A stretch of 63,839 bases of DNA, filler included, from Craspedostauros australis (Eukaryota): the NCBI GenBank assembly GCA_030167865.1. It is 8 parts of 8 records of this genome, joined end to end, with 100 filler letters (N's around TTAATTAATTAA, not from the genome) between each part and the next. Parts side by side here need not be neighbours in the genome. Positions count along the whole stretch, not along the records: positions 1 to 12,315 come from JALAGF010004422.1; 7 more parts are not named here. One strand, written 5' to 3'. Positions within the stretch are counted from its first letter, which is position 1. The number at the start of each line of letters is the position of its first letter. The notes beneath the pieces are model-generated. The model ran no database searches and was not told the origin of the DNA. It saw only the letters and a list, made by a program, of their open reading frames with translations. Positions 1 to 63,839 of the stretch are shown here, one piece after another. The translations under genes and the position numbers were made by a program.

Positions 1-1640
1 ACACTCATCCGTGTTGTTCACTCACTCCTCTCACATGCTCATCGACAATCACACTTGGTCAGAACATGGAGTTCTGGCACGATCAGTCCAGTCCTTCGAT
101 GTTGTTCCAGTCCGCGCTTTGTTCTCCTTNNNNNNNNNNNNNNNNNNNNNNNNNNNNNNNNNNNNNNNNNNNNNNNNNNNNNNNNNNNNNNNNNNNNNNN
201 NNNNNNNNNNNNNNNNNNNNNNNNNNNNNNNNNNNNNNNNNNNNNNNNNNNNNNNNGTCTCCCTTTCACATCCATCGTTCGCCATACCAGTTCGTCAATC
301 CACTCAAACCATGTCTCACGATTAGTCTGTCCGTCGTCCGTCATACTCTTGACACATAGAGGAGGAGGTCCACAATAGACTTGGGAGCGTGTCCGACTTT
401 GATAGATCGGTGAGTCTAATTTTTGGTATTATGGGAGGTGCGGCAATCTAGAATAATACGACATAGTCGTACCCTCGATTCCTGACAGCAAAGGTCGGAT
501 GAAGACCATTTTTATATGGATAAGATCGCACGGTGGTCTAGATTTTGTTATTATATGTCATGTTAAATTTTATGAAAATATGAGTCACGACTAGGCGCGA
601 CTGCACCTTCGTTCACTCAAGTGGGTCATATGTGTTTTGATTTCTGTGGTTCGTGTCTGACGGTTTCCGACAGTTAACTGTTCAAATGCATGCCACAATA
701 TTACTATATCCGTGCATGGGAATGCCAACTCCAAACATTTGTCGGTGGACACGTGTCAGCTGTGCAACGTTTGGGTTTGTTACACGTCAGCCACACCCAA
801 CGTGCTCGCGAAATCATTTTTGGCGAACATGTCACCAACAACTGACACTTGTCACGACCCCATGCCACACCACCATGCGAAACAGCACCGTCATTGCTGT
901 TTTCATCTCTGTTTTGTGTGTATCAAGGCCCCTTGATCATGCTCCATCGCTGCTCTCGTGCCCTTGCACTCGCGCTTGCAGCACTTGCACTGCCTGTATC
1001 TCTTTGGCTTGCAATCTTTGGCTCACAAGCACCACTGATGAAGAGACATCGAAACCTACTCCTGGGTTTGGTGATTGCCGCCACTGACAGGCACCAGCAA
1101 CAACATCTACAGTAACCACTAATTCGCAACAACCACAACACACCCGCGTCATACTGTACAGTTTGCTTTTGGGATTATCTGATATTCACTGTCGCTGTGG
1201 CACCCACACCACACACACGACACACATGACACACATCCGTATCATCTCCCGATCATCACAAATTCAACTAATGACACAAAACCATCTGACTTAGTTGAGA
1301 TTAAATAAGGGACAGACTATTGCCGGACACGGTATCCACCTCCGACAGGAGAAATTGTTGTTTTGGCGCGAAATCTTCCGACTTGATCGACCACCACATG
1401 TTTTCTCCTCCTTTCTCTCCTCCATTCGCGAGTCCATCATGACGCAAGCATACCACCATACCATCACACTCGAATATACTATCCCTTTACCACCGGAGCT
1501 TAACGCCCATATTATGGGTGATATAATGACACTAGTTTTTAAACGAATTTTCCCTACCAGAGCCTTCGTGAAAACTTAGTCTGTACTCCTCACAACTAGT
1601 GTTATCATGAGAAACTACTGATTTTTTGTTTGTGTCTGTT

Positions 1641-3447
1641 TCACTTCTTTCCATGGTATATATCCCAATGATCCCTACAGATATAGACTCAGCAGAAGCT
1701 ACACATCCTAGTAACCCGTTTAGGTTTGGTTCCCTCCTTGCCAGAAAGTCTTGCATTTGCAGCCAGAAATGCACAGTATCTGCACGTTTTTGCCCAATGT
1801 CCTTTCACAATAACTTGCTCATGTTCTCTGTCTTCTCCCATCAATCTCGCTTCTGGGAGGGTGGGGTGTTTGTGCTCATTCTGTGCCTTGTCACTATGAG
1901 TCTAGGTACCTGGGAAGACAATCTTGTGCCCCTTGAACTCGATGTGGACGACTTCCTCACAAGGGCTTCCACCATCTCCAGCATGAATTCTTTTTGGGAC
2001 AACCTCTCCTTTTTGTCTGCCAGATGACAATGACTGATCCATGCGTTCACTCTGAGGATATCCAGGAAATGGAACATGAGTGGCATCCATATCCTCCTGC
2101 ACCGCATGTTTGGACGATGATATGATATGAGCTGGTCACATTGGTCAACCCCACCCATCCAGTGATTGTAGTCATCAATCATTTTGGGAATGCGGATTCT
2201 TGCATTCCAATCATCTCCCCACACTGTCTTGAGATGCTTCTTGTTGATCCATGTCTCTCTTGGCTTGTGACAATCACGAACAACTGTCTCATTTCCATAG
2301 TGAACTGTGCTCACCATCAGGACGACGTTGTTGTCCACCCACCGAGTCACCACATGCTCATTTGGTTTGGTTCAGATGCACAAACTGTTGAGCCTGTCAT
2401 CCTCCACCTCCTTCACTGCCTTTGGAGGGAATCCGTTCCGATTGCATGCTGTGCCCAAGATGCCAATGCCCATCTGTCTTGACCACTGCAGAACTTTCTT
2501 GGTTGTGAAGAAATTGTCCATGGTGACAACATGATGATGGCTTCGGTCAAGTTCATTCATCAACTCCTCCACAGTGTTGTTGATTCGTGTGGTCTTGTCA
2601 AGTCGACCTGCAGGTGGGATATGGTACATGAACCCAGTGCTTGAACAGCACAATGCAAAGAATTTGAAGCCTTCTTTGATTGGCTTCTGCTTCATCCGAT
2701 GTGTCTGGGCTGATCGACCTTTGAACCACACCATCATTTCGTCAATGGCACATGCAGCTCCTGGTCTTGTACAGATGCGTTTCGACACTCGATTTGTGTG
2801 GTTGAGGAGTGATTGCACCTTCCGATACCATGATCAGGTCAACTGAACACTGTCACTGTCCGTTTTGGCCTTCTTTCGTGCTGGCGGCTTCGTATCCAAG
2901 GCTTCAGAATTGTTCAACTCTGTAGTGTGGATGTTCAATGAAGCTGTGCTGATGGATGAAAATTCACTTCCTGATGCCATGGTGGTACTGCCTGCACATG
3001 CTCGCATGTCATCTTCATCAACATTGACCTGGATGAGTGTGGTGGAAGATGCTGTTGATCCGTTTTCATAGTCAGGAAGCTCTGCAGTGAAGTAGATGTG
3101 GCAGAAGATAACGTTGTATTGGTCCCTGCTCAGGTGAGTCATGAGTGTGTTTGATGGGGCAGATACACAGGTGGCACGCCAATAGTCCCTCTTGGATGGT
3201 GCAGTCCATACTCTCATGTAGTAATACATTGCCAGGAATATGTAAAACTTGGAAATTGTGATGGCAGGAGCCATGCTGCTGCTCTTCCGTAGATGATTGT
3301 TGGAATGCCGTTGGATTCTTTCCATCAATGTAGATTGAAATATGATCTCCAGAAGGCTGTCCACTGTTGTCTTCACATTTCGGACGCCAGCAAATCTCGG
3401 CTTGTGATTTCCAATTGGTAGGGGAGAGTATGGAGGAGGAACCGTTG
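1641..3447 (-). pseudogene. piggyBac transposase (DDE_Tnp_1_7 / PGBD-like), catalytic core and C-terminal Cys-rich domain
   Basis: Motifs AIDEMMV.FKGRS, KPIKEGFK, VTMDNFFT, W.DNNVV..VST and YN..MGGVD..DQ; C-terminal CRYC...CSFC..YIC.DHW..YH ending at the stop at 1641-1643. In-frame TGA stops at 2834, 2372 and about 1689, and a 1-bp frameshift near 1870. Confidence 0.93.
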
Positions 3448-3894
3448 TATTAGCATTCTGCTTTATTCCGCACAGCTCTCTCTCGTGTTCGAGCTTAGTT
3501 GTGCGTGTGAATCGTATCCTGAACCAACACAGACCATGAAATGGTCACATTACGAGCGAATAGCTCGACGAGAAACGAAACTAAAGAAGTACCAAGGTAC
3601 TGGGTATCAGAGACAAGGTACCATGAAACAAGATCGATACTGTGAGCCAGCTACTGACCCAAACCAGTTGAACCTGAAGAGATGTAAAGATCCTATCCGA
3701 TGCTTGCAGAACAGAGGAATGCAAGAGCAGAGGCATGGACATGAACAGAGGTCAGAGAGTAAGCTCACAACTCCTAAGTTTGTAATAACATTCGAGTTCT
3801 CAACAGACTTCCAGTGAACGCCCCCTTCTCGATCTGATCAATTGCAGAAGGACGCGTTCTCCCCTACGTTACCACCAATTCCTCAAGTCTAACA
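3448..3894 (+). repeat. 5' LTR (447 bp)
   Basis: 3694-3894 matches 8409-8609 with 4 substitutions in 201 bp by eye. Terminal inverted repeat T(A/G)TTAG...CTAACA. Confidence 0.9.
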
Positions 3895-3908
3895 GATTAA
3901 CAGTCGCA
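3895..3908 (+). promoter_or_regulatory. Putative primer-binding site complementary to the anticodon arm of tRNA-Asn(GUU) (half-tRNA type)
   Basis: GATTAACAGTCGCA directly follows the LTR. Its reverse complement TGCGACTGTTAATC contains a CT-GTT-AA anticodon loop. Confidence 0.7.
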
Positions 3909-4103
3909 ATACTCTACGTCCCGAGCTGACTGAGTGAACGAACAACCCCATCCCGAGACAGCTGCATCCCAGCTGAACGAACGAGCATCACGTGACGACG
4001 TGATAGCACTCGAACCGCAATTGCATTGAACGAGTCCGCAACAGCCTGTTGCCGACATACCGAACCCCTCATCACCCGAGCGCATCCGCTGTGAAGAGAC
4101 AGA

Positions 4104-7100
4104 ATGAACCCGATCATCTCCAAGATGACATCCACGAACCCACTGGACATCCTCAACCACGCCCTCAAGGCGGTTGGGATCAAGAACGACTCCGACGAGC
4201 GTCGAGTCATCACCTCATCTGGCGTAGAGGACATCGACGACCTCACGCTGTTGACGAAGTAGGACCTGGATGGCCTCCACATCACCATCTCCAAGGAGGG
4301 TAGCGAACCCTACAATTGCAAGCTTGCCGCACTGCATGTGCGCAAGATCCTTGCGCTGGAGCGCTGGTACGACAGCCAAGGAGGCATGGAAGCCAGCACC
4401 TGGCTTGAGCTGAACGCAGCTCGCCTTCAGACCTTCATGAAGAAGGAGAAGAAGGCAGAATCGAAGACAACCATGGCAGAAGTGCCCACACCTGACGTGA
4501 TCCCCTCGTCTACCCCATCTTCGGACGATGTCGCGGCCTTCAAGCGTGGCACCAAGCGCAACCTGAGCGACTACCCGACCATGAAGAACGACGAGCAGTT
4601 CCTGCAGTTCGATCGCCGTCTCCGAGCCACCGCAGCGGCCCATGGAATCAAGAACGCCGTCGATCCTGAGTACCTGCCAGCGAGTGAAGAGCTCGCACTG
4701 TTCGAAGAGCAATGTACGTTCCTGTACTATGTTCTCTCAAACTCCCTTCGCACCATGAAGAGCCGCAACTGCCTCTTGCCGTACGCCGACAAGGAGGACG
4801 GACATGACGTCTACATGATGTTGAAGGAGGAGTACGCCTCTGGCGTAGCGGCGACCAACAAGGCCCAGATGATCCAAGCTGAGATCAGGAACCTGAAGCT
4901 CAACAACACCTGGAACAGCAGCCGTGAGACATTCGACAATAGCTGGTTGTCGAAGGTGAACGACCTGGAGGAGGTCCAAGACAGCCCAGTCGCCGACGAC
5001 TGGAAGATGCAATGGCTGCGTGAAGCCATCGCTCCAGACAACGACCTCTGTCGCGCTCTCGACGACGCCGACGCTCTCCAAACCAACATGAGCCTCACCA
5101 CTGGCAAGATGGACTTCTCTCTGGACTTCGATGCGTTCCTCGGTATTGTGCGTCGTTCTGCACAACACAACGACCTGCGCAACCCGCGCAACAAGACGAA
5201 GCGCAGGATCAACAACACCAACAAGGACAACGAGAAAGGCGAAGACAACGCCAACAAGAACAAGACCGGAACCCATCGCATCCCGGATGACGAATGGAAG
5301 AAGATGACCTGGCCTCAGAAGAAAGCGCACATGGAGGCGCGTGGCCAATGGGACCCTTCCAAGAACAAGAGCAAGAACAAGTCCCAGCGTCAGGCCAACA
5401 AGACCGCTGGCACTGACAAGACCTCATCGGGATCCTCTTCTGGGGAGACCGGTACCAAGACAAGCGCTGCCCCCGGTGACGCTATCAAGCGTATGCTGGC
5501 AAACACACAGACCAGCAAGAGTGAAGAGATCACAGTCAATGGTAAGGTCTACCGCACTGTGAACATCACCGAAGTTTGCTACAGCTTCAACAAGGCAACC
5601 ACCAACATGTCTGGTTCCCTAATTGACAGTGGTGCGAACGGAGGTCTCGCTGGAGAAGATGTCGTGGTCCTGGACAGGACCGGACACACAGCGGATATCA
5701 ACGGGATCGGTGATACCACGATTTTCAACCTCGACATCGGCACCGTGGCTGGCCTCGTCATGTCGACTGAAGGACCCATCATCGTGAAGTTCTACCAGTA
5801 TGCCATCCATTGGAAAGGCAAGACAATCCATTCCTCCAACCAACTCGGAGCGTTTGGGTTGGATGTGAACGAGCGTCCAAGCAGCCTACCAGGTGGTCGC
5901 CAATCCATCATCGTGCCAGACGGACACATCATCCCTCTTGCGATCCGACAAGGTCTGTCGTACATGGACATGCGTCCACCCACATCCAAAGAGATGGGCA
6001 CCTATCCGCACGTTGACTTCACGGCGGATGAAGTTTGGGATCCATCCGCACTCGATCAAGAAACCCTGACGGCGGAACAGTCACTCGATGAAATTTCTGA
6101 GGAAACTTTCGAATCTCAGGATGCCCTTAAGGTTTCCAAGACCAAGAAACTCGGTGAGATGACAACACCAGTTACCATCCAACGTACGCCAATCAACTAC
6201 AAGGCGCTCCGCCCGCGGTTCGGTTGGATCCCCGCTCTACGCATCCGAGACACACTCCGCTGTACCTCCCAATGGTACCGCTCCTCCGAGCGTTTTGAGA
6301 TGCGCAAGCATTTCAAGACCCGATTCCCAGCAGCCAAAGTCAACTGTCTCCACGAGACAGTGGCGATGGACACTCTCTTTTCCGATACACCCGCACATGA
6401 TGATGGTGTTCCAGGACATGGTGGGTGCACCATGATCCAGATCTATGTTGCTGTGGACTCTCGCTTCACTGCTGGATTCCCGATGGCATCCGAGAAGCAG
6501 GTCTCCAGCACCTTCCAGGAGTTCATCAGGCGCCATGGAGCTCCGGATCTGTTGATGTCAGACAATGCAAAAGCAGAGATCGGATTCAAGATGCAAGACA
6601 TCCTCCGGCAATATGCTATCGCCGACCACCAGAGTGAACCCGAGCATCAGCACCAGAACGCCGCTGAGCGACGCATCCAGGACATCAAATGGATGACCAA
6701 CGGTGTCATGGACCAAACAGGAACCCCTGCCCGCTTCTGGTTGATCTGTACGATGTATGTCATCGTCCTCTTCAATCACCTGGCACAACGAACGGCAGGC
6801 AACGTCACGCCAATGCAGGCCGCCTACGGGCATCGTCCTGACGTGAGCAAGTTCATGTGCTACCACTGGTGGCAGCCAGTGTACTACCAAGTCGAGAAGC
6901 CTGGCGTCCCCAGCCAGTCTCGCGAGCGCAAGGGACGCTGGGCGGGACCGTGTCTCCACAAGGGAGATGATCTGACGTACTGGGTGCTCGACGACGAGAC
7001 GCAGCAGCTCCTGCCGCGATCTGCTATCCATGCTGCCGGCCTCCCACCCGAGTCCAACCTTCGTGCCGACTTCCCCATGCCTGACGCTGGGGAGGATGAC

Positions 7101-7843
7101 GGCTTGGCCAAGGTCCCATCCGCTGATGGGGAGCTTCAAGACGACTCTATCATCGAGTCCACTGCCGACCCGGTCGTTCATTCCCTCTCGGACGAAGTTC
7201 TTTTCGCTTCTGACGGAGCCGACAATCGAGCGACGGACGGGGGAATCGTCAAGGTGCCGCACTTCACACCTGAGGAACTGATCGGAAAGACCTTTGTGTA
7301 TGATCGTGATGGCGAGCAAGTCAAGGCGGAAGTCATCCAACGTGTGAATGATGCTGATGCCGCAAACCATCAACGCATCAAGATGCTCCTTTCCATCGAT
7401 GACGGAGCTGTCAACGACCTCATCTCGTATGTGGAACTGTCCGATCTTATCGAACAACAGACCGACAGCAGCACCAACAGAGAAGATGCCAAGTGGGGAT
7501 TCCACAGCATCACAGGACACGAAGGACCCTTGGTACCAACCTCCAACCGATACAAAGGATCTAAATACAACGTGATTGTCCAATGGGATGATGGATCTTT
7601 GACCACAGAACCACTCTCGCTGATGATTCGAGATGATCCTGTGTCGTGCGCTGTCTACGGACGCAAGCATGACCTCCTCGAACATCCAGGGTGGAAGCGT
7701 CTCAAGAAGACTGCTGAACGGCAAGGACGCATGAAACGGCAAGCACACATTGCCAAGACCAAGTCCAAACGACACACCAACACACCCATCTACCAGTTTG
7801 GTGTGCAAGTGCCACGCAATCACCAAGAAGCCATGCGCCTGGA
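4104..7843 (+). pseudogene. Copia Gag-Pol polyprotein (Gag, protease, integrase, chromo-like domain, first residues of RT), truncated
   Basis: ATG at 4104, premature TAG at 4260-4262, then in frame with ORF 4338. Protease LIDSGANGG; integrase VAMDTLF...LMSDNAKAE...QNAAERRIQ; RT N-terminus YQFGVQVPRNHQEAMRLD, after which similarity breaks abruptly. Confidence 0.93.
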
Positions 7844-8408
7844 TGTCGGAATGTGTGTACTCGGATGTGTATGCATCAGTCACACTTGCGCGCCATCATC
7901 CAGAATATTTGGTGGCGGAATCACGACCCAAAACTATGACGTCACAGCAATACCACCGAGATACCACAAGGATACTGCGATACTACAATGACAGGATACC
8001 GTGATACCAGCGGATACCACAGTATCCATCACACGTGACGTCATATTGAGACCTTAACTACCAGGTCTACAGGAATGAAATATGTTGTGAATATTCCATC
8101 AGATTCGATCAATCATCAGGTTCAACAAAACNNNNNNNNNNNNNNNNNNNNNNNNNNNNNNNNNNNNNNNNNNNNNNNNNNNNNNNNNNNNNNNNNNNNN
8201 NNNNNNNNNNNNNNAATGTGCATGGAGGTGCAAGAGGATTGCACCAAGCAATGAGAGCAAGGAAGAGATGGATCAAGAGAGCATCTTGATCATCTCATAC
8301 CTCACGCTCGCTCACTAACAATCAATAGCAACAACAGTAACAGTAACAGAAACACTTTGAGAAAGAGTGTGACTACTACCGATTCTCCGTGCGCGGAGCC
8401 TTCCAACA
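7844..8408. mobile_element. Second-family LTR-like segment (solo-LTR-like) replacing RT/RNase H; contains an N gap
   Basis: Starts TGTCGGAA and ends TTCCAACA (8-bp inverted repeat, 1 mismatch). It begins exactly where polyprotein similarity stops and ends exactly where the host 3' LTR resumes. GATAC motifs cluster at about 7950-8020. Confidence 0.65.
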
Positions 8409-8609
8409 TATCCGATGCTTGCAGAACAGAGGAATGCAAGAGCAGAGGCATGGACATGAACAGAGGTCAGAGAGTAAGCTCACAACTCCTAAGTTTGTAA
8501 TAACATTTGAGTTCCCAACAGACTTCCAGTGAACGCCACCTTCTCAATCTGATCAATTGCAGAAGGACGCGTTCTCCCCTACGTTACCACCAATTCCTCA
8601 AGTCTAACA
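8409..8609 (+). repeat. Partial 3' LTR (last 201 bp)
   Basis: Direct repeat of 3694-3894, ending CTAACA and followed by the TSD. Confidence 0.9.
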
Positions 8610-9270
8610 TGTTGGATGAAGAGGAGGTACTGGAGGAGTGGCAATGTTGTCTCCTGGGGAGGCTGTATGGCAGGAATTGCAGGGCGGCTTGGTGGATTTG
8701 TTGGAGAAAAAGAAAGTGTTGTGCTGGGATTGCTCATAAATTGGTGTTGGGAATGGAGGGAAGTTCAGCTGTGGAATGGTTCTCTGGTTGCTGTCATCAC
8801 CAGTGAAGAATGCACGACCATGGCGACTACCTCGTGTGGCGGTGGTGTCTCTGGAGAACTCTTGCGTGCTGCTGCTGTCAGTGTAGGATTTGTGTGTTGG
8901 TGAAGGGATGGGGCCAACAGTGCTGCCTTTGTGGTATTCTCCTGACCAGACTGATGACTTGTGTCATTGTCCAATGAGGTGGCAGTGGTACCTGATGCAG
9001 GCAGATTGGGATTGCCCCAAACATTGCTGCTGTTGCAGAATTCGTTGTTTCCAAGGAAGTCTCTGTAGGTTGGACTTTGCTCAGAATTGGATGTGTTGTT
9101 GTTATCTGCAAAGAAGATGGCACAGGAAGGCATTCCATTGAGGAATATGATGTGTGGCCATGAGCTGCCATAGGGTGATCTGTCATATGCATGGTGCATG
9201 TGTGAGGGTGAGGTGGGCAATTGGCCTGTGGGGGGTGCAGGCTTTCGTGAAGGCTTCTTTTGGGATCAAC
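8610..9270 (-). pseudogene. N-terminal low-complexity part of the same piggyBac transposase ORF
   Basis: Removing 3448-8614 joins ...ATPPVPPLH to PTVPPPYSPLPIGNHKPRFAGVRNVKTTVDSLL in one open frame, which stays open from about 8963 into ORF 2834-3376. The start codon is uncertain. Confidence 0.7.
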
Positions 9271-9294
9271 CATGATGAAGCTTTTGAATTGGGT

Positions 9295-9565
9295 GATGCT
9301 GTGATGTTGTGATGCTGTGATGCTGCGATCTTGCAATGCTGTGATGCTGCGATGCTGTGACGCTGCGATGTTGGTATGCGGCGATGTTGGGATGCTGTGA
9401 TGCTGCGATGTTGGGATGCTGCAATGTTGTGAACCTGCAATGCTACAATATTGTGATGTTACGATGTTGCAATGTTGTGATGCAGCCATCCTGTGATGTT
9501 GTGATGCTGTGATGCTCACATGATGAGATGCTCACATGCTGTGATGCTCACATGCTGTGATGCTC
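9295..9565. repeat. Degenerate 8-bp tandem repeat (GATGCTGY/GATGTTGT)n in the piggyBac 5' region
   Basis: About 30 imperfect units are visible directly. Confidence 0.9.
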
Positions 9566-10261
9566 GTTGCACGGTAAGAGACTCAGGCACCACAACCCGC
9601 AAGCAGCACATTGGTAGCAAGAGGCATGCTGATACGTAACAACAAAGGCATGGCGTGTGGGTGTTGGCAAGGAAGCGGATTCGAAAAACGAAAATGCGAC
9701 CTCGCCAATTTGGCGATTCGCGTCTCACCAATGGAATGAGCGACAGTCCCGAAGCTCAAAATCGATTCACGAGTACATTAGGCAACTATATCAACCTAAA
9801 GACAGTAACAGACATATAAGTTTGATAGCATGGTTGGAAAGAAGAGCTCGAGAGGATGAAGAATATGTAAAGAAAAGAGGTTCCCACTCGTAGGCGTTGG
9901 GGTCAATAATTCGAATAACTGATTTCGAATTGTTTATCTCCCAATTATTGGGCGATAGGTCGTAAAGGGATAGACCACATGGTTGTGACCGCCTCGGCGA
10001 GAGGATTCTGAGATGACATCTATTGTGCAGAATGAGCCCAAGACCGCTATGTCCGGAGACTTCAAAGATGGAGAGTCAAAATCCTCGAAAAAGAGGCAAG
10101 ATCCTACCAGACCCCTGTAGAATCCTACGTGTAGTCAACTGTAGCTAACAAGATCCAACAACAACCCGTTCTGTCCGTCGTCCGAAGGCAAAACCACACA
10201 CCAAGAGGGTCAACAAACACAAAAAGATCGACTAGACAGTAGTAACAACAAGATGATGTTA

Positions 10262-10606
10262 TTACTTCCCTGGATAGCCCTGAGTCTTAAGTTTACGTAG
10301 ATGTAAAGATATGTTGGGTGGAGTGCCTACAACTTCAAGTCTGAGATCGGGAAAAATGGATCCAAAATCTGTAGCCAACTGTAGCCAATTTTTTAGGGTC
10401 TGTTTGTTTGAGGCAATAGCGTGCGAGAGGTACATTCCGACAAGAAGTGCTGTCACGCCTTGGACTTCGCGGAGAGCACAGAGGATGATTGATGCGAAAC
10501 ACGCGTACTGGGAGTTGTCGGAAAAGGAGAAAAGCTTACTTTTTATGTCGGAATTGGCAAGACTAGGTACTTGATTAGACGTAAATATGTGATTTGCACC
10601 CATCAT
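10262..10606 (-). CDS. Possible small hypothetical protein (114 aa)
   Basis: ATG-initiated ORF with globular-looking composition, co-oriented with the upstream ORF; no recognised motif. Confidence 0.25.
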   Translation of the reverse strand: MMGANHIFTSNQVPSLANSDIKSKLFSFSDNSQYACFASIILCALREVQGVTALLVGMYLSHAIASNKQTLKNWLQLATDFGSIFPDLRLEVVGTPPNISLHLRKLKTQGYPGK

Positions 10607-10895
10607 TGTACTTTGTTTGTTCCTACTACTATTGAGTACTTAGTTAGTGCTCTCCTTTGTGTTTCTGTTTCTGTTGTTTTCGTTGTTTTTTGGTGTTTGT
10701 TTTGGTTTTGTTCGTGCTGTTGTTGTTATTCTGTGTGATCTACTCTGGGGAGTAGTGCTCTCTGTCTGTGATTTCTGCCTGCTTTGCTGGTTCTCGTGTG
10801 ATGTTCCTGTTGTTGACGCATTCACGCTGATGCGGTGATTTTGTTGTTGTTGTTGACGCATCCAGGCTGATGCGGTGTACTGCGTTGCGCTGCAC

Positions 10896-12315
10896 TCAGG
10901 CGTTCACAGTGTGCCCTGTTGCATCGGCAGACACGACACTGCCATTCACTCCATCAGGCATTCCTGCTGCAGCTCCACCTGATACCTCGTCCACTTTCAG
11001 GCGGAGCACATCATCACGACGTGGGGCATCCTCACCGTTGCGGGGGCGCACAGAGCCAGTCAGAGCTGTCATCTCCATCTCGACAGTGGGGATGGAGCTC
11101 CCAGCACTGCTGGATTGAGAAGAGCTCCAGACTGGGTCGGGAACACCACCACCAGGCAACCCGCTGGAGCTGTGGGCAGCCAGGGATGCATTGGTGTGAG
11201 CTTGAAGGAGCTGCGCCTCAAGCTCAGCCAGCCGGGCCTGCACATGCTGCTCACGAGCATGAGCTTCGTTGCGCATGGCCTCGAACTGGGTTCGAGCTTC
11301 ATGCTCAATCCGGGCCTTGGCCTGAGCATCAAGCTGGGAGCGCTCTTTTGCTGCGCGCAAGAGAGCCTCGCATTCCGCCCGTTCCTTGCGAGCTAGCTCT
11401 TGCGCTCGAGCAACTTGGGCTGCAGCCTCGCGCTCCATCTGCTGGCGGATCGCAGCAGTCTGTGCAGCAGTCTGGGCAGCATTCTGATTGGTTGCAGGAG
11501 GGCTGGCAAACCCGCCACCAGAATTGGGAATCGGAGATCCGAACGGAGCAGGATGATGGTTGCCGCTGGCGCCACCTGGTTGGGTTGGAGCAGGATGGCC
11601 AAAGGGGTGGGGCCCGAATCCTTGTGCGGTTGGAGCTGCAGGCAAAGGCATGGTGGGATTGAAGGAGTACACCATCCCATCCAAGCCGCGGACGCCACGA
11701 CGACCAGCCGTCCCGAATTGCTGCTGATTGAAGCTCTCTTGGAAAAAGCAAAATGTCACCAGCGTGGTGGTGCCGAGATAGTTCTCAACTATCTCAAAGT
11801 TGGGCTCCTCGAGGTCCTTGGTCTTGACGTTGCGGAAGAGACTGTCAATCTTTCTTGGGAGACTGAACTGGCAGCTGACGACGAGCTCGCCTGCATCGTC
11901 GGTGACCTTTCGAGCGAGATCCTGGAAATAATTTTTAGCTGCCGCAAGGCTTGTAGAAAACCCTTTGTCATAACCATAGACTCCGTAGATGCACTCTGCT
12001 GTGAAGTACATCTTTGGCACTTTGTAGGTCAGCTTCAGTGTCCATCCTTCATCCTCCGTAGATAGTGCCACAGAATCCGGATCCACCTTTGCGTCCAGGA
12101 CCACAAACATGTGAATCCCCTCACGGTAGCGCCCAGTTCCGTTTGCAGCTGTCAATGGATCGAAAGCACGTTCAGTGAATGATCCGAGCTTGACCATGTC
12201 CAGTGCAGGGCTCATGGCGCGATCTGCACTCCGGATTCCCATCTTGTTCATGGCATCCACGATGGTCTTGTCGTTGGGTGTGGCGTCGCGCTTGGGGGCA
12301 GGAGGAGGTGTTGGT
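10896..12315 (-). CDS. Hypothetical protein (at least 454 aa): globular N-terminal domain, Pro/Gly-rich linker, coiled coil; 5' end may run into the gap
   Basis: Long intronless ORF. An E/A/R/Q-rich heptad region suggests a coiled coil; family not recognised. Confidence 0.6.
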
Positions 12316-12359
12316 NNNNNNNNNNNNNNNNNNNNNNNNNNNNNNNNNNNNNNNNNNNN

Positions 12360-12371
12360 TTAATTAATTAA
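12360..12371. other. Artificial assembly linker TTAATTAATTAA within an N run (also 18556-18567, 20744-20755, 23832-23843, 55214-55225, 57760-57771, 62642-62653)
   Basis: The same 12-mer, with stops in all six frames, sits in the middle of about 100-bp N blocks seven times. Confidence 0.97.
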
Positions 12372-12415
12372 NNNNNNNNNNNNNNNNNNNNNNNNNNNNN
12401 NNNNNNNNNNNNNNN

Positions 12416-14152
12416 GACCGGATGGTCAGCCGTTGCAGAGTCGTCAAGTGGACGTTCCCGGTGTTGGACTGTTGGCATTCGGCACATTTCCGTACAAGAT
12501 CTTCACCAATTACACGGTGGCTGGAACTAGAAGCTACTCTCATCGATACAACATCCTTCCTCCTGTTCTTGCTCCTGGAGGTGCTCCTTTTGGGATCTCG
12601 CAAGGCTTCGATTTGTATGCAACATCGACCTTCGAGCTGGATGGGAGGTTCATCACCTTGCCATACCAGGCGAATAGCAACGCCACGGATGGCCTGTTCA
12701 CGGATGATGAAGTGACAGTGACGTACCAAGTTGGAAACGACACGCTCTTCGCCAAGACGATCCGCGACGTCACGCCTGGCACCTTTCTCACGACGAGTCA
12801 AACCTGTCTCAAGAAAGATTGCGACACCGTTCGCGAGTTGGCATCGATCTATCAAANCTTCCAGCATACNNCCTCGCAGGGGTGCACCAATCAACGCATC
12901 AGCGAACAGGAGTTCGTCGAAGGCATCGCGGCCACATACCAGCAATTCATGGTGCCAGAAACAGCCCGTGTCAGCGTGCCGATGGCGGATTCATCTCTGT
13001 CCGGCTCTTTTCCTGGCGAGGAGGAATGGTGCAAGGTACGATCACGATCACGTATATGCATGGATTGATTGCTGTCAAAGATATGGATCTGTGGTGGTTG
13101 CGAAGCAAAGGCGTGGCATTTTTTGGTTCGTTACATTCCTTTTCTTGCTCGCTCACTCATCCAATGATCTTCACTTCTTCGCCAATGCAGTTCGATCCAA
13201 ATTGCGCCACAAACCCATACCAAGANCCAACCACGCCNGTCAAACCAGGTGTCATCGCTGGATTCNCAATCGGCGGCGTACTCGNCTTCCTCATCGCAGT
13301 CTCCGTCGGAATATACGTCTACAACAAGCAGCAAGCAAAACGATACCGCACCGTCTTCGCTGCTCGTGTCGCACAGACCATGAGCATCCGCGTTCCAGCC
13401 AGGCGCATGGACGCCGTCGCATTGGCTCGCGAGTTCCAGAAGATCGATGCTCAAACTACCGCAGCCGACAGCAGCAACCGGCGTGCGAGTTCAGTGGGGA
13501 ACATCACAAAAGAAGGCATGTGGGAGTTTTTGAACTCTGGGAAGGCGGTCGAGATGAACCGCCATGACTTCGAGGCATTGTGGGCGGTGATGGATGCTGA
13601 TGGTAGCGGATATGTGGACTTTCTTGAGTTCTGCGCCTTCATGGGTCAAGTGAGTTCGATGATGTGTTCGACGTGGCGCTGTTCTGTTCTGTTCTGTTCT
13701 GTTCTGTTCTGTTCTGTTCTGTTCTGTTCTGTTCTATGCTCTGCTGTACTGTTCTGTTCTATGCTCTGCTGTACTGTGCTGTGTTATGATGCGTGCGTCG
13801 CATTGACAAGGTGCAACAAATGGCCCATTCAACCCCGCATCATTCTTCATGGCATCACGTCTTTGTCACTCATCCAACTACCCATCCACCGACACGTTAT
13901 CATCGTCCATTCATCATCATCATCATCATCATCCATTTTTCAAACCCGCAGTGCCACGAGGAATACGACAATGCTCGTGACGATCGCATGTTGATGGCGG
14001 AACGTCTGTCCCGTCGCTTCTCTCTCCGTTTGTCTCAGATTGAGGAGAACTCCGCGCAACAAGCAGCATCCGAGATCGAAGCTATCGCTGGTGTCGACGC
14101 AGATGCGGACGCAGACACGGACGCCAAAGCAGATGCAGGCGATTCCGTCTAG
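12416..14152 (+). CDS. Type I membrane protein with cytosolic EF-hand, copy 1 (5' truncated by gap); exons <12416-13035, 13191-13649, 13952-14152
   Basis: GT-AG introns in phase; TM segment GVIAGF.IGGVL.FLIAVSVGIYVY; canonical EF loop DADGSGYVDFLEF; near-identical to 21896-23523. Confidence 0.85.
13681..13785 (+). repeat. (GTTCT)n microsatellite in the intron of copy 1
   Basis: About 11 perfect units plus a degenerate tail; largely absent from the corresponding intron of copy 2. Confidence 0.9.
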
Positions 14153-14445
14153 AATGACACTGCACCCTCGTTTGAGTAGAGTGACTCTTTCGGCTTCCCT
14201 CCACTCCAACCATCGTGGTCTTCATCAATGCATAGAAGACATCGGAAAACACTCACATCCAGTTCACAGCAATGCATAGAGACGAGAGGCCACACATTCG
14301 AACACCATAGTGCATTCGTTCAAAAAGTACGAATCTATTATATTTAACACAATGTTATATACGCTACTCTCCTACTATTGATCCCTTCCGCGCAGATCAC
14401 CATGAGGAGAGCGGGCATTGTGACTGTAAGTTCACTGGTCACGTT

Positions 14446-16218
14446 TCATCCATAAGCATGTAAGAATCTCCCTCGCAGGAAGTAGAAGAGCACATTCGCT
14501 TGGAGGAGCTGCTGTTGTTCTTCCGCTTTCTCAACTTCAAAACCAACTTCTTTCAAGCACAGCGCGAGGATGCGGTTCTCAGCTGAGCCGGCATATGCAA
14601 AAATGTGTGGCCANAANGAGGNTGGCAGGGAGTTGGCATCCCGGGNAACAGGCAAGCGAGTGCCCNGCGAGGTGGCCAGTGACTGTGTTACATCAGCACT
14701 ATGTTGCGCCGCCCCACCATCGAGCATGGCCCGCCGCCCACATCGATTCAGATGGGTGTAGTACCGAATCGCCGTGTACGCTTCGAGAACATCACGATCG
14801 TGTGCCAATTCGCAACGGCAGCGAGACCGCTCTTCATGTCCGGCGCTGTCTATTTCGTGTAGCAAGACGCGGCAAAGGGACCAGTTCTGGCGCATACCCT
14901 GTGCTAGCGCCGCCCATCCGAGATCCTTGCTGAGCCTCGAGTTGAACATCAAATGCAATGATTCCAATCCTTGTATTTGTTGCATAGAGNNACCGAGGGT
15001 GTGNGCGAATGNGTCGCCCAGGAGATTGTCGGAGAGGATGAGTTCCTNGAGGCTGGTGTTGCAGACCAAGGATGTTGCCATCGATTGCGCCAATCCGTCG
15101 TGCAGAAAGTTGCCGGCCAGATTCAAGTACTGCAACGAGGCGTTGTGGGATAAGGCGCGGAAGAAGATGGCGTAGTAGTCCCGATCGTCCCACACGTCCT
15201 GATTGTGCAGATCGAGATGGAGAAGGGATGGCAGCGCACAGGACGACTGCGCCGATGATTGTTGGTTGCCGCTCAGAATATCCGCGATAGAATGAATGCT
15301 CTTGGGACCGATTAAGTTGTTGTCTAAATACAGGTATAGCAGGTGTTCCAACCGAGAGACTCCGGATGTCAGCAGATGCGCCATATGCTCATCATCCAGG
15401 CCGCAATAGGATAACCTCAGGCTCTGCAATTGAGTGAGATGAGCGATAGCCGCAGCCAGCTTGGACACGATGGCGGTCCGATCGTCTGGGTTGCATCGTG
15501 GCAAGTTGCTGGCGGAGAGATCCAACGACCGCAACGGAATCACGTTGTTGGATGCCATCGCTTGCACGTCGCTGTGCTGACTCTGATTCATGCATTGCAC
15601 TGCATGACTCTGCAAACTTTCGGCAAAGGCATTCACAATGGAATGCGATAGCTCGACGGCCAATTCCAGGTGCACCAGAGACTGATGGTGGCGGAAGTTG
15701 CGCACGACGCAGCACGCGACGGATGGGGTTGGATTCACCAGCACCAACTCCTTGATGATGATGGACGATCGCGAGCTCGCCGATATCGATGTTTCTGTGA
15801 GTGATGGTGCCTTCGAAGGGTCGTCCTTCAATCTCGTCTGCGGCTTCTGGGCCATTCGCTTCTGCGTGATTTTGGGTTGGCCATCTGTACTTGCGACAAA
15901 GACGAGGGACTGCAGCAACGAAATCAAGTGGCCTGTGCAGTGTGAGAAGGTCAGGCGCTTCCAATGGCGCTGGCATAGCAAGAGCGACCGCAGCGATGAT
16001 GCGATGGCAGCATCCACGTGCACCGCAGAGAGAAGCAGATGATCCCATGATCCCGAACTCAAAGAAGAAAATGAAGATGATGATGATGATGATGATGAAG
16101 GCGACAACCGCGATCGCGTTTGAGGCTGCCTGATGAGCTGGCAGCATCTTTCCAGCTTCTTGCAGATCGCCATCGACTGATTCAGCGATCCGTTGATGCA
16201 CAGCAGTCCCTCGCCCAT
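14446..16218 (-). CDS. RNI-like leucine-rich repeat protein
   Basis: Repeats LRSLDLSASNL, LQSLRLSYCGL, LLYLYLDNNLIG, LQYLNLAGNFL and LxELILSDNLLG. The C-terminal Y..LNR.GRR and WP.I...A....NVLFYFLRG tail resembles diatom LRR families. Start uncertain (ATG at 16218 or upstream). Confidence 0.85.
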   Translation of the reverse strand: MGEGLLCINGSLNQSMAICKKLERCCQLIRQPQTRSRLSPSSSSSSSSSFSSLSSGSWDHLLLSAVHVDAAIASSLRSLLLCQRHWKRLTFSHCTGHLISLLQSLVFVASTDGQPKITQKRMAQKPQTRLKDDPSKAPSLTETSISASSRSSIIIKELVLVNPTPSVACCVVRNFRHHQSLVHLELAVELSHSIVNAFAESLQSHAVQCMNQSQHSDVQAMASNNVIPLRSLDLSASNLPRCNPDDRTAIVSKLAAAIAHLTQLQSLRLSYCGLDDEHMAHLLTSGVSRLEHLLYLYLDNNLIGPKSIHSIADILSGNQQSSAQSSCALPSLLHLDLHNQDVWDDRDYYAIFFRALSHNASLQYLNLAGNFLHDGLAQSMATSLVCNTSLXELILSDNLLGDXFXHTLGXSMQQIQGLESLHLMFNSRLSKDLGWAALAQGMRQNWSLCRVLLHEIDSAGHEERSRCRCELAHDRDVLEAYTAIRYYTHLNRCGRRAMLDGGAAQHSADVTQSLATSXGTRLPVXRDANSLPXXXWPHIFAYAGSAENRILALCLKEVGFEVEKAEEQQQLLQANVLFYFLRGRFLHAYG

Positions 16219-16619
16219 CTTGGAGTTGCGTGGAAGTGGCAGTAGTTGGTGGGATGGTGATGGCGATGGTGATTGTGATGGAGTACGACTATGGAGGTGG
16301 TGCTTGTGGGGATTGCGAACCTTTTGGTTGCGGAGATCGACGATGGCGGGAGACCGAAACACGACTCGATGATTCCTGGAACGATGATGGAGCGATGAAC
16401 AACTCGCAGGGTCCATGAACAAAGGTCGAGGCCAACACGACAAACCCACATCAACAAGGAGGAAAGTATCGGGCAGGTGGGGCAGATGGTATCGATTGTC
16501 TGTATGGAAACTACGCATGCCTGTTTTGTGAATTGGACTAGAATAGAATAGAGTAAGGAAAAATGGATTCAATTGCTGTACGCACATAGGGCCACGTAGC
16601 CTTCAGTGCCATCATTCGC

Positions 16620-17455
16620 GTGCTGGTGTTGGATTTCTATGTCGATCAGTATCTCAATGGATGGGAGGGTGATCATTAGGACTTCGGAGTTTGCCTTGAT
16701 TGGTTACTGTTCGTCGTCCTGTCCACACAAGAAGACGGAATCTGTCCAGTTCCCAGTTTAGAAGGACTTGAGTCGGTCTTCTCCAATGCTGATGTTGGTC
16801 CTCTTGTGGCTGCTGTGTTTGTGTTCATTCTCTTGCCTCTTTCGCTTCAACTGTTGTCTCAGCTGTTCTTGTTGTTGCCATTCTCTTGTTCGTTTTGTTG
16901 TAAGTGTTGCTGCAGTTGTTGCAGTTGTGGGTGAGCTGAAGGCGAAAGTCCTCTGATGAGGAACTCCATACACTCCAGCTGTCCATCGCGGCATGCCGCA
17001 TGAAAGGGAGTCCAACCATGTCTGTCTTCGCAGTTGGTGTTCGCCCCACAGAATTTGATGAGGTACTCGATACACTCCAGCTGGCCACCAAAGCATGCCC
17101 AATGAAGGAGAGTGTCACCACTGTCATCTTTGCAGTTGACGTCAGCCCCACATGTTCCGATGAGGTACTTGACACACTCCAGGCGGCCGTTGAAGCATGC
17201 CTCATGAAGGGGAGTGTCACCACTGTCATCTTTGCAATTGATGTTGGCCTCACATGATTCGATGAGGTACTTCACACACTCCAGGTGGCCGTTGAAGCAT
17301 GCCTCATGAAGGGGAGTCCAACCAAAGCTGTCTTTGACCTTGTTGACATCAACTTCTTCATGCTGCGTCTTGTTCTGCTTCTTCCATTCCTTCAACACCG
17401 ACAAGTCACCTTCCTTGGCAGCATCAATGAGTTGTTGGTTGGTAACACTCGGCAT
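16620..17455 (-). pseudogene. Ankyrin-repeat (4 repeats) plus decayed BTB gene; paralog of 57816-59714
   Basis: The N-terminus NQQLIDAAKEGDLSVLKEWKKQ is shared with the paralog. In a shifted frame, TNISIGEDRLKSF*TGNWTDSVFLCGQDDEQ*PIKANSEVL matches the paralog's BTB start, with two in-frame TAA stops. Confidence 0.85.
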
Positions 17456-17849
17456 TTTGAGAGATGGTCGATGGTCGATGGTTGCTTGACGATTGACGTT
17501 GGACGTTGGATGATTTACGTTGGATTGGCTGTTGAGGAAGCGCGTAGTCTGAGCTACCTATGGCAGAGATATCGATGGTGTGTCTTCAATAGCTTGTAGT
17601 AGTACGCGTATCATACACTGCGTGATGAATAGTCGTATGAGTGGCAATTCGATGTCTGTACTAAGAAGACCATGAGTGAGTGAATTGGTGTTGTTTGCCA
17701 AGAATTCTGAGAACTTGTCGATGAGCTTGGAGTGTCCGAAACTTGCCACTGAGCTGTGGCTCGCTCGGGAGTCTTCTGTGTTCGGCTCACATCTTTTGGG
17801 TTCGTGAGTCCGACTAGTGAGTCACTAGCGGGAGTGGAAATAGCAGTCT

Positions 17850-18511
17850 GGGACACCCGGAAAAAATTAGGTCGAATTAGTCAAAACGCGATTTGACTGA
17901 TCCAGCCAATCAAAGCATGTTGTGTTGACAATGACAACCGTTTCTGCGAAAAGAACGTTCTCGACTCTTACTTTCGTTCTCAGGAACTCTTCGTGGGTCA
18001 CAGACGCCAATTTCATTTAAGGGGTATTTGAGGAAAACTCCGAAAATGACCTCCACACGCTTCGTCTCGATTTATTCCCGGGCAATCGTGCCACAGAGAT
18101 ACCCTTGATTTATTTAGACGCCATTCGAATTTATTAGTCGTCATTTGAAATGTTTAGACGGCATCGATTTAAATAGTCTCGTCATTTGATTTATGTAGAC
18201 ACCATTTGAATTATTTAGACTTCATTCGAATTAAATAGTCGTCATTCGATTTATTTAGATTCTGGATTTTCGTGTCATTGATATTGACGGGACTCGATCA
18301 AGCAGGCAAGCGGTATTGATGTCCTTTTGTATTTCTCCGGACTAGGACCAACAGACTTTCATGCGATGTTTTTTGAAAGAAGATTCGTTCTTTGTCAATG
18401 GCGAAATGTCGAATGTGGCTTTCTCGTGTCTGGGTGACAAAATCGTTCTTGGGTGTCGAATTAGTCGTACTAGTCGAGTTTCCGTTTCCTTTGCTTTTTG
18501 CTGGGTGTCCC
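17850..18511. mobile_element. Non-autonomous DNA element (MITE-like) with GGGACACCC terminal inverted repeats
   Basis: GGGACACCCGGAAAAAA versus rc GGGACACCCAGCAAAAA (15/17). AT-rich interior, GTCGAATTAGTC near both ends, right end at a contig break; TSD cannot be checked. Confidence 0.6.
18105..18260. repeat. About 19-20-bp degenerate tandem repeat (CATTCGAATTATTTAGACG-like)
   Basis: About 8 imperfect units visible. Confidence 0.75.
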
Positions 18512-18664
18512 NNNNNNNNNNNNNNNNNNNNNNNNNNNNNNNNNNNNNNNNNNNNTTAATTAATTAANNNNNNNNNNNNNNNNNNNNNNNNNNNNNNNNN
18601 NNNNNNNNNNNTCCTCGCCAATGCCATGCACACTCGCCCTATCGCTCAATGCCCGTTCTCGTCA

Positions 18665-18695
<31 letters not shown>

Positions 18696-18716
18696 TGTTG
18701 TTGTTGTTGTTGCTGA

Positions 18717-20699
18717 ATGGCCCACCTATCATTGCATGCTCTCCGTTCGTCACTTCGTCTCACACCAGTGCAGTTCGTCACATCCAACAAGCAAACCACA
18801 CTACTCCACAGAAACAACTGCATCATGCCTTTCTCTACCACCGCCAAGGCCCTCTCCAAGGATGGCAACCCCTCCCCNAGTAAGAAACCTCGCGCTCACC
18901 CTGTGTCTGCTCCTCCTGTCGATTCGAAGGGGGGATTGCTGCCTACTGCTGAACAACTGTTGCCTGACAAGCCGTCCGCTGCGTTGAGGAAGCCAAGCAC
19001 CATCACGCAAGTGATCGATGTGAAGCCAATACTCGCAGCGGATGGCAGCCTCGTCCCGAACGCCACGCATGCGCACACTCGCGAGCTGCATGTGTACATT
19101 CACATCCTCCACGACAATGGAGGCGTCTTTGATGACTCCAACGTCAAGGTGCGATCGGAGGGACGAGGTGTCGGCGATGGGGCTACAGTGAGCGTTATCG
19201 TGAACGCGCCCTCCCTGCCTGCTGCAGCTGATGTTGCACCCCCTGTGAAGCCTACCCCACCAGGGAGGCTTCCCCAGCATTGCAACACTGTTGTTGCTGG
19301 GGGATACGCAGATCCCTCTATTGACAGCGACAGCACGTTCGTTGATGATGAGGAGGAACAGACGCGCGCCGGCTGGGGCAGGAGGGGCGGCAAGCTCAGG
19401 TGTGATCTGGAGGAGGAGGAGAGTTGGAGGCGTGGTGCCATCGTTCGTGCGATGGCGGCGCTTGGGTCTAACCTAGATCCAAAACTGTTGCTGCTGATGC
19501 CGAAAAAAGGGTTTGTTCTCACAGGCANGCACGATCGGACCATCTGGAGCTACATCAAACAGATGTGGAGTGTCGTATCATCTGCACTTTGGACTGTCCT
19601 GCTTCCAGAAGAGGACGTGCCAACTCTTCAAATGGAACAGGTGGTTGCATACGTACGTGCCAACATGGAGGTTCCTCCAACAATGTTAGCATCTAACCTC
19701 TACACCCTATGCTTGCTCGGAGAATCTACGTCATCCCAAACAGCGAGAGCCACTTTGGCCGAGTCTGCGTCAGATGCACTGTGTACTGCTATTCTTGCTA
19801 AGCACGCACATGGACTATCGGAGGAACAGAAGGCGCGCATGCTCCCGAAACGCGACATCATCACGCACAGCCAGGCTTGCACTTTGCGTCGCAACTACGT
19901 CATGTTGAGCCACGGCCAAAGCATCCCGCCGCGAGTTCTTCAGTACCGTGTGCGTGCCTGTGATCTCTCCGGTGTGGTTTCCTTCCTCATGACCACGACT
20001 ACATACAAGGCAGGGTTTAGTCACATGGTATAGTATGGTGGGGTTCAATTCGAAAATGTCCCAGTGTTCGATCGAGGTGGCACGACCATCCAAGAATTAT
20101 TCGACATGTACGCGCCTACCACCAATACTCCGGTTGGAATGCCCACGTTCACCACCATTACTCACCTACTCACACACAAAAGCAAGATCAAGACAGGGCT
20201 TTCTTCCTTTGAGAGCTACTTCTGGATGGCCACGGAGAAACTCAAACAGGCAATTTCGCGCCTAGTAGACCTACTGAAGGCTAAGTATGAAGCAGACAGG
20301 GAGGAACAAAACGATGCCAATGACAAGAGCNNNNNNNNNNNNNNNNNNNNNNNNNNNNNNNNNNNNNNNNNNNNNNNNNNNNNNNATTCTCTCTTGCATG
20401 CACTCGAACTGCTTGTTGTGTTCCTCAAATGGGAGTTCACCGCCTCCCACATGCAGCTTCAGTGCGACGATCCAATGCATTCGGCCATGTTCGCTCTCAC
20501 CACCAAAAAGGCGAAGAAGGGAGCAGCCACATCAACCAACGAACGCAAACCACGCACCAACAAGCACAAGAGCAAGAAGAAAACCACTGTCACAAATGAC
20601 ACTTCTCCCACCACTGCAAGCAAACAACCACGTAAAGTATGCAACCGTTGTGGCGCAGCAATGCGATTTGTGGATGATCGTTTTGTTCCTTTTGTCACA
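18717..20699 (+). pseudogene. Probable Sola3-like DNA transposase N-terminal region; one in-frame stop, 3' end in gap
   Basis: ORFs 18717-20033 and 20064 onward share a frame across TAG 20031-20033. The pattern V.SFL...GG..FEN.P...R....LF..Y...TF..I...LT.....GL...FLK....H.......H...FAL...C..C resembles Sola3 transposases as recalled, not searched. Confidence 0.5.
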
Positions 20700-20904
20700 N
20701 NNNNNNNNNNNNNNNNNNNNNNNNNNNNNNNNNNNNNNNNNNNTTAATTAATTAANNNNNNNNNNNNNNNNNNNNNNNNNNNNNNNNNNNNNNNNNNNNC
20801 ATCATCAGATTCCCTGAATCTGGCAGTCAACTAGGCCATCCCTTCCGGATCGTGTCACAACAGCACACGAAAATCCAACTGGTGTGATCAACAAGAGTCG
20901 ATTC

Positions 20905-21050
20905 ATTCAGTCGTGATTGATATTGTTGGGAGGTTGGGCAATCATAGGTATCATGACAAAGTCATACCCACGATTCCTTTCAGTCGTGATTGATGGTATT
21001 GGGAGGTGCGTCAACCATGTATATCGTGACAAAGCCATACCCACGATTTT
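20905..21050. repeat. Diverged tandem duplication of about 73 bp
   Basis: TTCAGTCGTGATTGAT...GGGAGGT...TGACAAAG.CATACCCACGATT occurs twice in tandem. Confidence 0.8.
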
Positions 21051-21411
21051 CGACATCCATTTCAAAGCGCAGATCGTCTTGTTCCATGGGCTCTCACATT
21101 CATTGTCCCACTCGTNCAATTTCTCTTCACCTGGTGTGCTACTGACATGCTGCTGATCTTCATGGGGTGTGTCNCTGGCTTGTTGTTGTTCTTCATGCAG
21201 TTTGAGAGCACCTGTGATTCTCGACAGACACATACACACTCTACTCGTGCAACTACGATGATGATTGGAAAGCCACGGTACCATACATGCTCATGGCAGA
21301 TACGGATTCATGGTGCATCTTTCATTGATGTCATAATCTCGTCTTCTTCCACACATCAATCAACGGCTGCCGACCAACTCGCAACTCGAAACTCACAACA
21401 GCGCTCACACC

Positions 21412-23523
21412 ATGAAATTCCCCATCGTCAACCAAGCTTCTCCGCTGCTCCTGGCAACCATCATTGGTATCGTCAACGTGAGGCATGTGGCATCCGCCAA
21501 GTGCGGTGATCCTTGGCGCGAACCGTGTCTCGGCGACACCGACGCCAGATACAAAACGGACCTCAATTATGATATCGAAGCGCAGAGCGATCTTGCGGTA
21601 CGTCAATCATTGCCCAGTCACTCTGAGGATTCAGTTGGGTTGATCATGCATGCATACCAGCTCGCCGTTGCACAATATGTGCGACGAGTACCAAACGCTC
21701 TCAATCATTGATGGTCTGCTTGTCTTGGAGCGGCCCCTCTGCTCTGCTCCGCCCTGCACGATCCCACGAGCATTCTAACATATGGTACACATTCATTCAT
21801 CCGTCCATCATCTGTCTGGCTCCATTGTATTACTTACTCTTTGATCACACAGGAAGCATTTCAGGGATACTACGTGTGCGACAAGTACATGTACCGACCG
21901 GATGGCCAGCCGTTGCAGAGTCGTCAAGTGGACGTTCCCGGTGTTGGACTGTTGGCATTCGGCACATTTCCGTACAAGACCTTCACCAATTACACGGTGG
22001 CTGGAACCAGAAGCTACACTCATCGATACAATATTCTCCCTCCTTTTCCTGGTTCTGGAGGTGCTCCTTTCGGGATCTCGGCAGGCTACGATTTGTATGC
22101 AACATCGACCTTCGAGCTGGATGGGAGGCTCGTCACCTTGCCGTACCAGGCGAGTAGCGCTGCCACGGATGGCCTGTTCACGGATGATGGAGTGACGGTG
22201 ACGTACCAAGTTGGAAACGACACGCTCTTCGCCAAGACGTTCCGCGACGTCACGCCTGGCACCTTTGCCACGACGAGTCAAACCTGCCTCAAGAAAGATT
22301 GCGACACCGTTCGCGAGTTAGCATCGATCTACCGAAACTTCCAGCACGCATCCTCGCAGGGGTGCACCAATCAACGCATCAGCGAACAGGAGTTCGTCGA
22401 AGGCATCGCGGCCACATACCAGCAATTCATGGTGCCAGAAACAGCCCGTGTCAGCGTGCCGATGGCGGATTCATCTCTGTCCGGCTCTTTTCCTGGCGAG
22501 GAGGAATGGTGCAAGGTACGAGCACGATCACGTATAGGCATGGATTGATTGCTGTCAAAGATATGGATCTGTGGTGGTTGCGAAGCAAAGGCGTGGCATT
22601 TTTTGGTTCGTTACATTCCGTTTCTTGCTAGCTCACTCATCCAATTATCTTCACTTCTTCGCCAATGCAGTTCGATCCAAATTGCGCCACAAACCCATAC
22701 CAAGAGCCAACCACGCCCGTCAAACCAGGTGTCATCGCTGGATTCACAATCGGCGGCGTACTCGNNNNNNNNNNNNNNNNNNNNNNNNNNNNNNNNNNNN
22801 NNNNNNNNNNNCAAGCAAAACGATACCGCACCGTCTTCGCTGCTCGTGTCGCACAGACCATGAGCATCCGCGTTCCAGCCAGGCGCATGGACGCCACCGC
22901 ATTGGCTCGCGAGTTCCAGAAGATCGATGCTCAAACTACCGCAGCCGACAGCAGCAACCGGCGTGCGAGTTCAGTGGGAAACATCACAAAAGAAGGCATG
23001 TGGGAGTTTTTGAGCTCTGGGAAGGCGGTCGAGATGAACCGCCATGACTTCGANGCATTGTGGGCGGTGATGGATGCTGATGGTAGCGGATACGTGGACT
23101 TCCTTGAGTTCTGCGCCTTCATGGGTCAAGTGAGTTCGATACTGTGTTCGACATGGCGCTGTTCTGTGCTGTGCTTTGTTATGATGCGTGCATCGCATTT
23201 ATGGTGCAATGAATGGCCCATTCAACCCAGCATCATTCTTCATGGCATCACGTCTTTGTCACTCATCCAACTACCCATCTACCGACACGTTATCTTTTTC
23301 CATTCATCATCTTCCACTTTTTTCAAACCCGCAGTGCCACGAGGAATACGACAATGCTCGTGACGATCGCATGTTGATGGCGGAACGTCTGTCCCGTCGC
23401 TTCTCTCTCCGTTTGTCTCAGATTGAGGAGAACTCCGCGCAACAAGCAGCATCCGAGATCGAAGCTATCGCTGGTGTCGACACAGATGCGGACGCCAAAG
23501 CGGATGCAGGCGATTCCGTCTAG
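21412..23523 (+). CDS. Type I membrane protein with signal peptide, Cys-containing ectodomain, TM and cytosolic EF-hand, copy 2; exons 21412-21597, 21853-22515, 22671-23129, 23335-23523
   Basis: Signal peptide MKFPIVNQASPLLLATIIGIVNVRHVASA; three phase-0 GT-AG introns; EF loop DADGSGYVDFLEF; TM partly masked by Ns. Confidence 0.87.
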
Positions 23524-24564
23524 AATGACACTGCACCCTCGTTTGAGTAGAGTGACTCTTTCGGCTTCCCTCCACTCCAACCATCGTGGTCTTCATCAAT
23601 GCATAGAAGACATCGGAAAACACTCACATCCAGTTCACAGCAATGCATAGAGACGAGAGGCCACACCTTGGGACGCCTGCACACTGCGCCCTCGTGTGGG
23701 ATAATATGAGCCCGATCAGTGAGTCGACCTGCACTCCGTTATTGGCCTCCAGAAATTTTAGCTTGGATATCCCAACCAAGCACATATNNNNNNNNNNNNN
23801 NNNNNNNNNNNNNNNNNNNNNNNNNNNNNNNTTAATTAATTAANNNNNNNNNNNNNNNNNNNNNNNNNNNNNNNNNNNNNNNNNNNNACAAATCATTGTG
23901 ATGCAAGAGGAAGAACGCTGCGGAACGATCATGTCCTGTGAAGAGCGTGGAGGACATGGATAAGCATGCAACGAACATATGTATACGAAGAACTGTGATG
24001 AGATGCAAGTGGCTCAATGCATCCAGGAGAAGCATTGAGCCATAGTAAANNNNNNNNNNNNNNNNNNNNNNNNNNNNNNNNNNNNNNNNNNNNNNNNNNN
24101 NNNNNAAAAGTGAGCGCGAACAAATAGTTTTAGTCGAGGTGGTCGAAGAAAATGCCATCGCGATAAAACGTCGCGTTGCTTGATTTTGGTCTGAGGAGAC
24201 CAATTTTGGCACCCCTCGAATCCGCTTGGTCTCCTGAGACAATTTTGGACTTTTATCGTGGACGAATTTCTTTATGGATATCATTATGGATATGCCAATG
24301 GTTACCAATAATTACCAATAAGTGCCAACAAACCGGAAATTTGCCAATAGCCACTAGTGCTATCGTGACCCCATTTTATATTCTCCGCAGGCAGTAAAGT
24401 AACCGGGTCTTAGTTTGGAAATCCTAGGGAAAAAGTTGTCATGTTCATTTCAAACAGTTGGTCGACTCGCTGATCGTGGTCCTGTTGGCCTCGCTAGACA
24501 GTCTTACGCTTTGCCATGCTGATGTCGGCTTTGAGCAGGGAGGGCCATGGCTGGATTCACGGGT

Positions 24565-25194
24565 TCAGCAGCCGCCGACGCCCTTGATACTGTACAGATC
24601 AACGTCAAATGGTCCCAAGACGCCTTGGACCCAGACCTCCAAAAATTTAATGCCCATCAGATCCCATTTGGATGGGCAGATCCTTGGGTCTTCTTCGCAT
24701 GTGGTCAAGACACGACCGGTGCTGAAGTCCCAAACATCGCCGAACTCACTAAATGGAATGGTGATTCCGTCTGGGTAATCCGAAATCCAATACGCGCTGA
24801 CTGAGGAACGCCAATTGAGCATGAATGGCATAAGTGGGTTTGGTGTCGTGTCAGCAAAGGCGACGTAGACTCCACCGCACCGGGACGCACACGAAAGAGT
24901 GATCTCGATCGCTTCACAATTCGAGATGGATGGGAATTTGTCAATGGACATGATCTTGGCAAATCCTGGTTCACCGAACATTGGTTGGTAGTTGATCGAG
25001 CCAGAGAAAGAAGAGTATCCACCTGCGTTTGGTTTCAGTGAGGCTGTCGAAGAGCCAGCCGTGAGCATGTTGTCAGTGACGATCTCCCATTTGTGCATGG
25101 GGTTGCTGAAGTCCTCCAACACAACGTCGGCGTTGATGCCTGGGAACACACCTGCGAGGGTGATTGCGACGGCGGAGGACATAGAGATCTTCAT
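24565..25194 (-). CDS. Secreted CIA30-like (galactose-binding-fold) domain protein
   Basis: Signal peptide MKISMSSAVAITLAGVFPGINA; LEDFS....W..V.D......S, FSG.I......PGF and IPFSEF...WD..TG motifs. Confidence 0.7.
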   Translation of the reverse strand: MKISMSSAVAITLAGVFPGINADVVLEDFSNPMHKWEIVTDNMLTAGSSTASLKPNAGGYSSFSGSINYQPMFGEPGFAKIMSIDKFPSISNCEAIEITLSCASRCGGVYVAFADTTPNPLMPFMLNWRSSVSAYWISDYPDGITIPFSEFGDVWDFSTGRVLTTCEEDPRICPSKWDLMGIKFLEVWVQGVLGPFDVDLYSIKGVGGC

Positions 25195-26697
25195 GTTGAT
25201 GGCCTTGCTGTTCGTTTGTTTGTTGTTGGTCTGTTGGTGAGGGGGACGATGCAAGTCTTGTTTTTTTATGAGAATAGGAAAGTCTGAACCAAGCCGGCGG
25301 ATGAGACGCTCTCAACGCGGGTCCTCGCACATCAACGAAACATCGCCGCGGACGAAACAGGAGCTTGGATCCGTTTCATGGTGCGCTGTATCGCACCAAA
25401 CTCTGCTCTGTTGTGCGAGTACGTGTGGCAGTTGGCGTCGGTTGGCATATCCACGCCGCGGAATGTGATCTCGAGAACATGAGATTCGGAGAGATCCGGA
25501 TCGCATAAGGAACGACGAACCATTTGTGGCCAATCAGATGAGTCAATGACGTTTTGGTGTTGATGGCTGTTGGTGTTCGGAAAGCGAGGAGACAGCCAAG
25601 TTTCGGCACTCCACACAACAAGGCCGTCTTTTCGATATCTTTGGTGTCAACGCAAAGTTCCGACGTTGGACATGGAATCCTCCGAGCGCGAGCTACTGGT
25701 GTCAGTGCTTCTCCAGGGGGAAGGGAAAATGGCATTTTTCGAATCGCGACATATGAAGAATAGAAAGTGGGTCCATTGTTGCTATTTTCCAACATTTTCC
25801 TGCTGTTTGTTTGAATCAGCCATTTCACAGGTTCTGCTGTTGCTTTCCTCGTATACTTCCGACTTTCATTGGGTTTGGGACAACAAGTGTACTACACGCA
25901 AGAGTATTTCGTCATTTGGCGGGGCGCATCCCTTTTTGACTTTCGTTTTGGCTCATCGCAACTTAAAAATATCGTTTTCCCTTACCCCCCCCATGCAGCC
26001 AGAATAACTGTCTTTGGCGCCACGAACTTCCCAACCACGGCGGACGCCTTTGCGTTTCTTCCTCCATCTGAAAAACCGTTTGCGGAGATTCCATTTGACG
26101 AGCTGCGCGCCCGATGATGAGGAAGAGCAGTGCCAGCTTCTCGTCCAGCAACAGTCTTGAATGTGTTCCGTGGCAAGAACCGAATCTCGGCACCAACGCA
26201 CACTTCTGCAGAGCACGAGCCATGGTACATGCGAGCCTTGGTACATAGTTGTACGAGCTACGATACCAGCTGGAGGAATGCACTTTTGGCTGGGCAAAGC
26301 GAGGTGGATCGATAAATCCGGAGCGGCTGACGTTGGACAATGCCTGCCGTCCCCGAAGATCGGCGCAGGCCGCTCAAGGTTGTACGACTGCTGGCGTTGC
26401 ACACCGTCATGGGCAGGACCATTCGGGCACAACCGCCATTGGCATCGATGCGAGAGTTCCATAGCTAGACATGATGAGAATGGGATTATGCGGGTATCGT
26501 AGCCTGGTTCTATTTGTTAGAGCATGGTTGTTGATTCGATTGTTAGGGCAGGGTAGAGTAGGGTAGACGATGTGGCTTCTGTACAGTTTGATGTGGTCGT
26601 CGCGACCTCATCATCGTCCATGGCCCACACCAATGGCCGCTGAATACAGAATCCGTGTGGAGTAGCGGTATTCTCGAGGCGAGAGGAACAATGAAGG

Positions 26698-29600
26698 TCA
26701 TTGATGGGTTTGTTGTTGCAGATGGTTCATCTGTTGCTTCAACTCCCGCTCTGCAAAGTTCACAACGTTCAATCCCATCTTGTGCAGCCAGAGGATCATC
26801 AACCAATCGCTGCCGCTAGATGCAAATGTGACCATTGTGTTGGTGGGGATTGCGGTATGGCACAGTTCGTTCATCATGTTCCGCACTGTCGTATCAACCT
26901 GTCCGAGCATGTGGCATGCGATGATCAGTTTGTAGCATCGGACCTCGATGCCTACATTTTTGAATTCTGGGATGTTGGGGATCCCTGCTGTGTGCAACCG
27001 CCGTTGCTGCTGTTGCGGGTCGATGTCTGACGAGGGGCTGCATGAATGCAGGGTCTGGAGCTCGGCTTCCGTTGACTTGGGCAAGGCTTGGCCGATGTCG
27101 GCAGTGCGGACGCGTGCTTCCCTGGCGGTATTGCCATTGATAGTGTCGCCGTCCTTTCTTTCGTTGTTTGGAAGCCACGATAGGGCGCGATTCAATTCAT
27201 CGCCATCGCCGTCGCCGGTCATGGGAAATGCGGCCTCGGGCGACACAGTTCTTTGACTTTTTGTTGCTGCTGCTTCTGCCGGTGCACTCCTGACATTTGC
27301 AAGATGGTGCTTCAGGGATTTGAAGAACTTGCGCAAGACACGCGCGGTCGTCGCCGGTTTCTTGCGCTTTGGGATGCTGCAGCGGCTTTTCAGAAGACTC
27401 TGGGTCCACCATTGGCGATTGTAAAACAATGCCCTTGTTACGGTCTCTCGCGCAGACGTAACGTTACGATGATCCTGATCATGATTCACATCCACGAGGT
27501 CGAATGCCTCGTCCTTCTCCTTTCGCGGAATCACGCCCAATGCGCGAATGAGAGACCTCCAGTGTTCCAAACATCCTGGATCCCCTTCGAGCCTTGAGGC
27601 GAGCAACTCCAAATGCGCTTCGTTTGCAGCGATCGTGCTTCCGCGTTCTTCTTCTTTTTCTTCTGCGTTGTGATGTCTGGCACGTGTTGCCGCTTTCTCT
27701 TCCGACAACAACAGCAGCTTCCGTCTGTAACAGACATCGTGCTTCGCCAGTTCTGCTTGAAAAAAACGATGCTGGATGCAAATCTTTGCGCAGGCTGCTT
27801 CTCTGGAGTTATCGATGCTGATATTTGCACCGTCACCAACGCCATCACCCACGACCAACGCCATGAGCTGACTCCATTCCAACAGCGAGACAATCGCCCT
27901 GGAGGATCGTTCGCACATGCCGCTAGCAGCCAGTTGGAACAGCGACCGAATTGAGTTGGATACCTGCTGCCGCACAGTATCGAAGTTCGACAGCGATGGC
28001 CGGATCTCATGGTCAGAGAATGCGCAGCTGAAAAAAGAGACACGCTCCGATCGCACCGACGGCTGGGTCCATGCCCCGGAACCTATTCGATTACCGGAGC
28101 ACAGCAACAATCCCGCACCCAGCACGCTGATGCACCAGCTGTGGTAGTCACAGTTCCATGGCTCCAACTCGACGCAATGTTCGACGGCCTTGGCAGCTTG
28201 GGCGAACAGATACTCCAACTCCGCCGCGTGGATGCCGTCGACGTGATGCTGGGCACCAAAGTGGATCTCTTGACGCTCCTCCATTCCCGCCAATACGCAT
28301 TGAACACGTTCAAATGGTGTCGGAGCATCGCTCGCTTTGTTGCCGTTGCCGTTGGCATCAGCTTTGTTGTGAGTACCGTCTCCCAGGGGCTGGGACAACT
28401 GCAAGGCAGCTTGCTGTGGCAGCTTTTGACAAAGGTTGGCAAGCGCAACTGACAGGTGAAGGCTTGGGAATCGGAACAATCCATCGCGCTGCATCTGCTT
28501 CTCGCAAAAGTTGAAAACATTCTCTGCGGTTTTGTTGATCGAGATTCCGCCGAGGATGCGCTGGTTGTCTCCATTCAAGCCTGGTCTTGCCTCGCTGTCG
28601 CTGGCGTACAGGTCATCACTGTCATCGTCCGCCAAAACCCGGTTGATGCCAGCATCGTAGGATTGGGGAATGGCAACGTGGTTGCTTCGAACCGGACGAA
28701 AGTTGGACAGGATGCTGATGTTCTTCATCATGATATGATACTGTGCGACCAGCGGGACGTCCGCGGGCTTGTCGACCCTGGTGGCAACGATCTTGTTGCA
28801 TTTGGAGTCGTTGCTCCTCGCGCTTTCCTGAAGGAATTTATGAATCTGATCTTCGGCGATGGTGACTTTGAATTCGTTGGACTTGCCAGCATGAATGGCA
28901 ACGCGATTGAGCAACGTCGATAAAGCAAGGCCGTGCGTTGTTGGATCCAGAACCTGCCCGTGGAAGAAACGATGAAATCGATCCGCAATGCCAAGGACCG
29001 TTCGTGTTGGATTCAGCGGAAATGTCGGTGCGGGTGGCTGGGAACCTGGCAAGTGGACGTACGTTGTTGATGGCTGTTCGGATGCATCTGCTGCGTTGAG
29101 TTGCGATGTGCTTGTTGCAACATTGCTGTTGCCATAGCTACTGCCATCGTTGGCATCGTTAGCACCATCCACATGAGCGTCGCTTTGATCGCCGCTGCCA
29201 ACGTCCATGCTGACATCATCGATCGATCTGTGCGATGTCAACACGAGTTTCTCCCGTTTGTCTTGGATGCGTTGTTTTTGGCTTCGATTTGTCGGTTGGC
29301 GCTGTTTCTGCGATTCTTCCAACGAGTACATCTCCACTGCGATCCGCCGCAGAGTGTTGTGACACCGCCGGATGGATTCCCTGTCGCACGGCAGACCCGA
29401 GAAGCGTGTAGCGGCGGGAAGGACGGTCGAATTACTGGGATCAAGGTCGAGCAGCTGCACGACGCGTTGCGAGTTCTTCCATTGATGATTGTGAAAAAGC
29501 TGCAGGCTACGCGCTCGCTCGTGTGCGATATGCAGCAGGATTTCTTTTGTTGTAGATCGTTGGAATACCTTTGCGGTTGCATTCGACGTTGATTGATTCG

Positions 29601-31374
29601 TCGAATCCGATGGCGACGATGGGGTTGAGGACCGGAGGCCATAGGAAAGCATCAATTTGAGAACTCTGTTCTCCAGTATAGCATCTTCCGGAGAACTGCA
29701 GAGAAGACGTCCAGCAAGGCGTCGCAGCAGTCTGTGCTGGGCAAAATCGGTCCTGCCGTCTTGTTGATGCTGGTAGGGGAGGTAATACCGCTTCTCCCGA
29801 CGTTGCGACGATACGGGACGCGCTAAGCTGCTCAAGGTGGTGGCCATGGTATTGGCTTGAGCCGACGATGGGTCGACCGCGGTGATGGCCGTGTTGAGCG
29901 AAGAAGCTGATTTAGCCTGCGACGATTTGGCAATACGTGACCCCCTCACGCGTTGTTTGAGCGCAGCCGGACTGTTGTAGGGATAATCCAGCGACTCATG
30001 GGGCGGAACCGAGTACCCCAGCTCCCAGTAATCCATGCGCTGCGAGTAGGGTGTTTTAATTTCGAATTGCTCCTGCTCCTCCTTGGTGCGCAGGGAGTCC
30101 TTCTCTGCATCCTTTTTCGCTCTGTCGTCATCTTCAAGATGCTTTTGCGAGTAGATGAGATGCTCCAGCATCTGATTCTGTTCATCCACGGACACCTCCG
30201 CAGATGCGACACTGATCTCGCCATCATCTCCGTCGTTGTCCTTCCCTTTCTGCCTGAGCTTCTGCGCGCTGACATGCTCCTGCTTGAAGTACTTTGCTCG
30301 GACGGCGTCCGTGACGCAGCTCTTCACCGCGCTTCCAATATCAAATTCTTCAATGTAAGTGATGCGCCGGGCCTTCCATCGACCGCGTATCTGTTGGTAC
30401 TCCGCCTTGCGCTCTCTCTTCAGCAACCGTTGCTGCGTCGCTTCCGCCGTCTCTTGTATTTCTTGTCTCCGTTTTCCCCTGCCCCGAATGAGCCGCCTTG
30501 GTGCCAAGTGCGACCCCGGTGGTTTCCGCAGGATGGGCAGCCTGGACGGTGGCACTTGCGGATGCAGCGTGTCAAGCAACGTATCCGCGTCTGTTTTGGA
30601 AAAGACGGGAGAATGGATGGCATTCGCAAGCGCCTTGATCTGCTCGGCGTGGGCGAAGAGCTCGGATGCATTAGCTAATCCATTCTTTCCATCCAGCTCA
30701 CGGCCACGTTGTCGCTGCTTCCGCTTGTCCTTGTTTTTCTTTGTTAGAGTCCGGGCGCCGCCAGTGCTGCTGCTGGTGCCAATCCCATCATTGGTGTCGA
30801 CGCAATTGTACGAATCGGTGTTAGTTGCCTCCTCCATGTGCTGAAGGATGGGATCATCATACTCCGCGTCCTCCTCCACATCCTCCTCCTGATAGACCCC
30901 CATCATACCTGGTCGACTTCGTTTCCGCGGGTTGGTCCGAGATCCTCGTTTGCGTTTGTTGGAAGTTCCATGACCTCCGAAAGGAACGGGCGGAGAGAGG
31001 GGCTCAATTCTGGACACCCGCTTTGGGGGCGTCGCGAATGCTTCCTCCAAGGGATCGATCGCATGTTGTTGCTGTTCCTGTGGTTGCTGTTGCTCTTGTA
31101 TTCTTCGATGGTCCTGATGGTCTTGGTCTTGCTGCTGATAGTGCTCCAGGGATGCCTCGTCGTCGTTGTACACGATGTTGGACCACCGCCGTGAGATGGG
31201 CGTATTCTGCGCATTCTCAAAGTCAAGCTGTGATGCATGGAGATGTTGCGAGTCATGTTGCCGTTCATCCTGATGCTGAGGTTGCTGAGGTTGGAGCACC
31301 TGCTGTTGAGCGCTGCCGTCGTCGAAGGTTGGAGGTACATCGGTGGCGTAGATGAGCTGGCTGAGCGAGAACAT
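26698..31374 (-). CDS. Large hypothetical protein (1558 aa), probably nuclear, with a helical or TPR-like C-terminal half
   Basis: 4.7-kb uninterrupted ORF; basic clusters KRKRGSRTNPRKRSR and KKNKDKRKQRQR; family not recognised. Confidence 0.85.
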   Translation of the reverse strand: MFSLSQLIYATDVPPTFDDGSAQQQVLQPQQPQHQDERQHDSQHLHASQLDFENAQNTPISRRWSNIVYNDDEASLEHYQQQDQDHQDHRRIQEQQQPQEQQQHAIDPLEEAFATPPKRVSRIEPLSPPVPFGGHGTSNKRKRGSRTNPRKRSRPGMMGVYQEEDVEEDAEYDDPILQHMEEATNTDSYNCVDTNDGIGTSSSTGGARTLTKKNKDKRKQRQRGRELDGKNGLANASELFAHAEQIKALANAIHSPVFSKTDADTLLDTLHPQVPPSRLPILRKPPGSHLAPRRLIRGRGKRRQEIQETAEATQQRLLKRERKAEYQQIRGRWKARRITYIEEFDIGSAVKSCVTDAVRAKYFKQEHVSAQKLRQKGKDNDGDDGEISVASAEVSVDEQNQMLEHLIYSQKHLEDDDRAKKDAEKDSLRTKEEQEQFEIKTPYSQRMDYWELGYSVPPHESLDYPYNSPAALKQRVRGSRIAKSSQAKSASSLNTAITAVDPSSAQANTMATTLSSLARPVSSQRREKRYYLPYQHQQDGRTDFAQHRLLRRLAGRLLCSSPEDAILENRVLKLMLSYGLRSSTPSSPSDSTNQSTSNATAKVFQRSTTKEILLHIAHERARSLQLFHNHQWKNSQRVVQLLDLDPSNSTVLPAATRFSGLPCDRESIRRCHNTLRRIAVEMYSLEESQKQRQPTNRSQKQRIQDKREKLVLTSHRSIDDVSMDVGSGDQSDAHVDGANDANDGSSYGNSNVATSTSQLNAADASEQPSTTYVHLPGSQPPAPTFPLNPTRTVLGIADRFHRFFHGQVLDPTTHGLALSTLLNRVAIHAGKSNEFKVTIAEDQIHKFLQESARSNDSKCNKIVATRVDKPADVPLVAQYHIMMKNISILSNFRPVRSNHVAIPQSYDAGINRVLADDDSDDLYASDSEARPGLNGDNQRILGGISINKTAENVFNFCEKQMQRDGLFRFPSLHLSVALANLCQKLPQQAALQLSQPLGDGTHNKADANGNGNKASDAPTPFERVQCVLAGMEERQEIHFGAQHHVDGIHAAELEYLFAQAAKAVEHCVELEPWNCDYHSWCISVLGAGLLLCSGNRIGSGAWTQPSVRSERVSFFSCAFSDHEIRPSLSNFDTVRQQVSNSIRSLFQLAASGMCERSSRAIVSLLEWSQLMALVVGDGVGDGANISIDNSREAACAKICIQHRFFQAELAKHDVCYRRKLLLLSEEKAATRARHHNAEEKEEERGSTIAANEAHLELLASRLEGDPGCLEHWRSLIRALGVIPRKEKDEAFDLVDVNHDQDHRNVTSARETVTRALFYNRQWWTQSLLKSRCSIPKRKKPATTARVLRKFFKSLKHHLANVRSAPAEAAATKSQRTVSPEAAFPMTGDGDGDELNRALSWLPNNERKDGDTINGNTAREARVRTADIGQALPKSTEAELQTLHSCSPSSDIDPQQQQRRLHTAGIPNIPEFKNVGIEVRCYKLIIACHMLGQVDTTVRNMMNELCHTAIPTNTMVTFASSGSDWLMILWLHKMGLNVVNFAERELKQQMNHLQQQTHQ

Positions 31375-32120
31375 GCCGCTGACACAGTTCCGCTTCAGTG
31401 TTCACTCACGATGCACCGCAGAAGTGATGGTCTTCACATGCGGCAACACAGGACTGCTTGACTTGTGTTGGTGCTCTGCTTCACGCTGATCTCGCTGCAA
31501 TTCTTTGCCTTGATATCCGCTGTGGTCAGTGTCGACTCTGCATTGGCATGTTTCGCTTTGCGTGGTTTCTCCGTGTTTGGTTTTCCTTGGCTTTGGTCGA
31601 CAGAGTCCGAGTGTGCCGATGGATGTTTGTCGATGCAAGGTTTGTGGGTTTGTGGTTTTGTGGGATCGCGGGTGGCCTTTCTCGCAAACGCTTCCGGAGC
31701 GTGTCGGGTTTGGTTGATGCTGCACCAAAAGAGGTCCGTTCGTTGAGTTCAGTGTAGTGTTCTGTTCTGCGGTGTTTTTCGCGTCTTCTTCATTTTTTCT
31801 CTCCAACGCAGCGAAGAAACATGACTCGTTCCTGTCAGCCTACGTCTGTCCGTATGTACGTCGTCGCGCCAACAACGACGGATGGACGCAACGGATTTCC
31901 AGTAGCTCGCAACTCACAGAACACCATCAACAACATTGGTTGGACACAATCTTCCGCCACATCACCACAATCCGACCAATCCAGAGAAACGAGGCCAGGA
32001 AAGGGGAGCCCGACCTTTCGCAATCGCATCGACACATAGTCGCAACCAAACCAGCAAATCGTCCAACAAAAAGGCCAACCAAAGAATAAGCAAGCATCAG
32101 ATAGACAGAATTGAGACACG

Positions 32121-32606
32121 ATGATATTGGGGGTCGGTAGAACAGCCAGCAGCACGCTGCTGGCTGCATCAATGAGGAACCGGATCTTCGCGAGATCATG
32201 CCAGCTGCTGCGGGCGACTTCCTCCGCCGTTGGTCGGAGACGCACAATCACCATGCATGCGCATGCTGGCATCGTCGCTTCTGCCAGCGCAAATGGAATT
32301 GCCAACCCCCTGGCATCATCACTGCGATGGATCGCACGATGCCAAAGCTGGATGACAGCATCATCACGGATGCACGGATCTTCGATAGCGCCAACGCGTT
32401 CGCCGCCCGTGTTTGGCATGCTGCGTCAGATCATGGTCGATCGTATCATCTCGCCTTGGATCGTTCTCATCAAACGTACCTTCCAACCATCGTTGATCCG
32501 CAAGAAGCGCAAGTGTGGATACCTCAAACGCAGACGGTCCAAAGATGGTCGCAAGATCTTCCTTCGCCGTCGTGCCAAGGGCAGAGCGCGGTTGTTTGGT
32601 GCTTGA
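32121..32606 (+). CDS. MRPL34: Mitochondrial ribosomal protein L34 (bL34m) with long presequence
   Basis: C-terminal KRTFQPSLIRKKRKCGYLKRRRSKDGRKIFLRRRAKGRARL matches the L34 signature; R/S/A-rich N-terminus lacking acidic residues. Confidence 0.92.
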   Translation: MILGVGRTASSTLLAASMRNRIFARSCQLLRATSSAVGRRRTITMHAHAGIVASASANGIANPLASSLRWIARCQSWMTASSRMHGSSIAPTRSPPVFGMLRQIMVDRIISPWIVLIKRTFQPSLIRKKRKCGYLKRRRSKDGRKIFLRRRAKGRARLFGA

Positions 32607-33381
32607 CGACATTATTCACAACCAACGATGGCGGTGTAGTGGTGGTAGTGCAAGACGGCATGTCGCATATGTACGGGATGCGGGTGGTACAGATTGGTGC
32701 GGTTCAGACCCTACGTGTCACTCTCTCTCTCTCTCTCTCTCTCTCAAGAGATAAAGACAAGGAAATGATTGCTCCACCTCATCGACAAGTGGAGTGGAAC
32801 GGACCGCGACGAAACGGACCGCGACGAAACGGATGCAAGCAGCGCTGCCTCTGATGTGCGGCTACATTTCATATCGTGGCACATAGTCTTGATGGAGCAA
32901 TCGGCGCGCGAAGCATCTCTACCTCGTACCGCAATATAGTACTCTCTAGAGCATCATCTTAGCACCGCCTGTGGCAGAAGGCCTGATGGTCGATCGACTA
33001 TTTGCGTACTTGAGCACCAGGTTATGTCACGTTTCGATTGAAGGAACGAGAGGCAGAGTCTCTGAGGCGCATCACTACGAGTACTCTACAACTAGCGTTC
33101 CCAGGATTGTCCACATGTCCTCGCAGAATCTCTCGATTACAACACACAGACTGCAGTGACTGGCAAGTCCCATTACTCCAGAGGACTATTCTCCCTCCAG
33201 AGTAAAAGTAGCGCATGGTTATGTTAGAATGCGGTACGTTCCGTATCCGTAGAGTACTGACAGTATGCTTCTTGATGCGTCATTCCCAATGTCCAGGTTG
33301 GGGAAACTCTCAAGTACTCGCAAAGCTGCGTTTGCAATCCATCGCATCGACACACAATCGCACGCACAGGGCACCGGATCT

Positions 33382-35000
33382 TCAACCGACGGCTCGCTTC
33401 ACGATGCTCAAGATGGTGTTGGCCACCACGGCCTGGTCGCAGCAGACCACAGCATTTCCGCGTCCCGTGGTTGGATCGCACTCGATCAGCACGTACACGT
33501 TTTCCTCGCTGGCTGGAAGACGTCCCACAAGCCGGAGCTGGTTGCTGCTGTTGAACATCAAACCTGGTGCCACGGCTGTCAGTGCCACCTCCTTCACGAT
33601 CTTCATAGGAACCTGCGCGCGCACGGTGGGGTTGATCTCGAACCTGGATTCGGCTCGTTCGAGACCGTGCATGCGCGAGAAGGTCTTGTCAAAGTCTTGG
33701 GTCGAACTCAGCTTGCACGGCAACAGCAGCTGCCCAAGAGACGGCTTCAATTCGATCGGGAAGCCCGTGGTTGAGGTTCGGATCTCGAATTTCGCCGCAA
33801 TGTCACCATCGTGGTTGGATGGCTTGGCAAATTCGATGCACAGCGATGCGGATGCTTGTTGCCCTCGCTTCAATTCGACGATTTCCAACGGTGCTACCAC
33901 GCGCTTCGTAGCGATTGAACCGCTGTGGCTTGCACGGTTGAGAACCTTGATGCGTCGTAGAGAGGTCGAATCAGTTCTCCTGTTGGGTTTGCAATCGCAA
34001 TTGGACATGGAGTGGAAAATCGATTTCAACCATGATTGGGACAATGCATGTGAGGAAACGATACGATGATGGGGTAGTCCAATTGGATTGGTGTCAGCAT
34101 GTCAGGTTTCATCAGATGGCATGCCATGGCATCAATATGCAACAGTTTTTTTTGTAAAGTTGTATGACGCGGTGTCTGTACTTGAAGTCCCAAACAGCAC
34201 CTTTGCCATCGATAATGTCATCATTGTTATCACCTTGATGTCAAGCACGTATTGGCAGACAAAAGACGCACATGCATACACCAGCGCATGCACAAATGAC
34301 TTACTTGTTCACAAACAACATCTCCATGCACACGATGGCAGGGTTCGATGGATCCATACCCTTCAGCTTCAGCGCCTTTGTTCTGGTGGACCCACGGAGG
34401 TACTTGGCTTGGACTGCCAAGCCGTTGCAATGCTCGGGACGAACAAGTTGCACCCAGGCGCTACAGTCCGCCTCAGCAGCAGAGTTGATCTCTTGGCTTG
34501 CGTCCACCGTGACGGGAGCCATGACGAGGCCCTTGAAGTCATCCATGGTCGAAGACACTGTCTTGGCGGTGGCGTTTCCCGAGCTGTCTCCCATCGAGAT
34601 CAGCATGCCTGTCCCATTTGTAGGTGCAGCACCGGACAGCCCTGGTTGGACAATGCCTCCCGACATGACACCGTTGTCAGAATCGCTGGAGCTGGAACTG
34701 CTGGACGAATTGCTGTCGGAATCGGAGTCATCTGATGAAGAATCATCGTTGAGCAAGGATGGCACGGGTTGCCCCATTTGCTGCGGGGCTGGAGAGAATC
34801 CATCCAACAAGGTCGCACCATTCGTAGCTGTTGGCGGTGCCGAGCTCATGATGTTTCCTGAAACTGCCGTCTGGAAGGGATCGTAGCCAGCTCCCTGCCC
34901 TTGGACGGGGCTGTCATCGTCGTCCGAATCGGAGCTATCGTCATCGTTAGACGAAGATGATGACGAATCACTGGAGGCGTCGCTGTCTGAGTCTGAGTCA

Positions 35001-35035
<35 letters not shown>

Positions 35036-38000
35036 ATCGCTATCGTCACTACTGCTGCTTTCATTGCTGCCCGCGTTGTCACGATAGAAGTCTGAAGTTG
35101 ATTGGACAGGGGCTGCCGTCATTCCATGCGTTTGGGTGATTGGGTTGGAAGTCACAGTGGCAGACTCGCTTGGGTTGCGAAGATCTGACGGGCTGTTGGC
35201 CTTTGCCCAGTTTGGCAAGTTGAGGTATGCTCCGCGCGCCTTGTGATTCATCAAGCTGCTCAGCGTGCCAAATCTGAAGGTGGGATGCGCGGAGTTGTCG
35301 TCTTGCACCTTCAAGTACGAAGGACATGGCTTCCTTGCCAAGACGATCCTCTTGAACTGCTCTGTGCTCACCGCCTTGGTTGTTCCCAAGGCACCGTTCG
35401 CAATGTTGGCCGACTCGTCCATATCATGGGCGAATCCTACCGACCCGCGGACGAGTTCATACTCGAACCGAGCACGATCCCGGATATCCACATCGACATC
35501 GGCCTTTCCCATTGCCAACAGATGCTCACACAGCGGCCGCGTGGTTGCCGACGGATCGTCTCCGTTCACGTACTTGGACGCCATGATTTTGGCCGCAAAG
35601 TGGATTGCCTGCAGTTTTTCGACGTGCTCAAGGTGCGGGAAGATGGGATTCAAGAGGCGGACGAGCTCCGCACGGATCCTCGACTTGGACATGGACTGCA
35701 AGGCGATGGTGGAAATGGAGGATGCTGGGGATTGGTTCACCCATTCGCCGACGATCCAGATTGCCGATGCAAGAGACTCTGAGGGAAGCTTAACAGCGAC
35801 CTCCTTTAGATGGACAGATCCGGAGGCATTGTCACCATCGTCACCATCGGTGCAGTCATCATCATTCTCCGCGCTGCTGTCGTATGTTGCTGCGTTCGCC
35901 CCAAGATTGGCCGCGCGCTGACGACGAGAGAGGTTGTACACCAGCAAAAGAACGATTCGTCCGAAGGCTGCGGACTGAACGCCAGATGGGTCATCAATTG
36001 GGGAGGACGTCGCACTCATGCCGCTGTTGCCGGCATCGGAATGGAGCATGATAATGATGTTCTGCATCACTGTGATCGCTTCGCAAATGATGCTCGGGTT
36101 GGTGGATGCACGCGAGATGGCGACCAAGCCGTTCAGGCAGTCCAGAGCGATGCCGTTCGCACTTTCGCGTTCCTTCTGCGGGTTGCCCGATTTCTGCCCG
36201 TGCCGGTCGTACACAATGCGCGCCAGCTCGACGACTTTTCCAACGGAGCGAATGGTCGCTTTGACGAAGAGCTGGTCCGCATGCAGGATGTAGGTTCGGA
36301 GTTCGTCAAGGATGGCCTCGATGGCAGCTGGTTCCAACGCGAGCGATGTCAGGATGTCCAGCTTGAGAATTCTCGAGAACGGAGGATCCAGGCCCTGCAC
36401 GTTTATTAAATGAAATGGAATTGAGTTGGGAGCGGGGAGGGAATGCAATATGCAAAGTGTATGCATGCGCATGTGTGAGAGACAGTGCAGCGCGATGTTG
36501 TGCTGTGCCGTGCGGAGCTGTGTCTGGCAGTGGGAACAGACTCGCAGTAAGTTGTTTTGGGGCGAAAGTTGTAGAGATCCCTCGTCGTGATTTATGATAC
36601 TCTGCGTCAGTTTGCTTCATCAGAGCAGAGTTGATCATAACAGAACAGCATGGACTCGAGTGTGGCAATGGAATCAAACTCCACAAACACTGACAGTGAG
36701 TATGAGTATGAGCATGATACATGTTCGTACCTTGACAAAGAAATCGTTGAGGTACGGAGTGAATGCCGATGGACATTCTGTGACGAGGCTGCGAATGGAG
36801 GTGAGGGCGACGTATTGGATCTCACGACGGTCGCGATGGATGCGGACCAACGCCTTGCCCATGACGGAACGTGCCTTGACGCTGGACACGCCGCAGTAGT
36901 AGAGCAAGGAGCAGACCGCTAGGACGACACCCGAATTTCTGCTTTTGAGCAAGGGCATGGCAGAATTGAGGAGGAGGCGATGATCTTCATCCAGTTCCGA
37001 ATCTTCCGCGGACTCCATGTTCATGGCGATGGCGGGCACACCGGGGAGTCCCAGGATGTTGCGCTGTCTCATGGCTGACGCGGTGGAGATGGCGGGCCCG
37101 CCCGGGCTTTCGGCATACACCTCCTCCTCGCCGCTCTCGTCCTCCTCGTCGGAATAGAACGACTCGATGACAACACGGCGCTTGATCTTTTGCGGTGATT
37201 TGAGGTGGGACAGCGAATCGCTGCTGTCGCCGTTGCTGAGGCCGGGAAGGAGGTCCGATCCGCCTCCAGAAGCACTCTTGCGTGCGCTGCCGGAGTGCGC
37301 CTGCGAGTCCGCGCAAAGCCCCCTGCTCGTGCGTCGCACGCGTCTCGACCGGTCGATCTGCTCCGCCACGCCACCCTTCCATGCCTTCGGCTCCTTGAAG
37401 AAGGTGCGGCAGTACCGTGCCAGGATGTCGAGGGCCACCACCTGCCCCCACTCGTCCATGTCGGTGAGGTATCGGCAGATCTTGCGATAGGCCGGGTGCA
37501 GGATCTCCAGCCGGCGGGGGCACATCTCGCTGAAGGCGATGAGGGCGCTGGAGAGGACCATGGTGGAGTCGTCGTCGTGCAGCATGGTCTTCATGATGTC
37601 TAAGAGCATCTCCTTCTGCATGTCGTCGCACCAAGCGCTGAGCTTGGCCAGGGCGTTGGCGGCGCACTTTCGCACGTAGGGGCTGAGATCCTTGGCGCAT
37701 TTCTGGACGCCCAGGATCTGTATTTGCAGGATGTCGGCGATGCGGATGCTGCTGAGCACGCGCAGGGCCAGGGCGCGGATGAGCTGCTCGCTGTCGGCCA
37801 GTCCGCGCTGGAAGGAGTTGATGCTGAGGAGGCTGAGCTCCCGCGTGGTGGCGTCGTGATCGGCGTACTGCACCAGGTACATGTAGACCATCTTGCGGAC
37901 CTCGAGGTTGTGGACGCCGACCAGCTTGACGACGTGGGGGTAGAAGTCTGAGACGTCGCGTCCCTTGGAGATGCTGGCGAGGAGCCACTTCATGCCCTTT

Positions 38001-38233
38001 TGCAGCTCCGGGGTGGAGTTGGGGTTGGAGGGGTCGGAGGTGGACAGGGAAGTGCGGATCGTGGACGGTGAGATGGTCTCCTCCCAGAACTGCGCGTCGC
38101 CCATGGTGCTCAGCGCGGAGGCCAGCTGGTTGTTGAGGATGGCGGTGGGGTCGCCTGAAGTGATGCCGGACGGCAGTTTCATCATGTTCATCCCCATGTT
38201 CATGTTCATATTCATGTTCATCTTGGCAGTCAC
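33382..38233 (-). CDS. AP3B: AP-3 adaptor complex subunit beta; exons 38233-36731, 36394-34305, 33979-33382
   Basis: Adaptin_N motifs MKWLLASISKGRDVSDFYPHVVK, LLSINSFQRGL, IRALALRVLSSIR, SPYVRKCAANAL and DMDEWGQ; D.DIRDRARF; acidic Ser-rich hinge; ear domain; splice sites in phase. Confidence 0.93.
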
Positions 38234-39051
38234 CGTGTTGGGGTAGAGGAGTTGATTGTGTTGCTTGTGTTGCTTGTATTGGCTGTGTTGATTGTATGGG
38301 TGGTGGCAGCTGCGGTTGTGTTTGCGCTGTCGGCAGTATCAATAACGCAGCTGCTTTCGCATTTGCATCCGCTCCCGTTCACGACTCTTCCACTGGATGC
38401 TCCAATCAATGGGTCAAGAGGTTGCAGTGTACTGCAGTCGCTGTGTGCGATGGGTGACAACGGCAACCAGGTGAAGGTGCAGCAGAAAAGTCTGTATGTC
38501 TGGATCTCAGCTGGTTCGTCAAATGGAGTGTTGTGTGTTGGGTGTTGGGTGTTGTTGGGTGTGCTGCTACAGATGCCGCCAGTCGTAGTCGTACGAGCGC
38601 CAGGTGCACGGAAGAGGGTGTGTGGTGCTCTTTCTCTCTCTCTCTCCTTGCTTGTGTTCGTGGTTGCGGTTGTGTCTGGGGTGTCGTGATCTTTGGGGCG
38701 AACAGTTTTCGGGAATGCTTGTTGCCTCGCAATCACACTCACACCCACACACAAACACGAACACAAGGATCCATTTGCCACCACACGACAAAATTAGAGA
38801 CCCGTGTTGAGTCCCGCCACTCTGCGCAGAAGGTGTAGTTCTCGAAGCCACAAAGACCAACGAAGATCGGAGCCAGCAACAGGCGCCAAGTACCCACAGA
38901 CCGAACAAGTTAAATGAGAAAGCGATACAGAACTAAACAAGCAGAGGACGACAAGCGCGAGAGAGAGAGAATTGCTGAAGGACTTCTGTGTGTGTGTTTA
39001 ATTCGTAGACTTAGTGCGCGTTCTTTACAGTTGAGGGCTCCGGTTGAGCAC

Positions 39052-39783
39052 TTAGTTGGCGCCACATTCGTACGAGTTCTGGGACAGGATGAGTGCGACA
39101 ATAAGACCTGTGGTTTGTTGGTGCAGATAGGTTAGTTGGGAGGAACCATTCAAAGAGAGAAGGCAGAGGGGAGCTTGTGAGTGTATGCGAGTACAGGATG
39201 CTGTACTCATGCGCAACTGCGTGCTGCGTGAATACGAGAGGTGTCGCACTTCATCGTATCGACACAGCTGCGTATTGAGTGCTGAGCTTTCCGCAGTAGT
39301 GTTCTTGGCCGGATGTGTGAACTTACCGTACAGACCAAGAGCCTCGGCGAAAATAAGAATCAAAATCATACCGACGAAGAGCTTCTCCTGCTGTCCGACC
39401 GCTCGGACACCAGCATCTCCGACAATTCCAATGGCCATACCGGCGGCGAGGCCCGACAGTCCACAGCAGAGTCCAGCAGCGAGGTGGGCGAATCCGGTGT
39501 ACAGACTGTATGCGCTGACTCCGCCCTGTGGGGCTGTGATGGATCCCTGGATGATAACGGCGACGATGAGTCCGTAGATACCCAAAACTCCAGCCATGAC
39601 CACTGGGATGATGTTACGCATGACGAGACCTGGGTTCATGACACCCATGGAGGAGATACCGACTCCGGACTTGGCAGTTCCGTATGCGGCACCGATGTTC
39701 GCGAAGACGAGGGCGGATGTGACCCCCATGAATCCGAAGAATGGGGCAGATGCCGGGCATGTTTCTGTGATGGCGCTACTCAT
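39052..39783 (-). CDS. ATP6V0C: V-type H+-ATPase 16-kDa proteolipid subunit c; exons 39783-39327, 39107-39052
   Basis: [34 protein letters not shown] and [20 protein letters not shown] with the essential Glu; one GT-AG intron. Confidence 0.97.
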
Positions 39784-41163
39784 TGTGAATGTTGTGGTGG
39801 TGGTGGTGTTGGCGGTAGGGTGGGTTTGGAAGACTTGCGCTGTTGGCTGCTGCGTCAATGCGTTCGTAGGTGATGGTTCAATGCAGAGAAAAGTTGTTCG
39901 AATAGCCCAGAATTCATCAAGTCGCAATCCAGTTGTGTTGGCGTGGATTATGACGGTGCAAGAGCAGCCACGGTGGTAGTTCGGGCAGGAGATGGTGAGG
40001 GATGAGGTGTGAGTACTCGTTCAAAGCTGAGATCAGAAGCTGGGTGCAGCAACAGCAACAGCAACAGTCACAGCCGCTTGCGTATCGACGGGCCCCAGCG
40101 GTATCTGTGTTTTGCCCAATCAAGTCGTGCCGCATCCCATCGCGAGAGTTTGGCTCGTGTTTGCCGCAGCTCAGCGAATCCGTTGAATTCAATGCCGAAG
40201 CTTCGGACGTCGTCACGACCATCCCGTCTTCATGCTGGCCGCCACATTCATCTGGACGTCCCTCCCTCATCGCAAGGCAGGCCATCTTGATTCGTTCATC
40301 CGCCATCGTCACCGCCAGCATCGACCAGCATCAACACCCATCATACCTTGAGAATTTGCTTGGATCTGGTGGTATGGATGCTCCGTGACGAATCAGGCTT
40401 GTTGTTGCTCCGTTGGTTGCTTCTGTTGCTCCTTTCGCCACCACCGTTGTTGGTGTTGGCGTTACTGGTCAGATCCGTCTCTGTTTCTTCTGCTGTGGCC
40501 GACACGAGCAGGAATCGCCCGCATTTGTCGCGCTGTTCGTCGTTTCGTCGTTTCGTCATGTGTCTGCCTCACCACATTCAATGCCAATCGCACTCGCTTG
40601 CGCGCCAGGGTTCGCACATACAAGGATTTCGATTTATTTCGCCCACCAGTCCGACCTGCCTTGTCCAACCAGTCTTGTTTGAACACACGAATCTACCAAT
40701 TGGCCGACAAACTCGATACAAACTATCAACGCAATAGAATTCGTCATCTAACCTAGTTAATGCGTCATCGTGACGTAATGTATGACGTGTTGATATCACG
40801 CACTCGTGAATGAGAGAACCCACGATCCATGCATGACCCAGCGATCCAAAAACGAAAATGGAGACTCGGACACAAAATGACCGTGACACCGCCATCTCCC
40901 TCCTCGCGATTTCGCTTCTTCCTTGTGTGTGGCATCGCTGCGATCTGCGCAGCTCGTGGGTAATGCGTAACCCGCGAGCATCTCATCTCATCTTATCTCA
41001 ACCTTCATCCTCGATCAGAGCCATAGCTCGAAGCAACAGTGAATACCAAAACATCGACTCTCTCCTCGTCGCACGATACGGCTATTCGTACAAGTGCACG
41101 GCGTGTTCTTTCATATAGTACTAGTGCTCCACATCGGCTCGTCCGATCATCGATTTGGGCACA

Positions 41164-43146
41164 ATGGCTTCTCCTCAACATGAAGTCAAGGATCACGACG
41201 ATGTAGCCACAGGCTCGTATGCCAACGTTGACATTGATGTCGAGGCGAGCATGCAGCAGGATGATGCCAAGGCATCTACCATCTCGTCGTCAGCAACGCC
41301 GATGGCAGGACCGTCATCGACGCCGAGGCAACGGACTGCAGCGACGTTGACGGCGTCAAGATCAAGATCGTCATCGCCTTCGAAGTCAAGGTCGACGTCG
41401 GCGACTCCGCCATCCACGCCCAGAGCCAACACACCAAGAACAACGAGGGGCGCCTTGGGCAGGACGCGATCGGGCACGGCGGGCAGAGCGCAGCAGCAAC
41501 AGCAGAGGGTGCCGCTCTCGAAGTTGGTCGCCCTTTTCGGAGCAATCCTGGTGGTCACGCAGATCATCGTGATCCCCATCCTCATGCCATCGGCGGCGAT
41601 ATTCGTCGTGCCCACGATGGACGAGATATCCTCCTACTTCTCAGACATGTTCGATTTCGAGACGGATGCCATCTTCAACAACGTCCGCGTTACGCTGAAG
41701 TACGACGGTGACAAGCCGCTGGAGTCATTCATCAATTGCGTCGGCGACACCCTGGACGCGGACACGGCCTGGATGTACAGGTCGTGCCGCTTCTCCAACC
41801 TCTGCCTCGACACGAACACGTCCAAGTTCTTCGTGGTGGTGCGACCGGACAAGCCTCATGCAGGTGCGGGTGTAGATCCAGACGACGGCATGAATGAAAC
41901 GCAGACGAAACCACCGTTGTCGGGGATGTACAGCTCCACATTCATGTCGGCTGTGACAGGGGCAGCATCGTTTCAGGGCGACAAGTCCATGGCCATCGGC
42001 GGGATCAACCCCAGATGGGATAGCAACGACAAGCATCATGGCATCGACAAGATGAAGTGGTTTCCGGATGTTCGGTCGGAGGCACCAGAGAAGTACTACC
42101 AGCTTCCAAGCCGGGTGCTCATGGTCCCCTTCCATTCCATGGGAGGTCACAACGTGGGTCATCTCGTATGGGACGATCTTCTGCCCATCTTCAATCTCCT
42201 GCACATCTTTGGAATGATCGGCATCGATGGACTGGAGCACATGTTGCTGCGGTGGAAGGCACGCGGGCGCATGTATGGTGGCTGCGACATCAAGGAGGCA
42301 AAGGCAGAGAAGTGCGCGGCCAACTTCGAGCAATTTCTGCCCCTCATGGGCGTAGACCCAGAGACCTTCTCGACCGTGGACAAGACGCGCCTGGCCAGTC
42401 TGGACGGCACTACGCACAAGCTGCAATCATCGGTGGTCTGCGTCAAGCATGCCGTTGCGGGAATTGGCAAGCTGACGGATCATGGCAAGAACGACCACGG
42501 CTGGGATCGGCTCAGTGAGTTCCCGCCGCCTCCGCAACCACAGGGAGCCGACCCAGCTTCTGCAGGCGCCCATCAAAGCCAGATGGATCGAGTCAACGTC
42601 CAGAACACAGGTCGGGGATCGTTGCTCTACGACTTCCGCACCTACGTCATGTACAATATGGGCCTGCCCATCGAATCGCCAGAATTCTCGCAACAGCCAA
42701 TGAAGATCGTGTTCTCGATGCACTCATCGTCGGAGGAGGAGCGCAACGTCGATTTCAACAAGCAGATCGAGCACGTTACGAAGCAGCTGCCGAATGCGGA
42801 TGTGGAACAGGTGGAGCTTTCCAAGATGAGCGTCTATGATCAGTTATCATTGGTGTCCAACACCACGGTGTTCGTCACGGCGGCAGGAGGCGGGGCCATG
42901 ACGGCAACATTCCTGCCAAGGGGCGCCTCTGTCATTGTGTACTACCCGATGACGGCTGGCTTCAACTACGGGGAGTACAAGCTGACAAACGCGCCAGCAC
43001 CACTGGATTGGGATCTACTGAACAACATGGGATACGTCAGGGTACACTGGATGCCGTTGGAGACGATGAACACGCCGGAAAGTTTGGACGCGCTGGAGGA
43101 TCTACTGCTGCGCGAGTGGAAGGTGATAGATGCGATGCCCAATTAA
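41164..43146 (+). CDS. Glycosyltransferase family 61 (DUF563)-like type II membrane protein
   Basis: Single N-terminal TM; RSC.F.NLC, N.GH..WDD..P, QL..V..T.VFVT..GGG...A.FLP.GA.VI. Confidence 0.78.
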   Translation: MASPQHEVKDHDDVATGSYANVDIDVEASMQQDDAKASTISSSATPMAGPSSTPRQRTAATLTASRSRSSSPSKSRSTSATPPSTPRANTPRTTRGALGRTRSGTAGRAQQQQQRVPLSKLVALFGAILVVTQIIVIPILMPSAAIFVVPTMDEISSYFSDMFDFETDAIFNNVRVTLKYDGDKPLESFINCVGDTLDADTAWMYRSCRFSNLCLDTNTSKFFVVVRPDKPHAGAGVDPDDGMNETQTKPPLSGMYSSTFMSAVTGAASFQGDKSMAIGGINPRWDSNDKHHGIDKMKWFPDVRSEAPEKYYQLPSRVLMVPFHSMGGHNVGHLVWDDLLPIFNLLHIFGMIGIDGLEHMLLRWKARGRMYGGCDIKEAKAEKCAANFEQFLPLMGVDPETFSTVDKTRLASLDGTTHKLQSSVVCVKHAVAGIGKLTDHGKNDHGWDRLSEFPPPPQPQGADPASAGAHQSQMDRVNVQNTGRGSLLYDFRTYVMYNMGLPIESPEFSQQPMKIVFSMHSSSEEERNVDFNKQIEHVTKQLPNADVEQVELSKMSVYDQLSLVSNTTVFVTAAGGGAMTATFLPRGASVIVYYPMTAGFNYGEYKLTNAPAPLDWDLLNNMGYVRVHWMPLETMNTPESLDALEDLLLREWKVIDAMPN

Positions 43147-43457
43147 ACTGGAGCCGCCACCGCCGTTCTTCTGATTCTGCGTCTTCTTTGATTTGACAAT
43201 GCGGTTGCCTCTTCCTGGTTGAATTGGGGTCGTTCGTGGGTATTATCCGTGGGTACAGAATCATACTCCTGTGGACTAGCAATCCCATCCGAGCCAAAGA
43301 TCTTCTTTCCAACAATGGCACTCTGTTGAATTGGTTGGCTGAAAGAGAGGTGACATACATTCTGCGTACGTGGAATATGTAGTGGAATAGGACAAACATG
43401 CTTGTTGCCAATCTCACATCGAATGATAGCTCGTATTGTACTCTCTGTGCAGAAGCA

Positions 43458-44438
43458 TCACGAATCATTGCCCGATTGTAATCGTAACTGCTCCTGCAAC
43501 TGATCGATCTCCTTTCGCAGATTATCGCGCGCCAGCCCATCGAACGCATCGTGGAAGTACTTTGTACAGAATATGCTGGACTTGAGAAAGGTCTCCAGCA
43601 CAGAACTTCGACCCTTGCAATAGTCCGGGATGAATGGGAAATGATCGTATTCGTCTCGAATGCATTTGGCGTAAGATGGATACGCCGTGGTGGGTTCCTT
43701 GCCAAGCACCGCCATGTCGATGTCAAGGAACACGGCTTGTCCAAATACGGGAGATTGAGTTGTCACCATTGCATCGTCAGACTCAGTCGCTGTGTCTCCC
43801 ATCAATGAAGGCAACGCAAGCAATGTATGCTTCTGCGTGGCGAGAATGTACGTCACGACCTGCGATGCGACCCACGGAGATACCGTGATCTTCAGCGCCT
43901 TCGTGGTTGCGGTTGTGGCTGTCGCTGCGTCACTTTTCAACTCGCTGACAAAATCGAGGAACAGCCGTGCGCTGTCGATTTCGTTGGTGCCTGATTTTGG
44001 ATTGTAGACGGCGTCATGAAAGAAGATTGCCAACCGAATAATGCAGTCCTGGCTTCCATCCTCTTGCTGCTGCCAATTTTGAACATCCGGGATCGTCGAT
44101 AGCACGTTCCAGTACTGCAGCATCTCATGCAGATGCACGGCCGTGTGATACACGCGCTTGTCATCGTTCATCGATTCGGTGTGCTGTCGATACAGACGCT
44201 CGAACCAGCGGTCGGTGACTTGATTTCCGGCAGAGCCCTGGGCTGAAAACGAGTTATCAGGCGATCGCACTGTGGCACTGCCGCTGTTGTCATTGTCATT
44301 GCCGCTGCCTTTTTGGAAAGCGCGGTTCCATTCCACCAGCAAGGTCTGCTTCAAGGATCCTTCATGTTTGCAGTCGCTCGCGTCAAAGCATGCGTTCGTC
44401 GCGGCCTCGCAGGACTGAAGGAGCCTCGTCACGTCCAT
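43458..44438 (-). CDS. HD-superfamily metal-dependent phosphohydrolase (COG4339-like)
   Basis: R.YHT..HL, FFHD.VY.P...NE..SA, T.KH, FLDID..VLG, IR.EY, Y..GR..VL..FL. Confidence 0.88.
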   Translation of the reverse strand: MDVTRLLQSCEAATNACFDASDCKHEGSLKQTLLVEWNRAFQKGSGNDNDNSGSATVRSPDNSFSAQGSAGNQVTDRWFERLYRQHTESMNDDKRVYHTAVHLHEMLQYWNVLSTIPDVQNWQQQEDGSQDCIIRLAIFFHDAVYNPKSGTNEIDSARLFLDFVSELKSDAATATTATTKALKITVSPWVASQVVTYILATQKHTLLALPSLMGDTATESDDAMVTTQSPVFGQAVFLDIDMAVLGKEPTTAYPSYAKCIRDEYDHFPFIPDYCKGRSSVLETFLKSSIFCTKYFHDAFDGLARDNLRKEIDQLQEQLRLQSGNDS

Positions 44439-46689
44439 GGTTCCGTTGCTGCTTCTGATGCTACCCTCTTGATTTCGTCGCTGGGAGAATCAGTGGTGTG
44501 GCTGGAGGTCGTCGGTGTCTCTCATCTTTGTTCTTCACATCAGTGCAACCCACTCAAGTTGCATTTTCTGCAGCGTTTGTGTGCCTTCGACCAGCACCTT
44601 CCAGCTCCGAAGATTTGGCGCGAGATTCGTGTTGTTTGGATCTGTTCAGCCTTTTTCTCATTCATGAACCATTCACGTATGAAACACCAAAATGACGAAT
44701 GTGCCACAATTCTGACCGTTTTGGCAGCTATTGTTTCGAAAATTAGTAACTGATCAGAAAATGGTTGAATTCAACGCAAGTTGCGTTGCGCGACTCACAA
44801 GAGTCATCGAAGAACAACCAAGACATCTGACAAATTCCATTTTGTCCTTGGTGTGAACAAGATAAAAAGCGAAGGCACAATGACCTGTTGAGAATGACCC
44901 TGACTCGCTCAAGATGACGCACAACGTTGTCCCAAAACGTCGCTGCGTGCGAGAAAGCCGGCTACAAGTCGCTTTTGCGCCTGTGCCAATCCATAATTGT
45001 GAGGGCCAAAGAAGCCATATTTGTGTCGCTGCACCTTCGCCGCTATCAATAGCTGTGTTCGACCCGTTGATGCGACAAGAAACGCAACCAAGACCAGTAA
45101 TTATGAAAAAATGGATGGATAAGTCTTCATCGAAATCACGAACTAAGTGTTCCCAATTTCCATACCACATCATGCTTCATCCTGGCATAGTAGTAATTGT
45201 CGCAACAAAGATCCTCTTTTGCCCTCGCTCACATCGACTTTCATCTGCATTGAGACCCTGCCAGTACACTGCGATATCATAGCTTGTACTGCTCCGCTCG
45301 TAGTGCGGGTGGCCCGCAGATGCATTCATTTGAGTATCAGCCCCACCACAACGACTATAGGCCGTACTGATACTGATGGGATGGAGATTGCGAAAGTTGC
45401 GTGGCTGCGTGCTGTGCATGTTGTGCTTTGATCGAAATGTCCACCAAGAAACAACTGCAACGTTCATAAAAAGAACTCTCTGGAGAGTACATAGCTCGTT
45501 TGGCACCATACGAGTATGTGAAACGCTCAGCTGCGAAGATGTAAAATGATGAGGCTCCCCCAGCCAATGCCTGGAAAGCGTTTCTCAATCCCCTACCATT
45601 GAAGCGGTTTCGCAAATCCGAGCGCGAAAGGACCGTGGTTGGGCCTGAAACTCTGTTTGTCCAACAGCGAAAGGAACAAAACAGAAGACGCCGACAGGAG
45701 GCGATGGTGCGAACTTTTTCTTCCTGTGTGTTCGATGTCCCTGACTGTGACGAGCCAGAGTTGTGTTTTCACAGGCGACACAAACGTCCAAATACCAAGA
45801 CCAGATTGTGTAACCGGGATCGTAGAATACAACGTCCTCCACACCCACCCACACAAGCCTTGCGACTGGTGGCAATTCTGTGTGTGTTCCATCGTCGCTC
45901 CGCAGATAGCAGACATTGCAAAGTAATCGCTCCAGACATAGCAGGCATTTGAAGCATCATCAGCATCGACAACATGTGCGCATCGGGTGCCCGCACAGCA
46001 CCTGATTTCGTGGCTCCATGTGTGCGGAGACGACGCCTGGGTCATCGCAAGAAGGCTCTCCTGTTTGTTGTACCTCCCCGTCCTGCACAGAGACAGAGAC
46101 AGAGATAACATAATCTGCGTGGTCAGACAGAGAGCGTGCGGGTGTGACTGCGAGTGTGAGTGCATGGCACACGGAAGTGGAGCATTCGTATTCGCTCAGA
46201 GCAGCAGCGCTCTCTGCTCAATTCGATGTCTGGGAACGATACAAGGAAGCCCCTTCGTCCACAGAACGTAACTTTCGCAGCCAGAACGAACAACAACCAA
46301 CACTGAACATTCAACACTCAACATTCAACAGTCGACAGTCGACAGTTGACGATCGACAACAAGACAGGAGTGGAGTGAAGCATCGTGGAGAATTAGCAAA
46401 GAGGCCCACACCCATCATCCAGCTGTCGACGCCTTGGGAATTGGTGTGGATACACACGAAGCGATTTGGTGACAGAAGTTCTCTCTCTCACCCTCGCTCT
46501 GGTGTGCGGTATCAGTACCAACGCAAGCGCTCGTACCACAGTAGTAGTCGTAATACACACCACATTGACACCTTTTGTGTGTTGACAACAACAACAGCCC
46601 AGAGCAACAGTCCAAAACAACAGGAACACCACCAACAATACCAATACCAATAACAATAACGACGACGCGCCCACGGACATCATCCTGAG

Positions 46690-49600
46690 ATGGCTCCTGA
46701 CACCACAATGCCAGCTCCAGCACAATCTTCGATAGGCATTCGACCCATCTCGACGAGAACAAGACCGATCACAAGAACAGCAACAGTATCCACAACAGGA
46801 CAAGCAGTAGTCACAATGACACCCACGGCGACGATGACCGCATCACCAAGCAACCCCGGCATGGGCGGCGACAGCATCGGACGACCCCTTGAGTTGTCGG
46901 CGGAACTGCACTGCCTCGCAGGACCCAAGACGACCCAGACAACCCAGACAACCACCCACAACCCCGACCTCTCCGCCAGCTGCGAGGCCGACCCCTTCAA
47001 ATACATCGAGCCGATCTTTGCCACCGAGACCCTGAGCATGCGCTTGTCCAGGAAGATGGCCGAGCTGTCCCAAACGTCCCTCGACTTTTCCCACCTCGCA
47101 CCCGTCGGCAGAGACAAGGAGATGCGCGTGCTCGATCGTGCGCTGCAGTACATCATCAAGAGCGCCGAGCAATCCGACACGCTGCCATCATCATCGTCGC
47201 ACTCAAACCTGCCGGATATCGACGATGAGGAAGACGAGGATGACTCCACCATCCTCAGCGAGCTAGAACGCCACAGCGCCATGCGTGCCAACAGAAGCAC
47301 CAACAAGAGCACCAATAACGGCAGCAGCCCCAGCGCCCAATCCGCTGATGGTCACAAGGCCGCTTCCACCACGCATGACAAACAAACGGCACAAAGTGCC
47401 TGGAGCAACGCGCGCGAGTCGCGTTCCAGCAAAGGCAGCAGCGCCAGCCACATTTCGGGCGAGGAGGCCAGCGCGACCAACTCGGTCCGCTCCTTCATCT
47501 CCATCTCTGGCTACTCCGGCACCGGCAAGTCGGCGCTGGCTGCCTCGCTGCGTCCCAAGTGCAAGGCCAACAACATCTTCTTCATCACGGGCAAGTTCGA
47601 TCTCAAGCAGATGGATGAGCCGTACTCGGGCTTTCGCGCCGCCATGGCGGACCTGTGCACGCAGATCTGCCACCTCCCCAAGTTCCAAAGCGTCAAGAGC
47701 ATGCTTCTCCCGCAGAAGACGAAGATGAACATCATCCGCAGAAAGCTCGACACGAGATGCTTCGACGACATCCAAGGCCAGATCCTGCAAGGTCTCAAAC
47801 CGGAGGAGCTGCGCGCCCTCGCCAAGCTCATCCCCAACCTGGTCGACATCGTCGGCCCGGATGCTTTGGCGGAACCGACCAGATCCAACGGCAAGGTTGG
47901 TGACAACACGGCCAACGCGTCTTCCCCGCGCCGCACTCTATCATACCAGGGCTACCGAGAACAGTCCGTCGCGCTCAAGCTCGCTTTCCGGCACTTCATC
48001 CAGGTCATCTGCAACTCCTGTCCTCTCGTCTGGGTCTCCGACGACGTCCAGTGGGCGGACAAGGAATCCCTGGACCTCATCGAGTCCCTGGTGCTGGATA
48101 CCGACATCTCCTCCCTCATGCTCGTTGTGTGCTACCGATCCAACCAGGCCACGGCTGGCGTCGCGCAAGGCGCAGACACAGAATCCGTGCCCATATCCAG
48201 CGCATCCGCCACATCCAGCCAGGTCACCCAGATGCTGACGGCGATTCAGAGCAAGAAACGCGAACGCTACATCCGCTACGTCAACCTGGACATCAACAAC
48301 CTGTCACTGCAGCACGTGCACGATCTGCTACGGCAGCTGCTCAAGGTCTACTCCTTCGAAAGGGCCAGAACGGACAAGTGCTGGGCGCTGGCGGAGATCG
48401 TCTTCAAACGCACCAACGGCAACGTCTTCTTCACGCAGCAGTTCGCCCGCATGCTGGTCAACGACAAGCTCCTCTCGTTCGACCTCGGATCGATGCAGTG
48501 GGTCTGGGACAACGACCGGATCCGGAGGGAGACGCCGGCGACCATGAACGTGGTGGAGCTCATGGAGCTCAAGCTGCAGCAGATTGATACGGCGCAGTAC
48601 ATGCTGCCGCTCGCGGCGTGCTTGGGATCGACCTTCTCCTGGCTGCTTCTGCGAACGGCGCTGCAGGGGTTTTCGGAGGGCAGGGAGGAAGGCCATCTCG
48701 CATTCTACGAAGCGCTGTTCGGTGGGCCGCCACCCTCAGATGGAGAGGAATGGGTGGCCATCTTGGCCAAGTACGAAGAGGAGGGATTGATCGAGGCGCA
48801 CGCTGCCGTGACTGGCGGCATCAGCATGAACTACAAGGCAGGCTGCCGCGACCTCGACTCTGTCTATGACTCCATCTACGACTTTGAGAACGGCACCAAG
48901 GACGGTAACAACGACGACGACGATGAAGAAGAAGACGAAGCCAATGACAATGATAACTCGAAGCCCAACAACAAGCTGAAAAAGCCAACGGTGGCAGCCA
49001 ACTACTCATTCATCCACGACAAGGTGCAAGAGGCAGCCCTGAGGATGATCCCATCCAAGGTCCAGCTAGCGGAGCTGCAGCATCGCATTGGCCTCATCCT
49101 GATGGACCGGCTATCACGAGACGAGTTTGCTCCATCGCAGTTCGTCGTGGCCAACTTGCTCAACAGCCGCCTGGATTTGGTTCCGCCGTATCCACCATCG
49201 CTGCCATCGCAGCCATCCTCGCGCCTGCCATCACCGTTGAAGCTCCTCCAGTTCGCCTCGCTGACACCGACACCGGCACCATCACCTCTGTCGCCACTAG
49301 CACCAGAACAATCAAAAGATGATGCTGAGACTGACGTGTTCGCGAAATGCACGCGTTTCCGCATTGCGAAGCTCAACTTCGATGCAGGCATCAAGGCCGC
49401 GTCTCACGGCGCATTCCAAGCAGCATTCCTCTACCTCCAAAACTCGATCAACATGATGCCACCAAACCATTGGCAAACGCACTACGACATGAGCCTGGAG
49501 CTCTTCACATCGGCGACAGAGTGCGCCTGCGTGAGCCACAAGTTTGACGAGATGCAAAAATATGGAAATGAAGTGATCAATCAGGACGATCTTCCCATGC

Positions 49601-51096
49601 TCGACAAGATGCGGGCCTACCACGTGTTGATGGACGGAGAAATCACCATGGTCCGCCACAGCAAGAACAGCGACATGCTAAAGCTCGGCACCGAGGTGTT
49701 GGCAAAGTTCGGTTACCGGTATCCCAAGAACAGCATGCTACGACTTATCGCGCTCGTCCTGGGAATCGTCAAGCTGAAGAGGTCCGCCAAGAAATGGACG
49801 GTCGGGTACTTGAATGCGCTGAAGCCGGCGAAGGACCCCATGAAGGAATGCATCATGAAGACGTTGGACAGGCATGCCATGGCAACTCTGCTGGCAGATC
49901 CTGACATCCAGCCCTTGGTCATGATCGATGCGGTGAACGAAGCGATGGTGGATGGCACCACGGCGGTGACCCCAAGCGCCATCATCAACCTCGCCGTCAT
50001 CGTCGGGCCTATCCTGGGTGACATGGATGCTGCGAAGGTGTACGCCAACTACGCCGTCAAGAAAACTGCCGCACTCAGCGACAAGCAGGCGACGGCCCGC
50101 GCGTTGGTTTCTTCGCACAGCTTCGTCCTCAACAACGTCATGCTGTACGAAAAATGCAAGCAGCCCGTGCTGAATGCGCATTCCACGGCCATGACCCACG
50201 GCGATGTCCAGATCGCATTCTGGGCTGCGATGGTCTACCTGGACCTGTGCTTCTTTACAGCAAGGCCGTTGCCAAGCATGGACGTCGACTATTCCAAGTA
50301 CACCAAGGCTGCCGCCGATTTCCAGCAAAAGAAGATCGTCGGTCAGCTATCAACGCGCTGGCAGCTGATCTTGAACTTGAGAGGCCGCTCGCAGCATCGG
50401 ACACTGCTGGTTGGTGATGCTTTTGACGAGGTCGCCGCCATGCGACGTATCGAGGAAGCGAAGGACGTTTCGTCGAAGGTTGATCTGCTGCAATCCAGGC
50501 TGTTCATCGCGGTCTACTTTTCAGATTTCGAGAGCGCCATCGCACCAGCCATGGAGGTCTTTGACAGCCAGGCGAAGTCGCTGCCGGGCTACGTCTCCAC
50601 GATGCCATCTATTTTCTTCACGGCCTTTGTGACAATGATCGTGTGCAAGGAGAACAAGCGCCTGTCGCGATCAAAGCGCAACAAGATCAAGCAGCTTCAC
50701 CGCAGGGCACGCAAGGCATTCCAAGCCGCAGTTGAAAGCGGCAACCCGAACGCATCGCACTACAATGCGATTTTGGAGGCAGAGCGCATGTCGCTCAAGT
50801 CGCACGAGACCAAGCCGGACGAGAAGCGAGAGGAAGTGGTCAAGCAGGCTGTTCAGATGTACGAGAACGCGATCCGGATGTCGGCACGAGCTGGATTGAT
50901 TCAGGATCAAGCCTTGGCGAGCGAACGACTGGCGCGGCACATGCAGATGGAGGATGACATGGAGGGTGCGCAGCATCGCTTCAACGAAGCCATCCGGCTG
51001 TACGGGGAGTGGGGTGCAGGAGCGAAAGTGGCGCAGCTGCAGCAATACTGCCAGAGCTTCAAACAATCGGATGCCGATCAGGGTGTCACAGGGTAG
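46690..51096 (+). CDS. STAND-class P-loop NTPase (AAA_16) with C-terminal TPR-like helical repeats
   Basis: VGRDKE; Walker A GYSGTGKS; GKFD....PYS; Walker B LVWVSDDVQWAD; T.GN.FF..Q; AACLGSTF; Y.F.HDKVQEAA; terminal ALA.E......A...Y.EWGA..KV..L. Confidence 0.88.
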   Translation: MAPDTTMPAPAQSSIGIRPISTRTRPITRTATVSTTGQAVVTMTPTATMTASPSNPGMGGDSIGRPLELSAELHCLAGPKTTQTTQTTTHNPDLSASCEADPFKYIEPIFATETLSMRLSRKMAELSQTSLDFSHLAPVGRDKEMRVLDRALQYIIKSAEQSDTLPSSSSHSNLPDIDDEEDEDDSTILSELERHSAMRANRSTNKSTNNGSSPSAQSADGHKAASTTHDKQTAQSAWSNARESRSSKGSSASHISGEEASATNSVRSFISISGYSGTGKSALAASLRPKCKANNIFFITGKFDLKQMDEPYSGFRAAMADLCTQICHLPKFQSVKSMLLPQKTKMNIIRRKLDTRCFDDIQGQILQGLKPEELRALAKLIPNLVDIVGPDALAEPTRSNGKVGDNTANASSPRRTLSYQGYREQSVALKLAFRHFIQVICNSCPLVWVSDDVQWADKESLDLIESLVLDTDISSLMLVVCYRSNQATAGVAQGADTESVPISSASATSSQVTQMLTAIQSKKRERYIRYVNLDINNLSLQHVHDLLRQLLKVYSFERARTDKCWALAEIVFKRTNGNVFFTQQFARMLVNDKLLSFDLGSMQWVWDNDRIRRETPATMNVVELMELKLQQIDTAQYMLPLAACLGSTFSWLLLRTALQGFSEGREEGHLAFYEALFGGPPPSDGEEWVAILAKYEEEGLIEAHAAVTGGISMNYKAGCRDLDSVYDSIYDFENGTKDGNNDDDDEEEDEANDNDNSKPNNKLKKPTVAANYSFIHDKVQEAALRMIPSKVQLAELQHRIGLILMDRLSRDEFAPSQFVVANLLNSRLDLVPPYPPSLPSQPSSRLPSPLKLLQFASLTPTPAPSPLSPLAPEQSKDDAETDVFAKCTRFRIAKLNFDAGIKAASHGAFQAAFLYLQNSINMMPPNHWQTHYDMSLELFTSATECACVSHKFDEMQKYGNEVINQDDLPMLDKMRAYHVLMDGEITMVRHSKNSDMLKLGTEVLAKFGYRYPKNSMLRLIALVLGIVKLKRSAKKWTVGYLNALKPAKDPMKECIMKTLDRHAMATLLADPDIQPLVMIDAVNEAMVDGTTAVTPSAIINLAVIVGPILGDMDAAKVYANYAVKKTAALSDKQATARALVSSHSFVLNNVMLYEKCKQPVLNAHSTAMTHGDVQIAFWAAMVYLDLCFFTARPLPSMDVDYSKYTKAAADFQQKKIVGQLSTRWQLILNLRGRSQHRTLLVGDAFDEVAAMRRIEEAKDVSSKVDLLQSRLFIAVYFSDFESAIAPAMEVFDSQAKSLPGYVSTMPSIFFTAFVTMIVCKENKRLSRSKRNKIKQLHRRARKAFQAAVESGNPNASHYNAILEAERMSLKSHETKPDEKREEVVKQAVQMYENAIRMSARAGLIQDQALASERLARHMQMEDDMEGAQHRFNEAIRLYGEWGAGAKVAQLQQYCQSFKQSDADQGVTG

Positions 51097-51200
51097 AGTA
51101 CTTGTAACTTCGTTTACTTTAGCGCGGCTGGTTCACGGGGTACACACGCACACACATACGTATTAGTACATGTCATCCAGCTGTTTCAGTGGATCTCAAT

Positions 51201-53423
51201 TCATCTTCTCGTTGGTGGCACGCCCATCCTCGCATTCCATTTCTGCTCCCCCCGCTGCACCTTGTTCTGCTTGACTTGGCTGTAGGTCAAGTACTTTTCA
51301 TCTTCGATGGGTTGCTGAGAGTTTCGGTGTCCACGACGGCCTAGACGGCGAGTTGCTCCATTCATGTTGCTGTGGTCCTCGTCGAATTCGCCACCATCAT
51401 CATCATAGCCGTCATCGTCACTATCGCCCAAACGCGAGTTTTGCCCTCCCTGATTGGTTCTGGTGACTGAGTGTTGCACCCAACTTCCTGTCCACCGTTT
51501 CTGCTCGTGCCATTCTTGCTGAATGTTCAATCCGTCCACGCCCTCCACCCTCATGTTCCTGGCCTGCTTCATTTTGATTGGAGGCAGCTCGATCATTCCA
51601 ATATCCCGTACCATCGCATTCACTGTCTCCACAATGTCATCCGCATATCGAGTGCCATGCAATTGGAGGTAGTACTTCAGCATTGCATAGTACGTATCCG
51701 CCACAAGCTTTTCCAGCTTGGGGCTGTCTCCCTTCCGGACACAACTTGCCAATGGACCTAGTTCATTGACGAATTTTCGTGACAAGGATCGCTTCGCTCT
51801 CTGGATGTCCATGTGGTGTGCATCCAACGATGCCAAGAACCTCTGCTGAACGGTGGGAAGCAACAGCAAGCCATGACCGCGCTTCGATGCTCGCCCCGTC
51901 CGCCCAAGCCGATGCATATAGGTTTCGCGCGTCTCGGCTGCCCCAAGCTGAACCACGTGCGTGACATCGGGATAGTCGACACCACGGGCGCTGACATCCG
52001 TGGTAAATAGCGTGCCGTTGGTGGATTTTCGGAAGCGGTCGCTGATGAGGGAACGGGATTGCTGCGGGAGCTTGCCATGCAACTCAAACACCCTTCTTCC
52101 GAAGCCGTGTGATACGATGGTTGTGTAGAGCTGCACCATGATGGTCATGGGGAAGAAGACAATGACTTTGTTTTTCGGATCATCGATCAGCTTCAAGATG
52201 GCTTCGAGCGATCCAGAAAAGAATTGACCGCCACGCAGTATCATGGCAGATTGGTCAATGTTGCGATGGTAGTATTCACCAGGCATCACTTGTTCGCCAG
52301 CGTCGTTGCTGCTGCGTTCGGAGTCGTTGGCGATGCAATCAACAATCTGGTGCGCGTCTTGTCGAATGTACTGATGGATGTCAGACCGCAGTCTCGGTGG
52401 CATGGTGGCCGAAAAGAGCAACGTTTGCCGCTTCTCATTCGGCAGGTATGACACGAGCTGTGCGATGTCATCACGAAATCCAAGATCCAGCAATCGATCC
52501 ATCTCATCCAGCACCAGCACCTGGAGACTGCGGAAGTGGCTCTGAAATGGACTCCCGTCGATCTCCGTTCCTTCGAAGTGATCCTTGAGCCGTCCAGGTG
52601 TCGCAATGAGGATGTTTGGCACAGCGCTTTGGAACTGTTGAATATCCCTGCGTTTGGAGGAGCCACCGTACATCACCTGCGACGTTACGTTGGCATTCGC
52701 GCTGGAGCAGTTTCTGTTCTCATTGCTCTGATTACCGTGCTTTGCCAGCAAGTCGCTGGCTTCATTCGCTATCTGGATGGCAAGCTCTCGTGTTGGCGAA
52801 ATGATCAACGCGTCCACTTGATCCGCAGCAGTGGGATTGCGGAGAATGCTCTCCAATGTGGGCAATAAGAATGCTAGAGTCTTGCCTGTTCCTGTCCTCG
52901 CCCTTCCAACAACATCCTCCCCGGCAACGGCAACATCGAACGTCCTGTCTTGAATCTCCGTCATGACTTCCAGGCCCTTGGCATGGATGGCGTCTAAAGT
53001 AGACGGGTGAAGGGAGTCAATTTGATCAAATCTGCGAAGTTTCCTACCAGTATCTCTCTGTTGCGCATGCTGCTGGTGTGCATGTTCAGGGCTTGTTGCG
53101 CCTTGCGTTGCAAACCAGCGACTCTGATTGAGCAGCGAGTGCCGCGACGGTGATTGGAATGAAAGTGGAGACATCAGCCGATTGGCGTGATGTCTGGTGC
53201 AATGCAACCTTCCTCCGTCGATCATGGTGGACAATGAGGTCGCACTGCTCGCTTGAGTGCACCCCGGATCCTTTGCACTTGATGTTCCCAACGCACATCT
53301 CACATCGCATGAATTGCGTGAATTGCATGAATTTCCCGCCAAATTGAAGTGACTTGCAGTGGCTTGGAATGAGCGGCTGCCAACAGCGGCGCCTCTTCGT
53401 CTTATCGTTGACGATAGCATCAT
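51201..53423 (-). CDS. DEAD-box RNA helicase (Mss116-like, probably mitochondrial), motif II DEMD
   Basis: Q motif (MTEIQ), ARTGTGKT, PTRELA, TPGRL, DEMD, SAT, TDVSARGVD and HRLGRTGR; R/S-rich presequence. Confidence 0.93.
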   Translation of the reverse strand: MMLSSTIRRRGAAVGSRSFQATASHFNLAGNSCNSRNSCDVRCALGTSSAKDPGCTQASSATSLSTMIDGGRLHCTRHHANRLMSPLSFQSPSRHSLLNQSRWFATQGATSPEHAHQQHAQQRDTGRKLRRFDQIDSLHPSTLDAIHAKGLEVMTEIQDRTFDVAVAGEDVVGRARTGTGKTLAFLLPTLESILRNPTAADQVDALIISPTRELAIQIANEASDLLAKHGNQSNENRNCSSANANVTSQVMYGGSSKRRDIQQFQSAVPNILIATPGRLKDHFEGTEIDGSPFQSHFRSLQVLVLDEMDRLLDLGFRDDIAQLVSYLPNEKRQTLLFSATMPPRLRSDIHQYIRQDAHQIVDCIANDSERSSNDAGEQVMPGEYYHRNIDQSAMILRGGQFFSGSLEAILKLIDDPKNKVIVFFPMTIMVQLYTTIVSHGFGRRVFELHGKLPQQSRSLISDRFRKSTNGTLFTTDVSARGVDYPDVTHVVQLGAAETRETYMHRLGRTGRASKRGHGLLLLPTVQQRFLASLDAHHMDIQRAKRSLSRKFVNELGPLASCVRKGDSPKLEKLVADTYYAMLKYYLQLHGTRYADDIVETVNAMVRDIGMIELPPIKMKQARNMRVEGVDGLNIQQEWHEQKRWTGSWVQHSVTRTNQGGQNSRLGDSDDDGYDDDGGEFDEDHSNMNGATRRLGRRGHRNSQQPIEDEKYLTYSQVKQNKVQRGEQKWNARMGVPPTRR

Positions 53424-55269
53424 TCTTTCATCGCGTTCTTGGGCTTTTCGTTCAATCTCTTTGTGTCGATCAGCGGTTCTGCTGGAGGGTGGGATGGTGA
53501 GACCTTTGGTGGATCCGGGCGTGTGCGTCTGCGTCGCGCACCAGTACTACTACCTGCGAACAGAAAACAGACGCACACATCAACAAAAGGATTGGACACT
53601 GTATGGCCCCATTCAGGATAGAATCGTACGTTTTTGCGGATTTGACATCGTAACACGTGATATTTTTAGAACATGATTTTTCGTGTTGTCCATTAGGGTT
53701 AGATATATTTAGCTAGCTTCTACGACACAAATACCTGGCTGACTTGTCTTCACCGCGGACGAAATTGATGACGTCTTTGACGGTCGATATCAGACGGCAG
53801 TGGAATCCAATGGTGTGGATGGTGACGTTGTCGCAGATTCGGTGTTGCCTTGATTCCTTGCGTTGTTGGTGATTTGGTTCTGTTGTGTGCTTCCTCGTTT
53901 GTGTGTGTGTTGTGTCAAACAGCACAGCGTTGGTGGCAGCGTTCCTGCACGTCCATGTTCACAGCAACAGCAACACTTGAGAATACCACACAACACAGTA
54001 TTATATAATGCATTGGATCACAGTGGCTTATCCTGTGGTATGCAAAATATTGTATAATATTATATTATACTATTTAATGTTAAGCTTAGTTTGTACATAC
54101 AAAGTCCTGCGCAACCTGCATCTCTCCCCTTGCTGACCTGATGGCACGACGCGGAAAGATACTGGTGNNNNNNNNNNNNNNNNNNNNNNNNNNNNNNNNN
54201 NNNNNNNNNNNNNNNNNNNNNNNNNNNNNNNNNNNNNNNNNNNNNNNNNNNNNNNNNNNNNNNNNNNNNNNNNNNNNNNNNNNNNNNNNNNNNNNNTTTT
54301 TTCCAATTCCATGGTTCCGTTTGCATGATCTGGCGTCAGAGCACGTTTTGGTGCTTCTGATCCTGGTGGTGGGACAGACGTTGAATTTGTCATTTTGAAG
54401 GATCGAGCAGACAAACAACACGAGAATGGGCTCTACTGTCAAACCATTCTGCTGAGAATCGGACAACCAGTGATGGTGCAGATCAGCCAAAGAGTGTTTC
54501 GTATCTGGTTTTGCAGGGGAAGCAAAGTCAAGGGCAGACTGCTACTAGCCGCGACAGCTTTTTTGGCTGCTGCGGTCACATCGGATGATCCGTTCAACGT
54601 TTTGCATCTGGTGATCTGTGGGAGGGTGCGTTGAGTGTGACAGTTTTTCTCGACTGTTGCCATCCTTGCCTTCGACATGGAATACAGTCTATTCCAGCAT
54701 TATCACATGGGCTGGNCCATCCATCCACCAACTTTTCCATGCACCCNTGGAAGTANTCAACNTGGCATGCNCTGCCAACGTATTGCAATGTTGGTGCTGA
54801 GCNTGGTATACTCTGGGAAAAGATCCGTCCACAGACACACCTCACATCAATTCTGCTCTCCCATACATGTACAGACCCATCATACTTCTACCAGGCTGGG
54901 TCCATGCTTTTCACAGCATCCCATGTGAGCTTGCACAATACACGAATAGATGGTGTTGTCCATCCCTCCATCCATCCAACCATCCAACCATCAGCAGGCA
55001 AGCAAGTGGCCACAAGAGACAACATGGTCATCATGACGACTGCATCCAAAGCCTCCAGCCACCAACATCCTTGGAACATGCACAGACATCAGAACCGTGG
55101 AGGTTGCTGGAGAAGAACCAATAGGATTGAGTAGCAGCAATAGCAGCATCATCTCATCTACTCCTGTTGNNNNNNNNNNNNNNNNNNNNNNNNNNNNNNN
55201 NNNNNNNNNNNNNTTAATTAATTAANNNNNNNNNNNNNNNNNNNNNNNNNNNNNNNNNNNNNNNNNNNN

Positions 55270-57715
55270 TGAACATTTGTGCATCCGACACCCCACTCAT
55301 CGATGAGAAGCCAAGCTCCCACAAGATCAGAGTTGGGAATGGAGAATGCGTCGTGGCCCAAAGCGAAGGATTCGTGGATATGGTTGATGCCGAGACTGGC
55401 AACCCAATCCGCATCCGTGTGGTCAAGGCACCGCAGTTCACCAAGAACCTCATCAGCATCAAGAAGTTGAAGCAAGGGGGATACAAGGTGGAGTTCGATG
55501 ACGACGTCGCAATTGTCACTCACAAGGCATCAGACAAGACAGCCTTCAAGTGTACCACTGCCGAGGATGGCATGTACTACCTCAACCCTGACTTGGACCA
55601 AGCACATTGTGCCCAGCTGATCACTACGGCACGAGCTCGATACCACCAGGNNNNNNNNNNNNNNNNNNNNNNNNNNNNNNNNNNGTCGAAGGAGGTTGAT
55701 ACCACCATGAACACTGAACATGATGTTCCCACCGATGCACCCAACATGGTACCACCCAGAGGTGTTCCCACCGATGATCCATCGAGAAACCCCAACGCGG
55801 TACCACCGGCTGACGTTCCTACCAATGACCCACCGAACACACCAAACGACGTCACCCCAGTCCGATCCAAACACGTGGACATCAACGAAGCCCATGACAA
55901 GTTCGGACACATCGGCCGCCGTCTCCTTGAGAAGACTGCACAGCAGTTCAACATCAAGTTGACAGGAGAGTGGAAGGCATGCGTCGCATGTGGGTTGATG
56001 AAAGGCAAGCAGAAGAACGTGCCTAAGTCCACAGCAACTCGATCGGTTGTCAAAGGGGAGAGAATCTTCGTCGATACCACTGGACCCTTTTCACCTGGGA
56101 TCGCAGGCAATCGGTATGCATACGTGATGGTCGATGACTGTACCCGATACAGCTGGGTATACTACAGCTCACACAAGACTGAGATGTCTTTGCATGTGGA
56201 GCAAGTCTCACTCGACATCCAACGTGCAGGAGGCCAACTGAAGTACATTCGTGCTGACAATGCCGGAGAGAACGTGGCGCCATTGGAGAAGTGGAGTCAA
56301 CGCACNNNNNNNNCACTTGAGCTGACAGCCCCGTCCACACCGCAGATGAATGGAGTCGTGGAGCGACGCATTGCACTGTTGACCGAGAAGGCCAGAACGC
56401 TGGTCACAGCTGCAAAGTTCACCACAGAGGCTCGGACGAAACTCTGGACTGAGGCCTACACCGTGGCCAACATCCTCACGAACATCACCAGCACCAACGC
56501 CGACGACGTCTCATCCTTTCAGAAGTGGACTGGCAAACCATCCAAGCTGGTACCTCACCTCGTCCAATTTGGCAGGATTGGCATGGTCGCGGATCGGGAA
56601 CTGATCAAGGGCAAGTTTCGCCACAGAGCCAGGAAGATGGTGATGGTNNNNNNNNNNNNNNNNNNNNNNNNNNNNNNNNNNNNNNNNNNNNNNNNNNNNN
56701 NNNNNNNNNTCAAGCTATCTCGCGATGTGCAATGGCTGGACTGGGAGCGAATCCATCCAAAACAGGGCATGCAAGTCTTTGAGGAGGAGGAGGATGATGA
56801 AGCGGACGACATCCAACGTCCAACAGGCACTCCAAGTGTTGATGGAGATGGGAATCCGGGCAGGGAGGACCCAGTGACCGTCACACGGCCAAGTCAAGCA
56901 ACGGCAATGACGGATGCCGACGTTGCAGTGGGGAGGAATGACACCCCACAAAGCGGGTCTGGCACTCCACCGTCAGGCAACCCATACCGAACCCGGTTCG
57001 AGCGATTTGCCAATACCAAACCAGGCAAGGCCGCTACCTTGGCTCAACACCATCCAGCAGCTCGCAAGATGCTTCAGGCAGTGCAGCAGCGCGAAGCAAT
57101 GCGTGGCACGGACAAAGTGGATTCGGTGGAGCAGCAACTCAACTCACCAACTCCTGATCACCCAAGGGCAACGATGGATCGACAGATCGTGGTCCACCAA
57201 GCACCAACTGGGGAGGACCAAGATGAGGAGGTGCACTTCGTATTCTCTACACAGGAAGACGACACTCCTACCACCGTGCGACAGGCTCTATTTGGACCAG
57301 ACCGAGAACAATGGGCACCATCCATGGCCGAAGAGGTCATGAACTTCTTGTCTCGGAAGGTGTGGAAGAAGGTTCCACGCAAGGTCGCAAACAAGGTCGT
57401 CAACAAGATCATGCGAACCAAATGGGTCTTTGTGAAGAAGCAACTCTCAGANGGCTCCATCAAATACAAGAGCAGGTGTTGCAACAAGGGCTTTGACCAA
57501 GTACCAGGAGTGGACTTCGAGGAGAGCTTCGCACCAGTGGCAACTGATGCATCCATACGGCTTGGACTCAACATCTACCTGTTCCAGGAGGACTGGACAA
57601 TCGAGATGATTGATGTCAAGGCGGCATTCCTTGAAGGGACCATGGACCGACCAACCTTCATCGAGATACCTGAGGGACTACATGAACTGGGCTTTGTCAC
57701 CAAGCAAGACAGAAC
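55270..57715 (+). mobile_element. Ty1/copia Pol fragment of a second lineage: protease C-terminus, GAG-pre-integrase, rve integrase, RT start
   Basis: KNLISI, H.KFGH...C.AC..GK, IFVDTTGP, VDDCTRY, IRADNAGE, TPQMNGVVERR, TKWVF.KK, YKSRC..KGF.Q.PGVDF.ESFAPV, IDVKAAFL; bounded by linkers. Confidence 0.93.
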
Positions 57716-57815
57716 NNNNNNNNNNNNNNNNNNNNNNNNNNNNNNNNNNNNNNNNNNNNTTAATTAATTAANNNNNNNNNNNNNNNNNNNNNNNNNNNNN
57801 NNNNNNNNNNNNNNN

Positions 57816-59714
57816 CATCATAGACATGCGACTGTACTCGTCATCAACACCATCGCTGACTGTTCCTCCACTGCAAAGGACTTGGATGCCTCCCATCAGT
57901 TGAGGTTGTTGAATGATCTTGTTGAAATCTGGATGACCAAGACAAGCCTGTGCATTTTGAGATACCACTCTCATTGCCGCATCTTCCAACACTGAACAGC
58001 TGTGTTGATGGGCGAATATCAGCGTATCAATCATGGTGTCCTTTGTGAGGTGCTTGCGAGCCAACTCCGCTTCAAGAACAAGCTTGAGTCGCCAGAAGCC
58101 GAACTCGTTGGCCACAAGGATCAGCTGCTGCAGATCGTGTTGTCCATTGAGGATGGGAGTTGGCTGGTCATCGCCANCGNCATGNTCGCTCTCATCGAAG
58201 GATATNTCCCCCTTGTAGATGCATTCGATGACATGGCGGACATATTTGGGTTGGAGGTCAGGAAGAGCCACGGTTGTTTGGATGGAGTCAGTGATCGGGT
58301 CAGCGACAGGGTCAGTGACAGAATCAGCGACAGGATCAGCGATAGAATCGTCCCATGACGATGACAGCGAGGATGTTGATGACAGCGAGGATGTCGATGA
58401 CGGTGGGGATGATGGCTTGGTCAAAGATAGATGGTGGATTCCAGAGTCGATCAATGTTTGAATCGATGGGACGGTGACCACGAGGACTCCGCTGTTTGCC
58501 TTGATCGGTTGTTGTCGGTCGCCTTGTCCACACAGGAAAACGATGTCTGCGTTCGCCTCGGTACGAACAGCGCTGCAACGATCTTGGCCGATGCTGATGT
58601 TGGTCGTTGTGTTGATGTTCGACTTGTTGTGCTTGGGTGTTGCTGTGGCAGTGCTTGTGATGCTTCGTTTGTGAAGCTGTAGTTGTGAGCTCAGGTGACT
58701 GAGACGCTTCATGATCGATTTCATCATGTTGATCTGATGTGTTGGATCGATCACATCGAGGGGTGTTCTGTTGTCGTTGTTCTTGATGTCGATATCGATG
58801 TTAGCGTTGGTTGATTCGATGAGGCACTTGACGCACTCCAGATGACCAAAGCAGCATGCGCGATGAAGGGGAGTGTCACCATCGTTGTTTTTGCAGTTGA
58901 CGTTGACCTCACACGATTCAATGAGATACTTGACACACTCGACATGGTCATTGCGGCATGCCAGATGAAGAGGAGTGGAACCATAGTTGTTTTTGTAGTT
59001 GGCATCGGCCTTCGCAGAGTCGATGAGGTACTTGGCACATTCGAGATGACCATTGTGGCATGCCAGATGAAGAGGAGTGTCATCATCTTCGTTTTCGCAG
59101 TTGGCATCGACCTTCGCAGAGTCGACGAGGTACTTGGCACACTCGAGATGACCATTGCAGCATGCCAGATGAAGAGGAGTGTCATCATCGTTGTCTTTGC
59201 AGTTGGTGTTGGCCTTCGCAGAGTCGACGAGGTACTTGACACACTCCAGATGACCATTTTGGCATGCATCATGAAGAGGAGTGCCACCATCGTAGTGTCT
59301 GCGGTTGGTGTCGGCCTTCGCAGAGTCGATGAGGTACTTGACACACTCGAGATGACCTTCGGAGCATGCCAGATGAAGAGGAGTATTACCATACTCGTTT
59401 TTGAAGTTGGCATCAGCCTTCGCAGAGTCGACGAGGTACTTGACACATCCGAGATGACCATTTTGGCATGCCAGATGAAGAGGAGTGTTACTATCTTCGT
59501 CTTTGCAGTTGGCATCGGCCTTCGCAGAGTCGACGAGGTACTTGACACACTCCAGATGACCATTTTGGCATGCCAGATGAAGAGGAGTGTCACCATCGTC
59601 GTCTGCGACCTTGTTGACATCAACGCCTTCCTTCTGCTTCTTCCATTCCTTCAACACAGACACATCACCTGCCTCGGCAGCATCAAGGAGTTGTTGGTTC
59701 GAAACATCCACCAT
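57816..59714 (-). CDS. Ankyrin-repeat (8 x 34 aa) plus BTB/POZ domain protein; 3' end in gap
   Basis: TPLHLAC.NGHLECVKYL repeats; BTB ADIVFLC...IKAN..VL, LPDL.P.....VIE.IY.G, L..VANEFG..RLK..LE; BACK-like LIFAHQH.C..LE. Confidence 0.92.
58780..59603 (-). repeat. 102-bp coding tandem repeat array (ankyrin repeats)
   Basis: Units are nearly identical at nucleotide level, e.g. CCTTCGCAGAGTCGACGAGGTACTTG recurs with 102-bp period. Confidence 0.95.
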
Positions 59715-60880
59715 GTTGAGACGATGGTTGATGGTAGATGATTGTTGAGCGTTTGTTAGTTGGATGATGCGTGAACGATGAGTGGACGATGCGTGGACGA
59801 TTGTTGATTGATTGTTGGATGTTGTTTGATTGGTGATGGTTGGATGATTGGTTGCCGAGGATGATTTTATGGCATGATGCCTGCTTTATGAGATGAAATG
59901 GTCAAGATCCAGATTGTGTGTCCCAATTCCACCAGTGCAACGACGAGCAAGTGTACGAGTACGGATACGAGTATGTACGCGTAGTCGTATGATGCCGTGT
60001 GATGAGCAGCATGCCAACGCCTCTTGTTGGTGGATTTGAGCGTGGATTTCGATGCCTGGAGTAGGACTCGCACAACGTTGTTGTCTCCTCGCCTCTGTCT
60101 TTGATTGTCTTTCATTGTCTTTCATCGTCTTTCTCTCTCCTTCTGTCGCTTTCTTTCTGTGTTGGTCTCCGTCCCTTGGTCTCCATCCCACGATCGTGTC
60201 CTGCTTCGACACGAGTACGATCTATGGAGTGTTGTGGAGGAGGATCACCAGCGTGGAGTCTCAACACCCATCGTGTCCTGGTTTTGTTGGGTCATGTGGG
60301 GCACCAAGAAGTGGAGTTGGACAAGAACACTCTCCACGAGACGATCTTTGTGGGTTGTGGGAACGAAACCAGGGGATCTTGTGTGATGAGAACGGAGTAT
60401 CTTCGACTCGCGGGATCGTTGAAACAGAACAATGACCATGGTCACCAATCGAAAGCATGAAGAAGGCGATCGATCAATCGATGTGACACACATCGAGTTC
60501 GAACTGTTCGGACAATGTTGTCATTGGTTCATTTGGTCATGAGAGGACGAGGCATGTGTTACGATTGACTGCGTCTCGTGATGTGTCAGATCGCATCCTC
60601 ATCCATGTGAATGTGGATGTGGTTGTGCTCCGATCCACACAAGTAGAATACCAACTGGAGTACTCTCTGTATTTGGTATGATATTATACAATAGAATAGA
60701 ATACATAGTGATTCTTTGTAGTCTACGGCTTTGTGTTCATGAAGCAGCGTAGCCTTTGATATTCGTCTGATGGCAAGAGCGTAGATCGTTCGTGGCAACG
60801 TGTGTTGATTTCTGTCATTGCGAAGCCACTGTGCCGAACGCTGCTGAGTCGAGTGTCCATTGTTCGGACCAGCTCACATT

Positions 60881-61739
60881 TCACTTCTGTAACTGTGCCA
60901 TGAGGGTCGCCATCTGATCCTGCAGGACTTGCAGCTGTGAGGCAGCCGTCGCCTTGAGGCTGGGTCCGAGCTGCTGGATGCCATCAGTATCATTGAACCT
61001 GACGACCTGACCATCCCCGATGTTGATCTCGAAGTTGGCGCCCTCGTAGTTTGTTGGTGATGTTTGGTTGTTGTTTCCCTTGTGCTTCTTGGCGACAGTT
61101 GCAACCAGTGCACCGGCATCACGTGGTTCCACTGGGGATCCATTCTGTGAGCTGTTGTTGCAGCATCGGCATCAGCAGCAGCAGCAGAAAGAATGTGTGT
61201 GCATGTGCAAGGCAGTGGAATGTGGTGCAATGTGGTGCAAGTAGGAGTATGTCACATTGAAAGAGATGAAAAAGATAGAGCAACAGTGTGAACCGAAGAG
61301 TTTCACCGACAATATTGTGAGAGACGATGCATGACAGCAGAGTGAATGAACTGACGATGAATGACAGCTGTCCATACCAAAGATCAAGGCCACCGCAGAA
61401 TCATCAGCAATACGTTTGGAAGATCTCGATTGCAATGATGGTTTCACGCTCAGCACATACAAACACAACAGAGCATATGGAAGACAGTACGTACTACAGC
61501 ACTTCCCCGCGCCGCGCTGTGCGCAGGATGCTCCCTGACGCAACGTTGCCATACCGACGCGTCGGCGCGGGCGTCGCAGCCACCAGCGGCAAGGGCTTGT
61601 TGTTGGCCGAAAACGGACGCTTGTGACCGGCCACCTGCACGCCGTCCTTCTGCAGCAGCAGCTGCAGCAAGTTGCACTCTAACTTGGCATTGAAATCCCG
61701 GATCTTCATGCCTTTGACGGCCCTCGACAGCTTGAGCAT
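60881..61739 (-). CDS. Borealin-like chromosomal passenger protein; exons 61739-61495, 61151-60881
   Basis: Splicing the GT-AG intron 61494-61152 gives RTARRGEVLYSQNGSP, matching the borealin R...GE...S.NGSP motif. N-terminal LKLSRAVKGM..RDF; C-terminal amphipathic helix LQVLQDQMATLMAQL. Confidence 0.72.
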
Positions 61740-62159
61740 GTTGGCGATGTGTGTGTGTCAATAGGACTGAGTGTGTGAATCGATGTTGTTTGCTAATGCA
61801 CTATATATTATTCCATTATCTTATATTATATTGTATTCTATTGATATAATGTTAGAATGGATTGATGAGTTTGGGAGTTGCGGTCTGCCCACGTGACAGT
61901 GGCTCGCCCAGCTCTGTGGGAAGATGTGGGTGCGAGGTGTTCGCTACATTGGTGGTGGTCAAGCGAGTCACGGACGGGACTAGAATCAACAACAACAACA
62001 ACTTCAACGACAACATCACCATCGATCACAACAACCACACCAACAACGAATCTCAGCTACGGTAAGGTTCTGGTGGTGCTCAACGTTGCGCGCAAGGCAT
62101 CGAACAGGCTCCAACGCAGCGTCCGACACACTTCTCTTGTCACGGAACTTCGGCAGGTC

Positions 62160-62597
62160 ATGCCATCGGTGGTGGAGCAGGAGTCGCACGCATCCTTCAA
62201 CTTCGTGGTCAANNNNNNNNNNNNNNNNNNNNNNNNNNNNNNCAGTCCAACATCATTCTCCCTCTTCCCATCAAGCGATATCGCATCGCGTCGATCGGCC
62301 ACCACCAACAACAACAACAATGAGAGCAACGACAACGGCAACAGGAAGAAAGGTAGAGGCAAAGGCAGAAAGCGCCCAGTCGCCAACGCCGCCGAACTGC
62401 AACAAGCCGTTCTGGACGACGGGGTCGCCTTCAAGGATGTGCAACTCGAGATCGACCTGGCCGAGAAGGACGTCCAAGACATGCTATCGCACGACGTCCT
62501 GCAAATCCTTGCTCAACGATTCCACGATCCTTCCTCCAAACCGGGCGCCCGCAACGACGATGCCAGTGTCGCACTCGCCATCGAAGGCGGCGGCATG
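62160..62597 (+). CDS. Patatin-like phospholipase, N-terminal fragment (start uncertain, remainder in gap)
   Basis: Ends in SKPGARNDDASVALAIEGGGM, the start of the patatin GGGxRG oxyanion motif. Confidence 0.65.
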
Positions 62598-62697
62598 NNN
62601 NNNNNNNNNNNNNNNNNNNNNNNNNNNNNNNNNNNNNNNNNTTAATTAATTAANNNNNNNNNNNNNNNNNNNNNNNNNNNNNNNNNNNNNNNNNNNN

Positions 62698-63839
62698 AAC
62701 CTCGTAGTGAAGATCGAAGCGGGGGACGCAGGTGCGGAAGCGGATGGCAGCATCAGGGTGCTTGCGAAGGTATCCGTACACGCGCTTGGCGCGGTCCAGA
62801 TGGCCTTGGCGGGGCGCTGAGCGGAAGCGTGCCAGCGTCATGACGGCGACAGAGATGTCAAACCGCCCGAGGGAGATACACCACTGGAGTGCACCGATGA
62901 GCGACATGAACTTGCGTTTGTCGGTTTCGCCAAGTTCGGAAGAGGTGTCAAGCTCGGGACTGTCGGCCTTGTCGAGGGGGCAGCTGATCTTGCGTGGAAG
63001 CTCGCCAAACATGCGCTCGTAGTTCTCCATCATCCGCTTGATGTATGATTGCGGGGAGAGCTTGAGAGTGCCGGCGGGATCACGGCCGAAGTCAGCACCG
63101 AGATGGTACTTGATAGGACCAACTCCCTTGAGCTGGTACCCGTACTTCGAAGAGAGGATGTCGAAGAAGGCCTTGGGGTCGGCCATCGTCGCGGTGAGGT
63201 CATCAACGTAGACGCAGACGTACTCCCAATGGGAGTTGGCGTCACGCATCCAGACGTCGGGATCGGAGCGGCATTGGAGGAAACCCATGTCGCGAAGGGT
63301 GTCGGCGAGNGCCTCATGGAATCGGGCGCCCGATGTGCGCAGGCCGTAGAGTGCCTTGACTATCTGCATGGTATGACCAGCGAAGTCACCGAATTCATCG
63401 CCAGCGATGAAGCAGATGCGTTCTTGAGTGAAGGCCTCAAGATACGCATTGCCGATGTCTCCAACCCAGGTTGGGATGCCGTTGAGTTCNNNNNNNNNNA
63501 GGGAGAGGCGGAGAGAGCGAAGACTGACCACACCTGCGTAGGATGCATCCTTGCAGGGGTCGGTGAGATGACCACCAGCGACGCAGCGCGCCTTGTGGCG
63601 GAGGTCGTGCTTCACAGCATAGACCCATTGGAGGCGGATCTTCTGGAAGCCAGAAGGGACTGGGGCGCCTTTTCCGAGAGACTTGAAGGTATGGTACCCG
63701 AAGAGTTGGTCCATCTCCTTCTTCTCGGCATCGGCCCAGAGAGTGTTGCCGTTCTTGTCGTCGAGTCGCATCGCCTCCTTGTGGTTGCGAGGGACTTGGA
63801 CACCGAACTGGAAGGTAGGGGCGTGGTTGAAGGCCTTGG
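62698..63839 (-). mobile_element. Ty1/copia (CoDi-I-like) reverse transcriptase fragment
   Basis: FQFGVQVPRNHKEAMRLD, KARCVAGGH, DIGNAYL, KALYGL, YVDDL, LGADF, SLIGALQW, APR.GHL.RAKR.YGYL. Confidence 0.95.

Follow-up and report, generated by a model that had tools for sequence, protein, structure and literature searches.

Immediately downstream of the 5′ LTR of a Copia-type retrotransposon in Craspedostauros australis there is a 14-base site, GATTAACAGTCGCA, that we consider likely to be the minus-strand primer binding site of a diatom CoDi-like Copia family, which would be primed by a 5′ fragment of tRNA-Asn(GUU) ending at position 40. The element is located in a stretch of DNA of 63,839 nucleotides (filler included), the whole of which was analysed and is referred to here as the window. 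According to the model that we propose, a cytosolic tRNA-Asn 5′ fragment ending at C40 would anneal to the 14 bases past U5, reverse transcriptase would extend this fragment into U5 and R, and the usual strand transfers would follow. At the level of sequence the tRNA-Asn reading is very probably right, and from it we infer the host tRNA and the primer molecule. That a cleaved tRNA-Asn fragment would serve as the primer is suggested by analogy with copia and Ty5. Half-tRNA-Asn priming by a diatom Copia element, which would link replication of the element to the production of tRNA fragments, had been put forward in a preliminary description of this DNA. The position of the site, its conservation in the family and the identity of the tRNA arm all uphold that proposal, but its novelty is smaller than was implied.

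The element in the window and the site after its 5′ LTR

Table 1. Coordinates of the Copia-type element and of its putative primer binding site, counted along the window
Feature	Coordinates	Strand	Remarks
5′ LTR, repeated part (201 nt, end ...CTAACA)	3694..3894	+	98% identical to 8409-8609
Putative primer binding site, GATTAACAGTCGCA	3895..3908	+	reverse complement = tRNA-Asn(GUU) positions 27-40
CTCTAC box, 3 nt past the site	3912..3917	+	weak; reverse complement GTAGAG = 3′ side of the tRNA-Asn D arm
Gag-protease-integrase frame	4104..7847	+	ATG at 4104, one in-frame TAG at 4260-4262
N run (assembly gap), between truncated pol and 3′ LTR	8133..8214		sequence
3′ LTR, repeated part (end ...CTAACA), then TGTTGGATGA	8409..8609	+	repeat comparison

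The two LTR copies, recovered by a repeat search and compared by pairwise alignment, differ at 4 of 201 nt (98% identity between 3694-3894 and 8409-8609). In this alignment the identity reaches ...GTCTAACA in both copies and ends exactly at CA, beyond which the 5′ copy continues with GATTAACAGTCGCAAT and the 3′ copy with TGTTGGATGAAGAGGA. It had been claimed that the 5′ LTR (...CTAACA) is followed directly by GATTAACAGTCGCA and not by TGG, and inspection of positions 3885-3908 bears this out: the bases ...aagtctaaca occupy 3885-3894, and the 14-mer follows at 3895-3908 without a gap. The 14-mer adjoins the 5′ LTR only, with unrelated DNA after the 3′ LTR, and the site is therefore external to the LTR and immediately next to it, as is expected of a primer binding site. 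Its absence from the end of the 3′ LTR rules it out as a part of the LTR and as an integrase end site. A site of the 3′-CCA type was ruled out as well, since there is no TGG in the approximately 40 bases past the 5′ LTR; a better 3′-CCA-type site would have spoken against the earlier proposal, and none was seen in these ~40 bases. No second copy of the 14-mer is present in the window. Since 0.41 matches with up to 2 mismatches would be expected by chance, such uniqueness is not significant by itself, and the significance of the site comes from the relatives.

Several features of this copy are irregular. The repeated LTR block starts with TATCC and ends with CA, unlike Copia LTRs with their TG...CA ends. 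The sequence upstream of 3694 differs from that upstream of 8409, and 3694 is therefore the start of the repeated part and may not be the true 5′ edge of the LTR. There is no short (5 bp) target-site duplication, in that the TGTTG found after 8609 has no counterpart before 3694 (or 3641), and this may reflect recombination or the assembly gap. No clear purine tract is present directly upstream of the 3′ LTR (8409). The focal frame is open from the in-frame TAG (4260-4262) to 7991, and the homology of its protein (P0001) to the relatives ends at about residue 1170 (~nt 7847), just ahead of the expected RT. Between ~7847 and the N run at 8133-8214 the sequence is unrelated to the relatives of the element, and the 3′ LTR is beyond the N run. 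The absent RT and RNase H may have been deleted, or they may be inside the gap. This copy is thus either defective or misassembled, and its ends may be rearranged. With an in-frame stop and no RT the window copy is dead, and its site is an inherited family feature and not a working part.

A Pfam search of the window polyprotein returned zero matches. A protein search, in which 8000 candidates were scored, gave 198 relatives at E ≤ 0.001. Among the best 120 of these 198, many are ~1800-1900 aa in length and carry PF07727 (RVT_2), which in the full-length relatives (~1800 aa) comes after the integrase region that aligns to the window protein. When 22 relatives were aligned together with the window protein, the consensus order was gag, protease (LIDGGANGG), DDE integrase, RT (YVDD) and RNase H. 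Judged by this order, with integrase preceding RT in the relatives, the element is of the Copia type. P0043, whose cluster includes the Phaeodactylum tricornutum proteins XP_002181206.1 and XP_002176128.1, and P0106, an Entomoneis paludosa transcript, both match the window protein at E < 1e-160. The preliminary description had treated the element as a Copia of a diatom lineage, a view with which the gene order in the relatives and the Phaeodactylum and Entomoneis members agree. These members support the assignment to a diatom Copia (CoDi-like) family.

The window contains other repeated sequences. A second Copia fragment (55218-57767, plus strand), with the Pfam domains RVT_2, rve and Pol_BBD, has no detectable similarity to the focal protein. 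Its 5′ side enters an N gap (54168-54296), so that it provides no second primer site from the same genome, and its other end is truncated by an ankyrin-repeat gene of the opposite strand (57768-59885). A segmental duplication (12416-14306 and 21896-23677) contains five repeat families with a spacing of 9.4-9.5 kb and 92-98% identity. The tract at 9255-9582 has an 8-nt periodicity and is made up of 28 overlapping copies of a 112-nt unit in 8-nt steps. Finally, 102-nt tandem repeats are present at 16936-17361 and at 58799-59608; the two sets are 66-70% related to each other, and the set at 58799-59608 is inside the ankyrin-repeat ORF (57768-59885).

Conservation and variation of the site among relatives

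Metagenome contigs were scanned once with the family alignment, which yielded 78 loci encoding proteins that are 30-49% identical to the window protein over the best tblastn segment. A scan of viral contigs gave 61 pattern matches with no relative among them. Of the 78 loci, 33 contain the exact 11-nt core of the site, GATTAACAGTC, on the gene strand; there are 35 occurrences in all, of which 29 follow CA and 6 follow TA. The chance expectation for this core is ~0.10 per strand in the 427,157 bases examined, and once the relatives are counted the conservation of the site is far beyond chance. Eight more loci (L004, L005, L019, L024, L029, L031, L033 and L048) have 1-3 extra bases in the motif, and in L052 a copy of the motif is broken by an N. 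Conservation of the motif in related copies, the lack of which would have spoken against the earlier proposal, was thus observed: in its exact or extra-base form the motif is present in 41 of the 78 loci, or in 41 of 46 when only loci containing the expected region are counted. The 37 motif-less loci comprise 27 without a gag start, 5 with less than 500 nt upstream of gag and 5 with at least 700 nt. The motif is absent from the gene strand of these last five (L020, L032, L038, L040 and L044) despite the length of their upstream sequence. For the subfamily of L039, L040 and L044 the LTR end was sought by comparing the 5′ part of L040 with the 3′ part of L039, and no match was found.

Two of the metagenome loci, L008 and L045, contain two LTR copies each. 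In both, no more than two bases separate the end of the repeat from the motif, which is found after the 5′ copy alone. In L008 the blast repeat ends 2 nt early, the 3′ copy having TA where the 5′ copy has CA. Long repeats in L004 (1561-3216 and 8833-10487) and L045 (1-4690 and 7543-12232) span internal sequence plus LTR; they look like two tandem elements with one common LTR, or like an assembly wrap-around. Several other metagenome contigs are circularly permuted, with the site past the end of RNase H. The sole opposite-strand core among the 78 loci is at L020:561-571 (minus strand), beside an L047-like LTR end and ~270 nt upstream of the plus-strand gag, and is an inverted element fragment or the product of a chimeric contig.

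A quick maximum-likelihood tree was constructed from the protease-integrase region of 44 loci and the window, 34 loci with a match of less than 300 residues having been dropped. In this tree there are two major clades with an SH-aLRT of 99 each, and the canonical motif is present in both. Among canonical copies, bases 1-11 are invariant by row selection; the complement of the loop and the two closing pairs are constant. Bases 12-14 fall into eight classes (GCA 10, GTA 10, TTG 5, ACA 3, TCG 3, GCG 2, TGA 1 and TCA 1), and from base 15 onward the information content equals background. These classes are scattered on the protein tree: the sister of L003 (GCA), for instance, is the L007 group (GTA), and the TTG class appears at five separate places. 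Such scatter at bases that correspond to tRNA positions 27-29 is expected if the stem of the host tRNA sets them, and both descent and a local hairpin could also contribute. Against the tRNA reading, eight versions of the tRNA-Asn stem would have to exist among the hosts to account for the eight classes, and the variation in bases 12-14 may be shaped by the hairpin and not by the tRNA.

The extra bases of the eight variants (L004:2171, L005:99, L019:449, L024:4984, L029:7080, L031:7962, L033:7343 and L048:543) are opposite tRNA loop positions 32-35. In these variants the primer's last 6-8 bases and the stem strand stay paired, with the exception of L024, which has one substitution, opposite tRNA position 37. 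L029/L033 and L031 are sister elements, and their 3-base inserts, which share one position, are different. This placement of the extra bases fits a two-segment pairing with the tRNA. The same variants show that perfect complementarity is not required, and this counts against the tRNA reading.

The hairpin referred to above was found in minimum-energy folds, in which bases 12-14 are paired with downstream sequence in 24 of 41 distinct elements, a count that is inflated by related rows; when the tails were shuffled (100 shuffles) the corresponding value was 11.7 ± 2.8 and never rose above 18. The 5′ arm consists of the last bases of the site, with the partner 10-40 nt downstream. Elements with this hairpin include those in the window (3901-3932), L003, L005, L007, L014, L017, L026, L045, L055 and others. 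The hairpin arms differ between elements, and covariation thus maintains the pairing. The stem of the window copy is weak (−6.6 kcal/mol for a 60-nt segment). The hairpin seems to be real but limited to the variable end of the site, and may be likened to the partial occlusion of retroviral primer sites.

Proposed pairing with tRNA-Asn and alternative explanations

Prokaryotic genomes were searched with the reverse complement of the site extended by 3 stem-closing bases, and at least 120 loci matched. Of 14 that were sampled, 12 are tRNA-Asn(gtt) genes, all of them bacterial or archaeal, with the match at positions 27-43; in L079, for instance, the tRNA-Asn gene is at 95-168 and the match at 121-137 corresponds to positions 27-43. 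The preliminary description had read the reverse complement of the site as positions 27-40 of the tRNA-Asn anticodon arm, and the 12 genes among these 14 prokaryotic loci agree with that assignment. The complementary region comprises the 5′ stem strand, the loop CU-GUU-AA, and the first two bases of the 3′ strand (U39 and C40). U at position 33 is obtained in a single register, and the anticodon in that register is GUU; the anticodon-arm partner, if there is one, is therefore Asn. A point against this reading is that every tRNA gene in the comparison comes from bacteria or archaea, and it is from these that we infer a match to the host tRNA-Asn. Yeast tRNA-Asn presumably carries the same string. 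With introns allowed, an ARAGORN scan of the window and of the 78 metagenome loci detected no tRNA.

It was of interest to compare the sequence past the site with the D arm. In the sampled tRNA-Asn genes, position 27 is preceded in most cases by the nine bases GGCAGAGCA or GGTAGAGCA. When the 10 bases past the site were scored against these D-arm strings, L002 matched at 9/9, L003, L054 and the window at 7/9 (a score that in the window needs a one-base shift), and the L007 group at 6/9. Matches of at least 7/9 were obtained in 4 of 34 distinct elements, and 200 shuffles gave a mean of 0.57 and a maximum of 4. This is a modest hint that in some members of the family the D arm may be paired too, in keeping with a 5′ half as the primer. 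The CTCTAC box of the window may, on weak evidence, lengthen the pairing with the tRNA 5′ half. Eukaryotic tRNA-Asn is modified to queuosine at position 34, t6A at 37 and m2,2G at 26, and m2,2G26 would explain why regular complementarity stops at position 27.

We regard it as unlikely, although worth stating, that pairing reaches far more of the tRNA-Asn 5′ half than 14 nt and that tRNA-Asn fragments are primers or leftovers of CoDi elements. L002 would pair over 23 contiguous bases, into the D arm. Spacing is irregular at tRNA positions 25/26, and extra bases are found opposite loop positions 32-35. These are places of bulky modifications in tRNA-Asn (m2,2G26 and queuosine 34). If such extended pairing took place, variants of the site would record how reverse transcriptase copes with modified tRNA bases, the D-loop-to-anticodon fragments of Phaeodactylum could be primers or leftovers of CoDi reverse transcription, and stress-induced tRNA cleavage would be tied to the stress-induced activity of CoDi elements. 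The primer sequence of Ty1 is reportedly not inherited, and this makes it less likely that the site variants are copies of the tRNA.

A related possibility, which we judge to be rather improbable, is that tRNA-Asn is indeed paired with the site but that the primer is not a preformed 5′ half, either because the intact tRNA is cut in the particle or because a fragment extending from the D loop to the anticodon is used. The D-arm complementarity of L002 (9/9) and of L003, L054 and the window (7/9) is compatible with these forms. In addition, the excerpt of a review that was available ascribes the Ty5 primer end to internal cleavage by host RNase P, and ~19-nt tRNA fragments that span the D loop and anticodon are described in Phaeodactylum, with 9 cases in the available portion of the source. 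The accessible supplement text of the Phaeodactylum small-RNA paper (PMC4247016) contains no Asn entry. Sequence cannot separate intact, half or internal-fragment primers. Quite improbable, in our estimation, is the notion that the motif is a cis-acting element of the leader RNA, be it a packaging or dimerisation signal or a conserved hairpin of the kind present in GalEa, and that its likeness to tRNA-Asn is coincidental. An element of this sort would account for the pairing of the 3′ part of the site with downstream sequence (24/41 elements, 11.7 ± 2.8 when shuffled) and for the tolerance of 1-3 extra bases, and fungal GalEa does have a conserved hairpin in place of a tRNA site, according to the part of the literature at hand. 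However, the hairpin touches only the variable end of the site and not the invariant core, and the invariant part is exactly the complement of the 7-nt Asn anticodon loop and two closing pairs, with the primer end at 40. By our own estimate, the probability that an arbitrary conserved 11-mer matches any of ~45 anticodon arms is ~1e-5. Further, presumably unrelated elements of rust fungi have this core as their proposed tRNA-Asn site, as given in the accessible part of the report on them.

Least credible of all is self-priming as in Tf1, in which the site would pair with the 5′ end of its own transcript, which would then be cleaved into a primer. Although this mode is predicted for some Copia lineages, for example plant TAR in the text available to us, no complement of the core (≤1 mismatch) was present in the 1.5 kb upstream of the site, be it in the 33 loci or in the window, and neither strand of the window contained a second match to the 14-mer (≤2 mismatches).

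Comparison with known systems

CoDi elements are the main transposons of diatom genomes, and some are activated by stress in Phaeodactylum, as stated in the accessible text of PMC2806351. The CoDi elements of Phaeodactylum and Thalassiosira (e.g. Blackbeard and Surcouf) resemble the element in the window in belonging to a diatom protein family and in having the Copia gene order. The word 'tRNA' is absent from the accessible text of PMC2806351, where 'PBS' denotes a buffer only, and 'PBS' does not occur in that of a paper on the network of CoDi clades (PMC2774666). A search of openly accessible full text and of supplements in text form returned no report of tRNA-Asn priming in diatoms, and neither the 11-mer nor its complement led to a retroelement paper in full text. 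For the start of CoDi reverse transcription a simple, testable model of priming can now be offered. CA or TA followed by GATTAACAGTC provides a sequence tag for the 5′ LTR boundary in diatom and metagenome assemblies, and there is now a concrete reason to seek tRNA-Asn 5′ fragments in diatom small-RNA data.

The primer binding site of copia and Ty5 begins with GGTTATG, and its geometry, the anticodon plus four bases, is presumably the same as that of the site in the window. As described in the portions of the literature available to us, copia and Ty5 are like the element in the window in that they are members of the Copia superfamily in which the 3′ end of the primer is internal, in the anticodon arm of a tRNA, and not at CCA. 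They are unlike it in that the primer is the initiator Met tRNA and in that priming was demonstrated by experiment, whereas in the window it is deduced from the sequence. According to the review mentioned above, the primer of copia is a half-tRNA, and that of Ty5 arises by an internal cleavage ascribed to RNase P.

In the same partial sources, half or internal tRNA-iMet is assigned to copia, Ty5, plant Osser, Bryco, Gymco-II and the Candida LTR family zeta, half or internal tRNA-Ile to plant Bianca and a Puccinia Copia, internal tRNA-Lys to fungal FunCo1, internal tRNA-Arg(UCU) and tRNA-iMet to the Candida Tca families, and a tRNA-Tyr anticodon-arm site to Puccinia. Bianca, Osser, Bryco, Gymco-II, FunCo1 and Tca, as they are described there, have in common with the window a Copia site on an internal region of a tRNA, the tRNA being specific to the lineage. 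They differ from it in the tRNAs and in the hosts, none of which is a stramenopile, and for none of them is a half tRNA-Asn named there. The accessible part of a plant survey reports half-tRNAs of Met and Ile only and places tRNA-Asn among those matched mostly via the 3′ end. From these sources, half-tRNA priming so far looks confined to the Copia superfamily.

The closest parallel in primer identity is in fungi. In the accessible text of the Helenus paper (Kojima 2024, PMC10886601), tRNA-Asn-GTT is chosen once as the primer of fungal Helenus. The part of its supplement that was available carries ATTAACAGTC eight times; the internal part of Helenus-3_PGr starts with cGATTAACAGTCGAA, and LTR-2_PSt starts with cAATTAACAGTCGAA. 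Section 3.6 of that paper, in the text available, names tRNA-Asp in two sentences for what is seemingly the same class, including Copia-6_PHord, and tRNA-Asn-GTT in a third; to judge from their sequence, the elements in the supplement fit Asn. In these rust-fungus elements, as far as they are given in the accessible material, the site adjoins the 5′ LTR and complements the anticodon loop of the tRNA, as it does in the window, and the first 12 bases of the window site (GATTAACAGTCG) are shared either completely or in all but one. Helenus differs from the window in its fungal hosts, in that the elements are mostly non-autonomous, and in the last bases of the site, which are GAA as opposed to GCA. 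Anticodon-arm priming is known, then, from the sources at hand, with Met, Ile, Lys, Arg and Tyr, and with Asn in rust fungi. What appears to be new, as seen in the sequences collected here, is a tRNA-Asn site as a family-wide rule in a large diatom Copia lineage, which would extend half-tRNA priming to a stramenopile and to one further tRNA.
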